A stretch of DNA of 64,000 nucleotides from positions 22,509-86,508 of the forward strand of contig VBFI01000044.1 of the NCBI GenBank assembly GCA_005889275.1, written 5' to 3'. This DNA is from Chloroflexota bacterium. Lineage in GTDB: Bacteria > Chloroflexota > Limnocylindria > P2-11E. Below, in pieces: positions 1-64,000 of the stretch; position 1 is the first letter of the stretch; each line of letters starts with the position of its first letter. The notes beneath the pieces were generated by a model. That model did no database searches and was not told the origin of the DNA. It saw nothing but the letters and a program-made list of their open reading frames with translations. A program made the translations under genes and the position numbers.

Positions 1-366
1 CCCGGCCAGACTTCGACCGCGGTCGTCGCGTACTACAACAGCGGGACGCGGGGGTGGCTCGCGGGCACCCTGGGCCAGGTCGCGTACCTCGGCACATGGA
101 ATCCCGAGCCGGGGCAGGACCGGGCGACAGCGCTCGGCGGCGACGGCGGGGGCGGCTCGCCGAACACGGGATGGCCGCGCTACAACCGGGTGGCCGTGCA
201 GCCGGCGGGTTGGGTCGGCCCGAATCAGGTGGCGTGGTTCCAGTTCACCATCGTCGCGCCGTCCGTACCGGGGACCTATCGGCTTTCCATCCGGCCGCTC
301 ATCGAGGGCGCGCAGTGGATGGAGGACTACGGCGTCTTCTGGTTCGTGACCGTCCGCGCGAGCTAG
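1..366 (+). CDS. 3' partial CDS: C-terminal NBR1-like Ig (N_BRCA1_IG-type) domain of a cell-wall-hydrolase-like protein
   Basis: Frame-1 translation from nt 1 (PGQTSTAVVAYYNSGTRGWLAG...GWPRYNRVAVQPAGWVGPNQVAWFQFTIVAP...YRLSIRPLIEGAQWMEDYGVFWFVTVRAS*) is about 60-70% identical to residues 70-200 of the 53485..54786 protein. Stop TAG at 364-366. The 5' end lies outside the window. Confidence 0.6.
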   Translation, partial: PGQTSTAVVAYYNSGTRGWLAGTLGQVAYLGTWNPEPGQDRATALGGDGGGGSPNTGWPRYNRVAVQPAGWVGPNQVAWFQFTIVAPSVPGTYRLSIRPLIEGAQWMEDYGVFWFVTVRAS

Positions 367-1196
367 CTGATCCGGAAGGTCACGGTCCGGACGGAGTTCC
401 CGGCCCGGATCGTGAAGAAGTACGTGTCGGGCGGGAACGATCCAGCCGTCGTGCGCAGGTCGAACGTGACCGTGCCGTTCGATGGCACCTCGCCGGTGAT
501 GTAGCCGACGGTGACCGAACCGCGGGTGTACGACGTCCGATAGGACGCCGCGGCGGGAAGACCAGTGAAGGTCAGATGGAACGTCGTCCCAGCCGGCCCG
601 ACCTGCGGCGACGCGAAGTCAGGAGGAGGCGTCGCCGGGCGCGGCGTCGGCGGCGCCGTCGGCGCCGGCGTGCGCGGGCGGGGCGTGGCGTTGGGTGCGG
701 AGGTGGGGTTCGCGGTTGGATCGGCCGACGCGGCCGCCGACGCGCTCGGCGCCGGATCGCTCGATGCCGCGGGCGTGCCCGTCCCGGAAGGGTCGGCTGG
801 CGGACTCGCTCCCTCGACGGCCGTCGGCGCGGGCGCCAGGAGCTTCGACGACGCGACCGCCGCCCCGCCCAGGACGACGATCAGCACCGCGGCGGAGACC
901 AGAAACGGCAGCGGGCTGCGCCTGGCCGACCCGGTCGGCTTCGCTTTGTTCGCGGCGATCGCCGAATCAGGTACGCGATGCGCGCCGCGCCACTGCGCCG
1001 CGAGCTCGCGGCCCATCGGACCCAGCACGGTCTGGATCCACTCGTTCTCGTCGGTGTCGAGGAACCAGGTCTGGATCGCGTGGATGTCGTTCGGCGGCGG
1101 CGGTGCCTTCGCGGCCGCGCCTTTTTCTTGGATCCACATCTGCTCAACGGGATTCCACGTGAAGACAGGAGTTTCCTGCCGACCCACCTCGGCCAT
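363..1196 (-). CDS. hypothetical single-pass membrane protein: Trp-rich cytoplasmic N-domain, TM helix, Pro/Ala/Thr-rich linker, C-terminal beta-rich domain
   Basis: ATG at 1196..1194 (MAEVGRQETPVFTWNPVEQMWIQEKG...). One hydrophobic segment LPFLVSAAVLIVVLGGAAV. Long P/A/T low-complexity linker. Resembles an anti-sigma-factor-like topology. Convergent with the partial gene at the window start. Confidence 0.4.
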   Translation of the reverse strand: MAEVGRQETPVFTWNPVEQMWIQEKGAAAKAPPPPNDIHAIQTWFLDTDENEWIQTVLGPMGRELAAQWRGAHRVPDSAIAANKAKPTGSARRSPLPFLVSAAVLIVVLGGAAVASSKLLAPAPTAVEGASPPADPSGTGTPAASSDPAPSASAAASADPTANPTSAPNATPRPRTPAPTAPPTPRPATPPPDFASPQVGPAGTTFHLTFTGLPAAASYRTSYTRGSVTVGYITGEVPSNGTVTFDLRTTAGSFPPDTYFFTIRAGNSVRTVTFRIS

Positions 1197-1227
1197 CACG
1201 GTTAGGTTAACGGGCACGCTCGAAAGA

Positions 1228-1785
1228 TTGACCCGTTCGTGGATCGCGGTCGGCACCCAATCGGTGGGTGGGGGTACTAGTACTTTGCTCCTAATTCGGC
1301 GCTTAGCCGTGGAGCGTGAACGCTGGCTGTCCCCGCGCGAATTCGGTGAGCTGTGGGCGCTCTCGCAGCTCTCGCCGGGTATCCATCTCGTAGCCCTCGC
1401 CGGTCTCGTCGGCGATCGCGTCGCCGGGTGGCGCGGCGTCGCGGCGACCGTCGGCGGAATGCTCGTCCCGGCGGCGGCGATCACCGTCGCGGTCACCGTC
1501 GCCTACGGCGCGATCGCCTCGTCGGAGATCGCGCGCGCGGCGCTCTCGGGCGTCGCGCCGACCGCCGCGGGGATGACACTCGCGACCGCCTTGCTCCTCA
1601 TCCGTTCCACGGCGCGTCGCGCGCGGGCGCAGGCCGCACTCGATCTCGCGGTGAGTGCGGCGGCGTTCGCCGCGGGGATCGCGGTGGCGATCCCGACGGT
1701 CGCCGCGATCGCGATTGGCGGCCTCATCGGCGTCGTCGCGCTCGGGCGCGAGCGTCCGACCTCTCGCGAAACACCGGTGGGGTGA
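1228..1785 (+). CDS. chrA: chromate transporter ChrA family, N-terminal-half-type short subunit
   Basis: ...SVGGGTSTLLLIRRLAVERERWLSPREFGELWALSQLSPG... matches the ChrA FGGG...E.V...WL...F.....A.SQ..PGP signature. The start is uncertain: TTG 1228, GTG 1264 and TTG 1285 are all in frame. The stop TGA overlaps the next chrA-half start (GTGA). Confidence 0.6.
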   Translation: MTRSWIAVGTQSVGGGTSTLLLIRRLAVERERWLSPREFGELWALSQLSPGIHLVALAGLVGDRVAGWRGVAATVGGMLVPAAAITVAVTVAYGAIASSEIARAALSGVAPTAAGMTLATALLLIRSTARRARAQAALDLAVSAAAFAAGIAVAIPTVAAIAIGGLIGVVALGRERPTSRETPVG

Positions 1786-2300
1786 TCGTGGATCCGGTCG
1801 GGCTGTTCCTCGTCTTCTTGAAGGCGTCGGCCCTCTCTCTCGGCGGCCTCTCGTCGCTCCCGCTGCTGCGCGCGGATCTCGTGGCGACGCACATCGCGAC
1901 CGACCAGCAGCTGGTGCAGGCGATCGCGATCGGTCGTGTCTCGACCGGACCGAACGGTCTCTACATCGTGAGCCTCGGTTACCTCGTCGGCGGTTTCGCG
2001 GGCGCGGCACTGGCGACGGTCGCCGCCGCGGTCCCGCCGCTCGTCATCATCCCGATCGCGCGGGTGTCGCGGCACCTGTTGCTCACGCCGCCGGTCGCGG
2101 GGCTCGTTCGCGGTGTCGCGCTCGCGACGGCCGGGCTCCTTGCCGCGAGCTCGCTCCAGATCCAGATCGCCGCGGGCGCGACGGCTTGGTGGCAGATCGC
2201 GCTGGCCGCGGCCGCGGTGGTCCTCTCGTACCGCGGGACGATCCATCCAGCGTTCGTCATCGTGGGCGGCGCCGCCGCTGGGATCCTCCTCGGGAGATAG
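1782..2300 (+). CDS. chrA: chromate transporter ChrA family, C-terminal-half-type short subunit
   Basis: MIVDPVGLFLVFLKASALSLGGLSSLPLLRADLVATH...QAIAIGRVSTGPNGLY is a second ChrA repeat with a polytopic hydrophobic profile. The GTG start at 1782 overlaps the upstream stop (GTGA). A split chrA pair is a known arrangement. Confidence 0.7.
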   Translation: MIVDPVGLFLVFLKASALSLGGLSSLPLLRADLVATHIATDQQLVQAIAIGRVSTGPNGLYIVSLGYLVGGFAGAALATVAAAVPPLVIIPIARVSRHLLLTPPVAGLVRGVALATAGLLAASSLQIQIAAGATAWWQIALAAAAVVLSYRGTIHPAFVIVGGAAAGILLGR

Positions 2301-2309
2301 CCGGTCGGA

Positions 2310-3311
2310 CTATTCCTCCGGCGCGATCGCGGCGACGATCGCGAGGTCTTGCGCGCGAACCTTCGCGGGATCGAACTTGCGCAGGTTCGCGGTCATCCTC
2401 GTGAGCAGCTCGGCCATGGTCATCGGGGGTTTCTCGCCCTTTTTCGCGGGGATCCAGCGGACGGGGTTGCACCGAGCGACCACCACCTGGCGAAGGTATG
2501 GGCTCTTCATCCCGCGTTCCTGGAGCGTCTTCACGTGCGCCGCGACGCGATCGTCGATGTCCATGAGCCGCACGGCCCACTGCTCGCGCTGGCGGAGCGC
2601 GGCGGGGAGAGCCGTCTCGAGGAACCGGTCGACGCGGCGGAGCATCGAGTTGTAGGCCGACCCCGCGAAGCGATCGCGCTTCTCGTACGCGCACCCGAGC
2701 GTGAGGAACGCCGGAGATTCGAAGCTCGTCGCGTGCTCCGATTCCTTCGAGCGCGGCTGCTCCTTGGCGAGCGATCGCGCCATGCGGATCACCTCGAGCG
2801 AGCGATCGCGCAGGTTGTGCGCCTTCTCGGTGTTGAGGGCGAGGATGCGGTAGGCAAGCGCCACGTCGTCGGTGAGCAGCGCGGTGATGGCCCGTTGGCC
2901 GAGCTGCTTCGCCGCGGCGATGCGGTGCCGGCCGTTCGGTGACCAGAAGACATCCTTCCCGGGGATGGCGATGACCGGATCGAGGAAGAGGCCCGCGGCG
3001 CCGATCGCTGTCGCGAGGCGGTCCGCGTGGGTCCGCGAGAGATCGCGCTGGAACGGCGTCGCCTCGACGGCGCCGAGCGGCAGCGACGCGAGGATGAGCG
3101 GCGCGCCCGCGTACGGATCGCGATACGCGGCGAGGACCGCCCCGTTCGCCTTCGCGATCTTCGCGCCGAGGTCCCGAACGGCGGGGTCGTCGAGCGTGAG
3201 CGCCGACGCCCCGGCCTCCGGACCCCGCGCCTCGGCCGGCCCGCGCCGGCGCCGCGTGGTCTTCTTCGGAGCGCCCTTCTTCGCGCTTGCCGCGCTCTTG
3301 GCCGGGCTCAT
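2310..3311 (-). CDS. ParB/Srx-fold (ParB-like nuclease domain) protein with a basic N-terminal tail
   Basis: ATG 3311..3309, 333 aa. It starts MSPAKSAASAKKGAPKKTTRRRRG. The motif DPVIAIPGKDVFWSPNGRHRIAAAKQLGQRAITALL matches the ParB-N DGHHR...AA..LG box. The start overlaps the MFS stop (ATGA). The 5' half of the tracked 724-aa ORF is an Arg-rich artefact. Confidence 0.7.
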   Translation of the reverse strand: MSPAKSAASAKKGAPKKTTRRRRGPAEARGPEAGASALTLDDPAVRDLGAKIAKANGAVLAAYRDPYAGAPLILASLPLGAVEATPFQRDLSRTHADRLATAIGAAGLFLDPVIAIPGKDVFWSPNGRHRIAAAKQLGQRAITALLTDDVALAYRILALNTEKAHNLRDRSLEVIRMARSLAKEQPRSKESEHATSFESPAFLTLGCAYEKRDRFAGSAYNSMLRRVDRFLETALPAALRQREQWAVRLMDIDDRVAAHVKTLQERGMKSPYLRQVVVARCNPVRWIPAKKGEKPPMTMAELLTRMTANLRKFDPAKVRAQDLAIVAAIAPEE

Positions 3312-4573
3312 GAATCCCCTCCTGCGTCCGCCGCCTGGGTGATCGCGCGTCGCGGCGCCACGGCGGCGAAGTCTCGCAGACGCCGCCCGCGGGCGGCGAC
3401 GCCCGCGATCACGCCACCGATCACGAGCGCCCCGACGGTCGCCGCTCCCGGTGCGCCGACCAGGGCGGTGGCGACGCCGGTCTCGAGCTGCGAAGCGTTC
3501 GTCAGCCCGCGCGCGACGATGAGGATGAACGACATCACCCGCCCGCGATACGCGTCTTCCGCGGCGAGCTGCGCGATCGCGCTGCGCATGGTCCCCCAGG
3601 TCGCGTCGGCGAAGCCGACGACCGCGAGGATCGCCATCGAGAGCGGGAAGGAGCGCGACCACGCGAAGCCCAGGAGCGCGAGGGCGTAGAGCGCCCCGGA
3701 CCCGAGCATGAACACGCCCTTGCGCCGCACGTCTCCGATGACGACGAGCAGCGCCATGCCCACGATCGCTCCGAACGCGATGCTCGAGAGCAGGAGGCCG
3801 AGGCCTTCGGCGCCCGCGCTCAGCACGTCGCGGGCGAAGATCGTCATGAGCGCCTGGTTGTGCCCGAAGACGGAGAGCGTCGCCTCGATCGCGAGTACCA
3901 GCGGGAGGATCCTGCTCGCCTGAACGTAACGCAGCCCGCCGACGAGCTCGCCGCGGAGCGATCCCCGGGCGCGCGCGGTCAGCGCGGGGACGCGCATCGC
4001 CATGAGTCCACCGATGATCGCGAAGTAGCTCGCGGCGTTCACGAAGAACGGCCACGCGACGCCCGCGCGCGCGATGAGCATTCCGGCGATCGCGGGGCCG
4101 ACGAGGTTCGAGGTCTGGAAGAGCATCGAGTTGAGCGTGATCGCGTTCTGGAGCTGGCCGCGCGGGAGGAGCGTGGGGAAAAGCGACTGCCGCGCGGGAG
4201 CATCGAATGCCGCGATCGTGGCGTTCAGGAAGCTGATGACGTAGATGTGCCAGAACACCACGTGCCCGCTGAGGACGAGCGCACCGAGGACGAGTGACGT
4301 CACGACCGAGGAGCTCTGGGTGATCAGGAGCAAGCGGCGGCGCTCGACCCGGTCGGCCACGGTCCCGCCGAGGAGCGCGAACGCGAAGATCGGTAGCGCC
4401 CGGAAGACGCCGCCGAGACCGAGCAGCAGCGGCGAGTCGGTGAGCTGATAGAGCAGCCAGCTCGTCGCGGTCAGCTCGATCCACGTACCGGACATCGAGA
4501 CGAGCTGCCCCGACCAGTAGAGCGCGTAGTTACGATGAGCGAGCGGTGCCAGCCCTGGCAGGAGGCGCGGCAC
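3308..4573 (-). CDS. MFS transporter (EntS/DHA3-like)
   Basis: 421 aa with about 12 TM helices. It carries the motif FRALPIFAFALLGGTVADRVERRRLL. The GTG start at 4573 overlaps the DUF421 stop (TAGTG). Confidence 0.85.
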   Translation of the reverse strand: MPRLLPGLAPLAHRNYALYWSGQLVSMSGTWIELTATSWLLYQLTDSPLLLGLGGVFRALPIFAFALLGGTVADRVERRRLLLITQSSSVVTSLVLGALVLSGHVVFWHIYVISFLNATIAAFDAPARQSLFPTLLPRGQLQNAITLNSMLFQTSNLVGPAIAGMLIARAGVAWPFFVNAASYFAIIGGLMAMRVPALTARARGSLRGELVGGLRYVQASRILPLVLAIEATLSVFGHNQALMTIFARDVLSAGAEGLGLLLSSIAFGAIVGMALLVVIGDVRRKGVFMLGSGALYALALLGFAWSRSFPLSMAILAVVGFADATWGTMRSAIAQLAAEDAYRGRVMSFILIVARGLTNASQLETGVATALVGAPGAATVGALVIGGVIAGVAARGRRLRDFAAVAPRRAITQAADAGGDS

Positions 4574-5091
4574 TAGGGCCGGTTGCGGAGCTGTCGGATC
4601 CGGCGCTGGGTCCGGATGGACTCGCCGGCTCGCGTCGGGATGATGCTGATCGATCCGTCCCGCTCGAGGATCGCGGCGCGGACGTCCTTGAGATCGTCGA
4701 TGCCGTGCTCGCGGGCGGACATCTCGATGTCCTCGTGCGTCACGTTCTCGCGCTCGAGGTGCTTCTCGATGAACTTACCGTCGTCCACCAGGAGCGTGGG
4801 CTCGCTCGTGAACAGATGCTCGAGGAGCGGCACGCGGTTCGCGACGCGCCCGAACGCGAGGTTCATCGCGACGAGCGTGCAGGCCGCCAGGATGCCACCG
4901 ATCAGCGAGTTGTCGCCGCCGGTCATCGCGTTCTGCACCGCGTTCGAGATGACCAGGATGACGACGAGGTCGACGGCGCTCATCTGCCCGAGCTCGCGCT
5001 TCCCGGCCACCCGGAGGAGCACGAGCACGACGATGTAGACGACCGCGGTGCGCAGGATGATCTCCCACCAGGGCGTCGTGAGGCCGAACAC
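4573..5091 (-). CDS. DUF421 (YetF-like) membrane protein
   Basis: WWEIILRTAVVYIVVLVLLRVAGKRELGQMSAVDLVVILVISNAVQNAM... matches the YetF/DUF421 N-terminus, followed by a soluble C-domain. GTG 5091 lies 4 nt after the RIO gene stop. The upstream part of the tracked ORF is Ser/Arg-rich junk. Confidence 0.7.
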   Translation of the reverse strand: MFGLTTPWWEIILRTAVVYIVVLVLLRVAGKRELGQMSAVDLVVILVISNAVQNAMTGGDNSLIGGILAACTLVAMNLAFGRVANRVPLLEHLFTSEPTLLVDDGKFIEKHLERENVTHEDIEMSAREHGIDDLKDVRAAILERDGSISIIPTRAGESIRTQRRIRQLRNRP

Positions 5092-5095
5092 GGGC

Positions 5096-5848
5096 TCAGG
5101 ATGACAAAAGCTGGCTGGCGAAGCGCGCGGGCGAATCCCCGACCACGGCGAGAGCCGCGCGGACGTCGATCGCGACGCCCATCCGGACGAAATACGAGGC
5201 CGCGCGCTCGACGTCTCGGACGAGCAGCTCTCGCGCCGCGGGATGGGTGACCGCGTCGACCGCCTGCGAGAAATCGATGAGAACGGCCCGCCCGCGCCAC
5301 CAGAGGACGTTGAACGCGGAGAGGTCCCCGTGCACGACGTCGGCCTCCAGCATGCGGCGGATCTCGAGCTGGACCTCGCGCCAGACCAGCCGGGCGGTCT
5401 CTCGGTCGAGATCGATCTCGGTGAGCCGCGGCGCGGCGCGGTCGCCGTCCCCGACGAACGCCATCCGGTATCCGTCGGCGACCTGCTCGACCGGCGGTGG
5501 CACGGTGACGCCGGCCTCGTACAGCCTCGTGAGCGTCGTCCACTCGTGGTCAATCCACCGCGCCTGGATCGCCTGCTGGCCGAAGCGCGTACGGTTCCGG
5601 ATCGCACGCGCCTCGCGCCGGCCTCCTGCGCCCCAGACACCGGCATAGCGATAGTCGTTGCGGAACCCACGGCTCCGCCGCTCCTTGAACCGCTTCTCGG
5701 CGATGAGCGACGTGCGCTCTGGGCCGATCCGCGCGATGAGATGCACCTCGCTTTCCTTGCCGGTCTTGAGCACGCCCATGGGGACGTCGTCGTACGGCGC
5801 TCCCACGAGCCAGTCGCTCGCGAAGAGTGGCGGTCGCGCCTCGGGCAT
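5096..5848 (-). CDS. RIO1-family atypical serine protein kinase
   Basis: Motifs ESEVHLIARIG, VHGDLSAFNVLWWRGRAVLIDFSQAV and RDVERAASYF match RIO1. ATG 5848 has a GGAGG Shine-Dalgarno 5 nt upstream. Confidence 0.8.
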   Translation of the reverse strand: MPEARPPLFASDWLVGAPYDDVPMGVLKTGKESEVHLIARIGPERTSLIAEKRFKERRSRGFRNDYRYAGVWGAGGRREARAIRNRTRFGQQAIQARWIDHEWTTLTRLYEAGVTVPPPVEQVADGYRMAFVGDGDRAAPRLTEIDLDRETARLVWREVQLEIRRMLEADVVHGDLSAFNVLWWRGRAVLIDFSQAVDAVTHPAARELLVRDVERAASYFVRMGVAIDVRAALAVVGDSPARFASQLLSS

Positions 5849-6019
5849 GCGTCCTCCAGGTCGGAGGCGGCCAAGAGCGAGCGGCGCGCGCGGCGCTAGA
5901 AGGTGGGCGGCCTCGGGGTAGGAAGGCCGGCGGCGTCGCGTGCGGTACGTTCGCTCAAATCCGGCCTCCTGTCGTCGATGTCGACCTCGCGGTCGCGCGC
6001 GAAGCGTAGCAGCCGCGGC

Positions 6020-6928
6020 CTAGGGGGTCGAGGTCGGCAGCGGACCGCGCGAAGGGAACGCCGGGACCACGAGCTCCTTCTCGAAGATCTTCGCGCGCGG
6101 CGTATCGCTCAGGAATCTCATGATGCCGGCGCTGATCGCGGCGGCGACGACATCCGCTTTGTCGATCATGAGCGCCCGGTCGTCGTCGTTGGAGAGGTAA
6201 CCCATCTCCAGGATCACCCCGGGGGTGAACGGGGAGACCGCATGCTGAAAGCGGGTCCAGCTGAAAACGTAGTAGCCCCGCATCGCGTTCGAGATGTGCG
6301 TGCCGTCGTAGTCGAGACCCGTCGCCTTCGCGTACGCGGTCTTGACGTCGTTCAGCAGGGCGTCTTCGTAAGGGCCGCGTCGCGCGCTGTGGGCCATCTT
6401 GAAACCGCTGAGCTCACCGACGCCGTCGCTGTCGGCGTGCAGCGCGACGACCGCGTCCGCGAGATACCCCGGCGGAATGGTCGTCGGCAGGATGTCGACG
6501 GCGATGCCGCTCGAGTTCAGCAGCACCGCGACGCGCTGCGCGATGTCGAGGTTCAGGTCGACCTCATTCACCCCCTCCCAGGAGGCGCCCGTCTGCACGA
6601 CGAGCTTGGTGAGCTCCGGGGGAGCCTCGTCGGTCTTCCAGTGACCGACCTGGATCCCGACACGTCGCGGGCCGATCGGAATGTTCTTGGGCAGGGGGAC
6701 GCGAAGCGTGCCGATAGCGCCCGGGCTCGCGCTCGGTCCGGGCGTTTGCAGGATCACGCCGCCGGGTGGAGCCGCGGCCGACCACGGGTCGTCCGGGTCA
6801 CCCGGGTCGGTACCGATCTGCCCGAGGGGCGCGCCCGCTGGGACGAATCCGGGATCGACGGCGGCGGTCACCGCCCGCGTCACGACCGCGCCGCTCACCG
6901 CGGCGTTCGCGACGAGAACGACCGCCAC
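6020..6928 (-). CDS. N-acetylmuramoyl-L-alanine amidase (Amidase_3, CwlD/AmiC-like), secreted
   Basis: GHWKTDEAPPEL...ALHADSDG...SGFKMAHSARRG matches Amidase_3. The GTG at 6928 is the first canonical start, but the in-frame upstream sequence (FLIRLLGGVAALAAVV) looks like the n-region of a signal peptide, so the true start may be non-canonical. Confidence 0.75.
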   Translation of the reverse strand: MAVVLVANAAVSGAVVTRAVTAAVDPGFVPAGAPLGQIGTDPGDPDDPWSAAAPPGGVILQTPGPSASPGAIGTLRVPLPKNIPIGPRRVGIQVGHWKTDEAPPELTKLVVQTGASWEGVNEVDLNLDIAQRVAVLLNSSGIAVDILPTTIPPGYLADAVVALHADSDGVGELSGFKMAHSARRGPYEDALLNDVKTAYAKATGLDYDGTHISNAMRGYYVFSWTRFQHAVSPFTPGVILEMGYLSNDDDRALMIDKADVVAAAISAGIMRFLSDTPRAKIFEKELVVPAFPSRGPLPTSTP

Positions 6929-7087
6929 GACGACCGCGGCAAGCGCCGCGACGCCGCCGAGAAGTCGGATCAGGAAGCCATCCTCACGCTCGCATTCTCG
7001 AACACGCGATCATCTCGAAGAGCACCTGCACGACCCGGTCCCGACGCGATCCGACATCCACGAGACGCAACGGATACCCAGGCTCCA

Positions 7088-8179
7088 ATGAAATGGGTTC
7101 GCCCGGGGCGAAGATCGGCCGTCCGACTTCCATCCGGCCGAACGACCGGCCGTCACTGGCAGACTTCGCCCGTGCGAGATCTCAACGTCCTGACCGACGA
7201 GCCGCTCAACGCGGAGACGAGGCTCGACCGGCAGGACGGCGCCATCACGCCGGCCGGTCGGCATTACGTGCGAACCCATTTCGCGATGCCCGACCCGAGC
7301 GCGGAGCTGGTCATCGAAGGCGATCGCCGGATCACCCTCGCGGCGCGGCAAGTCCGCGCCCTTGGGGGCACGACGCTGGCCGTCACGCTCGAATGCGCGG
7401 GCAACGGCCGGCGTTTCATCGAGCCTGCGACGCCGGGCGAGCAGTGGGGCCTCGGCGCCGTCGGCACGGCCGAATGGACCGGCGCGCCGCTCCGCCTGCT
7501 GCTCGAGCGGGCGGGAGTCGGTCCCGGCGCGAGGGAGGTGCTCTTCCGGGGAGCGGACAGAGGCGTGGTGGCGGACGTCGGCGCGCGTGTCGCCTACGAG
7601 CGGTCGCTTCCGATCGCCGACGCGCGCCGCGAAGACGTGATCGTCGCCTGGGCGATGAACGGCCGTCCGATCCCGCGCGAGCACGGCGGTCCGCTTCGGC
7701 TCGTCGTTCCCGGCTGGTATGGCATGGCGTCGGTGAAGTGGCTCGCCACGATCGCGGTGCTCGATCGATCCTTCGACGGCTTCTATCAGCGTGATCGCTA
7801 CGTCATCGACGGTCGACCGCTCCGCGAGATCGCGCCCCGCGCGGTCATCACCTCCCCCGGCGACGGCGCCCTGCTCTCCGGGTCGATACTCGAGATCAAG
7901 GGGTACGCGTGGTCCGGGGCGGCGCCCGTCGAGCGCGTGACGGTCGGCGTGGGAGCCGATCGAGCCGACGCGGACCTCGGCGAGGCCCCTTCGGCATATG
8001 CCTGGCGTCCCTTCACCAGGAAAGTCGCCCTCGCCTCCGCAGAGCGATTAGACCTGGTGGTGAGCGCGCGGGCGACCGACGCGGCGGGGAACGTTCAGCC
8101 GGAGGTCCCGGTTTGGAACGCGCTCGGCTACGGGAACAACGCGGTCCGGCCCGTGCGGGTCCGCCTCTCCCCGCGTTAA
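7088..8179 (+). CDS. sulfite oxidase-like molybdopterin oxidoreductase (Moco domain plus dimerisation domain, no heme domain)
   Basis: LTDEPLNAETRLDRQDGAITPAGRHYVRTHF...LECAGNGRR...PGWYGMASVKWLATI and a C-terminal Ig-like dimerisation domain. ATG 7088. No signal peptide. Confidence 0.8.
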   Translation: MKWVRPGRRSAVRLPSGRTTGRHWQTSPVRDLNVLTDEPLNAETRLDRQDGAITPAGRHYVRTHFAMPDPSAELVIEGDRRITLAARQVRALGGTTLAVTLECAGNGRRFIEPATPGEQWGLGAVGTAEWTGAPLRLLLERAGVGPGAREVLFRGADRGVVADVGARVAYERSLPIADARREDVIVAWAMNGRPIPREHGGPLRLVVPGWYGMASVKWLATIAVLDRSFDGFYQRDRYVIDGRPLREIAPRAVITSPGDGALLSGSILEIKGYAWSGAAPVERVTVGVGADRADADLGEAPSAYAWRPFTRKVALASAERLDLVVSARATDAAGNVQPEVPVWNALGYGNNAVRPVRVRLSPR

Positions 8180-9225
8180 GCGACTCCCTCGCGATCGGGC
8201 GCAAAGATCTGGCCGACGTCGTCCAGCATCGCTCCGGCGCGGCGGGCGACCTCGGGGAAGAGCGCCTGCGCTCCCACGATGTTCGACTCGGCGCCCGAGT
8301 GCGGGTTCACCACACCGTCGTCGACGCCGTCGGCCACGCGTCCGGCCACGCGGTCGTAGACCGGCTGCCCGGCCGGATTGCGGCCATCGAACCACGCGCG
8401 CGCGTGATCGCGCCATCGGGCGTAGGCCGCCTCGCCCGTGGCGATGTGCAGGCGGTCCATCACGTAGACGGCGGACGCCACGTCGTACGGCAGCACCCTG
8501 CGCTCGGGGAAGGCCTGCTCGATGTCCGGCGTAATCACGCTGCGCGCGCTGCGCCGCGCGATCTCGAGGAGATCCGGACGATCCAGCACGACCGCGGCCT
8601 CCGCGAGGACTCCCTCCTGCACGTGCCCCCAAAGGTGCGGACGCTCCTCATTGGGTGAGTTCAGCAGCACGTCGCCGCGGCGGCACTCGGCGATCTCCTC
8701 GCACCAGCGTTCGAGGGTCTCGCGCAGCACCGGGGTCAGCCCGGCGTGCATGAGGTCCAGCGCCGCGAGGACATGGATCGCGCGGACGTCCGCCGGAGCC
8801 TCGTGCGCCGTCGCCCAGGCGAAGCCACGAGCGAGCGGGACCGCGACCCGATCGTCGCGGAGCGCCAGGTGCGCCTTCGCGAGCGCGCGGACGGCGCGCG
8901 CCTGCCAGAACCCGCCGCCGGGGTAGGAGGTCGGGCCCTCGTCGTTGATCGCGCCATCCCAGTCGTGGAGGAAGTTGTGGAACCGCCCGTCCTCCCGCTG
9001 CATGTAGAGGACGAAGTCGAGAAGTCCGCTCCCCCACGCGCGCAGGCGAGCGTCTCCGGTCTCGTGCGCGAGATCGAGGAACAGGATCACCGCTCGCGAG
9101 GCGTCGTCCACGCAGGCGACACCCTCGAACCCGAGATCCGCCGCGACGAGCGCGCGGTCCTCGCCGTTCGCGTAGACCGAGAGCGCGAGTGCGCGCGGCC
9201 CCACCGCGGGGACCCGGCGCGTCAA
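8176..9225 (-). CDS. (alpha/alpha)6-barrel, AGE/six-hairpin glycosidase-like protein (putative sugar epimerase or hydrolase)
   Basis: 349 aa. The family assignment is tentative (GGGFWQARAVRAL...YVMDRLHIATGE). TTG start 9225, 13 nt after the GH130 stop, so it is last in the GT4-GH130 operon. Confidence 0.4.
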   Translation of the reverse strand: MTRRVPAVGPRALALSVYANGEDRALVAADLGFEGVACVDDASRAVILFLDLAHETGDARLRAWGSGLLDFVLYMQREDGRFHNFLHDWDGAINDEGPTSYPGGGFWQARAVRALAKAHLALRDDRVAVPLARGFAWATAHEAPADVRAIHVLAALDLMHAGLTPVLRETLERWCEEIAECRRGDVLLNSPNEERPHLWGHVQEGVLAEAAVVLDRPDLLEIARRSARSVITPDIEQAFPERRVLPYDVASAVYVMDRLHIATGEAAYARWRDHARAWFDGRNPAGQPVYDRVAGRVADGVDDGVVNPHSGAESNIVGAQALFPEVARRAGAMLDDVGQIFAPDREGVA

Positions 9226-9238
9226 ACGCGCGAGCTGT

Positions 9239-10453
9239 CTAAGGATTGTGCCACTCCTGAAGGCTCGCGAGGATCTCGTTCACCGTGAAGTCCGCGGCCG
9301 CGACGCACGAGTCCGCCGCGCCGTAGTACATGCGGATCCGCTCCTCGTCGAGGTGCACGACGCCGCACGAGAAGACCGTGTCGTTGAAGAGCCCGAGCCG
9401 CTCGTACGCGGTCCCCGGCGCCAGGATCGGCACGGGCGAGCGGGCGAGGACTCTTCGCGGGTCGTCCCCGTCGAGAAGGACCGCGCCCATCGCGTAGCGG
9501 TGGGTCCGGTTGACCCCGTGGTAGAGCTCGAGCCAGCCGTCCTTCGTGCGGAACGGCACCGCGGATGCGCCGGTCCGTAACTCGTCCCAGTGGTTCCAGC
9601 GCGGCAGGCAAACGGTCTCGTGGCCGCCCCACTGGAAGAGATCGTCGGAGAACGCGATCCAGATCCCGAAGATCCGGCTGAACGACTGCGGCATCGGCCG
9701 GGTGAGCGCGACGTACTTCCCCCCGATCCGTTCGGGGAAGATGACCACGTCCTTGTGGTCGGGAAGGAAGATGACGCCGCGCCGCTCGAACGTGCGGAAG
9801 TCCTCGGTGGTCGCGAGACTCGTGGTTATCCCCCACCGGGAGACCGACACGTAGGTGATCTGGAAGACCCCGTTCAGGAAGGTGCATCGCGGGTCCTCCA
9901 CGCCGTACTCCTCGACGTCGACGTTCGGCGCGACGGCGGGAGTCTCGTCCACGGTGAACTTCACGCCGTCGGTGCTCCGCGCGACGCGCAGGTGGCTCAT
10001 CTGCGCGAGGTAGTCGGTGTAGCCCTCGTTGATCACCCCGAGGACGCCCGTCCCGTTGCGGTAGCGGATCGAGCGTGGGTCGCGGAGGTCGAGCCCCGGC
10101 AGATCTTTCGGGATGTAGGCGACGACGACCCGCGGCTTGGTGGCGCTCGTGTCGAGGAAGCACATCCCGATCACGTCGTGCTTCGTGTACCCCGTGGGCA
10201 GCGGCCGCAGGACCGGATGCGGCCCGTCGAGGTCGAGCGTCATCGCGCCAGGTGGCGGATCGATGTCGCTCCGGGGGCGCTCGGCGACGCGGAGAAGGAG
10301 GATCGTCTCGCCGTCGAGCTGCGCGGTGGCCGCGTTGAAGGCCGAGACGACCTCGAGCCCCGGCATCGACGGCTTCACGTCGCGGGCGGTGATGAGCGGA
10401 TTCTGTTCGAGTCGGCGGCCGATTCCCGCCGTGCGATCAATGCGGACGGTCAT
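9239..10453 (-). CDS. glycoside hydrolase family 130 protein (beta-mannoside phosphorylase/hydrolase fold)
   Basis: NPLITARDVKP...VFNAATAQLDGETILLLRVAE...DPRCTF...VIFPERIGGKYVALTRP...YHGVN...YAMGAVLLD...MYYGAAD matches GH130. ATG 10453 overlaps the GT4 stop (ATGA). The 5' part of the tracked 680-aa ORF is junk. Confidence 0.8.
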   Translation of the reverse strand: MTVRIDRTAGIGRRLEQNPLITARDVKPSMPGLEVVSAFNAATAQLDGETILLLRVAERPRSDIDPPPGAMTLDLDGPHPVLRPLPTGYTKHDVIGMCFLDTSATKPRVVVAYIPKDLPGLDLRDPRSIRYRNGTGVLGVINEGYTDYLAQMSHLRVARSTDGVKFTVDETPAVAPNVDVEEYGVEDPRCTFLNGVFQITYVSVSRWGITTSLATTEDFRTFERRGVIFLPDHKDVVIFPERIGGKYVALTRPMPQSFSRIFGIWIAFSDDLFQWGGHETVCLPRWNHWDELRTGASAVPFRTKDGWLELYHGVNRTHRYAMGAVLLDGDDPRRVLARSPVPILAPGTAYERLGLFNDTVFSCGVVHLDEERIRMYYGAADSCVAAADFTVNEILASLQEWHNP

Positions 10454-11658
10454 GCGTGCGCGAGTGGAACCTCGGTGGATTCGGCCTCTTCGGGCTCGAG
10501 CCTGGCGACCTCGGGCACCGCGAGAAGCTCGCGCGTGAGCTCGAGCACGCGGCGTCCGACGTTCGGCCAGGCCATCTCTTTCCCGTACTCGTAGGCCCGG
10601 CTCTCGAGCTCCCGCTTGAACTGCGAATCGTCGAGGATGGCGAGCACGGCGCGCGCGAGACCCACGGGATCGCGCGGCTCGACGAGGAGCCCGCGGCCGT
10701 CGGCGAGCGCTTCCGCCGCGTGGAGGTAGCCGGTCGAGACGATGGCTTTTCCGGCGCCGAGGGCGTACGCGAGGGTGCCGCTGGTGATCTGGTTCAGGTC
10801 GAGATACGGCGTCACGTAGACGTCGGTCGCGAGCAGGTAATCGACGATCTCGCGCTGCGTGAGGTACTGGTTCACGAAACGAACGTGGTCGCGCAGGTTG
10901 AGGCGATCGATCTCGGCGACGAGCTCGTTGCGGTATCGCTCGCCCTCCTTCTTCTGGAGCTCGGGATGGGTCTGCCCGACGATGAGGTACAGCACGTTCG
11001 GATCGCGCGCGACGATGCTCGGCATGGCGTGGATCATGTATTCGAGACCCTTGCGCGGATCGACGAGCCCGAATGTCGAGACGATCGTCCGCTTCTCGAC
11101 GCCGAGCTGCCGCTTGAGCCGATGCCGGCCGTGGGGGACGATCGCCGGCATCCCGTGCGGGATCACGACTGGTGGCCTCTCGATGCCATAGACCTCGCGA
11201 AGGAGGCGCGCGGCCGTCTCGGCCATGACCACGACGACCGTGCTGTGCGCGGCGACCTGACGCATCGTCTCGCGCATCCACGGGTCCGGCCGCGGCAGCA
11301 CCGTGTGGAGGGTCGTCATGACCGGCTTGGAGATCTCTGAGAGGAGCGGAACCGCGTGGTCCTCATAGGTCCCGTCGCGATGGACGCCATAAAGTCCGAA
11401 CTCGTGCTGGACGTTCACCACGTCGGCGGAGGAAGCCTGGATCGCCCGTCCGACCGCTCGGTAACTCGCCAGGTCGCCTTGGCGGATCCGCCACTTCACT
11501 TCGGGCCCGTAGGCGCGGGCGGCGTTGGGCTCGTCGATGGCCGCCTGCACCACGCGGACGTTGGGATCGGCGGCCTTTACGGCCGCGATCAAATCGGCGG
11601 TGAAGGTCGCGATCCCGCAGCGGCGTGGCACTGCGGAGGCGACAAAAGCGATACGCAT
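10450..11658 (-). CDS. GT4-family glycosyltransferase
   Basis: MRIAFVASAVPRRCGIATFTADL...EFGLYG...IVSTFGLVDPRKGLEYMIHAM...GQTHPEL...TPYLDLNQITSGTLAYALGAGKAIVST is a GT-B fold sequence with the EX7E region. ATG at 11658. Confidence 0.8.
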   Translation of the reverse strand: MRIAFVASAVPRRCGIATFTADLIAAVKAADPNVRVVQAAIDEPNAARAYGPEVKWRIRQGDLASYRAVGRAIQASSADVVNVQHEFGLYGVHRDGTYEDHAVPLLSEISKPVMTTLHTVLPRPDPWMRETMRQVAAHSTVVVVMAETAARLLREVYGIERPPVVIPHGMPAIVPHGRHRLKRQLGVEKRTIVSTFGLVDPRKGLEYMIHAMPSIVARDPNVLYLIVGQTHPELQKKEGERYRNELVAEIDRLNLRDHVRFVNQYLTQREIVDYLLATDVYVTPYLDLNQITSGTLAYALGAGKAIVSTGYLHAAEALADGRGLLVEPRDPVGLARAVLAILDDSQFKRELESRAYEYGKEMAWPNVGRRVLELTRELLAVPEVARLEPEEAESTEVPLAHA

Positions 11659-11749
11659 TAGACCATCTTGCTCTGAGAGCGCTTGTTTGGTCGGGCGTGC
11701 GGTACCGGGGAACAGTAACCCGAGCTGGGACGCCACGCTTTCGGCGCAG

Positions 11750-11775
11750 CAGGATGTATGCCCCTAACCATCCTG
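11750..11775 (-). terminator. hairpin (CAGGATG-N12-CATCCTG) at the 3' end of the PDO-rhodanese gene
   Basis: A 7-bp perfect inverted repeat spans the stop codon. No U-tract. Confidence 0.2.
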
Positions 11776-13116
11776 AGCCACCGGTAGGCCCGCGCCACGC
11801 CAGGCAGCGAAGCCGCCACGCAGGTTCGCGACCTCCCGCCCGCTCGCTTCGAGGATGCTCGCGGCGAGGCTCGAACGGACGCCGCCGGCGCAGTAGGTCA
11901 CGATCGGTCGCCCAGGAGCCAGCTCGCTGACGCGGTCGCGCACGAGCTCGTACGGGATGTGGATCGCTCCAGGCGCGTGCCCCGCTCGCCACTCCGATGC
12001 TTCGCGCACGTCGACGAGGAGCGCACCGCCGCTCGCGCGCGCGGCCGCCGTCCGTGGATCGAGCTGCTCGATGCGGAGCGCCACTCCGTCTTCAGGATCG
12101 GGCGAGGCGTAGCCGCGTACATCGTCGTAGCCGATGAGCGCGAGCTGCGCGCGCAGGCGCTCGGCCTGCTCGGCGTCGACGGTGAGGATCACGAGCGGCG
12201 TCGCGAACGCCACGGTCGCGCCAACCCGGACGGCGAACGAGTCGTTGGCCACGACGTTGAGCGCGCCACGCCGGTGCCCGGCGCCGAAGAGATGCGGTGG
12301 CCGTGGATCCACCATCACCGTCCCGGGCTGGCGCGGGTCGGGCAGGAACGGCAGCGACCGGCGATCCGCGAGCCCCGCGCCGCGCGCGTTCATCGCGCGG
12401 ACGTGCGGGTAGTACGCGGGCGCGACCGGCAGCCCCGCGGCGATGGCCGCGCGGAACTCGCGATAGTCGCGCCCCGCAGCGCGGGCGACGTCGTTGTGGC
12501 GGCGCTCGAAGCCGAGCGTCGTCCAGCGTGAGCCCGCGACCTCCGCGGCGCAGGCGCTCCCCCCACCATGCGTCGGGAAGACCGCGACGTAATCGGCGAG
12601 CGGAAGCACCTTGTCGCGGAGCGTGTCGTAGGCCGAGCGGGCGAGCTGATCCTCGAGCTCGGGGCCGAGGAGATCGACGCGCGCGATCTGCCCGACGAGG
12701 AGAGCCCCACCGGAGAAGAGGTACTGGGGATCGTCCGCCCGCCGCCGGTCGGTCACGAGGTAGGCGACGTGCTCCGGCGTGTGCCCCGGCGTCGCCAGGC
12801 ACCGCACCGCGAGCTCGCCAACCACGACGACATCGCCGTCGCCTTGGGCGGCGTGCGGGTACTCCAGAACCGCGGCCGTGCCGGCATGGACGGTGATCGG
12901 CCGAAGCTCGGCGAGCGCCCGTGAGCCGGAGACGTAGTCGTTGTGGACATGCGTCTCGAACGAATCGGTGACGAGGACGCCGAGGCGCGATGCCGCCGCG
13001 AGGTACGCATCGATCTGGCGGTCGGGGTCGACGAGGAAGGCGACCCCGGCGTCCGGATCGGCGACCAGGTAGCTCGCGTGTCCGAGCCCCGCGTCGAAGA
13101 ACTGCTCGATCAGCAA
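11764..13116 (-). CDS. MBL-fold persulfide dioxygenase fused to rhodanese domains (CstB/Blh-like)
   Basis: The N-terminal MBL domain has HVHNDYVSG...TPGHTPEH. The C-terminal rhodanese has catalytic YCAGGVRS. TTG start 13116. Confidence 0.8.
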   Translation of the reverse strand: MLIEQFFDAGLGHASYLVADPDAGVAFLVDPDRQIDAYLAAASRLGVLVTDSFETHVHNDYVSGSRALAELRPITVHAGTAAVLEYPHAAQGDGDVVVVGELAVRCLATPGHTPEHVAYLVTDRRRADDPQYLFSGGALLVGQIARVDLLGPELEDQLARSAYDTLRDKVLPLADYVAVFPTHGGGSACAAEVAGSRWTTLGFERRHNDVARAAGRDYREFRAAIAAGLPVAPAYYPHVRAMNARGAGLADRRSLPFLPDPRQPGTVMVDPRPPHLFGAGHRRGALNVVANDSFAVRVGATVAFATPLVILTVDAEQAERLRAQLALIGYDDVRGYASPDPEDGVALRIEQLDPRTAAARASGGALLVDVREASEWRAGHAPGAIHIPYELVRDRVSELAPGRPIVTYCAGGVRSSLAASILEASGREVANLRGGFAAWRGAGLPVAQDG

Positions 13117-13147
13117 GGCGCGCGCACTCTAGCGCGCACCGGTCGTA

Positions 13148-13321
13148 TCAGCGTCGCGGCTGCTGTCGGACCGCCTTGGCCTCCTGCTCAAGCACCTCTT
13201 CGCCCGGGCCCATGCCGGTCTCGTGGGGATCGAGGACCGTGGGGATGCGTTCCTCGACGCTTTTGCTCTTCGCTTCGGCCTCTTCGGGTGAGTCTTCGGG
13301 GCGCGGCTTCTCTTTGTCCAT
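13148..13321 (-). CDS. small acidic hypothetical protein (57 aa), not in the ORF track
   Basis: ATG 13321, stop 13150..13148. Translation MDKEKPRPEDSPEEAEAKSKSVEERIPTVLDPHETGMGPGEEVLEQEAKAVRQQPRR. GC-rich third positions. No clear Shine-Dalgarno. It lies between the VIT gene and the persulfide dioxygenase gene. Confidence 0.2.
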   Translation of the reverse strand: MDKEKPRPEDSPEEAEAKSKSVEERIPTVLDPHETGMGPGEEVLEQEAKAVRQQPRR

Positions 13322-13349
13322 GTGTCCGGCGTCCGCAAGGGCCGTGCCG

Positions 13350-14123
13350 TTAGCCCGCCCCCGCGGCGAAACCGAGCGCGTGCGGGAGCAGTGTGCCGAA
13401 GATCCAGCCGCCGACCGAGGCCGCCAGTACGAGGCCGACGATCTCGAGACCCGAGACGACGGGGTTCCGGCCGGTGAGCCGTGACTTCGCGAAGCCGAGG
13501 GCGAACATCGAGACGGCCGCGAGGGCGATCGCGACGAAGAGCGCGACGTGAGGCTCGAAGACGAAGAAGGGCGCGAGGGGGATGAGCGACGCGATCGCGA
13601 AGGTCGCCGCGAGAACGAGCGCCCCTTGGAGCGCGCTGTGCCCTTCCTCGACCGTGAGGCCGAGCTCCTTTTCCACCATCGTCTTGAGGAGGACGCCCGG
13701 CGCGCCGGCGAGCTCCGCGGCGACGCGGCGTGCCGCCGGTTCGGAGAGCCCCTCCTGCTCGAGCATGTACGCGACCTCGGCCTCCGACTCGCCTGGCCGC
13801 TCGGCGACCTCCTGTCGCTCCTTGGCGATCTGGGCGAGGAAGATCTCGCGCTGGCTCTTCGAGCTCATGTACTCGCCGGCGGCCATCGAGAGGATCTCGG
13901 CGAGCGCGGCGGCGATGCCGGCGACGAGGACGGCGTAGCGCTGATTCGTCGCGGTCGCGACGGTGATGACCACCACGAGGATGCTCGTCACGCCGTCCTG
14001 CGCCCCGAAGATCGCTTCGCGCACCTCGCTCAGGAGATCGGCCTCGCGTCGCTCCTCGCCGAGATGCGCGGCGAGCCACTCCTTCGTCAGGTAGGGTGGC
14101 GAGTCGGTCGCGGGCGCGGCCAC
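13350..14123 (-). CDS. VIT1/CCC1-family (vacuolar iron transporter-like) membrane protein
   Basis: AIFGAQDGVTSILVVVITVATAT...SMAAGEYMSSKSQRE...LLKTMVEKELGL matches VIT. GTG 14123 lies 1 nt after the rhodanese stop. Confidence 0.75.
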   Translation of the reverse strand: MAAPATDSPPYLTKEWLAAHLGEERREADLLSEVREAIFGAQDGVTSILVVVITVATATNQRYAVLVAGIAAALAEILSMAAGEYMSSKSQREIFLAQIAKERQEVAERPGESEAEVAYMLEQEGLSEPAARRVAAELAGAPGVLLKTMVEKELGLTVEEGHSALQGALVLAATFAIASLIPLAPFFVFEPHVALFVAIALAAVSMFALGFAKSRLTGRNPVVSGLEIVGLVLAASVGGWIFGTLLPHALGFAAGAG

Positions 14124-14124
14124 C

Positions 14125-14442
14125 CTAGATGACGCGGCCCGGACCGCCGGTCTGACCGACCAGCGGAAGGCCCGCGCGGCTCCAGGCGGTGACCCCGCCG
14201 TCCAGGTTCTCGGCCGCGAATCCGGCCGCGCGGAGGCCGCGGGCCGCCCGGTCGCTGCGGCTCCCGCTCCGGCAGACGGCGACCACCGTGCGGTCGCGCG
14301 GGACCTCGCCCATGCGCGCCGCCAGCTCGCCGAGCGGGATGTGCTGGGCGCCGTCGATGTGCCCGGCGTCCCATTCATCTTGCTCGCGGACGTCCAGCAG
14401 ATGCAGCTCGGAATGCCGCTTGCTGACGTCGGTCGGAAGCAT
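14125..14442 (-). CDS. single-domain rhodanese (sulfurtransferase)
   Basis: 105 aa. LLDVREQDEWDAGHIDGAQHIP...AVCRSGSRS has the active-site Cys. ATG 14442. Confidence 0.85.
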   Translation of the reverse strand: MLPTDVSKRHSELHLLDVREQDEWDAGHIDGAQHIPLGELAARMGEVPRDRTVVAVCRSGSRSDRAARGLRAAGFAAENLDGGVTAWSRAGLPLVGQTGGPGRVI

Positions 14443-14458
14443 CCTTCAATTCTGGCGC

Positions 14459-14839
14459 ATGGAGGCGACCGTGGACCCGAAGGCGATGCGCGAACGGCTC
14501 CTGCGGGAGCGTGCCGACCTGGAGGGGACGGTCACCCGGATCCGCGAGCGCCTCGCCGTGCCGCAGCGCGACAGCGGCGGGGACATCGCCCTCGCCGACC
14601 AGCATCCCGCTGACGCGGCGAGCGAGACCGAAGCGCGCGAGCTCGACCTCGCGCGGCTCACCATGTTCGAGGGGAAGATCGAGCTTATCGACGACGCCCT
14701 TGGACGTCTCGACCGCGGCGAGTACGGGCGATGCGTCATCTGCGGTACGGCCATTCCGGACGAGCGCCTCGAGCTCGTACCGGAGACGCCCTACTGCGTC
14801 GAAGACGCGGAGCGAGAACAGCAAAGCTCGACGCGCTAG
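14459..14839 (+). CDS. TraR/DksA-family C4-type zinc-finger protein
   Basis: ...RLDRGEYGRCVICGTAIPDERLELVPETPYCVEDA has the CxxC...CxxC finger and a coiled-coil N-terminus. ATG 14459 (alternative ATG 14489). Confidence 0.7.
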   Translation: MEATVDPKAMRERLLRERADLEGTVTRIRERLAVPQRDSGGDIALADQHPADAASETEARELDLARLTMFEGKIELIDDALGRLDRGEYGRCVICGTAIPDERLELVPETPYCVEDAEREQQSSTR

Positions 14840-14859
14840 GCCGAGGGCACAATGACCGC

Positions 14860-15747
14860 GTGAGGCCTCCGTACCCCGTCGACATCGTGCCGCTCCTGCC
14901 TGACTTTCTCGGGCGACGGCGAGCGAAGCTGACGTTCGCGCTTCGCAGGGCCGAAGAGCTCGGCCTCGACCGGCCGTCGTTCACCTGGGCGATCAACCTT
15001 GGCTACCGCGGCGAACGTGGCGGTGGCCCGGAGCCCGGCGACCTCATGAGCGCGTACGGCACGATCCCCGGGCGTTGGCTGCCGATGGCCGCCGCGGCGC
15101 GGGGCGCCGGCCTGGCCGAGGAGCGCGGCGGGCGCTGGTACCTCACCGGAAAAGGACGCGAGCTCGCGCGCGAGATGCGCGACGCGGCGCGCGCCCATTA
15201 CGCGACGCTTGCGCCGATCCCGAAAGACGAGCTGGCGTTGCTCGCGCGACTCCTCGACCGCGCGTTCGAGTCCGGTGTGAAGGCATCCGAGCCTCGCGAG
15301 CGGATGCACACACCGTTCGCGATCGCGTACCGCGCCGGCGACGACCCACCGGACGGATCGTTCGCCCAGCTCGACGCGGCCATCTACGGGCTGTGGCAGG
15401 TGCGCGACGACTGCCACTTCGCCGCGTGGCGCGCCTCGCGACTGGGCGGACCGGAGCTCGAGGTCCTCACGCGCGTGTGGCGCCGCGAGGCCGAGGACCC
15501 CACGGCGCTCGCCGAGCTTCTGCCGCACCAGCGCGCCGAGGATGTCGACGCATCGCTCGCGCGCCTGCGCGAGCGCGGGCTCATCGCCCCGGGCGTGCTC
15601 CGCGCGACCGACGAGGGCGCGGAAACCCGGCAGCGGATCGAGGACGAGACCGACCGGCTTTTCTTCACCCCGTGGCCCGACGAGGTCGGTGCGAAGGGTG
15701 CCTGGATCGCCGAAAGGCTCGGCGCCGTGAACGCGGCTCTGAGCTAG
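14860..15747 (+). CDS. hypothetical protein (possible winged-helix-like)
   Basis: GTG 14860 lies 20 nt after the DksA-like stop, with GAGGG upstream. 295 aa. No recognised family. The tracked ORF start at 14731 overlaps the DksA gene. Confidence 0.45.
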   Translation: MRPPYPVDIVPLLPDFLGRRRAKLTFALRRAEELGLDRPSFTWAINLGYRGERGGGPEPGDLMSAYGTIPGRWLPMAAAARGAGLAEERGGRWYLTGKGRELAREMRDAARAHYATLAPIPKDELALLARLLDRAFESGVKASEPRERMHTPFAIAYRAGDDPPDGSFAQLDAAIYGLWQVRDDCHFAAWRASRLGGPELEVLTRVWRREAEDPTALAELLPHQRAEDVDASLARLRERGLIAPGVLRATDEGAETRQRIEDETDRLFFTPWPDEVGAKGAWIAERLGAVNAALS

Positions 15748-15812
15748 CTGGGCGGTCGAGCTAGCGGGCCCGTACCAATACTGGCACGTCTTTTGCCACA
15801 ACTTCGTTACAC

Positions 15813-16547
15813 ATGCTTGATCAGGAGGCCGCGCCCAGCACGCGGCCGGTCGCCACGGGTGGCCGGATCCTGGTGGTCGACGACGACCGGGACGTCGCGA
15901 CCCTGGTCGGTACGGTGCTGACCGAGGCCGGTCACGAGGTCCACGCGATCACCGATGCGCGCCAAGCGATGGCCGCGTTCGCCGAGCTGCGCCCCGACCT
16001 CGTCACCCTCGATGTGCTCATGCCGAGCGTCGACGGGATCAGTCTCTGCCTGGAGCTCCGTCGCAATTCGGACGTACCAGTGCTGTTCCTCTCGGCGAAG
16101 GACGACCCGCCCGATCGCGTGGTTGGCCTGCGGATCGGCGCCGACGACTATCTCGGCAAGCCGTTCGACAACGACGAGCTCGCCGCGCGCGTCGAGGCGC
16201 TCCTCCGCCGCGATCGCACGCGCACCGACCACGGCAAGGAGCGGCAGCTCCGCTTCGGCCGATTCATCGTCGACCTCGCGAGCCTGCAGGCGGTGGCCGG
16301 GGACCGGCAGCTTCCCCTCACGCCGACGGAGTTCAAGCTCCTGCGCACGCTCGCGGGCGAGCCCGGCCGCGTGTTCACCCGCGACGATCTTCTCGTCGGC
16401 GTGTGGAGCTACGAGCCGGGGAGCGACACGCGTCTGGTCGACGTCCACGTCGGACGGCTGCGCAAGAAGCTCGAGCAGGCCGAGATCAGCGAGGTGTCGA
16501 TCGAGACGGCGCGCGGTTTCGGCTATCGGCTGATCGCCCGCTCGTAA
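15813..16547 (+). CDS. OmpR-family response regulator (receiver plus winged-helix), orphan
   Basis: ILVVDDDRDV...LDVLMPSVDG...LSAKDD receiver and a C-terminal Trans_reg_C (GFGYRL). No histidine kinase nearby. Confidence 0.9.
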   Translation: MLDQEAAPSTRPVATGGRILVVDDDRDVATLVGTVLTEAGHEVHAITDARQAMAAFAELRPDLVTLDVLMPSVDGISLCLELRRNSDVPVLFLSAKDDPPDRVVGLRIGADDYLGKPFDNDELAARVEALLRRDRTRTDHGKERQLRFGRFIVDLASLQAVAGDRQLPLTPTEFKLLRTLAGEPGRVFTRDDLLVGVWSYEPGSDTRLVDVHVGRLRKKLEQAEISEVSIETARGFGYRLIARS

Positions 16548-17598
16548 CCGCGCGTCGCGCACGAACGGACTCCGCGAGCGACCGCAGCATGACCGCCGTC
16601 GCGTCCCAGCCGATGCACGCGTCGGTGATGCTCTTCCCGTAGACCAGCGGATCGGTATCGGCGTCCTGGCGTCCGTCCTCGATGAAGCTCTCGGCCATCA
16701 CCCCGACGATCCCGCGCTCGCCGCTCGCGATCTGCGCGGCGACCTCACGCGCGACCTGCGCCTGCCTCGTGTGGTCGCGGCCGCTGTTGCCGTGCGAGAG
16801 GTCGATGACGACCCGGGCCGGCAGCTCCGCCGCGCGGAGCGCATCGAGGGCCCCGGCGACGCTCGGCCGATCGTAGTTCGGGCCAGGCGTGCCGCCACGC
16901 AGGACCACGTGCGCGCTCGGATTCCCGCCGGTCTCGACGATCGCGGCGAGGCCCTGCTCGGTCACACCCATGAAGCTGTGCGGCTGTGTCGCCGCGCGGA
17001 CGGCATCGATCGCGACCTGGACGTTCCCGTCGGTGCCGTTCTTGAACCCGACCGGCATCGAAAGGCCTGACGCCAGCTCGCGGTGCACCTGACTCTCCGT
17101 GGTACGCGCGCCGATGGCCGCCCACGCGACGAGGTCGCTCGTGTACTGGGGCGAGATCGGGTCGACGAACTCACACGCCGCGGGGACGCCGATCTCGACG
17201 AGATCGAGCAGCAGCCGCCGCGTCATCCGCAGCCCGTCGTTGATCCGGAAGGTCCCATCGCTGTGGGGATCCGAGACGAGGCCTTTCCATCCGACGCTCG
17301 TGCGTGGCTTCATGAAGTACGCGCGCATCACGATCATGAGATCGTCGCGGAGCTCGTCGCCGATGCCCCGCAGGCGGCGCGCGTAGTCGAGCGCCGCGAC
17401 CGGGTCGTGGATCGAGCACGGCCCGAAGATCGCGATGAGCCGATCGTCGGCATCGTCGAGGATGACGACGACCTCCTCGCGCCATCCCGCGACCGCGCGC
17501 GAGCCGTCCTCGGAGAGCGAGAGCTCCTCGAGGATGATCGCCGGCGGGACGAGCGGGCGGTACCCGGTGACCCGGAGGTCGCGTGTCCTCATCGGCAT
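16486..17598 (-). CDS. aroG: 3-deoxy-7-phosphoheptulonate (DAHP) synthase, class I
   Basis: IFGPCSIHDPVAALDYARRL...KPRTSVGWKGL...FKNGTDGN...GVMAESF matches AroG/F/H. ATG 17598 with GGAAG upstream. Confidence 0.9.
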   Translation of the reverse strand: MPMRTRDLRVTGYRPLVPPAIILEELSLSEDGSRAVAGWREEVVVILDDADDRLIAIFGPCSIHDPVAALDYARRLRGIGDELRDDLMIVMRAYFMKPRTSVGWKGLVSDPHSDGTFRINDGLRMTRRLLLDLVEIGVPAACEFVDPISPQYTSDLVAWAAIGARTTESQVHRELASGLSMPVGFKNGTDGNVQVAIDAVRAATQPHSFMGVTEQGLAAIVETGGNPSAHVVLRGGTPGPNYDRPSVAGALDALRAAELPARVVIDLSHGNSGRDHTRQAQVAREVAAQIASGERGIVGVMAESFIEDGRQDADTDPLVYGKSITDACIGWDATAVMLRSLAESVRARRAVTSGRSADSRNRAPSRSTPR

Positions 17599-17610
17599 AT
17601 TCTTCCTGAC

Positions 17611-18126
17611 GTGCCGCTCTACGGCTACCGCGGGAAAACGCCGAAGGTCGCGGCCGACGCGTTCATCGCTCCAACGGCGGTCCTGATCGGCGACGTGACC
17701 GTCGAGAGCGGCGCCTCCGTCTGGTTCGGCACGGTCCTCCGCGGCGACATGGATCGGATCGTGATCGGCGCGCGCTCCAACGTGCAGGACAACTCGACGA
17801 TCCACACGGACGAGGGCGAGCCCACGCTTGTCGGCCCAGATGTGACGATCGGCCACAACGCCCTCGTGCACTCGAGCGTCATCGCCCGGAACGTGCTCAT
17901 CGGGCAGGCCGCGGTCCTCGTGGGGGGCAACGTCATCGGCGAGGAGACGATCGTCGGCGCGGGCGCGGTGCTCCCCGAGAAGTTCTCGCCCCCCGCGCGA
18001 TCGCTCGTCCTCGGGGTGCCGGCGAAGGTCGTCCGCGAGACGCGGCCGGACGACGCCCGCTGGACCGTGCGAGCCGCGGAGCACTACACCGACCTCGGGC
18101 GCTGGTACCGCGAGAACTTGCGATAG
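17611..18126 (+). CDS. gamma-carbonic anhydrase family (hexapeptide-repeat, PaaY/CaiE/YrdA-like) protein
   Basis: MPLYGYRGKTPKVAADAFIAPTAVLIGDVTVESGASVWFGTVLRGD...TIHTDEG...IGHNALVHS. GTG 17611 lies 12 nt from the divergent aroG start. Confidence 0.85.
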   Translation: MPLYGYRGKTPKVAADAFIAPTAVLIGDVTVESGASVWFGTVLRGDMDRIVIGARSNVQDNSTIHTDEGEPTLVGPDVTIGHNALVHSSVIARNVLIGQAAVLVGGNVIGEETIVGAGAVLPEKFSPPARSLVLGVPAKVVRETRPDDARWTVRAAEHYTDLGRWYRENLR

Positions 18127-18257
18127 CGACCCTCCGGCTCACCGGCCACGACCTTTCGATCGCCGACGTCGTCGCGGTCGCGCGCGAGGACATCGCGGTC
18201 GGTCTCGACCGCGCCGCGGAGCGCTCGGTCCAACAGGCGGCCAAGGTCGTCTCGCAG

Positions 18258-19490
18258 ATGGCCGGCGGGGACGAGCCGGTGTACGGCGTGAACACCGGGT
18301 TCGGCGACCTTTCCACCGTGCGGATCCCGCACGACGAGCTCCGCGCGCTTCAACGCAACCTCGTCCGCAGCCACGCCGTCGGCGTCGGCCCGGGCGACCT
18401 CGCGCCGCTCGCGCACGCCGCGCTCGTGCTTATCGGCGAAGGCGAGACCATCGAGGGGACGAAGCGGCGCGCCGGCGGAGAGGCTCTCCGTGCCGCGGGC
18501 CTCAAGCCCCTCGAGCTCGCGCCGAAGGAGGGTGTGTCGCTCATCAACGGCACGCAGGTGATGACCGCCATCGGGTGCCTGGCGCTCCACGACGCGGAGG
18601 TCCTCGCGACGACGGCCGACGTCGTCGGCGCGATGTCCGCCGAGGCCCTGCGCGGGACCGACCGCGCGTGGGACGAGGAGCTGCACGCGAGCCGGCCGCA
18701 TCCCGGACAGCAGACCGTCGCCGGCAACCTGCGCGCGCTCATGGCCGGCAGCCCGAACGTCGCCTCGCACCGCGTCGGAGACCCGCGCGTCCAGGACCCG
18801 TACTCGGTGCGCTGCATGCCGCAGGTGCATGGCGCGACGCGCGACGCGCTCGGCTACACCCGGCGCGTCCTCGAGGTCGAGATCAACGCGATCACCGACA
18901 ACCCGATCGTGTTCGCGGAAGACCACCGGATCGTGAGCGGCGGCAACTTCCACGGGCAGCCGGTCGCCATCGCCCTCGACCTCGCGACGATCGCCGTGGC
19001 CGAGCTCGCCGACATCAGCGAGGCGCGGATCGATCGCATGACGAACGGCCACACGAGCGGGCTGCCGGCTTTCCTCTCGCCATCGCCGGGCACGAACTCA
19101 GGCTTCATGGTCGCGCAGTACACGGCGGCGGCCCTCGTCACCGAGAACCGGATGCGCTCGTTCCCCGCGTCGGTCGAGTCGCTGCCGACGTCGGCCGGCA
19201 TGGAGGACCATGTGAGCATGGGCGTCCACGCCGCGCACAAGCTCGCCGAGGTCGTCCGCAACACCCGCGACGTGCTCGCGATCGAGGCGCTCTGCGCAAC
19301 GCAGGGCCTCGACCTCCTCGAGACGACGACGGCGCCGGCCGTCGAGGAGGCGCGCCGGGTGGTTCGCGAGCGCTCAGGGCGGCTCGAGGCCGACCGCTCC
19401 CTCGCCGGCGACATCGCGAACATGTCGGACGCGATCGCGCGTGAGGTGTTCATCGCCGCCGTGCGCGTGCGCCTCCCGGAGCTCGCCTGA
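18258..19490 (+). CDS. hutH: histidine/aromatic ammonia-lyase family protein (HutH-like), lacking the MIO-forming Ala-Ser-Gly segment; possibly non-functional
   Basis: Strong HAL homology: YGVNTGFG, LQRNLVRSHA, GDLAPLAHAALVLIGEG, NGTQ, DPYS.RC.PQV, SGGNFHG. However, AVGVGP is joined directly to GDLAPL, so about 47 residues including the ASG triad are missing in frame. Conserved N-terminal homology continues upstream to about 18123 with no ATG/GTG/TTG. Confidence 0.6.
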   Translation: MAGGDEPVYGVNTGFGDLSTVRIPHDELRALQRNLVRSHAVGVGPGDLAPLAHAALVLIGEGETIEGTKRRAGGEALRAAGLKPLELAPKEGVSLINGTQVMTAIGCLALHDAEVLATTADVVGAMSAEALRGTDRAWDEELHASRPHPGQQTVAGNLRALMAGSPNVASHRVGDPRVQDPYSVRCMPQVHGATRDALGYTRRVLEVEINAITDNPIVFAEDHRIVSGGNFHGQPVAIALDLATIAVAELADISEARIDRMTNGHTSGLPAFLSPSPGTNSGFMVAQYTAAALVTENRMRSFPASVESLPTSAGMEDHVSMGVHAAHKLAEVVRNTRDVLAIEALCATQGLDLLETTTAPAVEEARRVVRERSGRLEADRSLAGDIANMSDAIAREVFIAAVRVRLPELA

Positions 19491-19491
19491 G

Positions 19492-19953
19492 GTGAAGCGC
19501 ACGCTCACGGTGAATGGCGCCGGCCGCGAGGTCGATGTCGCGCCGAGCGTCTCGCTTCTCTCGGCGCTACGGGACGACCTGGGCTTGACCGCGACGCGCT
19601 ACGGCTGCGGCCGCGGGCAGTGCGGCGCCTGCTACGTGATCGCCGACGGGCGGGCCGTGGCCTCGTGCCTGCTCACCGTCGACCAGGCGGCGCGGATGGA
19701 GATCACGACCGTGGAGGGCCTGGCGACGGACGGGACGCTCAGCCCGGTGCAGCAGGCGTTCGCCGACCTCGACGCGATGCAGTGCGGGTACTGCACGAGC
19801 GGCATGCTCATCTCCGCGACCGCCCTTCTCGACCGCGACCCGGAGCCCGACGAGGCGGAGGTGCGCGACGCGCTCGCCGGCAATCTGTGCCGCTGCGGCG
19901 TCTACGGCCGTGCGATCCGCGCCGTGCTCACGGCGGCGGAGGCGCTTCGTTGA
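19492..19953 (+). CDS. (2Fe-2S)-binding small subunit of a xanthine-dehydrogenase-family molybdoenzyme
   Basis: CGRGQCGAC...CQCGYCTSGM...CRCGVY motifs. GTG 19492. Confidence 0.85.
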   Translation: MKRTLTVNGAGREVDVAPSVSLLSALRDDLGLTATRYGCGRGQCGACYVIADGRAVASCLLTVDQAARMEITTVEGLATDGTLSPVQQAFADLDAMQCGYCTSGMLISATALLDRDPEPDEAEVRDALAGNLCRCGVYGRAIRAVLTAAEALR

Positions 19954-21941
19954 GCGGCTGGGGCGAGGAGCGCCGCGAGGACCTCGCGCAGCGCATCCGC
20001 GTGGAGCCCGACGGCACGGTCGTCGCCCTCTCCGGCAAGATCGACTTCGGACAGGGGATCCGCACCGCGTTCGCGCAGATCGTGGCCGACGAGATCGACG
20101 TGCCCATCGAGCACGTGCGCGTGGTCCTGGGCGACACCGCCGAGACGCCGTTCGATTTCGGCACGTTCGGCAGTCACTCGGTGGCGCAGGAGGCGCCGCT
20201 GCTGCGGAAGGCGGCGGCGTTCGCGCGGCGTCAGCTCATCGAGCGCGCCGCTCGCAGGCTCGCGCTCGGCGCCGAGCGCCTCGACACGGAAGCCGGCGCG
20301 GTCGTCGGCGGAGGCCGGCGCATCGCCTACGGCGAACTCGTCGACGGCAGGCACCTCGCGGGTCCCATCCCCGACGAGGTCCCGCTCATGCCGCCGGCGC
20401 GCCGCCGCTACAGCGGTCAGCCGATGCCGCGGCTCGAGGCGCGCGACATCGTGACGGGACGAGCGACCTACGTCGCCGACCTCCGTCTCGACGGAATGCT
20501 CCGCGGTGCGATCGCCCGCCCGCCGTCGCGCGGCGCGAAGGTCCGTTCGGTCGACGACGCGAGCGCGCGGAAGCTCCCGGGCGTCGTCGCCGTCGTCCGG
20601 GATGGGGACGTGGTCGGGGTCGTCGCCGAGCGCGACGAGCAAGCGCGCGCGGCGGCCGCGGCCCTCGAGATCGACTGGGAGATCACGCCGCTCGAAGGCC
20701 CGAGCGCCGAGGTGCCGATGCGCCAGGATCCCGGCGTCGACGCGGCGCTCGCGAAGGCCGCGAAGCAGGTTGAGCGAACCTACGTCCTGCCACCGATCGC
20801 GAACGCCCCGATCGGACCGAGCGCGGCCGTCGCCGACGTCCGCGCCGACGGCGCCACGGTGTACGTGGGTACCCATCGCCCGTTCGGGATCCGCGAGCAG
20901 GTCGCGAAGACGATCGGCCTGGAGACCGCGAGCGTACGCGTCGTCCCGCTGATCACGAGCGGCACCTACGGTCGCAACACCCTGGGCGACGCGACGCTCG
21001 AGGCCGCGATCCTCAGCAAGGGAGCGCGGCGCCCGGTCCTCCTGCAGTGGACGCGCGAGGAGGAGTTCGCGTGGTCGCCGTCCCGGCCCGAGGCGGTGCT
21101 CGAGGTGAGCGCGGGACTCGACGACGGCGGTCGCATCCTCGCGTGGCGCTACGAGGAGCACACGAACGTCCACACCGCCGCCGGGCTCGAGCCTCGCGTC
21201 CTCGGCATGACCTCCGGCCGGAACGCGATCCCGCCTTACGCGATCCCGAGCGCGTCCGTCGTGCTGCGCATCGAGCCGACGCGACTGCGCACGGCGAACT
21301 TTCGCTCGCTCGCGGCGTCGGAGAACGTCTTCGCGATCGAATCGTTCATGGACGAGCTCGCGAGCGAGACGAAGCAGGACCCGCTCGCCTTCCGCCTCCG
21401 CCACATCGCCGATCCGCGCCTGCGGCGGGTCGTGGAGCGGGTCGCCGAGCGGAGCGGCTTCGGCGAAGGGCCGGGCGAGCGTCGCGGCCGTGGGATCGCG
21501 TGCACGATCTATCACGACACGTACGTCGCGCAGGTGGCCGAGGTCGAGGTCTCGCCCGCTGGCGCCGTGCGCCTGGTTCGCGTCTGGTGTGTCGTCGATC
21601 CGGGCGAGGTGCTCAACCCCGATGGCGTGCGCAATCAGGTCGAAGGCGGGATCCAGCAGTCGGCGTCGTGGACGCTCCTCGAGGAGCTGCACCACCGTGA
21701 CGGCCGCGTGGTGACCACCGGGTGGGACGCCTACCCGATCGCCACGTTCCGCGATGCGCCGGAGTCGATCGACGTCCTGGTCGAGGGGGACCCCGCTGCG
21801 CCGCCCACCGGCGTCGGCGAGCCCGGCGCGGTGCCGATCGCCGCCGCGATCGCGAACGCGGTCTACGCCGCGTGCGGGGCGCGCGTCCGGGAGCTGCCGA
21901 TCACCCGCGACCGGGTGCGGAAGGCGATCGCCGGCCGCTAA
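19950..21941 (+). CDS. molybdopterin-binding large subunit (aldehyde oxidase/xanthine dehydrogenase family, IorB-like)
   Basis: KIDFGQGIRTAFAQIVADEIDVPIEHVRVVLGDTAETPFD... The TTG start at 19950 overlaps the small-subunit stop (TTGA). No FAD-binding medium subunit nearby. Confidence 0.8.
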   Translation: MSGWGEERREDLAQRIRVEPDGTVVALSGKIDFGQGIRTAFAQIVADEIDVPIEHVRVVLGDTAETPFDFGTFGSHSVAQEAPLLRKAAAFARRQLIERAARRLALGAERLDTEAGAVVGGGRRIAYGELVDGRHLAGPIPDEVPLMPPARRRYSGQPMPRLEARDIVTGRATYVADLRLDGMLRGAIARPPSRGAKVRSVDDASARKLPGVVAVVRDGDVVGVVAERDEQARAAAAALEIDWEITPLEGPSAEVPMRQDPGVDAALAKAAKQVERTYVLPPIANAPIGPSAAVADVRADGATVYVGTHRPFGIREQVAKTIGLETASVRVVPLITSGTYGRNTLGDATLEAAILSKGARRPVLLQWTREEEFAWSPSRPEAVLEVSAGLDDGGRILAWRYEEHTNVHTAAGLEPRVLGMTSGRNAIPPYAIPSASVVLRIEPTRLRTANFRSLAASENVFAIESFMDELASETKQDPLAFRLRHIADPRLRRVVERVAERSGFGEGPGERRGRGIACTIYHDTYVAQVAEVEVSPAGAVRLVRVWCVVDPGEVLNPDGVRNQVEGGIQQSASWTLLEELHHRDGRVVTTGWDAYPIATFRDAPESIDVLVEGDPAAPPTGVGEPGAVPIAAAIANAVYAACGARVRELPITRDRVRKAIAGR

Positions 21942-22801
21942 CGCTCCGGGCGGACGGTCTTCGGAGGCAGCTGCGGCGCGGGCCCGTACGGCACCGGGAT
22001 GAACTCGACTCCCGGACGCCGCTGCGTCGCCTGTGGGAAGAGATCCATGACGTCGTAGATCTCGCGCGGCATGTCCTCGCGCACGTCGATGCCGAGCGTG
22101 CGCAGCTCCTCGACGCCGAGCGCGTAGTCGTGCGTCCACTCGCCCGTCGCGAGCTTCGTCGCGATCCGCTCGGCGTCGGGCTCGCTGTGGTGCTCGAGCA
22201 GGAGCATCTTCACGGTCGCTTTCACCTGGCGGAGCGCCTTCTCGGCGAGGTCGCCGAGGATCAGGGTCTGGTCCTCGCGATTCGGATTTGGCTGCGCGAG
22301 GGCCTTCATGATCGACGCCGCCGAGAACGAAGCCTGCGGCGTGCCGAGCTGCGGATCGACCGGACCGAGGACGGCGTTCGCGTCCATGACGATCTCGTCC
22401 GCGGAGAGGGCGACGAGCGCGCCCCCGGACATCGCGTAGTGAGGCACGAAGACGGTGACCTTGCCCTTGTGCCGTTTCAGCGCGAACGCGATCTGCTCGG
22501 CCGCGAGCACGAGCCCGCCGGGGGTATGCAGAAGGAGATCGATGCCGAGGTCGGGCGGCGTGAGCCGGATCGCGCGCAGGACCTGCTCGGAGTCTTCGAT
22601 GTCGATGTAGCGGGCGATCGGGAAGCCGAGGAAGCTCATCGTCTCCTGTCGATGGATCATCGAGATGAAACGGGTTCCCCGCTTGTGTTCGAGATCGGTG
22701 AACTTGCGGTTGCGGCGCAGCTCGAGCATCTGCTTCTGGTACAGCGGGATGAAGAACTGGCCAAGGATGAAAAGCCAGAAGAGCCAGGAGATGTCGAACA
22801 C
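21938..22801 (-). CDS. serine dehydrogenase proteinase (SDH/ClpP-class, S49-like) family membrane protein
   Basis: FWLFILGQFFIPL...ISMIHRQETMSFLGFPIARYIDIEDSEQVLRAI...HTPGG...MSGGALVA matches Pfam SDH_sah. GTG 22801 with AAGGAG upstream. The rest of the tracked 557-aa ORF is junk. Confidence 0.7.
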   Translation of the reverse strand: MFDISWLFWLFILGQFFIPLYQKQMLELRRNRKFTDLEHKRGTRFISMIHRQETMSFLGFPIARYIDIEDSEQVLRAIRLTPPDLGIDLLLHTPGGLVLAAEQIAFALKRHKGKVTVFVPHYAMSGGALVALSADEIVMDANAVLGPVDPQLGTPQASFSAASIMKALAQPNPNREDQTLILGDLAEKALRQVKATVKMLLLEHHSEPDAERIATKLATGEWTHDYALGVEELRTLGIDVREDMPREIYDVMDLFPQATQRRPGVEFIPVPYGPAPQLPPKTVRPER

Positions 22802-22846
22802 CGCCGTACAGGATGCTCCTTTCGCTGGTCCGTATCGTTCAGGGCG

Positions 22847-23587
22847 GTGGTCGCGCCCCGAGCCGTCATCTTCGATCTCGGCGGGACGCTCGTGCACTGG
22901 TCCGACTGGGACACCGGCGCCGACCAGAAGTGGGCAGCCTCGTACGATCAGCTCGTCACCCAGTTCGCCGACCGCCGCTGGCCGTCGCGCGAGGCGTACG
23001 TCATGGCGATGCGCGAGGCCGAGCGCGAGCACTGGCGTCGCGTCGATACCGAGCACTGGAGCGGCCCGCCGACCGGCCTCGTCCGGGTCGGCTTCGATCG
23101 CCTGGGCGTCCCCGTCAGCGGCGCCGAGCTCCTCGGCGCGATGGACGGCTACGCGAAAGCGATCGCGGGATGGTCGACCGTCGATCCGGACGCGATGCCG
23201 ACGCTCGCGCTCCTGCGCGAGCGCGGCTACCGGCTCGGGCTCCTGTCGAACACGTGGTGGGCGGCCGACTGGCACAACGCGGACCTCGCGACGCATGGGC
23301 TCGCCGGCCTCATCGACGTCATCGTGTACACGTCGGATCTCCCGCATTCGAAGCCGCATCGCAGCGTGTTCCACGAGGTCGCGCAGCGGCTCGACGTCAC
23401 GCCCGAGGAGTGCGTGATGATCGGCGACCGCATGGTCGACGACGTGTCCGGAGCGCTCGCGGTCGGCATGCGCGGCGTCTGGCGCAAGAACGCGTCCGGT
23501 TTCCCGTCGTCGATCGCGGTGCCGACCGCTGAGGTCGAACGTCTCTCGGAGCTGCCCGCGCTTCTGCAGAAGTGGGGAGGGGCGTAG
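22847..23587 (+). CDS. HAD-superfamily hydrolase
   Basis: VIFDLGGTLV (motif I), LLSNT (motif II), GDRMVDDV (motif IV). GTG 22847. Confidence 0.75.
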   Translation: MVAPRAVIFDLGGTLVHWSDWDTGADQKWAASYDQLVTQFADRRWPSREAYVMAMREAEREHWRRVDTEHWSGPPTGLVRVGFDRLGVPVSGAELLGAMDGYAKAIAGWSTVDPDAMPTLALLRERGYRLGLLSNTWWAADWHNADLATHGLAGLIDVIVYTSDLPHSKPHRSVFHEVAQRLDVTPEECVMIGDRMVDDVSGALAVGMRGVWRKNASGFPSSIAVPTAEVERLSELPALLQKWGGA

Positions 23588-24105
23588 TGGACGTGCGCCG
23601 ACGCTGCGCATGGGCTTCGCGAGAGCCGCTTCGCTCGTATCACGATCGCGAGTGGGGAACGCCGCAGCACGCCGATCGACCGCTCTTCGAGTTTCTCGTG
23701 CTCGAGGGCATGCAGGCCGGCCTCTCGTGGGAGACGGTCCTTCGCAAGCGGGCGGCGTTCCGCCGCGCCTTCGCGAGGTTCGCTCCGGCCAAGGTCGCGT
23801 CGTTCGGTTCCCGCGACGTGACCCGCCTCCTGAAGGACACGGGCATCATCCGCAACCGGGCGAAGATCGAGGCCGCCGTCGCCAACGCGAGGGCGTTCCT
23901 CACGGTCCAGAGGGAGTTCGGAACGTTCGACGCCTACGTCTGGCGGTTCACCGACAAGGACAAGCTCTCAAAGGAGCTACGCGCGCGTGGCTTCCGCTTC
24001 GTCGGCCCGACCATCGTCGAATCGTTCATGCAGGCGGTCGGCATCCGCAACGACCACGAGCGCGGCTGCTACCGCTGGTCGGAGCTGCGCGCCCTCGCGC
24101 GGTAG
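23587..24105 (+). CDS. tag: DNA-3-methyladenine glycosylase I
   Basis: RCAWASREPLRSYHDREWGTPQHADRPLFEFLVLEGMQAGLSWETVLRKR matches Tag. GTG 23587 with GGGAGGGG upstream, overlapping the HAD stop. Confidence 0.9.
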   Translation: MDVRRRCAWASREPLRSYHDREWGTPQHADRPLFEFLVLEGMQAGLSWETVLRKRAAFRRAFARFAPAKVASFGSRDVTRLLKDTGIIRNRAKIEAAVANARAFLTVQREFGTFDAYVWRFTDKDKLSKELRARGFRFVGPTIVESFMQAVGIRNDHERGCYRWSELRALAR

Positions 24106-24107
24106 GC

Positions 24108-24147
24108 CGGGGGAGCTGCTGACGCGATCGCCGCGGCGTCAGCCCCC
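24108..24147. terminator. GC-rich hairpin between the convergent tag and hypothetical genes
   Basis: GGGGG-AGCT-GCTGACGC gatcgccgcg GCGTCAGC-CCCC. An 8-bp perfect stem is extended by G/C pairs. No U-tract follows. Confidence 0.3.
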
Positions 24148-24214
24148 GAGAGCGGTGAGTCGGACGATCGGAATCTGGCGACACATCGCCTCCCCGCGCG
24201 CCAGCTGCCGGCGC

Positions 24215-24691
24215 TCACGCCGCCACGGCTTCGGCCGGCCCATCGCGCAGCGGGCGCAGCCCGCGGCAGGAGATTCCGCTCGTCACCATGTGGAACAGCT
24301 CCTCGGCCGCCCAGCCGATGTCGTCGAACAAGATGCCCTCGTAGTGGTGGTCCGCGGCGCCGGGCGGCGTCTCGCAGTGACGGTGCGGCACGTCGTCATG
24401 CCAGTGGTACGCGAAACGACCACTCGGACGCGGCGCAAGGTGCAGGTCGTAGAGGTAGGCGTACCGCTCGGGGTCGGGATCCCACAGGTGCTTCTCGATG
24501 AACACCAGCGTCGCGATCTGCGGCAAACCCCATCCCGGGATGTCGACGCGCACCAAGAGTTTCGTGGTGTCGCCGTTCGGACCGTTGGTCGTGCCGTAGG
24601 AGACCTGGCCGTACCGACCCGTGAATGCCTTCACGATCTCCTCGAGGCGCTGGTGGTATTCCTGGGCCATCAGACGTTGGCCGGATCTCAC
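24215..24691 (-). CDS. hypothetical protein (His-rich HWHDD..HRH motifs)
   Basis: 158 aa with no recognised family. The GTG start overlaps the upstream HTH gene stop (GTGA), so the two form a two-gene cassette. Alternative ATG at 24670. Confidence 0.5.
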   Translation of the reverse strand: MRSGQRLMAQEYHQRLEEIVKAFTGRYGQVSYGTTNGPNGDTTKLLVRVDIPGWGLPQIATLVFIEKHLWDPDPERYAYLYDLHLAPRPSGRFAYHWHDDVPHRHCETPPGAADHHYEGILFDDIGWAAEELFHMVTSGISCRGLRPLRDGPAEAVAA

Positions 24692-24978
24692 CGAGCGACG
24701 ACGGGCCGTCGCTTCCGCCGGTCCTCGTCGATCGCGAGGTCCGAGCCGTCAATCGTGATGCGCCTCGGCTTGGCCGCTTCCGGGTTGAGCCGGCTCACCA
24801 CGGCGGCGAGCGGGATGCGGTAGGTCTTCGGACCGAGCTTCACGGCGTAGAGCTCTTTCCGGTGGATCCAGTCCATCACCGTGGAGGGATCCACCTCGAT
24901 GAGCGTCGCCAGCTCGGTCGGCGTGTAGAACGGCTTTGGCTCGAACCCCAGTACCGCGCCCGCCTCCATATCCGGCAT
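24688..24978 (-). CDS. excisionase/MerR-like helix-turn-helix (HTH_17) DNA-binding protein
   Basis: FYTPTELATLIEVDPSTVMDWIHRKELYAVKLGPKTYRIPLAAV. ATG at 24978 or 24969, with GGAGG adjacent. Confidence 0.65.
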   Translation of the reverse strand: MPDMEAGAVLGFEPKPFYTPTELATLIEVDPSTVMDWIHRKELYAVKLGPKTYRIPLAAVVSRLNPEAAKPRRITIDGSDLAIDEDRRKRRPVVAR

Positions 24979-24990
24979 ATCCTCCAAAAC

Positions 24991-25017
24991 TGTATATGGC
25001 GTATTTGGCGTTGTCAA
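24991..25017 (-). promoter_or_regulatory. sigma-70-like promoter (TTGACA-N15-TATACA) for the HTH/hypothetical cassette
   Basis: On the minus strand: TTGACA acgccaaatacgcca TATACA gtttt GGAGG at ATG. It sits in a locally AT-rich patch at about 24985-25050. Confidence 0.4.
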
Positions 25018-25095
25018 GCCACCGCATCCCAACACTCGATCTGGACCTGCTTCGACGAGCCAAGCCGACCACGGAGCGCGCCTCTGGCAGGTCGG

Positions 25096-26271
25096 CTACC
25101 GCGGCGGTGAGAAGCTGAAGAGCGCTCCCTCGTTGGGATTCTGGTCCTGCGTATAGATCACGTCGTTCGCCTCGTCGTACGCGACCCCATGCGCCCCGAC
25201 CGCGGTCGGGATATTCGTCACGAACGCGATCGGATTGCCCTTGAAGATCGACATGACTCCACCGCGATTGAAGTTCGAGGCGGCGAAGAAGAAGCGGTCG
25301 GCCTTCGCACTGTAGAAGACGCCGTCGCCAGCACCAGTCTGGTCGAACGTCGTCAGGACTTTCCCGCCGGCGAGGTCCCAGGAGACGGCGATTGGCACGG
25401 CTCTCGCGCTGCAGCCGAGAAGCGCCTGATTCGTCGTCGGGTTGATGGCGAGCCCGTTCGGGCTGCACTTCGCGACGACGTCGTACTTCTGGACCATGGT
25501 GTCCTTCGTCGGGTCGAACTTGAACACGGCGTTCTGCACGGAGCTCGTCATGTACATCATGCCGTCGGCTGAGTCGTAGCGCGGCTGCTCGAGGCCCTCG
25601 CCCAGGTTGTCGAACTTCTTGACGATCGCGTTCGTCGACGCGTCGATGACCGTGACGATGCCGTCGTCGCTGTTCGCGATGTAGATCTTCTTGTCCTTCG
25701 AGTCGTAGTCGAGCTCGTCGGCACGCATCTTCCCGCCGGTGCTGACCTTCGCGATCACCGTGTCCGTCGTTGACGACCCCGGCGCGATGTCGATGATGGC
25801 GACGTTGCTGTCGTTCAGCCCCGCGAAGATCTTGTTCACGTTCTTCGCGACGACGACGCCGTTCGGACCGCTGCCCGTCGCGATCGTCTTCACGTACTTC
25901 GCGCAGGAGGTCGCGACGTCGAACACGTCGATCCCGTTGTCGGTGCGGTCCGTCACGTAGAGGCGATGCGCGGCCTGGTCGATCTCCATGATGTCGATCG
26001 AGGCGGTCTTGCCGGCGATCGGCGGGATGGGGATCTTCGCGACCGCGAGGAGCGTCGTGTTCGCGGCGATCGCGGGAAGCAGCGTGGGCGCCGGTGTCCC
26101 CGCGCTCGGCGCGGGCGCGGTCACCGGTCCGAGCGTCGGACACGGCGACGCGGTCGGGGCGGGCGTCGCAGAGGCCGCGACCGGGGTCGCGGTCGGCGTC
26201 GTCGCGGCGGGAGCGTTCGCGGCGCACGATACGATCACGAGCGACGCCGCGAGAAGGCTCACCCCACGCAC
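25096..26271 (-). CDS. YVTN-family beta-propeller repeat lipoprotein
   Basis: Signal with lipobox (LLAASLVIVSC). Repeated YVTDRTDNGIDVFD / IYIANSDDGIVTVID beta-propeller blades. GTG 26271. The overlapping 513-aa ORF is an artefact. Confidence 0.7.
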   Translation of the reverse strand: MRGVSLLAASLVIVSCAANAPAATTPTATPVAASATPAPTASPCPTLGPVTAPAPSAGTPAPTLLPAIAANTTLLAVAKIPIPPIAGKTASIDIMEIDQAAHRLYVTDRTDNGIDVFDVATSCAKYVKTIATGSGPNGVVVAKNVNKIFAGLNDSNVAIIDIAPGSSTTDTVIAKVSTGGKMRADELDYDSKDKKIYIANSDDGIVTVIDASTNAIVKKFDNLGEGLEQPRYDSADGMMYMTSSVQNAVFKFDPTKDTMVQKYDVVAKCSPNGLAINPTTNQALLGCSARAVPIAVSWDLAGGKVLTTFDQTGAGDGVFYSAKADRFFFAASNFNRGGVMSIFKGNPIAFVTNIPTAVGAHGVAYDEANDVIYTQDQNPNEGALFSFSPPR

Positions 26272-26324
26272 GCGCGAGAGTGTGGGGCACGCCAGGCGAG
26301 CGACCGGTTGCAGATTTGCGCGGC

Positions 26325-27995
26325 TCAGCTCCCCCGACGATGGATCACCCGGCCGCCCAGGATCGTCATGTCGACCTCCGTCGAGGCGATGTCTCGGGCG
26401 CCCAGCGGCAGGATGTCGCGCGAGAGGACCACGAGGTCGGCGAGCTTGCCCAGGGCGATGCTTCCCCTTTGGTCCTCCTCGTACGACGCGTACGCCGGAT
26501 TGATCGTGTACGCGGCGATGGCCTCCTCGACCGTGAGCGCCTCTTCGGGATGCCATGCACGCTCGACCGCGAGCGCGATGTTCTGCAGTGGCGCGAGCGG
26601 GGTGGCGCGCTGCTCGTTGAAGCTCCCGGGCCAGTCCGACACCAGGTCGAGCCGCGCGCCGGCGTCGCGGAGCGAGCGCCAGGCGTGCGCGGTCTTCGCG
26701 CGCTCCGGTCCCAGGCGCCGCTCGACCGTCCGCATGTCGTTCACGAGGTGCTGCGGGGTGACGTCGACGATGAGCCCGAGCTTCCCGATGCGCTCGATCT
26801 CGCGAGCGCTCGGGTACCAGGCGTGGATCACGCGGAAGCGGCGGTCACGCGGCGGATTGGCGCGGATCGCGGCCTCGTACCAGTCGAGAAGGAGCCGGTG
26901 CGCCTTGTCGCCGATGGTGTGCACGACCGGATCGAAGCCGGCGGCGTCCGCGCCCGCGATGTCCGCGGCCATCGTCTCCTCGTCGACGAAACGGAAGGTG
27001 AACGAACCGGCGTAGTCGGGCTCATTCGCGTACGGGGCGTCCATGAGGAATCCATCGATGAACGCCTTGAGGCCGCCGAAGCGGATGCGGCCCTCGTCCG
27101 TCCGCGGGCGAACGCCACATGCGAGCACGTCTCGCCACACCGCGAGCGTCAGGAACGCGTAGACACGCATCGTGAGCCGGCCCCGCCGCTGCAGCTCGCG
27201 GAAGAGCGCGAGGTCGGTCGCGCTCCGTTCGACGTCGGTGTGGAACAGGTGCCGTCGCGAAACCTCGTCGAGCCGGGTCACGTCGTGGATCCCGGTGATC
27301 CCCGCGCGGCGCAGCTCCTCGAGCGCCGACTCCGCCCCCGCGACCATGAGCTCGAGATTCGCCGGCGGCATGAGCTCGGCCATCCGCTCCCCCGCACGCC
27401 CGAGGAGGATGCCAGTCGGCATACCGTCGGCATCGCGCCGGATCTCGCCGCCCCGAGGGTCAGGTGCGCGCCGGTCGAGACGGGCGCGGGCGAGCGCGAG
27501 CGAGTTCGCGACGTAGGCGCCGTCGACGCGGCGCAGCAGGATCGGGTGATCGGGGGCCACGGCATCGAGGCGCCGTCGGTCGATCGGCATCGGCGCGGGC
27601 CGTGGCGCCCCTTTCTCGTCGGCGGCCCACGCCGCGGCGGCATCGAGATCGCCGCCCGTGAGCCACAGGCCTTTCGGTACCCGACGCGCCGACGTCGCGA
27701 TCTTCTCGAGCACCGCGTCGGCGTCGCGCTCCTCGTAGAGGCCGACGCGGAAGGTCCAAGCCGCGGCGTTGCCGAAGTGCGTGTGCGCGTCGATGAACCC
27801 GGGAAGCGCCAGGCGGCCGGCCAGCTCGACGACCTCGGTCCGCGGTCCGGCGAGGGGCCGGAGATCCTCGTCGGTACCCACGGCGACGATGCGCTCGCCG
27901 CGGACCGCCACCGCCCGCGCCTCGGGCCGTCGTGGGTCGACGGTCCATACGCGGCCTCCGCGCAGGATGAGGTCGGCCGGTTCGGCCGTGCTCAG
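26325..27995 (-). CDS. amidohydrolase-family (Amidohydro_3, metal-dependent TIM-barrel) hydrolase
   Basis: PGFIDAHTHF, HTIGDKA and C-terminal ALGKLADLVVL motifs. The conserved N-terminus (AEPADLILRGGRVWTVDP) extends upstream of the first GTG (27911). The likely start is CTG 27995, overlapping the upstream stop (CTGA). Confidence 0.75.
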   Translation of the reverse strand: MSTAEPADLILRGGRVWTVDPRRPEARAVAVRGERIVAVGTDEDLRPLAGPRTEVVELAGRLALPGFIDAHTHFGNAAAWTFRVGLYEERDADAVLEKIATSARRVPKGLWLTGGDLDAAAAWAADEKGAPRPAPMPIDRRRLDAVAPDHPILLRRVDGAYVANSLALARARLDRRAPDPRGGEIRRDADGMPTGILLGRAGERMAELMPPANLELMVAGAESALEELRRAGITGIHDVTRLDEVSRRHLFHTDVERSATDLALFRELQRRGRLTMRVYAFLTLAVWRDVLACGVRPRTDEGRIRFGGLKAFIDGFLMDAPYANEPDYAGSFTFRFVDEETMAADIAGADAAGFDPVVHTIGDKAHRLLLDWYEAAIRANPPRDRRFRVIHAWYPSAREIERIGKLGLIVDVTPQHLVNDMRTVERRLGPERAKTAHAWRSLRDAGARLDLVSDWPGSFNEQRATPLAPLQNIALAVERAWHPEEALTVEEAIAAYTINPAYASYEEDQRGSIALGKLADLVVLSRDILPLGARDIASTEVDMTILGGRVIHRRGS

Positions 27996-28222
27996 CCGGC
28001 GCGGCGCCGCGCGTTGCGGCCGGCGCGATAGAGGTTCGCGAGCACGAGCGCCAGCACGAGCGCGAGCAGCACCCAGCCGGCGTTCTCGCTCAGGACGTCG
28101 GTGCCCGAGTGCGCGATGACCCAGGTGAGCGCGAGCGCCAGGATCGCTCCGATCGCGAGCTGCCCGTCGTCGACGAGGAGCCCGTAGGTGTTGTCCCAGA
28201 TCGCGCGGAAGACGCTAGACAT
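27992..28222 (-). CDS. small two-TM membrane protein (76 aa)
   Basis: MSSVFRAIWDNTYGLLVDDGQLAIGAILALALTWVIAH...AGWVLLALVLALVLANLY is low in Arg and hydrophobic. It overlaps the upstream membrane gene by 8 nt. Confidence 0.55.
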   Translation of the reverse strand: MSSVFRAIWDNTYGLLVDDGQLAIGAILALALTWVIAHSGTDVLSENAGWVLLALVLALVLANLYRAGRNARRRAG

Positions 28223-28982
28223 TCCGCGCCTCCACCCGCGCGCCCTGCGGGAGCAGGCCGCCCAGCATGCGGACCGCGATCCAGCTCGCGAGGAGGAACG
28301 ACCCGAGGATCACCGGGATCGAGGCCGCGTCACCGGGCCATGCCGCGCCGACGCCCTCACCGAACCAGAAGATCCCGAAGCTCGAGAGCATCGCGCCGAC
28401 GCCGAACTTCATCCAGTTCTCGGGCACCGCGGTCAGGGGCGCGCGGAGCGCCGAGGCGAGCGCGATGACGATGATCCCCGCGGCGATCGCGCCCAGGATC
28501 GCGGCGTTCATCGCGCCGACGCCTTTCGCGCCGAACGCGATGACGATGAACGCGACCTCGGTCCCTTCGAGGAGGACCGCCTTGTAGGCCACGATCATCC
28601 CGATCCAGTCCCAGCGGTTTCGGCGAAGCCCCTGCGCCCTGAGCTCAGCGACCTCGCGGCGGTAGATCTCCTCCTCGTCGTGGACGGCGACGATCCCGGC
28701 GAAACGGAGGACGGCCTTGCGGAGCCAGCGCAGACCGAAGAGGAGAAGGAGCGTCCCGACGATGCCGAGGAGGAGGTGCTCCGGGACGACCGTGACGAGC
28801 GCCACCCCGAGGGTCGCGACGATGAGCGCGAGCGTGAGCGTGGCGAGCGCGGTGCCGACGAGCGGCGCGCGCCAGCCCCTGGTGATGCCCACCGCGAGCA
28901 CGATCGTCGTCGCCTCGACGAACTCGACCGCGCTCGCCAGGAACGACGGGGTCGCGGCGATCGCGACCGTCGCAAGGTCCAT
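28215..28982 (-). CDS. polytopic membrane protein with an internal two-fold repeat (possible cation transporter)
   Basis: 255 aa and about 7 TM segments. Two repeat units begin AVEFVEATTIVLAVG and LLEGTEVAFIVIAFG. ATG 28982 lies immediately after the SBP stop (TAGATG). Confidence 0.6.
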   Translation of the reverse strand: MDLATVAIAATPSFLASAVEFVEATTIVLAVGITRGWRAPLVGTALATLTLALIVATLGVALVTVVPEHLLLGIVGTLLLLFGLRWLRKAVLRFAGIVAVHDEEEIYRREVAELRAQGLRRNRWDWIGMIVAYKAVLLEGTEVAFIVIAFGAKGVGAMNAAILGAIAAGIIVIALASALRAPLTAVPENWMKFGVGAMLSSFGIFWFGEGVGAAWPGDAASIPVILGSFLLASWIAVRMLGGLLPQGARVEARNV

Positions 28983-30623
28983 CTAACCCTCCACCCAGGC
29001 GTCGTTCATGGCCGTGCCGGTGAGACCGTCCGGTCCGGGTTTGAAGTCGTGCACCTTCGTCGCCATCGCTTCGACGCGGACTTGGCTCATGACCCCGACG
29101 AACGGCAGGATCTCCATGACCCGCTTCTGCGCATCGACGTACGTTTGCTTGCGCTCCGGCGTGTTCAGATCCTGTCCCTGTCCCTTTACGAGGAGCGCAT
29201 CGAGCTGCGGGTCGTTCGTGTTCGAGAAGTTGCTGCCCGAGACACGGTTCGCCGAGTGATAGCAGACCCGCAGGACGCCGTCCGGGTCGATGCTCGTCGA
29301 CGACGTCGCCGCCATGTTGTGCTTGTACGCGCGGACGTAGTCGAGATACGGGCCGCGCTCCATCACCTGGACCTTGAGATCGATCCCGACGTCGCGAAGC
29401 TGCGACTGCATCGCCTGTGCGATCTCGGTCCAGGGGCTGCGGAAGGTCGCGAGCGCGATCTCGAGATTCTGGCCGTTCTTCTGCCGGATCGGACCCGAGC
29501 CCTGCTTCCATCCGGCGTCGTCGAGGAGTTTCTTCGCCTTCGCCGGGTCGAACGTGAAGGTCTTCTCGATCGTGTCGTCGCGCGCCCAGACGCCTTCCGA
29601 GAGCGGACCGACCGACACGTGGTGGACGCCGAAGAAGATCTTTTCGACGATCGACTTCCGGTCGACGGCCCAGTTCGCCGCCTCGCGGACCGCGTGGTCG
29701 TCGGTCGGCGCCCGCGCGACGTTCATGCTGAACCCGAGCGTGTGGCTCGCGCGCGGCGACATCACGAACCGGAAGCGCTTGTCGTCCTTGAGCCGCGCGT
29801 AGTCCGCCTCGGGGATCTCGTCGATGAAGAGGTTCTCGCCGCTCTCGAGCGTCGCGACGCGCGTGGAGGGCTCGGTGATCGCGCGGAACTTCAGCTGGTC
29901 GAGGTACGGCGCGGCGCGGTTCTTGAAGAGCTCGTTCCCCCAGTTGTAGTCGGGGTAGGCCTTCAGCGTGACGACGCCGTCCGGCGACCTGCCCGCGAAC
30001 ATGAACGGGCCCGAGCCCACCGGCTCCGTCGCGACGTCGCCGGGCTTGAGCGTCGCGAGGTACTTCGGCGAGAGGACGCCGAAGAAGTACCGCCAGATCT
30101 GGAGCATGAACGCGGCATAGGGCTGCTTGAAGCTGAAGACGACCGTCTTGTCATCCGGTGTGGTGATCTTGTCGATCGGGCCGACCAGCGAAACGACGGC
30201 GCCCGCCTTCGTCTTCGGATCGAGGATCCGTTCGAACGAGCCTTTGACGGCCGCCGAGGTGAGCGCGCTGCCGTCGTGGAATTTCACCCCGTCTCGGAGC
30301 GTGAAGGTGAACGTCTTCGACGAGTCGGTGATCGTCCACTTCGCGGCAAGCGCCGGGTAGAACTTCTGGTCGCTGTCCATGGTGATGAGCGTGTCGAGGA
30401 TGTTCTGGGCGATCTCGCCGGCCGCGGCGCCGGTCGTGAGCGCGGGATCGATCACGTCGATCTTGTCCCACTGCCCCCAGGTGACCGTCCCGCCCTTCGT
30501 CGGCTTCAGCGACGCCGATGCGGTCGGCGCGGTGGCCGCCGGTGCGCACGCGAAGATCGCGACACTCGCCGCCGCAAGGGCCGAGCGCCGCAGGAACTCG
30601 CGACGGTACATCTGCTCGTTCAT
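28983..30623 (-). CDS. ABC-type substrate-binding protein, family 5 (DppA/OppA-like), Tat signal
   Basis: MNEQMYRREFLRRSALAAASVAIFA is a twin-arginine signal, followed by an SBP_bac_5 fold. ATG 30623 overlaps the aminotransferase stop (ATGA). GGGGGAG Shine-Dalgarno upstream. Confidence 0.85.
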   Translation of the reverse strand: MNEQMYRREFLRRSALAAASVAIFACAPAATAPTASASLKPTKGGTVTWGQWDKIDVIDPALTTGAAAGEIAQNILDTLITMDSDQKFYPALAAKWTITDSSKTFTFTLRDGVKFHDGSALTSAAVKGSFERILDPKTKAGAVVSLVGPIDKITTPDDKTVVFSFKQPYAAFMLQIWRYFFGVLSPKYLATLKPGDVATEPVGSGPFMFAGRSPDGVVTLKAYPDYNWGNELFKNRAAPYLDQLKFRAITEPSTRVATLESGENLFIDEIPEADYARLKDDKRFRFVMSPRASHTLGFSMNVARAPTDDHAVREAANWAVDRKSIVEKIFFGVHHVSVGPLSEGVWARDDTIEKTFTFDPAKAKKLLDDAGWKQGSGPIRQKNGQNLEIALATFRSPWTEIAQAMQSQLRDVGIDLKVQVMERGPYLDYVRAYKHNMAATSSTSIDPDGVLRVCYHSANRVSGSNFSNTNDPQLDALLVKGQGQDLNTPERKQTYVDAQKRVMEILPFVGVMSQVRVEAMATKVHDFKPGPDGLTGTAMNDAWVEG

Positions 30624-31981
30624 CGTGAGGCTCCCCCACCCGTGGTCGTGATCGCGAGCGACGCGTCGAGGATGTCCAGCCCTTCGTCGAGCTGCGCGTC
30701 CGAGATCGTGAGCGGCACGAGCGTGCGGATGACGTTCGAGTAGAGGCCTGCGCGCAGCAGGATCAGCCCGCGCTCGCAGGCCGTACGGATGGTCGCGTCT
30801 ACGGTTGCCGGGTCGGGCTTCTTCGTGGTGCGGTCGCGGACGAGCTCGATCGCGCGCATCGCGCCGAGCCCGCGGACGTCGCCGATCACCTCGTGCCGCG
30901 TCGCCATCTCGGCGAAGCGCTCGCCGATGACGCCGCCGATCCGCGACGCCCGCTCCAGCAGCCCGTCGCGCTCGATGATCTCGATCGTCTTGATCGCCGC
31001 GGCGCAGGCCACCGGGTGCCCGCCGAACGTGCTGCCGAGCGATCCGGGGCCGAGCGCGTCGAAGAGCTCGGCGCGGCCGGTGACCGCCCCGATGGGGAAA
31101 CCCGCGCCGAGCGACTTCGAGGTGATGAGAAGGTCGGGCGTCACGCCCGAGTGCTCGATCGCGAACATCTTGCCCGTGCGCCCCATGCCGGTCTGGATCT
31201 CGTCGGCGATGAAGAGGATGCCGTGGCGGCGGCAGATGGCCGCGATCCGCTTCAGGAATCGCGCCGGCGGGACGACGAACCCTCCCTCGCCCTGGACCGG
31301 CTCGACGATCACGGCGGCGACGTGCTCGGGCGCGAGGTTCGTCTCGAGGACCTGCTCGAACAGGCGCACGTGGAGCTCGCCGAGCTCATCGTCGCCGACC
31401 TCGGCGATCGGCCGGTAGGGATACGGGTAGGGCACGTGCGCGACGTTCGGGGTCGTGGAGCGCATGAACGCCATCCGCGAGCTCTTCGTCTTGCCGGTCG
31501 CGGTCATCGCCGTGTACGTGCGTCCGTGGAAGCTGTTCTGGAAGGCGATGACCCACTCGCGGCCGGTCGCGACGCGGGCGATCTTGATCGCGTTCTCGAC
31601 CGCTTCGGCGCCACTGTTCGCGAAGACGCTCTTCGTCGCGACCGCGGTGCCCCCGCTCTTCGGGTAGATCCGGTCGAGCTCCTGCGCGAGCCGCACGTAC
31701 GGCTCGTAGGTCACGACCTGCGCCGACACGTGCGCGTATCGCTCGAGCTGCTCGCGCACCGCTCCGATGACCTCGGGATGCTGATGCCCGAGGTTCAGCG
31801 CGCCGATGCCCGCGACGAAGTCGAGATAGCGGCGGCCCTCCGGGTCGAACAGCTCGGCGCCGGACGCCCTGGCCACGACGACCGGGGTCCCGACGTGCAG
31901 CCCCTTCGGGACGAATCGCTCCCGCAGCTCCCGGACCTCCGCCGTGCCGGATCCACTCCGAGTTTCGATGAGCGTGCTCAC
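30620..31981 (-). CDS. gabT: class-III PLP aminotransferase (4-aminobutyrate/omega-aminotransferase-like)
   Basis: FDPEGRRYLDF...NSGAEAVENAIKIAR...EPVQGEGGF...DEIQTGMGRTGKMFA...TSKSLGAGFP matches GabT. GTG 31981 overlaps the RpiR stop (GTGA). Confidence 0.85.
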   Translation of the reverse strand: MSTLIETRSGSGTAEVRELRERFVPKGLHVGTPVVVARASGAELFDPEGRRYLDFVAGIGALNLGHQHPEVIGAVREQLERYAHVSAQVVTYEPYVRLAQELDRIYPKSGGTAVATKSVFANSGAEAVENAIKIARVATGREWVIAFQNSFHGRTYTAMTATGKTKSSRMAFMRSTTPNVAHVPYPYPYRPIAEVGDDELGELHVRLFEQVLETNLAPEHVAAVIVEPVQGEGGFVVPPARFLKRIAAICRRHGILFIADEIQTGMGRTGKMFAIEHSGVTPDLLITSKSLGAGFPIGAVTGRAELFDALGPGSLGSTFGGHPVACAAAIKTIEIIERDGLLERASRIGGVIGERFAEMATRHEVIGDVRGLGAMRAIELVRDRTTKKPDPATVDATIRTACERGLILLRAGLYSNVIRTLVPLTISDAQLDEGLDILDASLAITTTGGGASR

Positions 31982-32901
31982 GCCACTTCCCCTTTCGTCC
32001 GCTCGTCGATCCGAGCGCGCAATTCCTGAAGCTCCTCGGCGGCGGCCAGCGCGCCGGCGCGATCGCGACGGGCCAGCCCGAAGAGAAGCGCGTCCAGGAC
32101 GACGACCGTGATCGCCGACAGATGGAACATGCCGCCCCCCGCCCGGCGCGCCGAGAGCGCCACCGTGAACTGGCCCGCGAGCGCGAGACCGAGCGTGTCG
32201 GTGATGAGGAGCGAAGGAAGCGCGAGCTCCCGGGCACGCTCCAGCGTGAGCTCCGCCTCGGGGCTCGAGCGGTCGTAGGCCAGGACGACGACGACGTCGC
32301 CGCGGCGCATGTCGATGAGCACGTCCGCGAGCGCCTGGCCGCGCGCACCGACGGAGAGCGCCGAGCGCCGCATGCGCCGGAGCCGGGCCGCGAAGTATTC
32401 GGCGAGCGGCGCGTTCGGGCCGAGTCCCTGCACGACGACTCGCTGCGCGCCGGCCATGAGCTCGAGCGCTCGCGCGAAATCGGTCGCCCGGAGGGTCTCG
32501 CGCGCGTCATGGAGCAGCTGCAGCTCGGTGGCGAGGACGTGCTCCAGCACCGCGGCTGGATCATCGCCCAGGTCCTCAAGGCTGCGGCCCAGGCGGAGCG
32601 TCGGCGTGGCCCGGGTGCGCAGCGCCTCACGCAGCTCGGCCTTGAGCGCGGGCAGTCCGGTGTAGCCGAGCGACTGCGCCGCGCGGATGACCGTCGCATC
32701 GCTCATGTCCAGCCGCGCGGCGATCTCGACCGCCGAGAGGAACATGACCTCCTCGCGATGCTGCGCGAAGAAGGTGGCGACGCGATCCTCGGCCGGACTG
32801 AGGCTCGCGCGCGCCGCGGCGATCCGCTCCTCGAGCGATGGCTCGGCGACCTCCGCCCGGCGGGCATGCCCGTGGCCCTGCGCGGCCTCAGTAGCGTTCA
32901 C
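31978..32901 (-). CDS. RpiR/MurR-family transcriptional regulator (HTH_6 plus SIS domain)
   Basis: LSPAEDRVATFFAQH...VEIAARLDMSDATVIRAAQSLGYTG is the HTH. The SIS region is QRVVVQGLGPNAPLAEYFAARL. GTG 32901. The upstream part of the tracked 702-aa ORF is junk. Confidence 0.75.
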   Translation of the reverse strand: MNATEAAQGHGHARRAEVAEPSLEERIAAARASLSPAEDRVATFFAQHREEVMFLSAVEIAARLDMSDATVIRAAQSLGYTGLPALKAELREALRTRATPTLRLGRSLEDLGDDPAAVLEHVLATELQLLHDARETLRATDFARALELMAGAQRVVVQGLGPNAPLAEYFAARLRRMRRSALSVGARGQALADVLIDMRRGDVVVVLAYDRSSPEAELTLERARELALPSLLITDTLGLALAGQFTVALSARRAGGGMFHLSAITVVVLDALLFGLARRDRAGALAAAEELQELRARIDERTKGEVA

Positions 32902-32964
32902 TTCAGCACCGAGTGCAGACTGTAGTGTATGCTGCGAGACGATTTCAACTGGGGCGGTGAGGCG

Positions 32965-34119
32965 ATGGCAGCAGCGGAGCTCACCACGATCGAGATCAGC
33001 GGCTCGCGCGGTGAGCTGGGTCGGCAGCATGGCGAGGCCGCCCGGAGCCAGATCGGCGAGTCGATCGGCTACTACCGCGAGTCGTTCAAACGCATCACCG
33101 GCCTGGAATGGGCCGAGATCCGCCGGAACGCCCCGCGCTGGGTGCAGCCCATCGACGCGTACCTGCCGGGGATCACCGACGAGATCCGCGGTATCGCCGA
33201 AGGCGCGGGCGTCGACTTCGCCGAGATCCTCGCGCTCAACGCGCGCGGCGAGCTGTCGACGCACAACCCCTTCGCCGAAGCGGCCGAGGAGGGCTGCTCC
33301 TCGTACGCGATCTTGCCCGAGGCCTCCGGCGACGGACACGTGTACTGCGGCCAGAACTGGGACTGGCGCTGCGAGACCTTCGGGACGGTGATCCTCCTGC
33401 GCATCGTTCAGCCGGGCCGGCCGACCATCATCATGCAGACAGAAGCCGGTCAGGTCGGGCGTCACGGCGCGAACTCGGCGGGCATCGCGCTCAACGCGAA
33501 CGGCCTCGGTGCCCGCTGGGGCAAGGGCATCGGCGTTCCCCAGCCGATCATCCGCCGCAGGATCCTGGAGGCGCCGGAGATGCAGACCGCGCTCCGCGCC
33601 GTCTTCGACTCCCGCCAGTCGCTCTCCACGAACCTCCTGGTGACCCACCGCGACGGCTTCGCCATCGATCTCGAGACGACGCCTGACCGCCATGGCTGGA
33701 TGTACCCGACGGCCGGCCTCCTCGTGCATACCAATCACTTCATCGCGTTCGTGCCCGAGCAGATCGCGGCGACCTATCGGCCCTTCTCGGTGAATTCGCT
33801 CTGGCGCCTTCCCCGGCTCACCGAGGGGCTGCGCGCGGCGAAGAGGCCCGGCGACAGCGCGGAGGTCCGTGGCGCGATCGGGGCCGCCCTCCGCGATCAC
33901 TTCGGCTATCCGAACTCGGTCTGCAAGCACGGCGACGAGGCATCTCAGGGGACGGACCTCAATCAGACGATCGCCTCGAGCATCGTCGATCTCACGACCG
34001 GCGAGTATTGGCTGGCGGCGGGGAATCCGTGCGAGGGCGAATATCGGAAGCTGCCCTGGAACATCTACGACGAAGCGGGAGCGCATCCGCGACAGGTGGC
34101 CACTGCCGGTCGGGCGTGA
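32965..34119 (+). CDS. peptidase C45 / acyl-CoA:6-aminopenicillanic-acid acyltransferase-family Ntn-hydrolase
   Basis: The autoproteolytic Gly-Cys site is EEGCSSYAIL...CGQNWDW. ATG 32965 with GGTGAGG Shine-Dalgarno. Divergent from the RpiR gene. Confidence 0.7.
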   Translation: MAAAELTTIEISGSRGELGRQHGEAARSQIGESIGYYRESFKRITGLEWAEIRRNAPRWVQPIDAYLPGITDEIRGIAEGAGVDFAEILALNARGELSTHNPFAEAAEEGCSSYAILPEASGDGHVYCGQNWDWRCETFGTVILLRIVQPGRPTIIMQTEAGQVGRHGANSAGIALNANGLGARWGKGIGVPQPIIRRRILEAPEMQTALRAVFDSRQSLSTNLLVTHRDGFAIDLETTPDRHGWMYPTAGLLVHTNHFIAFVPEQIAATYRPFSVNSLWRLPRLTEGLRAAKRPGDSAEVRGAIGAALRDHFGYPNSVCKHGDEASQGTDLNQTIASSIVDLTTGEYWLAAGNPCEGEYRKLPWNIYDEAGAHPRQVATAGRA

Positions 34120-35072
34120 TGCGCGAAGCGACGCTCCGCGTCTACTCGGGACGCAACCGTCCGGACCTGACGCCCATATACCGGCTTTTCGAGCGCCTCA
34201 CGGACACGAGGGTCGAGGTGGAGATGATCTACCACCTCGACGTCGAGCGACGACTCGCCGAGGAGCGCCACGATCCGATCGCGGACGTGCTCGTCACGAA
34301 CAGCCAGGTCGCGGTCGAGGCGGTCCGCGGATCGGGACTCTTCGAGCCGTACGCGCCGGAGGTCGCGCGCGGGTTCGACGAATGGCTCCGCGCGCCCGAC
34401 CACTCATGGCTCTCGTTCGCGGCGTGGCCGCGGACCGCGATGATCAATCGCCGCCTTCTTCCCGACCCCGCGAGCTGGCCACGGACGCTCGAGGAGCTCG
34501 CGGCCGAGCGCTTTCGCGGGAAGATCTCGATGGCAACGACGAACGAGGAGACGACGGTCTCGCAGTGGAGCGCGATCCGCGCCGCCAGAGGCGACGACTT
34601 CGCCTGGCACCTTCTGGACCGGCTCCGCGCGAACGGCCTCCGCACCTACGGATCGAACAAGGCGACGCGGGAAGCGCTCGTGCGCGAGGGAAACGCGATC
34701 GCCCTCGTGAACTCGTCGAACTACCACGTGTTCCTAATGGAGGGGAACCCCGTCGGCGAGGCCTGGCTCGATCAGGAGCCCGGAGGGCTCGGAACGCACG
34801 TCGAGGCGCACGTGGTCGCCGTGGTGAAGGGCGCCCGTCACGTTGAGGCCGCGCGGTCCTTCGTCGATTTCCTGCTCTCGGCCGATACGCAGACCCTCCT
34901 CGCGCGGATGTTCGGCGAGACGCCGGTGAACCCCGCGGCGATCACCGGATCGGTCCGGCCGCTCGCGCAGATCAGACGCACCGCGGTCGCCCTCGCGAAG
35001 ATCACTGAGCTCCGGGACAGCACGCGCGCGCAGCTGGCCAAGCGGGGCTTCGCCCCACCGGCCGGCGACTAG
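34119..35072 (+). CDS. SBP-fold protein (Fe3+/thiamine-type periplasmic-binding-protein family) without a signal peptide
   Basis: MREATLRVYSGRNRPDLTPIYRLFERLT...VLVTNSQVAVEAV is an SBP_bac_1/8-like fold. No N-terminal hydrophobic signal is present. ATG 34119 overlaps the C45 stop. Confidence 0.65.
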   Translation: MREATLRVYSGRNRPDLTPIYRLFERLTDTRVEVEMIYHLDVERRLAEERHDPIADVLVTNSQVAVEAVRGSGLFEPYAPEVARGFDEWLRAPDHSWLSFAAWPRTAMINRRLLPDPASWPRTLEELAAERFRGKISMATTNEETTVSQWSAIRAARGDDFAWHLLDRLRANGLRTYGSNKATREALVREGNAIALVNSSNYHVFLMEGNPVGEAWLDQEPGGLGTHVEAHVVAVVKGARHVEAARSFVDFLLSADTQTLLARMFGETPVNPAAITGSVRPLAQIRRTAVALAKITELRDSTRAQLAKRGFAPPAGD

Positions 35073-35080
35073 GACGGACC

Positions 35081-36343
35081 GTGCTCGACTGGCTCAGCGT
35101 CGACGGCAAGAAGCTTCTCGCGACGCGGGTCCTGCGGACATTCGCGTACGGCTACCTCGCGGTGGTCCTCGGTCTCTTCCTCGACAAGCTCGGGATGTCC
35201 CCGATCGAGATCGGCCTCGTCTTCACCGCGGCTATCGCCGGCTCTGCGGTGATGACGGTCTTCTGGTCGCTCATCGCCGACCGTTACGGACGGCGGCGCA
35301 CCGTCGCGACCATGGCGGTGCTCATGGCGATCGGCGGTCTCATCTTCGCGGGGACGAGCAGCTTCTGGCTCCTCCTCGTCGGCGCGTTCACCGGGACGAT
35401 CAGCGCGACGAGCTCCGAGGTCGGCGTGTTCCAGACCGTCGAGCAGGCCGTGCTCCCGCAGACCGCGCCGAACGAGCGCCGCACCTGGCTCTTCTCGATC
35501 TACAACATGGCGGCGAACTTCGCGGGCGCGTTCGGCTCGCTCGCGGCGGCCTCGGTCGGATTCTTCGCGGCCCACGGTCTCGCGGGCGCCGATGCGTATC
35601 GCCCGCTTTTCGTCTTGTACGCGCTCATCGGCCTCGCCAACCTCGCGATCTTCCTTACGCTTTCGGACCGGGTCGAGCTCGCGCACGTCGAGGGGCAGCG
35701 CCGCTTCCTCGGTGTCCACCGCTCCGCCGGGACCGTCGCGAAGCTCTCGGCGCTCTTCGGGCTCGACGCGTTCGCCGGTGGCTTCGTCGTCCAGTCGGTC
35801 GTCGCGTACTGGTTCTACCTGCGCTGGGGACTCGATCCCGCGGCGCTCGCCGGGATCTTCTTCTGGGTCGGGATCCTGTCGGGGTTGTCGCTCCTCGCCG
35901 CGGGCTGGCTCGCCGAGCGCATCGGTCTCCTCAACACGATGGTGTTCACCCACCTCCCGTCGCAGTTCGCACTCCTGCTCATCCCTCTCGCGCCGACGGC
36001 GGGGCTCGCGGTGGCGCTCTACCTGGCGCGCATGAGCGTCTCTCAGATGGACGTGCCGACCCGGCAGTCCTACACGATGGCGGTGGTCGACCCCGACGAG
36101 CGCACCGCCACCGCGGGCATCACGAACGTTGCCCGGACGAGCGCCACCGCGATCGCGCCGACGTTCGCGGGCATGGCCTTCAGCGCGGCGGCCCTCGGTC
36201 TTCCGTTCTTCATCTCGGCTGCGCTCAAGATCGTGTACGACGTCGCCATCTACGCGACCTTCCGGAACGTGCATCCTCCCGAGGAGCGTGCCCGCCGCGA
36301 ATCGCGGCAGGTCCCGCCGACGCCGGAGACGACCGCGACGTGA
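35081..36343 (+). CDS. MFS transporter
   Basis: 420 aa, 12 TM helices, with IADRYGRRRTV between TM2 and TM3. GTG 35081 with AGGA upstream. Confidence 0.85.
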   Translation: MLDWLSVDGKKLLATRVLRTFAYGYLAVVLGLFLDKLGMSPIEIGLVFTAAIAGSAVMTVFWSLIADRYGRRRTVATMAVLMAIGGLIFAGTSSFWLLLVGAFTGTISATSSEVGVFQTVEQAVLPQTAPNERRTWLFSIYNMAANFAGAFGSLAAASVGFFAAHGLAGADAYRPLFVLYALIGLANLAIFLTLSDRVELAHVEGQRRFLGVHRSAGTVAKLSALFGLDAFAGGFVVQSVVAYWFYLRWGLDPAALAGIFFWVGILSGLSLLAAGWLAERIGLLNTMVFTHLPSQFALLLIPLAPTAGLAVALYLARMSVSQMDVPTRQSYTMAVVDPDERTATAGITNVARTSATAIAPTFAGMAFSAAALGLPFFISAALKIVYDVAIYATFRNVHPPEERARRESRQVPPTPETTAT

Positions 36344-36384
36344 GCGCGCCAGCGGGTAGGCTCTAGCCCGCCGAGAGGGGAAGC

Positions 36385-37329
36385 GTGGCCAGGTACGTCG
36401 CGCAAAGGCTCGCCGAGGCGGTCCCGGTCCTGCTGCTCGCGTCCGTCCTCGTCTTCTCGATCCTGCATCTGGTTCCCGGCGATCCGATCGACGCCATGAT
36501 CGGCGCCGCATCGTTCGGCGTGGGCGATCGGACCGCCCAGGAGCAGCTCGTCGCGCAGCTCCGCGAGCAGCTCGGCCTGAACGATCCGCTGCCGCTTCAG
36601 TACCTGCGCTGGCTGTGGAACGCGACGCATCTCGACCTCGGCGAGTCGTTCATCCGCCACCAGCCGGTGATGAAGCTCATCGGCGACCGGCTCCCGAGCA
36701 CGGTCGAGCTGGCGGGCGCGGCCCTCGTGCTGTCGGTGAGTCTCGGCGTCGTGCTCGGCCTCCTCGCCGCGGTGAAGCGCAACTCGCCGATCGATCGCCT
36801 GGTCATGCTCTTCTCGCTCGGCGGCGTCTCGATCCCGAGCTTCTTCTTCGCGATCCTGTTGATCCTGCTGTTCTCGGTCACGCTCGGCCTCGTTCCCGCG
36901 ACCGGCTCGGGCAGCCTCGACCGGCTCATCCTTCCGGCCCTCGTCCTCGGCTACGAGGGCACGGGCCTCATCGCGCGGCTCACGCGCGCGTCGCTCCTCG
37001 ACGTGCTCGGGCGCGAGTACGTGCGGACGGCGCACGCGAAGGGGCTCGCGCCGCGCAGCGTGCTTCTCGGTCACGCGATGCGCAACGCGCTCATCCCAGT
37101 GGTGACGATCGTCGGTCTCCAGCTCGGCCGCCTCCTCGCCGGCAGCGTGATCGTCGAGACGATCTTCGCGCGGCAGGGGATCGGGCAGCTCGCGATCGAC
37201 TCGATCATCGCGAAGGACTACCCGGTGGTACAGGGCGTGATCCTGCTCACCGCGACGACCTACGTGATCGCCAATCTTCTCGTCGACGTGTCGTATGGCT
37301 TCATCAACCCCAGGATCCGCGCCGCCTAG
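36385..37329 (+). CDS. dppB: ABC transporter permease (DppB/OppB-like)
   Basis: MARYVAQRLAEAVPVLLLASVLVFSILHLVPGDPIDAM...EYVRTAHAKGL...AMRNALIPVVT. GTG 36385 with GAGAGGGGA upstream. Confidence 0.85.
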   Translation: MARYVAQRLAEAVPVLLLASVLVFSILHLVPGDPIDAMIGAASFGVGDRTAQEQLVAQLREQLGLNDPLPLQYLRWLWNATHLDLGESFIRHQPVMKLIGDRLPSTVELAGAALVLSVSLGVVLGLLAAVKRNSPIDRLVMLFSLGGVSIPSFFFAILLILLFSVTLGLVPATGSGSLDRLILPALVLGYEGTGLIARLTRASLLDVLGREYVRTAHAKGLAPRSVLLGHAMRNALIPVVTIVGLQLGRLLAGSVIVETIFARQGIGQLAIDSIIAKDYPVVQGVILLTATTYVIANLLVDVSYGFINPRIRAA

Positions 37330-37346
37330 CGTCGGCCGTCCTGCCC

Positions 37347-38093
37347 GTGGCCATCGCCATCGACCCGTTCAAGCAGAGCCTCAAGGATTCGCTGCTCGCG
37401 CCCGGCACGCAGGGTCATCCGCTCGGCACGGACCAGTTCGGCCGCGACGTCTTGCTCCGGCTCATCGACGGCGGGCGCGCGTCGCTCTCGATCGGCTTCG
37501 CCGCCGTCGCGATCGCGATGGTGTCGGGAGGCCTCGTGGGGCTCGTCGCCGGGATGCGCGGCGGCTGGGTCGATCGGGCACTCATGCGGCTGGTCGACGT
37601 GGAGCTCGCGTTCCCCGGGATCCTCCTCGCGCTCATCATCGTGACCATCCTCGGCCCCGGCCTCGAGAAGGTCGCGATCGCCGTCGGGGTCGGCGGCATG
37701 CCGCGGTTCGCGCGCATCGTCCGCGGCTCGGTCCTCTCGACAAAGCACGAGCTGTTCATCGAGGCGGCGCGGAGCGTCGGGGCGAGCGAGCGGCGTGTCG
37801 CGTTTGCGCACGTCATGCCGCAGGTGCTCGGGCCGGTCATCACCATCGCGACGTTCGGACTCGCCACGGCGATCTTCTCGATCGCGGCGCTGTCGTTCCT
37901 CGGGCTGGGCGCGCAGCCCCCCGCCGCGGAGTGGGGCCTCATGCTGTCCGACGCGCGCCGCTACCTGCGGATCGCGTGGTGGCTCGCCGTGTTCCCTGGG
38001 ATCACCGTCACCTCGGTCGTGCTCGCCGCGAATCTCCTCGGCGACGCGGTACGCGACGCGCTGGATCCCCGTCTCTTCAGCAAGGCGGACTGA
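37347..38093 (+). CDS. dppC: ABC transporter permease (DppC/OppC-like), N-terminally truncated (TM1 absent)
   Basis: ...IAIDPFKQSLKDSLLAPGTQGHPLGTDQFGRDVL...EAARSVGASE. The first in-frame start after the dppB stop is GTG 37347. The upstream frame has no TM1. No ATPase genes follow. Confidence 0.6.
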   Translation: MAIAIDPFKQSLKDSLLAPGTQGHPLGTDQFGRDVLLRLIDGGRASLSIGFAAVAIAMVSGGLVGLVAGMRGGWVDRALMRLVDVELAFPGILLALIIVTILGPGLEKVAIAVGVGGMPRFARIVRGSVLSTKHELFIEAARSVGASERRVAFAHVMPQVLGPVITIATFGLATAIFSIAALSFLGLGAQPPAAEWGLMLSDARRYLRIAWWLAVFPGITVTSVVLAANLLGDAVRDALDPRLFSKAD

Positions 38094-38129
38094 GCTCCGC
38101 ACGGTCAGCGGAGCGCCGTCGGCTTTCGG

Positions 38130-38384
38130 CTACCGTCCGAGCGCGCGGCGGGCGGCCTGGGCCGAGCTCATGCGTTTGCTCTTACCCGGCGCGAGGGCCA
38201 CTCGGCGATGAACGTTGGACACCGCGTCACGCGGCAGATCGTGAATGAACGCGGCGGTGTTGTCCTTGAACAGCGGGATCTCGGGGACACGCTCCCAGCG
38301 CATGACCGCCGCGGCGAGATCCTTGGCCAGCGCCTTTCGGTTCTTGAACGTTCCTTCGGTGGCGTACACGTCGATCATCGGCAT
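38130..38384 (-). CDS. tautomerase-family protein (4-oxalocrotonate tautomerase-like, Pro1)
   Basis: MPMIDVYATEGTFKNRKALAKDLAAAVMRWERVPE. ATG 38384 makes Pro the catalytic residue 2. AGGAG lies 6 nt upstream. The tracked start at 38420 is too far upstream. Confidence 0.65.
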   Translation of the reverse strand: MPMIDVYATEGTFKNRKALAKDLAAAVMRWERVPEIPLFKDNTAAFIHDLPRDAVSNVHRRVALAPGKSKRMSSAQAARRALGR

Positions 38385-38404
38385 CGGCTGTCTCCTGGGT
38401 GGAA

Positions 38405-38457
38405 ATATGACGACCGTCATATCGTCGGCCGCACCTTAGCCTATGTCGATCGTCATA
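38405..38457. promoter_or_regulatory. two palindromic operator-like sites between the divergent tautomerase and TetR genes
   Basis: ATATGACG-ac-CGTCATAT (38405-38422; perfect 8-bp arms) and TATGtCGATCGtCATA (38442-38457). Both share a TATGACG/CGTCATA half-site. Confidence 0.5.
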
Positions 38458-38475
38458 GTCAAGGGGGTGCGCCGG

Positions 38476-39054
38476 ATGGGCAAGGAGAGCCGGGCCAGCA
38501 TGGTGCGGAGCGCCGCGTCGCTGATCCGTACCCGCGGCGTGAGCGCGACGTCGTTCTCGGACGTGCTGGCGGACAGTGGAGCGCCGCGCGGATCGATCTA
38601 CCACCACTTTCCGGATGGAAAGGCGCAGCTCGCCGCGGACGCGATCCGCTGGACGTCGGACCGGGTGCTCGCACACCAACGCGAGTGCCCCGCGACCACG
38701 GCGGCAGGGGTGCTGAACTGCTTCATCGACATGTGGCGGCAGGTCGTGGTGTCCTCGCGCGGCACCGCCGGATGCGTCGTGGCGGGCGTCGCGATCGACA
38801 CGGTCGCCGGCGACAAGGCCTTGATCGACGTCGTCCGCGCGACGTTCCGGTCCTGGGTCGACTTGCTGGCCAAGCAGCTCGCGGCCGTCGGTGTCCCACG
38901 TGAGCGAGCACGGGCCATCGCGGTCGCGACGGTGGCCGGCATGGAGGGCGCGCTCATCCTGTGCCGCGCCGAAGGTCGGAGCCGGCCGCTCGAAACCGTG
39001 GCTGCCGAGCTCATGCGTTTGCTCCCGCCCGACGCGAGGGCCACTCGGCGATGA
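38476..39054 (+). CDS. TetR/AcrR-family transcriptional regulator
   Basis: [44 protein letters not shown] is the TetR_N HTH. ATG 38476 with AAGGGGG upstream. The tracked start at 38443 overlaps the operator. Confidence 0.8.
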
Positions 39055-39233
39055 TCTCCGCGCTCGTCGGACCCGCGCTCCCCGATGGTCGCACGGCTCG
39101 GGGCGAGGGCGAGCCACGCGCGCGACGATCGACGGCGCGCGAATGGGCCTCCTGGATCCACGGGGCCGAGTTCGTCGGTGCAGACGTTCCTCGACCGGCA
39201 CGACCTCGGCGGGCCGGGTGGACAATCCCCCTC

Positions 39234-40883
39234 GTGAGCATCGCGACCCGCGTCGTCCGCGCCCCGCGAGGGGCGGCGCTGGAGTGCCGGGCCTGGCCGC
39301 AGGAGGCCGCGTTCCGCATGATCCAGAACAATCTCGACCCCGAGGTCGCCGAGAAACCGGATGAGCTCATCGTCTACGGCGGCACCGGGCGCGCGGCGCG
39401 CTCGTGGCAGGCGTTCGACCGGATCCTCGAGACGCTCCGGCGCCTGCGGAACGACGAGACGCTGCTCGTCCAGTCGGGAAAGCCCGTCGGCGTCTTCCGC
39501 ACGCACGAGTGGGCGCCGCGCGTGCTCATCGCGAACGCCCTCATCGTCCCGCGATGGGCGACATGGGACGAGTTCCGCCGTCTCGAGGACGCCGGTCTGA
39601 CGATGTACGGGCAGATGACCGCGGGGTCGTGGATCTACATCGGCACGCAAGGGATCCTCCAGGGCACCTACGAGACTTTCGCGGCGATCGCGCGGCGCCA
39701 TTTCGCGGGGACGCTCGCCGGCAAGCTCGCGCTCACGGCGGGACTCGGCGGGATGGGCGGCGCGCAGCCGATGGCGATCACCATGAACGAGGGCACCGCG
39801 CTCGTCGTCGAGGTCGATCCGCTGCGCGCGCGGCGCCGGCTCGCGCAGGGGTTCCTGGACGAGATCGTGACCTCGCTCGACGACGCGCTCGAACGTGCGG
39901 AGCGGTATCGGACCGAACGGCGAGCGCGTTCGGTCGGCCTCGTGGCGAACGCCGCGGACGTCCTTCCCGAGATCGTTCGCCGAGGCACGCGCATCGACGT
40001 GGTGACCGATCAGACGAGCGCGCACGATCCCCTCGACGGCTACGTCCCCGCGGGCGTCGCCGATCCCGCCGCGCTGCGCGAGCGCGACCCGGAAGAGTAC
40101 GTGCGACGCTCCCGTGCCTCGATCGCGCGTCACTGCGAGGCGATCGTCGCGCTCGCGCGCCGCGGTGCGGTCGCGGTCGATTACGGGAACAACCTCCGCG
40201 GTGAGGCGAAGGAGGCCGGTTTCGCCGACGCGTTCAGCTATCCCGGCTTCGTGCCCGAGTACATCCGGCCGCTCTTCGCCGAAGGCCGCGGGCCGTTCCG
40301 CTGGGTCGCGCTCTCCGGTGACCCCGAGGACATCCGCCGCACCGACCGGCTCGTGCTCGAGCTCTTTCCCGAAGACTTGACCCTGTCCCGGTGGATCCGC
40401 CTCGCCGGCGAGCGGGTCCCGTTTCAGGGACTCCCCGCGCGGGTCTGCTGGCTCGGATACGGCGAGCGCGCCGAGTTCGGCGAGCGGATCGACGAGCTCG
40501 TCGCGAGCGGCGAGCTCACGGCCCCGATCGTCATCGGACGCGACCATCTCGACTCCGGGTCGGTCGCGTCGCCATTCCGTGAGACCGAGAACATGCGCGA
40601 CGGGAGCGACGCGATCGCCGACTGGCCGATCCTGAACGCGCTCGTGAACACGGCGGCGGGCGCGACGTGGGTGTCGGTCCATCACGGCGGCGGCGTCGGG
40701 ATCGGCAACTCGATCCACGCGGGTATGGTCGCGGTCGCCGACGGCACGCCGCTCGGACGCGAAAAGCTCCGGCGCGTGCTCACGACCGATCCGGGCACCG
40801 GAGTCATGCGGCACGCCGACGCGGGGTATCCGGACGCGATCGACTTCGCGCGGAAGAACGGGATCGACCTGCCCAGCACCTAG
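39234..40883 (+). CDS. hutU: urocanate hydratase
   Basis: [32 protein letters not shown]...[12 protein letters not shown]...[17 protein letters not shown]...GNNLR...[12 protein letters not shown]...VMRHADAGY is near-complete HutU homology. GTG 39234, 549 aa. Confidence 0.9.
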
Positions 40884-40893
40884 GATTCGCGCG

Positions 40894-41976
40894 GTGTCCG
40901 CGCTCCGCGGCGTGCTCGCTCCCTACGCACTCACGCGCATCCTCACGGCGGTCGTCGCACTCGCGGCCGCGGCGCTCTTCCCCTCCCCGACGATCTGTCC
41001 CGACGTATGTCATCCGTCGACCAACCCTCTGCTCGACGTCGCGACGCGCTGGGACTCGGGCGCGTATCTGGCCCTCGCGCGCGATGGCTACTCGGCGGCG
41101 GTACCCGCGAACAACGCGTACTTCCCGCTCTTTCCGTTCCTCATGCGCGCGCTCGGCGCACCATTCGGGGGGAGCGACGACGCGTACCTCGCCGCGGCGG
41201 TCGTCGTGTCGAACGTCGCGCTGCTCGTCGCGGTCGCTTACCTCTTCGCGCTCGTGGCTCTCGACCGTGAGGGCGCGACGGGCTCGCGCGCGGTGCTCTA
41301 CCTGCTCGTGTTCCCGACGAGCGTCTTCCTCGCCGTCGTGTACCCCGAGTCGCTCTTCCTCGCGCTCGCCGTCGGGTCCGTGTATCACGCCCGGCGCGGC
41401 GACTGGCTCCTCGCTGGCGCGCTCGGCGGGCTCGCCGCGCTGACGCGGCCGTTCGTCGGCGCGGCCCTCTGCCTTCCGATCGCCATCGAAGCGCTCCGCC
41501 AATCGCACGTGCGCGCGGGCCTCGCCTCGGCGGCGGTCGCGCCGGCCGCGCTCGTCGCGTGGCTTCTCGCGCTCTGGCGCATCACCGGCGACCCGAGGGC
41601 GGTGCTCACCGCGGAGGAGAGCTGGGGCGTCCGGCCGGCGTTCCCGACCCAGGCGTTCGCGGACCTCTTCGACCCGCGCGTCTACGGGTTCCCGTTCCTC
41701 GTGCTGTTCTCGACGATCTTCGTCGCCGTGCTCGTCGCCCTTTCGTGGCGGACCCTTCGGCCCAGCCTCGCCGCGTACGGCACGATCGTCTTCCTCGTCT
41801 CGGTCTCTACCGGATCGCTCACGTCGGCGCCGCGCTACTACCTCACCGTCTTTCCCGCGTTTATGGTCCTCGCCATCGTCGCCCAGGGCTGGGTCGGCCG
41901 GGCCTACGTCGCGGTCGGCGCCGCGGTGGGCGTGATCCTCACGGCGATGTTCGCGCTGTGGTACTGGGTCGCCTGA
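40894..41976 (+). CDS. polytopic membrane mannosyltransferase-like protein (PIG-V/GT76-like)
   Basis: 360 aa and about 9 TM helices. WDSGAYLALARDGY...NAYFPLFPFLMRAL. GTG 40894. Confidence 0.55.
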   Translation: MSALRGVLAPYALTRILTAVVALAAAALFPSPTICPDVCHPSTNPLLDVATRWDSGAYLALARDGYSAAVPANNAYFPLFPFLMRALGAPFGGSDDAYLAAAVVVSNVALLVAVAYLFALVALDREGATGSRAVLYLLVFPTSVFLAVVYPESLFLALAVGSVYHARRGDWLLAGALGGLAALTRPFVGAALCLPIAIEALRQSHVRAGLASAAVAPAALVAWLLALWRITGDPRAVLTAEESWGVRPAFPTQAFADLFDPRVYGFPFLVLFSTIFVAVLVALSWRTLRPSLAAYGTIVFLVSVSTGSLTSAPRYYLTVFPAFMVLAIVAQGWVGRAYVAVGAAVGVILTAMFALWYWVA

Positions 41977-43084
41977 TCTCTGGCCGAGACCGGCGCGGCA
42001 GCGTCGCGACGGCGATGACGCAGACGAGCACGACACCGAGGAAGTGCATGAGGATGGGCACGAGGGTGCCGACCTGCTGCGGCTCCATGAGGACCCACGC
42101 GACCACGATGCCCACGACGACGAGCGCACGCTCGCGGGGTGGTCGCGACCCGGCGCGACGCAGGGTGTCCGCCGCGAGCGGGAGCGACAGGATGAGGAAG
42201 GTCGTCCAGAAGTACCCGAACGGCGCCAGGTACCCGGCCGTCGCGAGCGTGAGGCCGTGCCAGGTGTCCTCGTGCGCCGGATCGCGCCGCGCGGCAACGC
42301 CCGAAAAGATCGCGACGAGGATCGCCGCGATCGCCAGGCCGATCGGGAAGGCTTCCGACCAGAAGATCGCGGCGAGCTCCGGCGGTCCCGGTCGGGCGAT
42401 GTGCGCGTAGACCCAGTCCTGTTCGAGGAGCCGGGGCGCGAAGCGGACGTACTCGGCGGTACGGTCGGGGAGCGCGAGCGCGCTCAGCGCGAGCGTGACC
42501 ATTCCGATCGCGGCGCCGGCGGCGACCGGCCGCCACCGGCCCGAAGCGATATAGAAGAGGAGCAGCGTCAAGGGCAGGAACTTGAGCCCGACCGCTGCCG
42601 CGAGCAGAAGGCCGGCGACGAACGCGCGCTCGCGGAAACGCCACGCGGCGAGCGCGAGCCCGAGCGAGATGAGGTTCACGTTCCCGAGAGTCACCTCGAG
42701 GACGAGCCCGAGGAAGAAGACGTAGCCGGCGGCTGCCCACGGGCGCCATGACCACTTAAGCGGGCGGATGAGCGCGACGCCGACGGCGACCGCGAACACG
42801 ACCTGGATCGCCGTCCAGATCCAGAGCGCGACCTCGAAAGGCATGAGCGCGAACGGGACGAAGAGAAGCGCGACCGCGGGGAGGTAGCGGTACTCGTCGG
42901 GGAGGCCGAGGATCGTCTCCGGTCCCGGATAGAGGGGGGCGCCGGAAAGGATGTGCCGTCCGGCGAGCCAGTACGCGCGGAAGTCGTACCCCGCGGGCAG
43001 CGCGGTCGCGACGAGCAGCGCGGCGAGGAGCGCGAGGACCGCGACGACGACGCCGGCGGCCCAGAGCAGCCGCGGCACGGTCAC
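41939..43084 (-). CDS. GT87/DUF2029-family polyprenol-phosphate-mannose-dependent glycosyltransferase
   Basis: LPAGYDFRAYWLAGRHILSGAPLY matches the DUF2029 motif, followed by a polytopic membrane region. GTG 43084 overlaps the CDGSH stop (GTGA). The tracked 517-aa ORF extension is junk. Confidence 0.65.
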   Translation of the reverse strand: MTVPRLLWAAGVVVAVLALLAALLVATALPAGYDFRAYWLAGRHILSGAPLYPGPETILGLPDEYRYLPAVALLFVPFALMPFEVALWIWTAIQVVFAVAVGVALIRPLKWSWRPWAAAGYVFFLGLVLEVTLGNVNLISLGLALAAWRFRERAFVAGLLLAAAVGLKFLPLTLLLFYIASGRWRPVAAGAAIGMVTLALSALALPDRTAEYVRFAPRLLEQDWVYAHIARPGPPELAAIFWSEAFPIGLAIAAILVAIFSGVAARRDPAHEDTWHGLTLATAGYLAPFGYFWTTFLILSLPLAADTLRRAGSRPPRERALVVVGIVVAWVLMEPQQVGTLVPILMHFLGVVLVCVIAVATLPRRSRPEIRRPSTTARTSP

Positions 43085-43284
43085 CGCTCGGTCGGTTCTG
43101 GCTCGAAGGACGGGCGCGAGACGAAGTCGACACGGCGGTGCGTCTCGTCGCAGTACGGCTTCTTTGCCGAGTGTCCGCAGCGGCAGAGCTTCACCGTGTG
43201 CCCCTCCGCGACGCGGTGCTCGCGCCCGTCCGCGTCGAGGATGGTGATCGGCCCGGTCACGATGTACGGGCCGTTCGCCTCCAT
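43081..43284 (-). CDS. CDGSH iron-sulfur domain protein
   Basis: MEANGPYIVTGPITILDADGREHRVAEGHTVKLCRCGHSAKKPYCDETH has the C-x-C-x2-S-x5-P-x-C-D-x2-H signature. Confidence 0.8.
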   Translation of the reverse strand: MEANGPYIVTGPITILDADGREHRVAEGHTVKLCRCGHSAKKPYCDETHRRVDFVSRPSFEPEPTER

Positions 43285-43304
43285 CCGGATGGTCGGCCCG
43301 CCGG

Positions 43305-43814
43305 TCACGCGTTCTCGCCGTGGTAGCGGCCGCGGTATCCCTCGGCCGTCGCGGCCGAGAGCCTGAAGAACACGATCTGCGCGACGCGCGCGCCGCGCTG
43401 CAGACGGTAGCCGCGCGAGTTGAGCACCGAGAGCAGGCCCTCGCCACGGCCGGAGTAGCCCGCGTCCCAGACCGCGCTGTGGATCGAGACACCCGAACGC
43501 AGCAGGCTCGAGCGTGGCCGCGAGAGGGCCATGAGGTCGACGGGCAGGTTCACCTTCTCGCGGTAGGTGATCACGTACGCCCCGCGATGGAGGTCCCACC
43601 ATCCGTCCTTGTCCGCCTGCACCTCCTCGCGGGCCGCGGGTTCGCGCACGGCGTCGGCCGCGCCGAGCAGGCCGGGCGAGGTGAGCCGCTGGACGCGCTC
43701 CACGCGGAGGTCCACTCCGTTCGGCTGAAGCTGGAGCGCGAGGTCCACATCCTCGATCAGCGGAGGCGTCGCCGCGAGGGCGGCGCGAAGCTCTTCGCGA
43801 GAGAGGACGCTCAT
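43305..43814 (-). CDS. dcd: dCTP deaminase/dUTPase-superfamily protein
   Basis: SRPRSSLLRSGVSIHSAVWDAGYSGRGEGLL matches the Dcd family. Confidence 0.7.
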   Translation of the reverse strand: MSVLSREELRAALAATPPLIEDVDLALQLQPNGVDLRVERVQRLTSPGLLGAADAVREPAAREEVQADKDGWWDLHRGAYVITYREKVNLPVDLMALSRPRSSLLRSGVSIHSAVWDAGYSGRGEGLLSVLNSRGYRLQRGARVAQIVFFRLSAATAEGYRGRYHGENA

Positions 43815-43853
43815 CCGAGCGCGATGCTAGGGCGCGGATGACAGAATCGCGCG

Positions 43854-44333
43854 ATGCCGCCGAACGCGCCGAAGACCGTCGCGGCTTCGAAGACCGTGAT
43901 GTCGAGGACGATGCTGCCCTCGGACGCGAACCCCTACGGCAACGTCCACGGCGGCGAGGTCATGAAGCTCATCGACGCCGTCGCCGGAGCGGCGGCCACG
44001 CGACACGCCCGCGCCCGCGTGGTGACGGCACGGATCGACGAGCTGTCTTTCCTTGCGCCCGTCTACGTCGGACACCTCGTCACCGCGAAGGCGTCGGTGA
44101 ACCACGTCGGGCGGACGAGCATGGAGGTCGGGGTCCGGGTCGAGGCGGAGGACATGCTCACGGGCGAAACGGCGCACGTCGCATCCGCGTACCTGGTCTT
44201 CGTCGCCACCGACGAGCATGGGCGACCGATCCCCCTCCCTCCGGTGACCGCCGAAACGGACGAGGAGCGCCGCCGCATGGCCGCGGCCGAAACCCGGCGC
44301 TCGCTCCGGCTCCACCGCCCGCGGACACCGTAG
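43854..44333 (+). CDS. hotdog-fold acyl-CoA thioesterase (YciA-like)
   Basis: MLPSDANPYGNVHGGEVMKLIDAVAGAAATRHA...ELSFLAPVYVGHLV. Confidence 0.8.
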   Translation: MPPNAPKTVAASKTVMSRTMLPSDANPYGNVHGGEVMKLIDAVAGAAATRHARARVVTARIDELSFLAPVYVGHLVTAKASVNHVGRTSMEVGVRVEAEDMLTGETAHVASAYLVFVATDEHGRPIPLPPVTAETDEERRRMAAAETRRSLRLHRPRTP

Positions 44334-44370
44334 GCGACGTAAACTCCGCCCGTTCCGCGGGAGGTGTGAG

Positions 44371-45381
44371 ATGAGAAACGCCGCACGGATCGTCGCCTCG
44401 TTCGTCGCCGTCGTGCTCGTGGCTGTCGCCTGCAACGCGCCGCGCGCAGGCTCGCCAGCGGCGACCGCGCAAGCGAGTGGCACGCCGAACTTCACGGGGA
44501 AAACGCTCAACATCGTCACCGGGGGCACCGGTGCGGTGTACATCGTGTACGGCGCGGGACTCGCCGAGCTCCTGAACAAGAAGCTCGGGACCGCCGCGAG
44601 CGCCCAATCGACGACCGCCTCCGTCGACAACATGAAGCTCATCCGGGACGGCAAAGCCGACGTCGCGTTCACCCTCGCGGACACCGCCTACGACGCGGTG
44701 AACGGCACCGGCTCGTTCGTGGCGCCCGAGAAGAAGGCCGACGCGAAAGTGCTGGCGGTCCTCTACTCGAACCTCACGCATCTCGTGGTGAAGGACGGCG
44801 GCGGAATCAACACCGTCACCGACCTCAAGAGCAAGCGCGTTTCGATGGGCTCGGCCGGCAGCGGCACCGAGGTCATCGCGAACCGGACGCTCGAGGCTTA
44901 CGGCATGGACCCGGCGAAAGACATCGCGCGCGAGCGTCTTGGCGCCCAGGATTCCGCGAACGCGCTCCGCGACGGGAAGATCGACGCCTTCTTCTTCTCC
45001 GGAGGTCTCCCGGTGCCCGCGGTCCTCGATCTCGCGACCGGCACGAAGATCAAGATGCTCGACCTCAGCGACAGCATCTCGAAGATGGCCACGAAGTACG
45101 GGAACTTCTACTTCCCGATCAAGATCCCGAAGACGACATACAACACGGCGTCCGACGTGACCGTGTCCGGCGTCGCGAACCTCCTCGTCGTCCCCTCCAA
45201 CTTCGATCCGGCCCTCGCGCAGGCCATCCTCGCGACGATGTTCGACAACAAGGCGGACCTCGTGAAGGTGCATGTCGCCGCGAACGACCTCACTCTCGAG
45301 ACCGCGACCGTCGGTTCGCCCATCGACTTCCACCAGGGAGCGATCGACTATTACAAGTCGAAGAACGCTTGGAAAAAGTAG
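44371..45381 (+). CDS. TAXI-family TRAP transporter solute-binding lipoprotein
   Basis: Lipobox LVAVAC. LNIVTGGTGAVYIVYGAGLAELLN...DVAFTLADTAYDA...VSMGSAGSGTEV matches Imp/TAXI. GGGAGG Shine-Dalgarno upstream. Confidence 0.85.
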   Translation: MRNAARIVASFVAVVLVAVACNAPRAGSPAATAQASGTPNFTGKTLNIVTGGTGAVYIVYGAGLAELLNKKLGTAASAQSTTASVDNMKLIRDGKADVAFTLADTAYDAVNGTGSFVAPEKKADAKVLAVLYSNLTHLVVKDGGGINTVTDLKSKRVSMGSAGSGTEVIANRTLEAYGMDPAKDIARERLGAQDSANALRDGKIDAFFFSGGLPVPAVLDLATGTKIKMLDLSDSISKMATKYGNFYFPIKIPKTTYNTASDVTVSGVANLLVVPSNFDPALAQAILATMFDNKADLVKVHVAANDLTLETATVGSPIDFHQGAIDYYKSKNAWKK

Positions 45382-45868
45382 GAGGGACGCCCTTGTCGCG
45401 CTCGTCGCGGGACTCCTGACGGCGACGGGTGCGGCGCTCGCCGTCCCTGTCCCGGTCCTCAGCATCAGCGACGGCGCGGCTGAATACGTCGCGCCCCTCG
45501 AGCCCGGCGAGCCGCTCCTGTACTCATATCGCCAGTCGATCTACCAGGTGACCGTGTACGAGGACCTCGCGCGCGTCGGCGACGGCATCGGCATCGAGCG
45601 GGCGCGCTCGAGCGATATCCGTTCGATCGAGTACTTCGGCTGGCGGGGCGAGCCCGTCCGCCAGGCGGACGGCCTGTGGGCGGAAAACGCGCCCGCGAGC
45701 GTGGCCGTCGATCCCGAGCTCGTGATCCGTATCACGCCCGCCGGCGAGCAGCGCCTCGCCACCGCGCGCTGGGACCTCGTGCTGAAGCCGCGTTTCGGTG
45801 AGACCGTGGTCCACGTTCGCGCCCAGGACCGCCCGTGGCTCCTCGCGGTCCTCGAGGGCAGGCGATGA
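45272..45868 (+). CDS. DUF1850 membrane protein (TAXI-TRAP accessory)
   Basis: RRDALVALVAGLLTATGAALAVPVPVLSISDGAAEYVAPLEPGEPLLYSYRQSIYQV matches DUF1850. Listed from the tracked ATG 45272, which overlaps the SBP gene by about 110 nt. The conserved part begins at about 45380 without a canonical start. The stop overlaps the permease start (ATGA). Confidence 0.55.
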   Translation: MSPRTTSLSRPRPSVRPSTSTRERSTITSRRTLGKSRRDALVALVAGLLTATGAALAVPVPVLSISDGAAEYVAPLEPGEPLLYSYRQSIYQVTVYEDLARVGDGIGIERARSSDIRSIEYFGWRGEPVRQADGLWAENAPASVAVDPELVIRITPAGEQRLATARWDLVLKPRFGETVVHVRAQDRPWLLAVLEGRR

Positions 45869-47895
45869 GCGGGCCCGAGATCATCGCGCGGCCCGACCTC
45901 GACGCGGTCCTCGCCGAAGACAAGACCAAGGAGCTCATCGAGGAGTTCGAGGCCGAGGCGAAGACCCGGACGTTCACCGGGGCCTGGGACGCGTTCGTCA
46001 CGTCTCTCGCGGTCGGGACGACGCTCTTCGCGCTCTATTTCGCGGCAGCGGGGGCCGAGATCCCCTTCGTCGGCATCCAGCTCGTCCCGTCGTTCGTCCT
46101 CTTCGGGCAGACGATCACGACGCCGCAGATCTACGTGATGATCTTCCTCAGCGCGATCCTGGTGCTCACGTTCCTGCTGTACCCGATGCACCCGCGATTC
46201 ATCAAGCGGGTGAACGTCGTCGACCTCGCGCTCGTCGTGGCCTCGATCGCGATCACCGCCTACGTCTTCCTCAACTTCGAGTCGGTCATCTACCGGGTGA
46301 ACAGCCCGAACGAGTGGGACTTCACCTTCGGGGTCATCGCCATCCTTACGGTGCTCGAGGCGGGGCGGCGGACGATCGGCTGGCACCTCCCCGCGATCGG
46401 CATCGCGGCCATCGCGTACGCGTACTTCGCCGACTTCATGCCCGGGCCGTTCCGGGGCCCGCCGAAGAACCTCGACGACATCGTCTCGAACCAGTACCTC
46501 GGGCTCGACGGGATGCTCGGGACGCCGCTGCAGGTCGCGGCGACCTTCATCATCCTGTTCACGATCTACGGCGCGATCCTCGATTACACCGGCGCCGGAA
46601 AGTTCTACGTCGACCTCGCGTTCGCGCTGACCGGCCGCCGCCCGACCGGCGCCGCGCGGACGGTGACGGTCGCTTCCTTCCTCCTCGGCACGGTCTCGGG
46701 TTCGGGCGTCGCGACGACCGTCACGCTCGGGTCGATCACGTACCCGATGCTGAAGAAGGCCGGGCACGATCGCGAGTCGAGCGGGGCGATCCTCTCGGCC
46801 GGCGGCATCGGCGCGGTGATCTCGCCGCCGGTGCTCGGTCCGGCGGCGTTCCTCATGGCCGGCATCCTCGGGATCAGCTACCTGCAGGTCGTGATCATGG
46901 CGATGATGCCGACGATCCTCTACTACCTCGGCATCCTCCTCACGATCGAGGTCGACGCGCGCCGCCTTGGCGCGCGGGAGATCGCCCTCGACGCGCCTGG
47001 CTTCTGGTGGCTTACGAAGCGTTACTGGTACCAGTACACGTCGCTCTTCGCGATCATCGTCTTCCTCGTCGCCGGGTTCTCGACGATCACGGCCGTCTTC
47101 TGGTCGATCGTGGTCGCGATCCTCGTGTCGTACATCCGGCGCGAGACCTCGCTGGGGCCGCGCAAGCTCGTGAACGCGCTCGCCGCGGGGACGAAGCAGG
47201 TGCTGCCGGTCGGCGCGACGACCGCGGTGGCGGGCATCGCGGTCGGCATCCTCCTCCAGACTGGGCTCGGGCTGAAGATCTCGAGCCTCATCCTGGCACT
47301 CGGTTTCGGCAACCTCATCGCGACGCTCGTCGTCTCGGGGATCGTGCTCTGGGTACTCGGCCTGTCACTCCCGATTACCGCGACGTATCTCGTCGCGGTC
47401 CCCACGGTCGTGCCCGCGCTCGCGACCCTCGGCGTTCCGCTGCCGGCCGCGCACATGTTCGTCTTCTATTACGCCGTGCTCTCGGAGGTCTCGCCGCCGG
47501 TCGCGCTCTCGCCGTTCGCCGCCGCCGCGATCACCGGCGGGAATCCGTACAAGACCATGATGCTCACGTGGAAGTACGCGCTTCCGTGCTTCCTCGTCCC
47601 GTTCATGTTCACGCAGCCTGAGGGACTCGCGATCCTGTGGACCGGAGTGAGCATCCCCGAGGCCGCGCTCGCGTCCGTCTCGGCGGCCGTCGGGATCATC
47701 GCGCTCGTCGCGGGCGTCGGCGGCTATCTGCTTCGGCCGACCAATCTCGTGGAGCGCATTTTTCTCGTCGTCGGCGGCGTGCTGCTCGTCGCGCCGGGGC
47801 TCGTCGCGGATGTCACCGGGCTCTCGCTCTTTGGACTCGCGGCGGCGTCGCAGCTCGTGCGACGCGCCCGCGCGACGGCGGTGTCCGCGGCCTGA
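45865..47895 (+). CDS. TRAP transporter fused DctQ/DctM-type permease (TAXI system)
   Basis: 676 aa and more than 18 TM helices. ATG 45865 with GAGGG upstream. Confidence 0.85.
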   Translation: MSGPEIIARPDLDAVLAEDKTKELIEEFEAEAKTRTFTGAWDAFVTSLAVGTTLFALYFAAAGAEIPFVGIQLVPSFVLFGQTITTPQIYVMIFLSAILVLTFLLYPMHPRFIKRVNVVDLALVVASIAITAYVFLNFESVIYRVNSPNEWDFTFGVIAILTVLEAGRRTIGWHLPAIGIAAIAYAYFADFMPGPFRGPPKNLDDIVSNQYLGLDGMLGTPLQVAATFIILFTIYGAILDYTGAGKFYVDLAFALTGRRPTGAARTVTVASFLLGTVSGSGVATTVTLGSITYPMLKKAGHDRESSGAILSAGGIGAVISPPVLGPAAFLMAGILGISYLQVVIMAMMPTILYYLGILLTIEVDARRLGAREIALDAPGFWWLTKRYWYQYTSLFAIIVFLVAGFSTITAVFWSIVVAILVSYIRRETSLGPRKLVNALAAGTKQVLPVGATTAVAGIAVGILLQTGLGLKISSLILALGFGNLIATLVVSGIVLWVLGLSLPITATYLVAVPTVVPALATLGVPLPAAHMFVFYYAVLSEVSPPVALSPFAAAAITGGNPYKTMMLTWKYALPCFLVPFMFTQPEGLAILWTGVSIPEAALASVSAAVGIIALVAGVGGYLLRPTNLVERIFLVVGGVLLVAPGLVADVTGLSLFGLAAASQLVRRARATAVSAA

Positions 47896-47898
47896 CGC

Positions 47899-47915
47899 GA
47901 AGGTACCGAACCTTC
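47899..47915 (+). terminator. short hairpin GAAGGT-accga-ACCTTC immediately after the TRAP permease stop
   Basis: A 6-bp stem 4 nt downstream of TGA 47893-47895. No U-tract. Confidence 0.2.
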
Positions 47916-48106
47916 CGGACCGAGCACGAAATCTGCACTGCTCGAGCGAAGTGGATCAGCCTGCTCGTCGGGAAGCGAGCGACCGCGTGCGCGAGAGCGT
48001 CCTCGACGCGCTTCGCCGGGTCGGCCCGCCGGATACGGGATCCGAGCAGCCGCCGCGCGCGCCACGCGGCGCCGCCGAAGAGAGCACCCCGAGCACGTAG
48101 TCTCCG

Positions 48107-48610
48107 ATGGCCCGCGTCGGCTCACGCCGGCCGCCTGAAGATGGCGATGCGGAGGCTGAGCCCCTCTCCCAGAGCGTCACTCATGTGATCGAAGAGGCGC
48201 GGATGCTCATCCCCGGCGTGACGGCGTTCCTCGGCTTTCAGACCATCGCGGTGTTCAACCAGGGATTCTTGCGGCTCGCTCACAACGAGCAGGTGGCTCA
48301 TCTCGTCGCGATGTTCCTGACGCTCGCCTCACTGGTGCTGTTGCTCACACCGGCGGCCTATCACCGGCAGATGGAGTCGGGTTGGGCGTCCGAAGGGTTC
48401 GTCACGCTCTCGTCGCGTCTCATCACCGCCGCGACGCCGGCATTCGCGCTCGGGATCACGATCGACTTCTATCTCTTGGTGCGCATGGTCACCGAGAATC
48501 CCTACGTCGCGGCCGCCGTCGCGCTGATCACGCTCGCGATGACCGCCTTCCTCTGGTACGGCATCGCGCGGATCAAGCCGCTCGCGAAGCTTCTTCGGCG
48601 GCCCGGCTAG
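48107..48610 (+). CDS. hypothetical membrane protein (DUF6328-like)
   Basis: EEARMLIPGVTAFLGFQTIAVFNQ followed by 3-4 TM helices. ATG 48107. Confidence 0.5.
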   Translation: MARVGSRRPPEDGDAEAEPLSQSVTHVIEEARMLIPGVTAFLGFQTIAVFNQGFLRLAHNEQVAHLVAMFLTLASLVLLLTPAAYHRQMESGWASEGFVTLSSRLITAATPAFALGITIDFYLLVRMVTENPYVAAAVALITLAMTAFLWYGIARIKPLAKLLRRPG

Positions 48611-48626
48611 CGTCGACCGAGCGGGC

Positions 48627-48800
48627 TCAGCTGCGCTTGCGGGACCCCTTCGTCTCGCCCTTCTTGCGACGGGTCTTGTTCGTGGTCGCGGCCGCGATCC
48701 GCGCCGCCACCTTCGGCGAACGGCCTCGCGCGCTCTCGCTTCTCTTGATGTGCTCGTACTGGCGCTTACGCTTCGCGCTCTTCACGCCTCTTGGGGGCAT
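48627..48800 (-). CDS. small highly basic protein (57 aa)
   Basis: ATG 48800 preceded by GGAGGTG and a 5-nt spacer. Translation MPPRGVKSAKRKRQYEHIKRSESARGRSPKVAARIAAATTNKTRRKKGETKGSRKRS. Confidence 0.55.
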   Translation of the reverse strand: MPPRGVKSAKRKRQYEHIKRSESARGRSPKVAARIAAATTNKTRRKKGETKGSRKRS

Positions 48801-48890
48801 CGGGTCACCTCCGGTATCTCTTCGGTCGAATACCGGCAAAATCCGGACCACCTCGCGCCCGGACGCGAGTCCGGTGGCTACGCTCGCCTC

Positions 48891-50123
48891 GTGCGAACGG
48901 CGTGGCTGATCCTTGTGCTCGCGGTCGCGGCCTGCGCGGCCCCGGCCACCCAGGTCGCGACGGCGTCACCGACCGCATTTCCGTCCGACCTCGGGGCCAC
49001 CGCCTCCCCGAGCTCCTCGCCCACACCCGAGCCGTCGGCCAGCGCGACTCCGCCCGCGCGCACGATCGATGTTGTCGACGGCATCGAGTTCGCGATGATC
49101 ACCGGCCCCGCGGATCTGCGGCTCGAGACGGCGATCAGTCGAGCTGATGAGGCGGTGATCGCGAGCTCGGTGGCCGCCGACGTCGAGGCGGTGCAGCGGG
49201 ACTTCGCCCGTTCCTTCACCGCCCGTCCCCTCGTGTACGTGTTCGCGACGAGCGAGGGGTACGCGAGAGGCCTCGCGCGCGTCTTCGGCTACTCGACGGC
49301 CACGGCCGCCTTCGTCGCCGACAACTCGGTGTCCTTCTTCGAGCCATCGCTTCTCGCGATAGCGGTGAACTGGCAGGCGATCGGCGATCGGCGTCCGGTC
49401 GCGGCGATCCGCCACGAGCTCACCCACCGGCTGACTCTCGACGCGTGCGCGCCGCGCTGCGATCTCGTCCCCGCGTGGTTCAACGAGGGCGAGGCCCGCC
49501 TCGCCGAAGCGCTCGTCCCGGGAAGCGACTGGCGCATGGTCCGCGTGCGCTACGAGGCGGCCTCGATGGCGGCGACGAACACGCTCATTCCGCTGAACAC
49601 GCTCGTGTCGCAGCTCACGTGGAACTCGCTGACCGACTGGGCGGGCTACTACAAATATCAGGAGGCGGCGCGCGCGACGGAGCTCCTGCGCGAGGACGTC
49701 GGGGGCGATGCGCCGATCGCGCGTATCTACGAGCGAATCCGCCGCGGCGAGAACCTCGCCCAGGCGTACGCCGCGCTCGCGGGGCGCCCGTTCGACGAGT
49801 TCGTGGCCGGCCTCGGAGAGCGGATGCGCGCCGCCGTGCCACCGGCGCCGGGCATGATCACCCTGCCGCTCGCACCGGAAGGGTCCGGGTCGAGCTATCT
49901 CCTGTACGGGTTCGCGCCGACGACGACGGTCACGCTCACGATCAGCGGACCACGTGGCTCCGAAACCTCGCCGGTGACGATCTCCCCGTTCGGCGCGGTC
50001 TTCGATGGCCTTCCGGCCACGCGATCACCGGGCGGCTACACGCTCTCGATCCAGCATCCGGGTGGCGTGATCACCGCGAAGGTGCGCAAAGCGGGTCGCG
50101 GGGCTCCCGGCGACACGCGGTAG
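48891..50123 (+). CDS. secreted HExxH zinc-metalloprotease-like lipoprotein
   Basis: GTG 48891 gives MRTAWLILVLAVAAC (lipobox). IRHELTHRL is an HExxH motif and NEGEARLAE supplies a downstream Glu. A beta-sandwich C-domain follows. The tracked start at 48750 overlaps the opposite-strand small gene. Confidence 0.55.
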   Translation: MRTAWLILVLAVAACAAPATQVATASPTAFPSDLGATASPSSSPTPEPSASATPPARTIDVVDGIEFAMITGPADLRLETAISRADEAVIASSVAADVEAVQRDFARSFTARPLVYVFATSEGYARGLARVFGYSTATAAFVADNSVSFFEPSLLAIAVNWQAIGDRRPVAAIRHELTHRLTLDACAPRCDLVPAWFNEGEARLAEALVPGSDWRMVRVRYEAASMAATNTLIPLNTLVSQLTWNSLTDWAGYYKYQEAARATELLREDVGGDAPIARIYERIRRGENLAQAYAALAGRPFDEFVAGLGERMRAAVPPAPGMITLPLAPEGSGSSYLLYGFAPTTTVTLTISGPRGSETSPVTISPFGAVFDGLPATRSPGGYTLSIQHPGGVITAKVRKAGRGAPGDTR

Positions 50124-50125
50124 GC

Positions 50126-50323
50126 CTACATGCGCGGCTTGGCGGATTCTCCGGTCGCGAGCCACCGTTCGACTTTGGGGATGTAGCGCTTTGGATCACG
50201 TGCGAACGTCCCGAGACATCCGGCGCCGCAGAATGCGTACTCGCGCTCTGGCCGCTCGAGGGTGAGGCCCTTTTCGCGCTGCTCGGCGACGTCCACGATC
50301 ATGTCGCAGACCGGGTCGAGCAT
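50126..50323 (-). CDS. YHS-domain protein
   Basis: MLDPVCDMIVDVAEQREKGLTLERPEREYAFCGAGCLGTFARDPKRY matches DPVCGM...C..C (YHS). An alternative upstream GTG is also in frame. Confidence 0.6.
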   Translation of the reverse strand: MLDPVCDMIVDVAEQREKGLTLERPEREYAFCGAGCLGTFARDPKRYIPKVERWLATGESAKPRM

Positions 50324-50379
50324 CTTTCCATGAGTGTTCACTCCCCAAGCGTAGACGTCCCCCGACCGGGGTAGCCAAA

Positions 50380-50691
50380 ATGACCCACCCTCGTACGGGG
50401 TTCCCGCGAGCCCGCTGCCGGCGCAGAGTGCGCGACGTGGAGCAGGTGGCTGGCGGGCCATGGGACCGAGCAGGCGTCGACCGCGAGACCTGGTACGCGG
50501 CGCGGCTGATGGCTGCCGCGATCCGGGAGACCGTCCGGCTCGCCCTCAAGCCCACCGAGCGCGACGAAGCGTTGCCTGCTGACCACGAACGCCTTGGTGA
50601 GTACGCCGACGGCCTCGTCATGGCCGTAGAAGATGGCGACCCCGAGACCGTGGCGATGCTCGTGCGTCGCGCCAAGGGGTCGGTGAGCTAG
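50380..50691 (+). CDS. hypothetical small protein
   Basis: The Arg-poor C-terminal 70 aa (AARLMAAAIRETVRLALKPTERDEALPADHERLGEYADGLVMAVEDGDPETVAMLVRRAKGSVS) look like real protein. The start is uncertain. Confidence 0.25.
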   Translation: MTHPRTGFPRARCRRRVRDVEQVAGGPWDRAGVDRETWYAARLMAAAIRETVRLALKPTERDEALPADHERLGEYADGLVMAVEDGDPETVAMLVRRAKGSVS

Positions 50692-52025
50692 GGGCCCCCG
50701 CGTCCGCGGTACGGGTTCGTACCGCGTGTCGTGCTCTGAGCCTGCGTCCGCGTCACCGTGAAGCCGTTCCCATCGCTCGAGAGGCTCGAAGGCTGCGCAA
50801 GCACCTCGCCCCGGCCATTGATCATGGACACCGGCTTCGCCCCGAGCTGCGCGAGGTTCATCGTCTTGCCGTCGCGGACCGCGCTCGCCTTCGAGACCGC
50901 CAGGGTCCCGAAATTGTCGAGCGGCACGATCCCGCGACCCGCGCTCGGCGCCTCCTGTACCCACTCGGCCGAGGAGAGCGACGACGCGTACTGCACGGTC
51001 TGGTCGTAGGTCTCGCCGGTCGTGTTGTTCTTCAGCGCGATCGCCCAGTCGTTGCCCGATTTCGCGGTGATCGAGACGGTGACCGAGTCACCGGCGCTTA
51101 CCGACAACGCGACCGTGCGCGACGTCTGCGGGAGCATTTCGATCCAGGCCTCGTAACGCACGCCGCCATTCGTGGTGACCGTCGCCTGCGTGCCGGCCTG
51201 GATGAGGTCGCGGCTGCTCACCCCGCCGATGCCGACCCAGGTCGCGTCCGCGCCCGCCGACGCAGATGAGACTTGCGGGACGGTCCAGGTGCCGGTGACC
51301 GACGTGAACGTGCCCCCCGACGCCGCGTACCCCGACCAGTTGCTCGAGCTGCTCGACGAGGACGCCGGATTGCCGGGGACGACGCCGGGCGTGCCGGTCC
51401 CGGTCGACGGGCTGATGGTCTGCGCGTCCGGCTGCACGTCGCTCTGGATCTTCCAGATCCCGTTCTGCTGTACCAGCGTGTAGTTGTTCCGGTCGGTCCG
51501 CTCGTCGACCGATCCGTCGTCGTAGGTCGAGCGCCAGGTCTCGAAGGTCGTCGCCTGTGCGGTGGCGCCGCTTACGGTCACGGCACCGAAGTCGAGCTTG
51601 GTCAGCTCTATCGCGGTGACGCCGCTGGTCGCGAGATCGCTGTCGATCTGCAAGAGCTCCTGGTAGTACGAATCGGTCGCGGTCGCCCGCATGAGGGAGA
51701 CGTCGTGCTGGGCGAACGCCTTCGCCTGCGCGTCGTTGGCCTGCTGGATGACGTCCTTGACCGCGGCGACCGCCGCCGGGTCGTTCGCGCTCGCGCTGGA
51801 CGCCACGCCGCTCGGGGCTCGAGCCACCGCGTCGCGCACACCCGAAACGACGCTCGGGAGCTGGAGCCGGCCGGTGAACGTCGCGAGAAGGAAGGCGATG
51901 AGCCCGACGCTCAGGAGCCGCCAGACGTTCACCCCGGAGGCCGGTTGCTTCGGGGGCGGTGGCGGCGCGACCGGGGCGGTCGGAACGGTCGACTCGTTCG
52001 TCGCGTTTCCTTCGAGCATGTCCAT
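50688..52025 (-). CDS. membrane-anchored peptidase G1 (eqolisin/scytalidoglutamic peptidase) family protein with an NTF2-like middle domain
   Basis: The C-terminal 200 aa align to scytalidopepsin B: SNWSGYA, TWVGIGG, LIQAGT (catalytic Gln), YEAWIEMLP (catalytic Glu), GDSVTVSITA. There is an N-terminal TM helix. ATG at about 52025. Confidence 0.7.
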   Translation of the reverse strand: MDMLEGNATNESTVPTAPVAPPPPPKQPASGVNVWRLLSVGLIAFLLATFTGRLQLPSVVSGVRDAVARAPSGVASSASANDPAAVAAVKDVIQQANDAQAKAFAQHDVSLMRATATDSYYQELLQIDSDLATSGVTAIELTKLDFGAVTVSGATAQATTFETWRSTYDDGSVDERTDRNNYTLVQQNGIWKIQSDVQPDAQTISPSTGTGTPGVVPGNPASSSSSSSNWSGYAASGGTFTSVTGTWTVPQVSSASAGADATWVGIGGVSSRDLIQAGTQATVTTNGGVRYEAWIEMLPQTSRTVALSVSAGDSVTVSITAKSGNDWAIALKNNTTGETYDQTVQYASSLSSAEWVQEAPSAGRGIVPLDNFGTLAVSKASAVRDGKTMNLAQLGAKPVSMINGRGEVLAQPSSLSSDGNGFTVTRTQAQSTTRGTNPYRGRGGP

Positions 52026-52040
52026 AGCCTGCGGCCTAGC

Positions 52041-52128
52041 GGTCAACGCACGATGAAAGCCACCTATGCCGAAGGTAAGAAAACGGCTCATTCGACCGAA
52101 CGGCTACCGGTCAACGGTACGAAAAAGA
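52041..52128. repeat. imperfect about 20-nt direct repeat (CGGTCAACGcacGAtgAAAG / CGGTCAACGgtaCGAaaAAAG) in an AT-richer intergenic region
   Basis: The copies are at 52041-52060 and 52109-52128, between the G1 peptidase start and the phosphoesterase stop. Confidence 0.4.
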
Positions 52129-52150
52129 GGGTGTTCTGGCGGGTCGGTGG

Positions 52151-53077
52151 CTAGGGGGCTTGCGGGGCTAGCAATTCGGTGAGCGACCGCGCCGTCGTGG
52201 CCGCGCCGAGCCGCGGGATGTGGAAAAGATCCTCGATCGTCGCGAGGAGGGAATAGTGGTCGTAGGCCACCTCACTCTGGCGTGGCGTCAGCCCGGGGGC
52301 GGCGGCGATGAGCGGCACGACGTTCGGCCCGCCGCCGCTGCCCTCGTCCCAGACCACGAACAGAACGCTACCCGCGCGCCACCCCGGCGAGGCGACGATC
52401 CGGCCGACCATCCCATCGAGCCATGGACCCGCGACCGAGAGCGCGCAGTCGTGCCCGTCATGGCAGAGATCAGGTGTGATCCAGACGAAGCTCGGCGTGG
52501 TGCCGGCGAGATCGCTCTCGAGGGCATCGAGCGCAACGACGTTCTCTGGACAGCCGCCGCCGTAGTACGCGAACGGGTTGTGCTTGACGGCGTAGGGATA
52601 CGGGCTCCGGAGGCAACCCGCTTGCGTCATACCTTCCATGTACGCGCGCCAGGTCACGCCCGCCGCGGTCAGCTGCGCGCCGAGGCCACCGGCCGGGAGG
52701 ACGTGGTAGGCGTCGTCGGTGATGCCCCAGGTGCTTCCGGACGTGAGCGCGAGATAGTTCGGCAGGCTCGGACTCGCGACCGCGTGGTAGTTCGTCGCGA
52801 GGGCGGCCGTTGCCGTGAGCGCCTTGATCGAGGGGGCCGTGAGCGCACGCGCGAGGGACGAGTTCTCCATGACGATGACGAACACGTGCGCCGCCTGCGA
52901 CGTGGTCGGTGGCACGAGCTTGACCGGGGTTTGGTCCGGCGTCGCGCTCGGCGTTTGCGCCGGCGCCGCGTTCGGCGTGCTCGAAGCGCCCCCGCTCGGG
53001 GTTGGCGATGACGCGACCGGCGCTCCGCACCCCAGGAGCAGGAGCGCGACGATCGTGATGAGCCCAATGCGCGGCAT
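52151..53077 (-). CDS. phosphoesterase-family (AcpA/phospholipase C-like, PF04185) lipoprotein
   Basis: Lipobox LLLLGC. VFVIVMENSSLARAL...ASPSLPNYLAL...DLCHDGHD matches the Phosphoesterase family. Confidence 0.7.
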   Translation of the reverse strand: MPRIGLITIVALLLLGCGAPVASSPTPSGGASSTPNAAPAQTPSATPDQTPVKLVPPTTSQAAHVFVIVMENSSLARALTAPSIKALTATAALATNYHAVASPSLPNYLALTSGSTWGITDDAYHVLPAGGLGAQLTAAGVTWRAYMEGMTQAGCLRSPYPYAVKHNPFAYYGGGCPENVVALDALESDLAGTTPSFVWITPDLCHDGHDCALSVAGPWLDGMVGRIVASPGWRAGSVLFVVWDEGSGGGPNVVPLIAAAPGLTPRQSEVAYDHYSLLATIEDLFHIPRLGAATTARSLTELLAPQAP

Positions 53078-53112
53078 GGAAACATTCTGACGCCGGCCAC
53101 TAGCATCAGCTC

Positions 53113-53448
53113 ATGGCGGACGGACTCGATGCCGCGCGATCGTTCGTGAAGGCCGTGCAAGACAAGGACGCGGACGCGGCGGCACAACTCTGCGCGGACG
53201 ACGTCGAGATCGTTCTCCCCTTCGCCGGCGGACCCTTCCACGGACGCGACGGTGTCCGGCAGATGGTCCGCATGGCCCCCGCCGAGCTTGTGCAGAGCCT
53301 CCGTAACGAGGACGCGAAGGGGGACGAAGTGCGCATCACCACGCTCACCCGCGCGCCCGGGATCTTCGCCAACTACACGACCTGGGTCTTCCAGATGACC
53401 GGCGACCGGGTGAAGCGACTCACGTTCGAGCTGCGCGCCGCGAATTAG
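53113..53448 (+). CDS. SnoaL/NTF2-like domain protein
   Basis: 111 aa. ARSFVKAVQDKDADAAAQLCADDVEIVLPFAG...VRITTLTRAPGIFANYTTWVFQM. Confidence 0.65.
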   Translation: MADGLDAARSFVKAVQDKDADAAAQLCADDVEIVLPFAGGPFHGRDGVRQMVRMAPAELVQSLRNEDAKGDEVRITTLTRAPGIFANYTTWVFQMTGDRVKRLTFELRAAN

Positions 53449-53484
53449 GCTGCCGCCCACCACGCGTAGCCAACACGAGTCGCG

Positions 53485-54786
53485 CTAGGGCTTGGTGAGA
53501 ACGATCGCGTTGGGGAGCAGCCGGCCCGGGCCGACCTTGTAGGAGCCACCGATCCACATCGCCGCGGTGCCGCCGCCGTCCAGGTTGAGCCCGTCACGGG
53601 CGCCCAGCGCCTGCATCACGTAGGCGAGATCGGTCACGTTCGCGTTCGTCGCGATCACGAGGTACACGTAGGTGCCGTCGACCCCGATCGCGCCCTTGGT
53701 CCCCTTTGCGAGCTGCGACGCCGATTGCTCCGCCTCCGAGCTGATCACCGCGCCGTTCTGCAGCAGGAGCGGGTAGTTCGTGATCGCCGCGGTCACGGGC
53801 GTCTGCTGCTGGAAGTAGACGAAGCTGCGGCGATAGACCGACGTCGTGGTCCCGTTGAACGCGAGCAGGCCGTTCTGCCCGTTGAGCGCGTTGTAGTTGA
53901 GCCATCGTCGCAGCGTGCTGTTGTAAACCGCGTAGTCGTACGAGTTGACCTTTCCGGCGCAGGCCGCGTAGTCCGGCGGACAGAGATACGTCCCGTTCAT
54001 GCCGGCGTACGCGTTGGTCTCCGCCGCGTACTGAGCGAGCGGCTTCGCGGGGCAGTTGTTCAGACATTCTGTCGTGTTCGCGGTGAGCGTCTTCACCGTC
54101 ACGTCGGCGAGGCGCTCTTTCACGAGATGGACGCCGAAGGTGCCGCGCGCGGTGGCGACGTTCTGAAAGCCGTACCCGGTGCCGAGCACGGGCGGCGCGG
54201 GTGGTGAGGGCGGCGTTCCGTCAGCGTTGAGCACGGTGACGAGCCAGAAGACGCCGAAGTCTTCGAGCCAGGTGGCGCCTTCGACGAGCGGACGCAGGTA
54301 GAGCCGGTACGAGCCGGCCTGCACGGGCGCCTGGATCGTGAACTGGAACCACGCGACCTGGCTCGGCCCGACATAGGGCGCGGGCTGGATCGCGATCCGG
54401 TTGTAGCGAGGCCATCCTGTCGCCGGCGATCCGTTCGTGCCGTCACCGCCGAGCGGAGTGACCTGATCCTGCCCCGGCTCGGGACCCCACGTCCCGAGGT
54501 AGGCGACCTCGCCCATCCGTCCATTCACCCAGCCCCGCGAACCGGAGTTGTAGTAGGCGACGGTGGCGGTGGATCGCTCTCCGGGACAGAGCGTCGGATA
54601 GCCGCTCTGTCCGTACCACTGCGCGTGAAAGCCGGGCACGCCCGCGGCCAGGCCGGCCGGAGGCGGAATGCCGGGTCCGACACTCGAGGTGCATGTGGCC
54701 GTCGCCGGTGCCGCCTGGGCCGCCGGCGTCGGGCCGACGACGAGCCAGCTGGCGACGAGCAGCGCGGACGCGGCGCGCGCGATCAT
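53485..54786 (-). CDS. secreted NBR1-like Ig domain plus phosphodiester glycosidase (NAGPA, PF09992) domain protein
   Basis: Signal peptide, then an NBR1-like domain (ATVAYYNSGSRGW...GWPRYNRIAIQ...VAWFQFTIQAP...YRLYLRPLVEGATWLEDFGVFW), then a C-terminal ...AIGVDGTYVYLVIATNAN...LNLDGGGTAAMW domain. ATG at about 54786 with GGAGGAG upstream. Confidence 0.7.
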   Translation of the reverse strand: MIARAASALLVASWLVVGPTPAAQAAPATATCTSSVGPGIPPPAGLAAGVPGFHAQWYGQSGYPTLCPGERSTATVAYYNSGSRGWVNGRMGEVAYLGTWGPEPGQDQVTPLGGDGTNGSPATGWPRYNRIAIQPAPYVGPSQVAWFQFTIQAPVQAGSYRLYLRPLVEGATWLEDFGVFWLVTVLNADGTPPSPPAPPVLGTGYGFQNVATARGTFGVHLVKERLADVTVKTLTANTTECLNNCPAKPLAQYAAETNAYAGMNGTYLCPPDYAACAGKVNSYDYAVYNSTLRRWLNYNALNGQNGLLAFNGTTTSVYRRSFVYFQQQTPVTAAITNYPLLLQNGAVISSEAEQSASQLAKGTKGAIGVDGTYVYLVIATNANVTDLAYVMQALGARDGLNLDGGGTAAMWIGGSYKVGPGRLLPNAIVLTKP

Positions 54787-54928
54787 CCGAACACCCACTC
54801 TCCTCCGCTAACGAGGCCGCCCCGGGACCAATACGCGCGGACGGTCGGCGGTGGCCGCGTCCTTCATTTGGAGGACATCACGACGGCAATTTGATACCGA
54901 TGCGCGTCGCTAAGATGACGAGGACCTC

Positions 54929-55438
54929 GTGGACGTTTACGACGCGGCTCGCACGCTCCTCGCGGTTCGCCGCTACAAGGCGAAGCGGATCCCGAAAGAT
55001 CTCGTGCGAAAGGTCGTGGAAGCTGGTCGGCTGACCGCGAGCTCGGTCAACCTCCAGCCGTGGCACTTCATCGTCGTCGAGGACGCGGAGATGCTGCGCA
55101 AGCTCGGGGCGGCCTCGCGGACCGGCCCGTACATCGCGAGTGCTCCCCTGGCGATCGCGGTCGCCGTCGAGAAGGCGAGCGAGTACGCGGTCTCCGACGC
55201 GAGCCGGGCGATCCAGTCGATGTTGCTCGTCGCCTGGTCTGCCGGCGTCGGCTCGAACTGGGTCGGCTTCACAAAGATGACGAAGGTCGCCGAGCTCCTT
55301 GGCGTTCCCCGCGAGCTCGACGTCCTCGCCGTTCTGTCGTTCGGCTACCCCGAGGCGAAGCTCGGTCGTGGAAAGAAGAAGCGAAAGCCGCTCGGCGAGG
55401 TCGCGCATCGCGAGCGGTTCGGCCAGCCGTTCACGTGA
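54929..55438 (+). CDS. nitroreductase-family protein
   Basis: RRYKAKRIPKDLVRKVVEAGRLTASSVNLQPWHFIVVEDAEM...LLVAWSAGVGSNWVG. GTG 54929 with GAGGAC upstream. Confidence 0.8.
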   Translation: MDVYDAARTLLAVRRYKAKRIPKDLVRKVVEAGRLTASSVNLQPWHFIVVEDAEMLRKLGAASRTGPYIASAPLAIAVAVEKASEYAVSDASRAIQSMLLVAWSAGVGSNWVGFTKMTKVAELLGVPRELDVLAVLSFGYPEAKLGRGKKKRKPLGEVAHRERFGQPFT

Positions 55439-56064
55439 CCCTCTCCTACAACCAGGTCGCGGCGCGCGGCCTTGAACGCATCGCGGCGCTCTCGGATGGT
55501 GTGTTCGCCATCGCGATGACGCTCATCGTCTTCGAGATCCGCGTCCCCGATCCGGGCGTCGTCCGCACCGAGCAGGACCTCTGGGCCGCGATGGTCGCGC
55601 TCGGTCCGCGTCTCATCACGTACCTGCTCAGCTTCCTCACGCTCGGGATCTTCTGGACCGGACAGCAGACGCAGTCCCATTATTTCGCCCGGTCGGATCG
55701 TCATCTCGCGTGGCTGCAGCTCGCCTTCCTCGCCGCCGTCGCGCTTATGCCGTTCACGACCTCGCTGCTTGCGGAGTTCATCACCCTCCGCCCCGCGCTC
55801 ATCGCGTACTGGGCGAACATCTTGTTGCTCGGCGTCCTCATCTACGCGTCGTGGCGGTACGCACGGCATGCCGGGCTCGTCAAGCCGGACGCTCCCGTGG
55901 GTCTGTCCGCCGCGATCACGCGCCGCGTCGTCGTCGCGCAGGCGCTCTACGGGCTTGGCGCGGCGATCGGGCTCATCAGCCCGGCGTGGGGGATCGCGTT
56001 CATCGTGATCGTTCAGCTCAACTTCGCGATCGCCCCGCGCATAGGGATTCTCGCGCGGTTCTAG
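55435..56064 (+). CDS. TMEM175/DUF1211-family membrane protein (putative K+ channel)
   Basis: RIAALSDGVFAIAMTLIVFE is the RxxxFSDGV motif. Six TM helices, 209 aa. GTG 55435 overlaps the nitroreductase stop (GTGA). Confidence 0.75.
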   Translation: MTLSYNQVAARGLERIAALSDGVFAIAMTLIVFEIRVPDPGVVRTEQDLWAAMVALGPRLITYLLSFLTLGIFWTGQQTQSHYFARSDRHLAWLQLAFLAAVALMPFTTSLLAEFITLRPALIAYWANILLLGVLIYASWRYARHAGLVKPDAPVGLSAAITRRVVVAQALYGLGAAIGLISPAWGIAFIVIVQLNFAIAPRIGILARF

Positions 56065-56882
56065 CGAGTCGCCTCGGGCGCGCCGATCTCGAAGGAGCGT
56101 TTCGAAAGACCCCACTCGTATCCGTCGATCACCGAGCGGGCCTCGTACGGACGATCGATGACCGCGCCGAGCGAAACGAAGAGCGGGACGAAGTGGTCGG
56201 TGGTCGGATGCGCGATGCGCGCGGCCGGCGCCTTGTGCTCGAAATCGACCAGCGCGTCGATCTCGCGTTCGCCGACGCTCTCGTTCGCCCATGCATCGAA
56301 CTCGGCCGACCAGGCAGGCGGCGGCTGCTCGCCCACCCCGAAACGTGCGAGCCGCAGGTTGTGCGTCATGAAGCCACTGCCGATGATGAGCACGCCCTCT
56401 TGACGAAGCGGCGCGAGTCGACGGCCGACCTCGAGGAGCGCGACCGGGTCGAGGCTCGGCATCGAGATCTGGAGCACCGGTACGTCAGCGTTCGGGTACA
56501 TCTCGACAAGGGGCACGTACGCACCGTGATCGAGACCGCGCTCCGGCTGCTCGCGGACAGGGATCGCCCCGCCGGAGAGGAGCTCGCGGACACGGGCGGC
56601 GAGCGCTGGCGCGCCCGGCGCCGGGTAACGCACGCGGTAGTAGCGCTCGGGAAACCCGTAGAAGTCGTAGACGAGCGCGACCGGCTTCGTGGCACCGATC
56701 GTCAGGGGAGCGGATTCCCAGTGGGCCGACACGATGAGGATGGCCTTCGGCCGAGGCAGGTCCCGGCCCCACGCGGCCAGCTGCTTCGGCCAGGTCGGGT
56801 GGTCGGCGAGCGGAGGCGCGCCGTGGCTGAGGTAGAGGACGGGCATCACCGGGGCGGTCGGGAACGACTGGTCCGTGGACAT
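56061..56882 (-). CDS. ygiD: class III extradiol ring-cleavage dioxygenase (LigB/YgiD, 4,5-DOPA dioxygenase-like)
   Basis: MPVLYLSHGAP...ILIVSAHWES...YDFYGFP...LDHGAYVPL...IIGSGFMTHNL matches YgiD. ATG 56882. The upstream 150 aa of the tracked ORF are junk. Confidence 0.8.
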   Translation of the reverse strand: MSTDQSFPTAPVMPVLYLSHGAPPLADHPTWPKQLAAWGRDLPRPKAILIVSAHWESAPLTIGATKPVALVYDFYGFPERYYRVRYPAPGAPALAARVRELLSGGAIPVREQPERGLDHGAYVPLVEMYPNADVPVLQISMPSLDPVALLEVGRRLAPLRQEGVLIIGSGFMTHNLRLARFGVGEQPPPAWSAEFDAWANESVGEREIDALVDFEHKAPAARIAHPTTDHFVPLFVSLGAVIDRPYEARSVIDGYEWGLSKRSFEIGAPEATR

Positions 56883-56890
56883 CGGGTTCC

Positions 56891-58021
56891 CTACTCCAAC
56901 GCCCCTTTCCGCCCGCTCATTCCTTTGCGCACAGTGACCTTCGCGTACAGACCCATGTCGTCCATCCAGGCCCCGCCGTCGACGACACCACGGAGCGGCA
57001 GGACGTACGTGCCGGGCAGCTCGCTCTTCACCGCGAAGGTAAAGGTCGCGGTGGCGCCCGGCGGGACGATCTCCTCGGTCTGAACCGCGGGCCGGTCCGG
57101 GGTGGGCCAGCCGTCCGCCAGGAACGCGAGGTCCGCGCTGTTGTCGCGGACGCCGAGGCGCGCCTCCTGGTCGGTTCCCTTGCGCCACGCGGTCCCGCCG
57201 GTGTTCCGCAGCTCGATCGAGATGGAGGCGCTCTCGTTCTCCGCGACGCTCGGGAACGCCGACTCCGAGACGAAGCTCGCGTGCACGGTCGCGGCGGTCG
57301 GCGGGGCGCAGAGGCTTGTGAGGTACATGAAGTGCGGCCAATCCCAGGTCGGCCCGGGGTCACTGTGGTTGCTCCCGGGGACCTCGTTGTGTCCGACGAC
57401 GTGCGTGCGGTCGAGGGGAACGCCCTGCCGGGCGGAGATCGCGCAGGCGAGCGCGGCCGCCGCGTAGTACTGCTCGGCGGTGAAGAACGGATTGGTGATG
57501 TGATCGAGCTCGAGCTCGATCCCGATCGAGCGCTGGTTGAACCAGTAATTGCCGGCGTGCCAGGCCGTGTCGGCCTCCCCGACGACCTGGCCGATGTGGC
57601 CGTCGCCTCGGACGACGTAGTGCGCGCTGACGTTCGAGGCCGGGATGCTGAAGGCCTTCAGGGTGCGCGCGTAGCTGATGTCGGTGTAATGGAGGACGAT
57701 CCAGTTGACGGCCGCGCCACCGCGACCCTCGTCGTAGTTCGTCCGGGTCGGCAGCCACTCAGGCTGCGCGACGTATGGAAAGCGGGTCGCGATGAGCAAG
57801 CGCGGCGGTGGCGCGGCGCGTGGAGTCGGCTGCGGCGCGGGAGCGTCCGCGAGCGACGCGGGCGCCAGTTCGTCACGCTGCGGCACGACGGAGACGCGAG
57901 CGACGCACGACGACGTCACGAAGAGACCCGCCAAGAGCAAGATGAGAAGACGCCCCCGCACCACTTCGCGGAACGCGAGCGGCCATGAGACGTTGCGTCT
58001 GCTCGCTCGCACTGGGACCAT
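56891..58021 (-). CDS. N-acetylmuramoyl-L-alanine amidase (Amidase_2/PGRP) with C-terminal NBR1-like Ig domain, lipoprotein-like signal
   Basis: NWIVLHYTD...SAHYVV...HAGNYWFNQRSIGIELE...VVGHNEV...SDPGPTWDW, then SISIELRNTGGTAWRKG...GATATFTFAVKSELPGTYVLPLRGVVDGGAWMDDMGLYAKVTV. Confidence 0.8.
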   Translation of the reverse strand: MVPVRASRRNVSWPLAFREVVRGRLLILLLAGLFVTSSCVARVSVVPQRDELAPASLADAPAPQPTPRAAPPPRLLIATRFPYVAQPEWLPTRTNYDEGRGGAAVNWIVLHYTDISYARTLKAFSIPASNVSAHYVVRGDGHIGQVVGEADTAWHAGNYWFNQRSIGIELELDHITNPFFTAEQYYAAAALACAISARQGVPLDRTHVVGHNEVPGSNHSDPGPTWDWPHFMYLTSLCAPPTAATVHASFVSESAFPSVAENESASISIELRNTGGTAWRKGTDQEARLGVRDNSADLAFLADGWPTPDRPAVQTEEIVPPGATATFTFAVKSELPGTYVLPLRGVVDGGAWMDDMGLYAKVTVRKGMSGRKGALE

Positions 58022-58063
58022 CCCGACCGAAGGTCATGTTGCCTGTGTAACGGCCGATCGAGG

Positions 58064-58510
58064 CTACGTCCGCCCGCTCTGACTCCCGCGATGGTGCGGG
58101 CCCGGACCGAGGCCGAGCGCACCGTGCGTCACTCCGATGCAGCGTCGCGAGATCACCGTCAGGCCGGCCTCGGTGGCGACACGGATCGCTTCATCGGTCT
58201 CGGTCCCCGGCTGAAACCAGAGGATCCGAGCGCCGGCGGCGATGGCCTCCCTCGCCACCGCCAGAGCTTCGCCCGGAGGGCGGAAGACGTCGACGATGTC
58301 GATCGGAACGTCGATGTCCGCGAGGGACGACCGCACCGGCTCGCCAAAGAGCTCGCCGCCCTTCGGGCTCACCGGGATCACCCGGTAGCCCTGCGACCGC
58401 AGGTACGCGGGGATCGCGTGCGCGGCGCGGTCCTCCTTGGCCGATGCCCCGACGACCGCGATCGTCTTCGCCTCGTGATAGATCCGCCGGACGTCTTCGA
58501 GCGACATCAT
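58064..58510 (-). CDS. CoA-binding-domain protein (YccU/YneT-like)
   Basis: IYHEAKTIAVVGASAKEDRAAHAIPAYLRSQGYRVIPVSP matches the CoA_binding_2 Rossmann motif. Confidence 0.75.
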   Translation of the reverse strand: MMSLEDVRRIYHEAKTIAVVGASAKEDRAAHAIPAYLRSQGYRVIPVSPKGGELFGEPVRSSLADIDVPIDIVDVFRPPGEALAVAREAIAAGARILWFQPGTETDEAIRVATEAGLTVISRRCIGVTHGALGLGPGPHHRGSQSGRT

Positions 58511-58554
58511 CGTGTCCCAAACAACGCCAGGCGCTCGCCGATTCCGCGATCCGG

Positions 58555-59433
58555 TCAAGCCGCTCGGCGAAGCCGCGGGTCCAGCTCATCGCGCAGGCCG
58601 TCGCCAAGCACGTTGAACGAGCCGACGGCGAACAGGATCGCGAGGCCCGGGAAGAGCGAGAGCCAGGGCTGGGTGCTGATGAAGTTCCGGCCCTCGCTGA
58701 TCATGACGCCCCACTCGGGTGTCGGCGGCTGCGCCCCGAACCCGATGAAGCTGAGCCCTGCCGCGGCGATGATCGCCGCGCCCATGTCGAAGCTCGCCTG
58801 GATGAGGAGTGGCGCGACGGCATTCGGAAGCAGGTGGCGCGCCAGGATCCTCACCGGATGGACCCCGATGGCCCGCGCGGCCTCGACGAACTCGCGCCGG
58901 CGGAGCGAGAGGATCTGGCCGCGCGCGAGGCGCGCGTAGACCGCCCAGGTGACCGCGGCGATCGCGATGATCGCGTTCGTCAGGCTGGGGCCGAGCGCGC
59001 CGGCGATGGCCATCGCGAGGATGAGCGGTGGAAACGCGAGGAAGACCTCGGTGAGCCGCATGAGCGACTCGTCGACGAGACCGGCCACGTAGCCGGCGAC
59101 GAGCCCGATGCAGGTGCCGAAGATGCCGGCCGACGCGACGACGACCACCCCGATGAAGAGCGAGATGCGCGCCCCGTACAGCAGTCGGCTCGCGATGTCC
59201 CGCCCGAGCTGGTCCGTGCCCAACACGTGGGCCGGCGACGGCGGCTCGAGCCGCGACGCGAGCGCCTGTGTGAGAGGGTCATACGGTGCGAGGAGCGGAG
59301 CGAAAACGGCGCAGAAGGCGAACCCGGCGATGAGCCCGATTGCGAGGACGTTGAGCGGGTTGCGGAGGATCGACGACCGCGCGCCCATGCGCGAGCCGCG
59401 GAGTCGGGTCGATGCCACGAGCGCCTCAGCCAT
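58555..59433 (-). CDS. dppC: ABC transporter permease (DppC/OppC-like)
   Basis: TM1 is present (LNVLAIGLIAGFAFCAVFAPLLAPYDPL). HVLGTDQLGRDIASRLLYGARISL...EAARAIGVHPVR. Start at ATG 59433 or the tracked 59472. Confidence 0.8.
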   Translation of the reverse strand: MAEALVASTRLRGSRMGARSSILRNPLNVLAIGLIAGFAFCAVFAPLLAPYDPLTQALASRLEPPSPAHVLGTDQLGRDIASRLLYGARISLFIGVVVVASAGIFGTCIGLVAGYVAGLVDESLMRLTEVFLAFPPLILAMAIAGALGPSLTNAIIAIAAVTWAVYARLARGQILSLRRREFVEAARAIGVHPVRILARHLLPNAVAPLLIQASFDMGAAIIAAAGLSFIGFGAQPPTPEWGVMISEGRNFISTQPWLSLFPGLAILFAVGSFNVLGDGLRDELDPRLRRAA

Positions 59434-60296
59434 GCTGGATCCGCGGGTCGAGCCAGTAATAGGCGATGTCAACCGCGAGGTTCGCGACGGGATAGACGAT
59501 CGCCGCGAGCAAGGTCACCCCGAGCACTGCGGGGAAGTCGAGGCTCACCGCGGAGGCGGTCGCGTAACGCCCGAGGCCCGGCCAGCTGAAGATCGTTTCG
59601 GTGAGCACCGCGCCTGAGAGCAGGCTGCCGAACGTCAGCCCGATGATCGTCACCGTCGGAATGAGCGCGTTCCGCAGTCCATGGCGAAAGATGACGAGTC
59701 GCTCGGCGAGCCCCTTGGCCCGAGCGGTCCGCATGTAGTCCTGCGAGAGGACCGGTGCGTGTTGGCGGCGGCGGGACGAACGTGTCGAGGCGGCCGCCGC
59801 CGGGGAACCATCCGAGCTGGTAGTAGAAGAGGCCGATCACGATCAGCCCAAGCCAGAAAACCGGTAACGAGCCGCCTGCGAGCGAGAGCAGGCGCACGAC
59901 GTAGTCCGGGACCCGGCCGCGCGAGACCGCGGACCACACGCCGGCGGGGACCCCGAGGACGATCGAGATGAGCAGCGCCGCGAACGAGAGCTCGAGCGTC
60001 GCCGGGAACGAGTCCGCGAGGTCGTCCGCGACCGAGCGTCGCGTGCGGATGCTCTTCCCGAGATCGCCGTGGAGGATGCCGGTCGCGTAGATGAGGTACT
60101 GCTCGGGCAGCGGTCGGTCGAGGTGATACTCGGTGCGGAACTGCGCGATCTGCGCATCGGTCGCGTGATCGCCGAGCGCCGCGGCCACCGGATCGGCGGG
60201 TATGACGTGCGAGATCGCGAACGTGATGACCGAAACTCCGATCATCACGGCCGCGATCCCGACGACACGTTTGAGTAGAAAGCCGAGAAACCGCAT
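59426..60296 (-). pseudogene. dppB: dppB/oppB-like ABC permease gene disrupted by an internal deletion and frameshift
   Basis: The N-terminal 175 aa are in one frame (MRFLGFLLKRVVG...LGWFPGGGRLDTF) and then become junk. The C-terminal 100 aa are in another frame (LSQDYMRTARAKGL...LRNALIPTVT...YYWLDPRIQHG, tracked ORF 59426..59734). Only about 15 residues separate GWFP from QDY, against about 50 in intact DppB. Confidence 0.6.
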
Positions 60297-60311
60297 GGCG
60301 CCGCCTAGCGC

Positions 60312-61925
60312 CTATTTGCTTATCGCTGCGAAATCCGTCCAGTCCATCGGGCTCCACGCGAACCCCTTCACGTTGGACCGCAGACCGAAGGGTTCGGTCG
60401 GCTGGTACAGCACGGCGTAGGGCCCGTTGTGGAGCACGTAATCGGTGATGTCCTTGTACGCCGCGGAGCGCTTTGCCGTGTCGGTGATGAGAGCGGCGTC
60501 ACGGCCTTTGGCCGCGATGGTCTTGTCGTCCCAACCGTTCCGGAAAGCGATCGACTTCGCGGCGTAGTCGGTGAACGGACCGACGTTCGCGTCGGGGTCC
60601 GGGAAGTCCGGCCCCCACAGGATCATGACGAGCTGCCCCTTCTGCGCGCGGTACGTACCGAGCAGTTCGGCCTGCGTCGTCTGCTTGATGTTCACGGTCA
60701 CGCCGATGTTCTTCCAGTCCGATTGCAGCTTCGCCGCGAGGTCCGCCCAGGCGACGCCGCCTGGCGCCGGCCCCGTCGGCACGAGAAGCTCGAGCGTGAC
60801 GGCGGTCTGTCCGGCCTGCTGCAGGAGCGACTTGGCCTTGTTCACGTCGGCCTGGAATGGCGTCGACTCGTTGTAGCCCGCCAGACCCGCCGGCACGATG
60901 TCCTGCACCTTCTTCGCGCCGCCCTTGAACAGATCTTTCACGATGCCGTCGTAGTCGATCGCGGTGCGGAGTGCCTCGCGCACATTGACGTTGTCGAGCG
61001 GCTTCACGGTCACGTTCATGCCGACGTAGACGAGCTGCAGGCTGTTCCCGGTGGTGGTCACGACGCCCGGCTTGCCCTGGAGCGCCGCGATCTGCTGCGC
61101 GCCGAGGTTCCGGGCGATGTCGGCGTCGCCCTTCTCCAGCGCGAACTGCTGGTTCGTCGATTCGGGCACGTGCTTCACCAGCACGCCGCCGAGCGCCGGC
61201 TTTGGACTGCCGCCGTACTGCGGGTTGGCCTTCAGCTGGACCTCAGAGTTCTTCGTCCAATGATCGATCACGAACGCGCCGCTTCCCGACGAGTGGTCGA
61301 GGAGGTACCCGGAGCCCGAGTCGCCGCCGGTCTCCCGGGCCTTCACGTCCTTGGAGTCGACGACGCTTCCGATGGTGAAGGTCAGGACCGCGAGGAAGCC
61401 CTGCGGACTCGCGGTCTTCGGCAAGCTGATCACGACGGTCGACGGATCGGTCGCCTTGATGCTCGAGTCCTTGAGCTGAGCGATGTCCGTGAACAGGAAC
61501 GCCGGCGACTTGTTGAGCTTGAGCACGCGCTGGAACGAGTACACGACGTCGTCGGCGGTTATCGCGTTGCCGCTCGCGAATTTCGCGCCCGAGCGCAGCT
61601 TGAACGTGACGTCCCACTGAGAGCCCGAATCCTTGATGTCCCAGCTCTGAGCGAGGGCGGGCTTGATGGTCGAGAGGTCGGCCCCTTCGAACTTCACCAA
61701 CGTCTCGTAGGCGTTGTGGGCGAGCAGCACGCCGGTGAACTCGTAGGCGACCGCCGGGTCGAATGAGATCAAGTCGCTCGTGTCGGCGTACCAGACCAGC
61801 GTGCTCGCGGCACCGCCGGCAGATGGCGACGGTTGAGTCGAGGCCCCGGGAGCGGCGGCTGGAGTACACGCGGCGGCGATCAGCAGCGCGATGAAGAGCA
61901 GGACCGAAGTGCGACCGAATGACAT
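60312..61925 (-). CDS. ABC-type substrate-binding lipoprotein, family 5 (DppA/OppA-like)
   Basis: Lipobox LLIAAACTP and an SBP_bac_5 fold. GGGGAGGGA Shine-Dalgarno 7 nt upstream of ATG 61925. Confidence 0.85.
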   Translation of the reverse strand: MSFGRTSVLLFIALLIAAACTPAAAPGASTQPSPSAGGAASTLVWYADTSDLISFDPAVAYEFTGVLLAHNAYETLVKFEGADLSTIKPALAQSWDIKDSGSQWDVTFKLRSGAKFASGNAITADDVVYSFQRVLKLNKSPAFLFTDIAQLKDSSIKATDPSTVVISLPKTASPQGFLAVLTFTIGSVVDSKDVKARETGGDSGSGYLLDHSSGSGAFVIDHWTKNSEVQLKANPQYGGSPKPALGGVLVKHVPESTNQQFALEKGDADIARNLGAQQIAALQGKPGVVTTTGNSLQLVYVGMNVTVKPLDNVNVREALRTAIDYDGIVKDLFKGGAKKVQDIVPAGLAGYNESTPFQADVNKAKSLLQQAGQTAVTLELLVPTGPAPGGVAWADLAAKLQSDWKNIGVTVNIKQTTQAELLGTYRAQKGQLVMILWGPDFPDPDANVGPFTDYAAKSIAFRNGWDDKTIAAKGRDAALITDTAKRSAAYKDITDYVLHNGPYAVLYQPTEPFGLRSNVKGFAWSPMDWTDFAAISK

Positions 61926-62000
61926 TGGAACGTCCCTCCCCTGTCGGCGCTCGTTCGGGACGAGCCTACACCGGCCGGGCGGGTAGCCCGGGCACCCTTT

Positions 62001-63080
62001 TCACGACCCGGAGGCGAAGACGAGGCCATCCTCGTGCGAGATCGCCAGTCGCCGCTCCTGGCCGTCGAGATAGCGCAAGGTGGCGAGGAGCGCAAGCTCG
62101 ACGAACACGTCGAGCGTGGCGACGAAACCCGACTCGAGGAACGAGAAGGGCTGAACGAGAAGGAGATCGACGAGGATCGCGAGCTCGAAGAGACGGTAGG
62201 CGCGGGAACGTGACCGCCGCAGCGCGACAAGACCTGCCACGACCATCCCGCCCGCAACCACGCCGGCGAGCACCTGGATCAGCGACGGCACCGTGCTCCC
62301 GGCGGTCGTCTCGTCGAATGCCGCTCGCGCCTCCGCGTTCCCGATGAGCACCCCCACGACGAGCGCGAGGCCGGCGACGACGGTGAGGACGAAGCCGAGC
62401 CCATCGAGGATGAAGATCGCGGCGATGAGGCGCCCGAACCACCGACTCCCGGCGATCGCGGCGTATCGCCGGCTCGCCGCAAGCGAGAGTCTGCGAGCTC
62501 CCGAGGGCGCGCCGGTTGACGGAGCGGCTTCGGCGAACCGCGTACGCAGGGCGGCGACCATCGGCTCGGTCTGGTCCGCGCGGCGAAGGAGCTCCACGGC
62601 GCGGACGCGATCCGACTCGCCAAGCCTGCCGAGCACGAGCCTCTGGGAAAGCTCGATCGCGTTGACCAGGTTCTCCTCTGGCGAGAGCGCGCGGAACGTC
62701 CGCACCTGCCGCACCGTGAGGAAAAGCAGGACGAAGGTGACGTACACGAGCGCGGCCGTGGGCTTGAAGAAGTAGTCGTTGTCCGACGTCACGAACTTGC
62801 CCAGCTCGTCGATGAAGGCGCCGAAGCCCGCCCCTCCGACGAGCGCTGCGACAAGGCGAGTGGTCGAGGAGAGAAAGAGAAGGAGCAGGACGATCGCGAC
62901 CAGCATCCCGAGTCCGCCCCAGAGCACGTGCGCCACGTGGAGGCCGTTTCCACCCAGCTTCGGATAGCCGGTCGCCTCGAGATAGATGCGGATGAGGAGC
63001 ACGGCTGAGATCGCGGCGACGAGAAAGGCGTCCACGAGCTCGGCGTCCGCCGAGCGCAGGGGACCGCGGATGCTCCTCAC
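62001..63080 (-). CDS. hypothetical polytopic membrane protein
   Basis: GTG 63080 with GGAG 5 nt upstream. About 8 hydrophobic helices. No recognised family. The overlapping 382-aa ORF is Arg-rich junk. Confidence 0.5.
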   Translation of the reverse strand: MRSIRGPLRSADAELVDAFLVAAISAVLLIRIYLEATGYPKLGGNGLHVAHVLWGGLGMLVAIVLLLLFLSSTTRLVAALVGGAGFGAFIDELGKFVTSDNDYFFKPTAALVYVTFVLLFLTVRQVRTFRALSPEENLVNAIELSQRLVLGRLGESDRVRAVELLRRADQTEPMVAALRTRFAEAAPSTGAPSGARRLSLAASRRYAAIAGSRWFGRLIAAIFILDGLGFVLTVVAGLALVVGVLIGNAEARAAFDETTAGSTVPSLIQVLAGVVAGGMVVAGLVALRRSRSRAYRLFELAILVDLLLVQPFSFLESGFVATLDVFVELALLATLRYLDGQERRLAISHEDGLVFASGS

Positions 63081-63384
63081 GTCGCTCCAGTCTCGTGCCT
63101 CGCGTACCCGCCACGCCAAGCGACGGAGGACCGAGCAGGGAGACGGCCTAAAGGCTGTCCAGCAGGGCGTCGCCGGGCCCGGCCGACCGGACGAGACCGT
63201 TGAGCGGTTCGCGTACACTGAATGCGACACATCCGGGTTCGAGGAGCGTCATGGCCTGGGAGCCGCGAGTGCTCTCGGGCCTTTTTCTTCATTTCGCCGC
63301 GGGAGGAACCGATCAGGACTCTCATCACATCTGGGTTCACGACGAGCGCCGGCAGGTGCCGTACCGGCTGCAGGGCGGTGTGTC

Positions 63385-63624
63385 ATGCCGCGTAAGAAGC
63401 GAACTGGCTTCGGCGACGTGAGCATCGAGCGGGAGAGGTTCGACCGCGGCGAAGCCCGCTGCCCGAGCTGCAAACGGCCCATCGGACCGGCCGACCAGCC
63501 GGCCTTCGTGCACGGCCTGGGGAGCGGCGAGTCGCGCCTCGCGACGATGCGCTGCGGCAGGTGCCAGGCGATGCTCACCGTCCACTTCGAGGAGCCCCGG
63601 CGAGCCGAACCCTCGAACCCTTAG
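63385..63624 (+). CDS. small zinc-ribbon protein (CxxC...CxxC)
   Basis: MPRKKRTGFGDVSIERERFDRGEARCPSCKRP...MRCGRCQAMLTVHF. ATG 63385 with AGGGCGG upstream. Confidence 0.45.
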   Translation: MPRKKRTGFGDVSIERERFDRGEARCPSCKRPIGPADQPAFVHGLGSGESRLATMRCGRCQAMLTVHFEEPRRAEPSNP

Positions 63625-63992
63625 CGGGCGGCTTCCTCCAGCTGCGGATGTTCGCCCGGCGCGAGGCGCAGGGGACGCGTTTCGGGCGGGCGGATCGGCT
63701 GGAGGTGGATCGCGCGAGCGCGATCGAAGCTCGCGATCCAGTTCCACAGCACGCGCCCCGGGAACATGAGCGCGTCGATGAGCCGTTGTAAAACGATCTC
63801 GAGCGCGTCCGCGACGCGGGCGAGCAGACGGATGGCGTAGACCACGGTCTCCGCGAGAAGCCAGCCTGCCGCCCAGAGCGCCAGGCCGACGAATCCCCCG
63901 ACGAACACGACGCCGACGGCGAGCACGCTCAGCACGAAATACGCGCACGCGGCGGCCGCGACGCACGCGATCACCACGACGAGTCCGATCAC
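63621..63992 (-). CDS. hypothetical membrane protein (may continue beyond the window end)
   Basis: Hydrophobic N-terminal 55 aa (MIGLVVVIACVAAAACAYFVLSVLAVGVVFVGGFVGLALWAAGWLL). The GTG at 63992 lies 8 nt from the window edge, and the frame is open upstream. Confidence 0.35.
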   Translation of the reverse strand: MIGLVVVIACVAAAACAYFVLSVLAVGVVFVGGFVGLALWAAGWLLAETVVYAIRLLARVADALEIVLQRLIDALMFPGRVLWNWIASFDRARAIHLQPIRPPETRPLRLAPGEHPQLEEAAR

Positions 63993-64000
63993 CCCGAGCA

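What the first reader, a model, noticed from the sequence alone, without database searches (positions are those of the whole stretch)
59426..61925. Decaying ABC peptide-type importer: dppB frameshifted and internally deleted, no ATPase genes
The SBP (60312..61925) and dppC (58555..59433) look intact. The dppB between them reads in two frames. The N-terminal 175 aa and the C-terminal 100 aa are recognisable, but about 35 residues are missing, including the region before the EAA-loop (HLILPA...RSSMLEV).

No dppD/dppF follow. A CoA-binding gene follows instead.
Basis: seen in the sequence. Interest (0 to 1): 0.5.

Follow-up and report, generated by a model that had tools for sequence, protein, structure and literature searches.

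The report
Private 143-bp deletion in dppB permease
A peptide-type ABC importer operon of a soil Chloroflexota bacterium has a 143-base, out-of-frame hole in one permease gene that appears in this assembly only, while the missing ATPase genes are the normal, conserved state in this lineage, so this is ordinary rather than an operon in decay.

Summary
On the minus strand lie an intact SBP (61925..60312), a dppB-like permease read in two frames (60296..59426), an intact dppC (59433..58555) and then a CoA-binding gene. No ABC ATPase is encoded anywhere in the 64 kb.

dppB lacks exactly 143 nt. That is residues 183-229 (47 aa, including transmembrane segment 4) plus 2 nt. A one-base fix cannot restore it.

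The "decaying importer" reading is not supported.
- Thirteen other contigs of the same >99%-identical soil population carry all or part of the 143 nt. None has the junction, and the broken products are absent from a 15-billion-protein collection.
- About 18 related Ca. Limnocylindria/Chloroflexota genomes keep the same SBP-dppB-dppC cassette with a full-length 337-aa DppB (dN/dS 0.08-0.15). None has an adjacent ATPase gene, so ATPases supplied in trans are the ancestral state.

The deletion sits at a strain-haplotype switch, in a gene where many independent assemblies break. It has only 1 nt of microhomology, and one breakpoint is directly next to a polymorphic site. I judge a contig-join artefact most likely (about 0.6) and a very recent strain-specific knockout the main rival (about 0.33). 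Only reads can decide. Interest is low.

The parts
60312..61925 (-). Substrate-binding protein, family 5 (DppA/OppA/NikA type), 537 aa. The N-terminus has a lipoprotein-like motif (LIAAAC). The gene is intact.
   Evidence: Pfam SBP_bac_5 at 1.4e-81. An identical protein is on 22 contigs. The nearest solved structures are peptide and dipeptide SBPs (8upi 1.7e-41, E. coli DppA 1dpp 5e-36). No NCBIfam equivalog cut-off is reached.
59753..60296 (-). dppB-like permease, N-terminal part: codons 1-181 plus the first base of codon 182. After the junction this frame runs on out of frame to a stop at 59469-59471, giving the 275-aa ORF 59469..60296.
   Evidence: Translation. Pfam BPD_transp_1_N at 6e-16 plus the first 48 positions of BPD_transp_1. 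This stretch is identical to the L001 allele, with 0 differences over 59753-60300.
59751..59753 (.). Deletion junction. 143 nt present in every other contig are absent here. The G at 59752 could come from either flank, so microhomology is 1 nt. The nearby GCCTCT and GTCCTCT are out of register and do not explain the join.
   Evidence: Alignments. The intact sequence reads ...ACACGCACCG[GCCTCTACG...CTCGA(T/C)]GTCCTCTCGCAGG. The right breakpoint lies 1 nt after a T/C polymorphic site. MEGAHIT contig L036 begins 5 nt before the left breakpoint.
59426..59752 (-). dppB-like permease, C-terminal part: 108 codons plus stop (VLSQDYMRTARAKGL...DPRIQHG*). It contains the EAA-type coupling loop and transmembrane segments 5-6, and is in a different frame from the N-terminal part.
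   Evidence: Translation. Pfam BPD_transp_1 positions 79-183/184 at 1.4e-24. The window has private synonymous SNPs at 59623, 59672, 59675, 59681 and 59699.
58555..59433 (-). dppC-like permease, 292 aa, intact. Its ATG overlaps the dppB stop (ATGGCTGA), which suggests translational coupling.
   Evidence: Pfam OppC_N plus a full BPD_transp_1. An identical product is on 5 contigs. NCBIfam best matches are NikC/Opp2C/DdpC-type permeases.
58860..59752 (.). Patch of raised divergence that abuts the junction on the dppC side only. It holds 10 differences from L001, against 0-3 per 2 kb elsewhere. Seven of the window's 8 private SNPs across the 13.5 kb compared lie in this patch.
   Evidence: At 3 of the 5 SNP sites nearest the junction, the window's allele matches the state in sister species. 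This is therefore a real divergent haplotype, not sequencing noise.
58064..58507 (-). CoA_binding_2 gene (147 aa), immediately downstream of dppC in this population. It is not part of the transporter and is not found at this position in other species.
   Evidence: Pfam at 1.8e-40. Gene calls in L001-L004. tblastn finds no match to it in L011-L034.
56891..58021 (-). Secreted or membrane-anchored N-acetylmuramoyl-L-alanine amidase (Amidase_2), 376 aa. It is a frequent downstream neighbour of the cassette in related genomes.
   Evidence: Pfam at 1.6e-30. It follows dppC in L014, L016, L017, L018, L021, L022, L023 and L025.

Best explanation
This locus is an ordinary Dpp/Opp/Nik-type (PepT family, TC 3.A.1.5) ABC importer cassette: lipoprotein SBP, DppB-like permease, DppC-like permease. 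It belongs to a soil Chloroflexota population (Ca. Limnocylindria, Angelo/CRIT18 grassland soils).

In this lineage the cassette never carries its own ATPase genes. It is nonetheless conserved under purifying selection, so it must be energised by nucleotide-binding subunits encoded elsewhere. That step is inferred.

In this one assembly dppB has a private 143-nt out-of-frame deletion. It removes residues 183-229, including transmembrane segment 4. Taken literally, the gene is dead: the N-terminal 181 residues run into a 93-residue out-of-frame tail, and the C-terminal 108 codons are left without a proper start.

The deletion is most probably not biological. It looks like two contigs abutted, or joined with a wrongly estimated gap, at a strain-variable site during assembly or scaffolding of a mixed population. 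It is not evidence that the importer is decaying.
For: Shown:
- The deletion is exactly 143 nt relative to L001-L007 and L009 and to L035-L038. L039 covers only the last 31 nt of the segment.
- L035-L039 all carry the window's exact DppC protein variant.
- The junction sequence and the adjacent private haplotype give 0 matches in JGI metagenome contigs.
- Neither broken ORF product is on record. The intact 337-aa product is on 10 contigs.
- The window is the L001 haplotype throughout 50.4-64 kb, except for an 890-nt patch that begins exactly at the junction.
- The right breakpoint is 1 nt after a T/C polymorphic site. Microhomology is 1 nt.
- dppB is a hot spot of assembly breaks. Contigs L007, L008, L010, L036, L037, L038 and L039 all end inside it. 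L035 is broken inside it. L005 (an N-gapped scaffold) has its own 32-nt deletion, and L002 has a 2-nt insertion.
- Variable-site density is 4.9% in the deleted segment and up to 14% just upstream, against 0-2% over most of the SBP gene.
- All five private SNPs next to the junction are synonymous.
- DppB is full length in every related genome that covers it, with dN/dS 0.08-0.15.
- No NBD gene lies next to dppC in any Limnocylindria/Chloroflexota locus, and none occurs in the 64-kb window.

Precedent for ATPases supplied in trans: P5PAB needs AfuC, and MsiK serves several systems (PMC8427247). FhuC is shared in S. aureus (PMC10147376).
Against: - No reads are available, so the artefact is inferred, not shown.
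- The window has no N runs in 64 kb, so nothing directly marks a scaffold join here.
- A pure de Bruijn graph assembler cannot jump 143 nt without reads that span the junction. If the contig comes from such an assembler without scaffolding, the deletion would have to exist in some reads.
- The cluster of real, private, synonymous SNPs next to the junction shows that a distinct strain exists. That strain could genuinely carry the deletion.
- The partner ATPases have not been located. The only data are this window and flanks of at most 10 kb elsewhere.
Confidence: 0.6

Rival explanations
1. The deletion is real and very recent, in one strain of the population. A minority lineage, marked by the private synonymous SNPs at 59623-59699, lost 143 nt of dppB. 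Possible routes are end-joining, or homology-facilitated illegitimate recombination when a roughly 0.9-kb tract was imported from a diverged strain. This knocked out the importer in that strain only, and SBP and dppC have not yet had time to decay.
For: - The sequence as given contains the deletion with no Ns.
- The adjoining 890-nt patch is a genuine distinct haplotype. All five nearest SNPs are synonymous, and three of them share alleles with sister species.
- A recombination tract with one end at the deletion is the pattern expected from one homologous and one illegitimate crossover.
- The population is visibly mosaic at this site. L038 switches from 99.4% to 83% identity at this point.
Against: - None of the 13 other contigs covering the site has the deletion. 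These include contigs from several samples and three assembly pipelines.
- The junction and the private patch are absent from JGI metagenome contigs.
- The broken products are absent from 15 billion proteins.
- There is only 1 nt of microhomology.
- The gene is strongly conserved across the clade, so a knockout should be selected against.
- The breakpoints fall where independent assemblies break.
Confidence: 0.33
2. One reading: the whole importer is decaying. On this view the ATPase genes were already lost, dppB is now broken, and SBP and dppC will follow.
For: dppB is disrupted, and no NBD gene lies in the window.
Against: - The ATPase-less three-gene cassette is shared by about 18 genomes, down to 53% SBP identity. 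Their DppB and DppC are full length, and dppB dN/dS is 0.08-0.15.
- The same population carries the intact allele on at least 10 contigs.
- SBP and dppC show no lesions.
- The private changes in the dppB remnant are all synonymous.
Confidence: 0.04
3. dppB is functional as it stands, either as a split permease or through a programmed frameshift. The two pieces would be made and work together.
For: Both pieces keep recognisable permease sequence.
Against: - The 47 missing residues include the near-invariant HLVLPALTLGYFSTAVIARMTRSSML block and the fourth hydrophobic segment. Without that segment the downstream coupling loop would face the wrong side of the membrane.
- Every orthologue is a single 337-aa protein.
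- The junction has no slippery-site context.
Confidence: 0.01

Closest known systems
E. coli DppABCDF dipeptide/haem ABC importer (PDB 8Z1V-8Z1Z; DppA 1DPP)
   Same: The intact population allele of DppB aligns end to end with E. coli DppB (residues 4-336 to 2-337, E 3.8e-81). The SBP matches DppA (5e-36). Gene order SBP-B-C is the same. An EAA-type loop (DYMRTARAKGL in DppB, FVEAARAIG in DppC) is present.
   Different: There are no dppD/dppF in cis, here or in any orthologous locus. The SBP reaches only 145 bits against the DppA equivalog cut-off of 1005, so the substrate is not established. In the window itself dppB lacks residues 183-229.
Nickel/metallophore PepT systems (NikABCDE; S. aureus Opp2/NikBCDE, Cnt)
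   Same: DppC scores best against NikC/Opp2C models. Opp2C scores 308.7 bits, just above its cut-off of 300, and DppB scores 301 bits against Opp2B.
   Different: The Opp2B cut-off (350) is not reached. The SBP is far below the NikA cut-offs. No nickel- or cobalt-related neighbours or riboswitch were found (Rfam 0 hits). In one relative (L026) a Peptidase_M19 dipeptidase follows dppC, which points to peptides.
ABC importers energised by a shared, separately encoded ATPase (Streptomyces MsiK, B. subtilis MsmX, S. aureus FhuC, Actinobacillus P5PAB using AfuC)
   Same: The operon encodes the SBP and permeases but no nucleotide-binding subunit, and is still maintained by selection. Function then requires an ATPase from another locus (PMC8427247; PMC10147376).
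   Different: The documented cases are CUT1 sugar, siderophore/haem and Afu-type systems with a single homodimeric ATPase. PepT-family systems normally use two dedicated ATPases (DppD/DppF) with an extra C-terminal domain. The partner here is unidentified, so sharing is inferred and not tested.

Membership tests
PepT-family (Opp/Dpp/Nik, TC 3.A.1.5) ABC importer | Family-5 extracytoplasmic substrate-binding protein | tested here: met
   SBP_bac_5 at 1.4e-81, covering profile positions 1-363/368. PDB matches are DppA/OppA/NikA-type proteins.
PepT-family (Opp/Dpp/Nik, TC 3.A.1.5) ABC importer | Two different six-helix permeases (DppB type with BPD_transp_1_N; DppC type with OppC_N), each with an EAA coupling loop | tested here: inconclusive
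   DppC meets this in the window. DppB meets it in the population allele (337 aa, six hydrophobic segments). In the window's own sequence DppB does not: 47 residues including segment 4 are missing and the frame is broken.
PepT-family (Opp/Dpp/Nik, TC 3.A.1.5) ABC importer | Two ATPase subunits (DppD/DppF type) encoded with the permeases | tested here: not met
   No Walker A plus LSGGQ ORF, and no tblastn match to Opp-type ATPases, in the 64-kb window, in L001-L010 or beside dppC in L011-L029. ATPases encoded elsewhere in the genome could not be searched.
E. coli-type DppA dipeptide specificity (NCBIfam NF043070 equivalog) | Score at or above the curated equivalog cut-off | tested here: not met
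   144.8 bits against a cut-off of 1005. The substrate should be left as 'peptide/nickel/opine family, unknown'.
Genuine pseudogene (decaying gene) | Reading frame disrupted relative to intact orthologues | tested here: met
   143-nt out-of-frame deletion relative to 12 population contigs that span the segment and 18 orthologues.
Genuine pseudogene (decaying gene) | Lesion reproducible in independent data (other assemblies, reads) | tested here: not met
   0 of 13 other contigs have it. There were 0 matches to the junction in JGI metagenome contigs, and the products are not in the protein collection. Reads cannot be examined with these tools.
Genuine pseudogene (decaying gene) | Signs of relaxed selection, or further lesions in the gene or operon | tested here: not met
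   The five private substitutions in the remnant are all synonymous. SBP and dppC are intact and identical to other contigs.
Shared-ATPase ABC importers (MsiK/MsmX/FhuC-like arrangement) | Permease operon without an NBD gene that is still maintained by selection | tested here: met
   The cassette is conserved in about 18 genomes. dN/dS of dppB is 0.08-0.15, and no adjacent NBD is present.
Shared-ATPase ABC importers (MsiK/MsmX/FhuC-like arrangement) | An identified ATPase encoded elsewhere that energises the system | not testable with these tools
No functional data exist.

The most novel reading that the evidence does not exclude
Throughout Ca. Limnocylindria and neighbouring Chloroflexota, a PepT-family importer is kept as an SBP-permease-permease cassette with no ATPases of its own. 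This would imply a shared, separately encoded DppD/F-type ATPase pair serving several peptide-type permeases, a PepT analogue of MsiK/MsmX. In many lineages the cassette lies beside a secreted Amidase_2, which would suit uptake of cell-wall-derived peptides. On this reading the window's deletion would be a real strain-level knockout, caught within a recombining soil population.
Probability: 0.25. Interest if true: 0.4.

Novelty: new member of a known kind. Interest (0 to 1): 0.15.

Why it matters
This matters mainly as a caution. A frameshifted or deleted gene in a single metagenome-assembled contig, together with "missing" ATPase genes, can look like operon decay. Here both signals disappear once population contigs and sister genomes are compared.

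If the deletion were real, it would be a routine strain-level loss of one nutrient importer.

The one modestly interesting by-product is that a whole class of soil and freshwater Chloroflexota keeps a peptide-type ABC cassette without its own ATPases. This suggests ATPase sharing in the PepT family, which is well documented for sugar and siderophore systems but little described for Opp/Dpp-type systems.

Tried and rejected
1. Single-base or homopolymer error. Rejected: 143 nt are missing, not 1-2.
2. Slippage between direct repeats. The nearby GCCTCT and GTCCTCT are out of register, and the actual junction shares only one G.
3. Independent occurrences of the deletion. I looked up the exact products of both broken ORFs. 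All were negative. These collections may also simply lack the window's source contig.
4. Contigs carrying the window's exact DppC variant, as the closest haplotype matches. All of them carry the 143-nt segment or part of it, but none shares the five private dppB SNPs. The exact haplotype was therefore not recovered elsewhere.
5. Hidden or degenerate ATPase genes. A motif scan and tblastn with Opp-type NBDs from L033/L034 found none. ATPases within 10 kb in L020 (LivG/F-like) and L028 (SsuB-like) are unrelated and on the far side of the SBP. The type of the one in L025 was not determined.
6. A conserved downstream gene that might replace an ATPase. The downstream genes vary between loci: CoA_binding_2, Amidase_2, peroxidase-like, Vgb_lyase-like, M19 dipeptidase.
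7. Riboswitch or other regulatory RNA that might hint at the substrate. Rfam gave 0 hits in the whole window, and the promoter/terminator scan gave nothing above chance.
8. A crude GC3 frame scan of the whole window for further frameshifts. It was uninformative and I did not pursue it.
9. Literature on Limnocylindria transporters. Nothing bears on this cassette.
Full report
**What is in the sequence**

On the minus strand of 56.9-61.9 kb lie five genes.
- A family-5 substrate-binding protein at 61925..60312 (537 aa, SBP_bac_5 1.4e-81).
- A DppB-like permease at 60296..59426.
- A DppC-like permease at 59433..58555 (292 aa, OppC_N plus a complete BPD_transp_1). Its ATG overlaps the dppB stop.
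- A CoA_binding_2 gene at 58507..58064.
- An Amidase_2 gene at 58021..56891.

dppB reads in two frames. From ATG 60296 the sequence is a good permease N-terminus up to ...PPPPTRTG (codon 182), then runs out of frame to a stop at 59469. A second frame gives VLSQDYMRTARAKGL...DPRIQHG* (108 codons) ending at 59426. Pfam sees BPD_transp_1_N plus profile positions 1-48 of BPD_transp_1 in the first piece, and positions 79-183 in the second.

No ABC ATPase is encoded anywhere in the 64 kb. I checked this by a Walker A/LSGGQ motif scan in six frames and by tblastn with two Opp-type ATPases taken from distant loci.

**Exact nature of the lesion**

An exact-sequence look-up of the SBP found the identical protein on 22 soil-metagenome contigs. 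They come from ENA "CRIT18-1_SAMN089028xx" scaffolds, MEGAHIT k141 contigs and three JGI soil metagenomes. These contigs are 99-99.9% identical to the window over 50.3-64 kb.

In eight of them that span dppB, the gene is a single 337-aa ORF or is otherwise continuous at this site. The window lacks exactly 143 nt that all eight possess:
...ACACGCACCG[GCCTCTACGTC ... GAGCATGCTCGA(T/C)]GTCCTCTCGCAGG...

The lost piece is 47 codons plus 2 nt, corresponding to residues L183-D229 (LYVVDSILAGDFEALRSSLVHLVLPALTLGYFSTAVIARMTRSSMLD). It includes the fourth of six hydrophobic segments (201-219).

The intact allele aligns end to end with E. coli DppB of the solved DppABCDF complex (8Z1V, E 3.8e-81). The lost block corresponds to E. 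coli ...HMILPAIVLGTIPLAVIVRMTRSSMLE.

A one-base correction cannot restore the gene, and even an in-frame version would lack a membrane helix. The two flanks share a single G. The nearby GCCTCT and GTCCTCT are out of register and do not explain the join.

**Is the lesion seen anywhere else? No.**

- Neither the 275-aa nor the 102-aa broken ORF product is on record in the gene-position index or in the 15-billion-protein collection.
- The intact 337-aa product is on 10 contigs.
- The junction 32-mer has no match in JGI metagenome contigs.
- The window's DppC differs from most contigs by two residues, so I looked up that exact variant to find the closest haplotypes. Five contigs carry it. Four span the site, and all four contain the 143 nt. 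The fifth covers only the last 31 nt of the segment.

In total 13 independent contigs from several samples and three assembly styles carry all or part of the segment, and none carries the deletion.

**Context of the breakpoints**

Across 13.5 kb the window is essentially the L001 haplotype, with 0-3 differences per 2 kb. The exception is an 890-nt patch (58860-59752) that begins exactly at the junction and extends towards dppC. It has 10 differences from L001 and holds 7 of the window's 8 private SNPs.

The five SNPs nearest the junction (59623, 59672, 59675, 59681, 59699) are all synonymous in the dppB frame. At three of them the window's allele matches the state in sister species. They therefore mark a real, selected allele of another strain, not sequencing noise. 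A 33-mer covering four of them has no match in JGI contigs.

The site is also a haplotype boundary in the population and a place where assemblies break.
- L038 drops from 99.4% to 83% identity there.
- MEGAHIT contig L036 begins 5 nt before the left breakpoint.
- The right breakpoint is 1 nt after a T/C polymorphic site.
- Contigs L007, L008, L010, L036, L037, L038 and L039 all end inside dppB.
- L035 is broken inside it.
- The N-gapped scaffold L005 has its own 32-nt deletion near the 3' end of dppB, and L002 has a 2-nt insertion near the start.
- Variable sites reach 4.9% in the deleted segment and 12-14% just upstream, against 0-2% over most of the SBP gene.

A haplotype switch at the junction, almost no microhomology, a breakpoint next to a polymorphic site and a gene that fragments many assemblies fit a particular scenario. 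Two contigs would have been abutted, or joined with a wrongly estimated gap, after a short multi-strain bubble was dropped.

From memory, and not tested here, some scaffolders trim or abut contigs when the estimated gap is zero or negative. I treat that as a lead only.

The alternative is a real deletion in a rare strain, for instance from an illegitimate join at one end of an imported recombination tract. The window contains no Ns, and a pure de Bruijn graph assembler could not create the junction without supporting reads, so this alternative stays open.

My estimate is about 0.6 for an artefact and about 0.33 for a real, very recent strain-level knockout.

**Is the importer decaying? No.**

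A genome-contig scan with the SBP returned 24 loci. About 20 are from Chloroflexota MAGs, mostly Ca. Limnocylindria. They include the Diamond et al. "CF_" genomes from the same grassland soils and the SMAG soil MAGs. SBP identity ranges from 53 to 97%.

- Wherever the contig covers it (18 loci), DppB is one uninterrupted 335-337-residue match at 69-94% identity, followed by DppC.
- dN/dS of dppB between the population allele and 11 orthologues is 0.08-0.15. The block deleted in the window is nearly invariant across them.
- None of these loci has an ABC ATPase beside dppC.
- The only nucleotide-binding genes within 10 kb lie upstream of the SBP. L020 has a LivG/F-like pair and L028 an SsuB-like gene. 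L025 has one about 8 kb upstream whose type was not determined.
- The gene after dppC varies: CoA_binding_2 then Amidase_2 in the window's population, Amidase_2 in eight loci, a peroxidase-like protein in L011 and L012, a Vgb_lyase-like protein in L015, and a Peptidase_M19 dipeptidase in L026.
- Only the very distant hits L033 (Lachnospira) and L034 (Desulfobacteraceae) have the classical adjacent ATPases.

The ATPase-less three-gene cassette is therefore the ancestral, selected state in this lineage, not the result of a recent loss.

**How it most likely works**

Shown: the cassette encodes a lipoprotein-type SBP and two permeases with EAA-type coupling loops (DYMRTARAKGL in DppB, FVEAARAIG in DppC). 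It is conserved under purifying selection without ATPase genes in cis.

Inferred: it is energised by Opp/Dpp-type ATPases encoded elsewhere. ATPases supplied in trans are documented for other ABC families. P5PAB needs AfuC, and MsiK serves several sugar systems (PMC8427247). FhuC is shared among S. aureus iron systems (PMC10147376).

The substrate is open.
- The SBP is nearest to peptide and dipeptide binders, but far below every NCBIfam equivalog cut-off.
- DppC just passes the Opp2C "nickel permease" cut-off, 308.7 against 300.
- The M19 dipeptidase neighbour in L026 and the frequent Amidase_2 neighbour favour peptides, possibly cell-wall-derived ones. This is speculative.

**Comparison with known systems, and novelty**

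The system is a PepT-family importer closest to E. coli DppABCDF in sequence. It resembles the MsiK/MsmX/FhuC arrangements in lacking its own ATPase. It is a new member of a known kind.

The pseudogene claim meets only one of three criteria. The frame is disrupted, but the lesion is not reproduced in independent data, and there is no sign of relaxed selection.

**Verdict**

The finding is ordinary: most likely an assembly defect, otherwise a routine strain-specific deletion, in a normal and conserved ATPase-less peptide-type importer cassette. Interest is 0.15. Reads from the source sample would settle the one open point.

Noticed in passing
L001 2806-5843 (just beyond the window's 64000 end; window 64000 corresponds to L001 7926): A second ABC importer set lies about 4 kb beyond the SBP side of this locus. 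It has a 449-aa protein with no Pfam hit on record, possibly an SBP, plus two BPD_transp_1 permeases (292 and 273 aa). It also has no ATPase gene. Window plus flank therefore give about 72 kb with two permease sets and no nucleotide-binding gene.
   Followed up: partly
L005 about 4078-4085 (window 59449-59472); L002 about 11671 (window 60256): Other assemblies of the same population carry their own private lesions in dppB. The N-gapped scaffold L005 has a 32-nt deletion near the 3' end. L002 has a 2-nt insertion at about codon 14, which made the gene caller pick a later start (320 aa). Both fit dppB being error-prone in assemblies of this mixed population.
   Followed up: partly
L038 1-259 against 397-1913 (window 59746-60005 against 58236-59752): Contig L038 is 99.4% identical to the window on the dppC side of the breakpoint and only 83% identical on the SBP side. 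This is a mosaic: either a recombinant haplotype or an assembly chimera. Its switch point coincides with the window's deletion site.
   Followed up: partly
L021 (DASPWX010000159.1) and L030 (JALYST010000205.1): L021 is labelled Candidatus Bathyarchaeia archaeon. It carries a Limnocylindria-like SBP-dppB-dppC-Amidase_2 locus with 73% SBP and 85% DppB identity. L030 is labelled Actinomycetota and carries only a 74%-identical SBP fragment. Both are probably mis-binned contigs.
   Followed up: no
window 56891-58021 (-) and L014, L016, L017, L018, L021, L022, L023, L025: A 376-aa Amidase_2 protein (N-acetylmuramoyl-L-alanine amidase) with an N-terminal hydrophobic anchor follows the cassette in many lineages. 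A second gene a few kb further on repeats its C-terminal roughly 120 residues at about 30% identity. The link to the transporter may hint at uptake of cell-wall peptides.
   Followed up: partly
window 62001-63230 (-): A 409-aa predicted multi-helix membrane protein with no Pfam match lies directly upstream of the SBP gene. It is conserved in the population (called as 359 aa). Among the other species it was found only in L022, at 62% identity.
   Followed up: no
window 51779-51787: A small, locally scrambled 6-nt in-frame length difference from L001 lies inside the Peptidase_A4 gene. It looks like natural variation. Apart from the dppB deletion it is the only other indel against L001 in the 13.5 kb compared.
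   Followed up: no
window 1-64000: There were no Rfam matches at gathering threshold anywhere in the 64 kb, so no RNA family reached threshold in this window.
   Followed up: no
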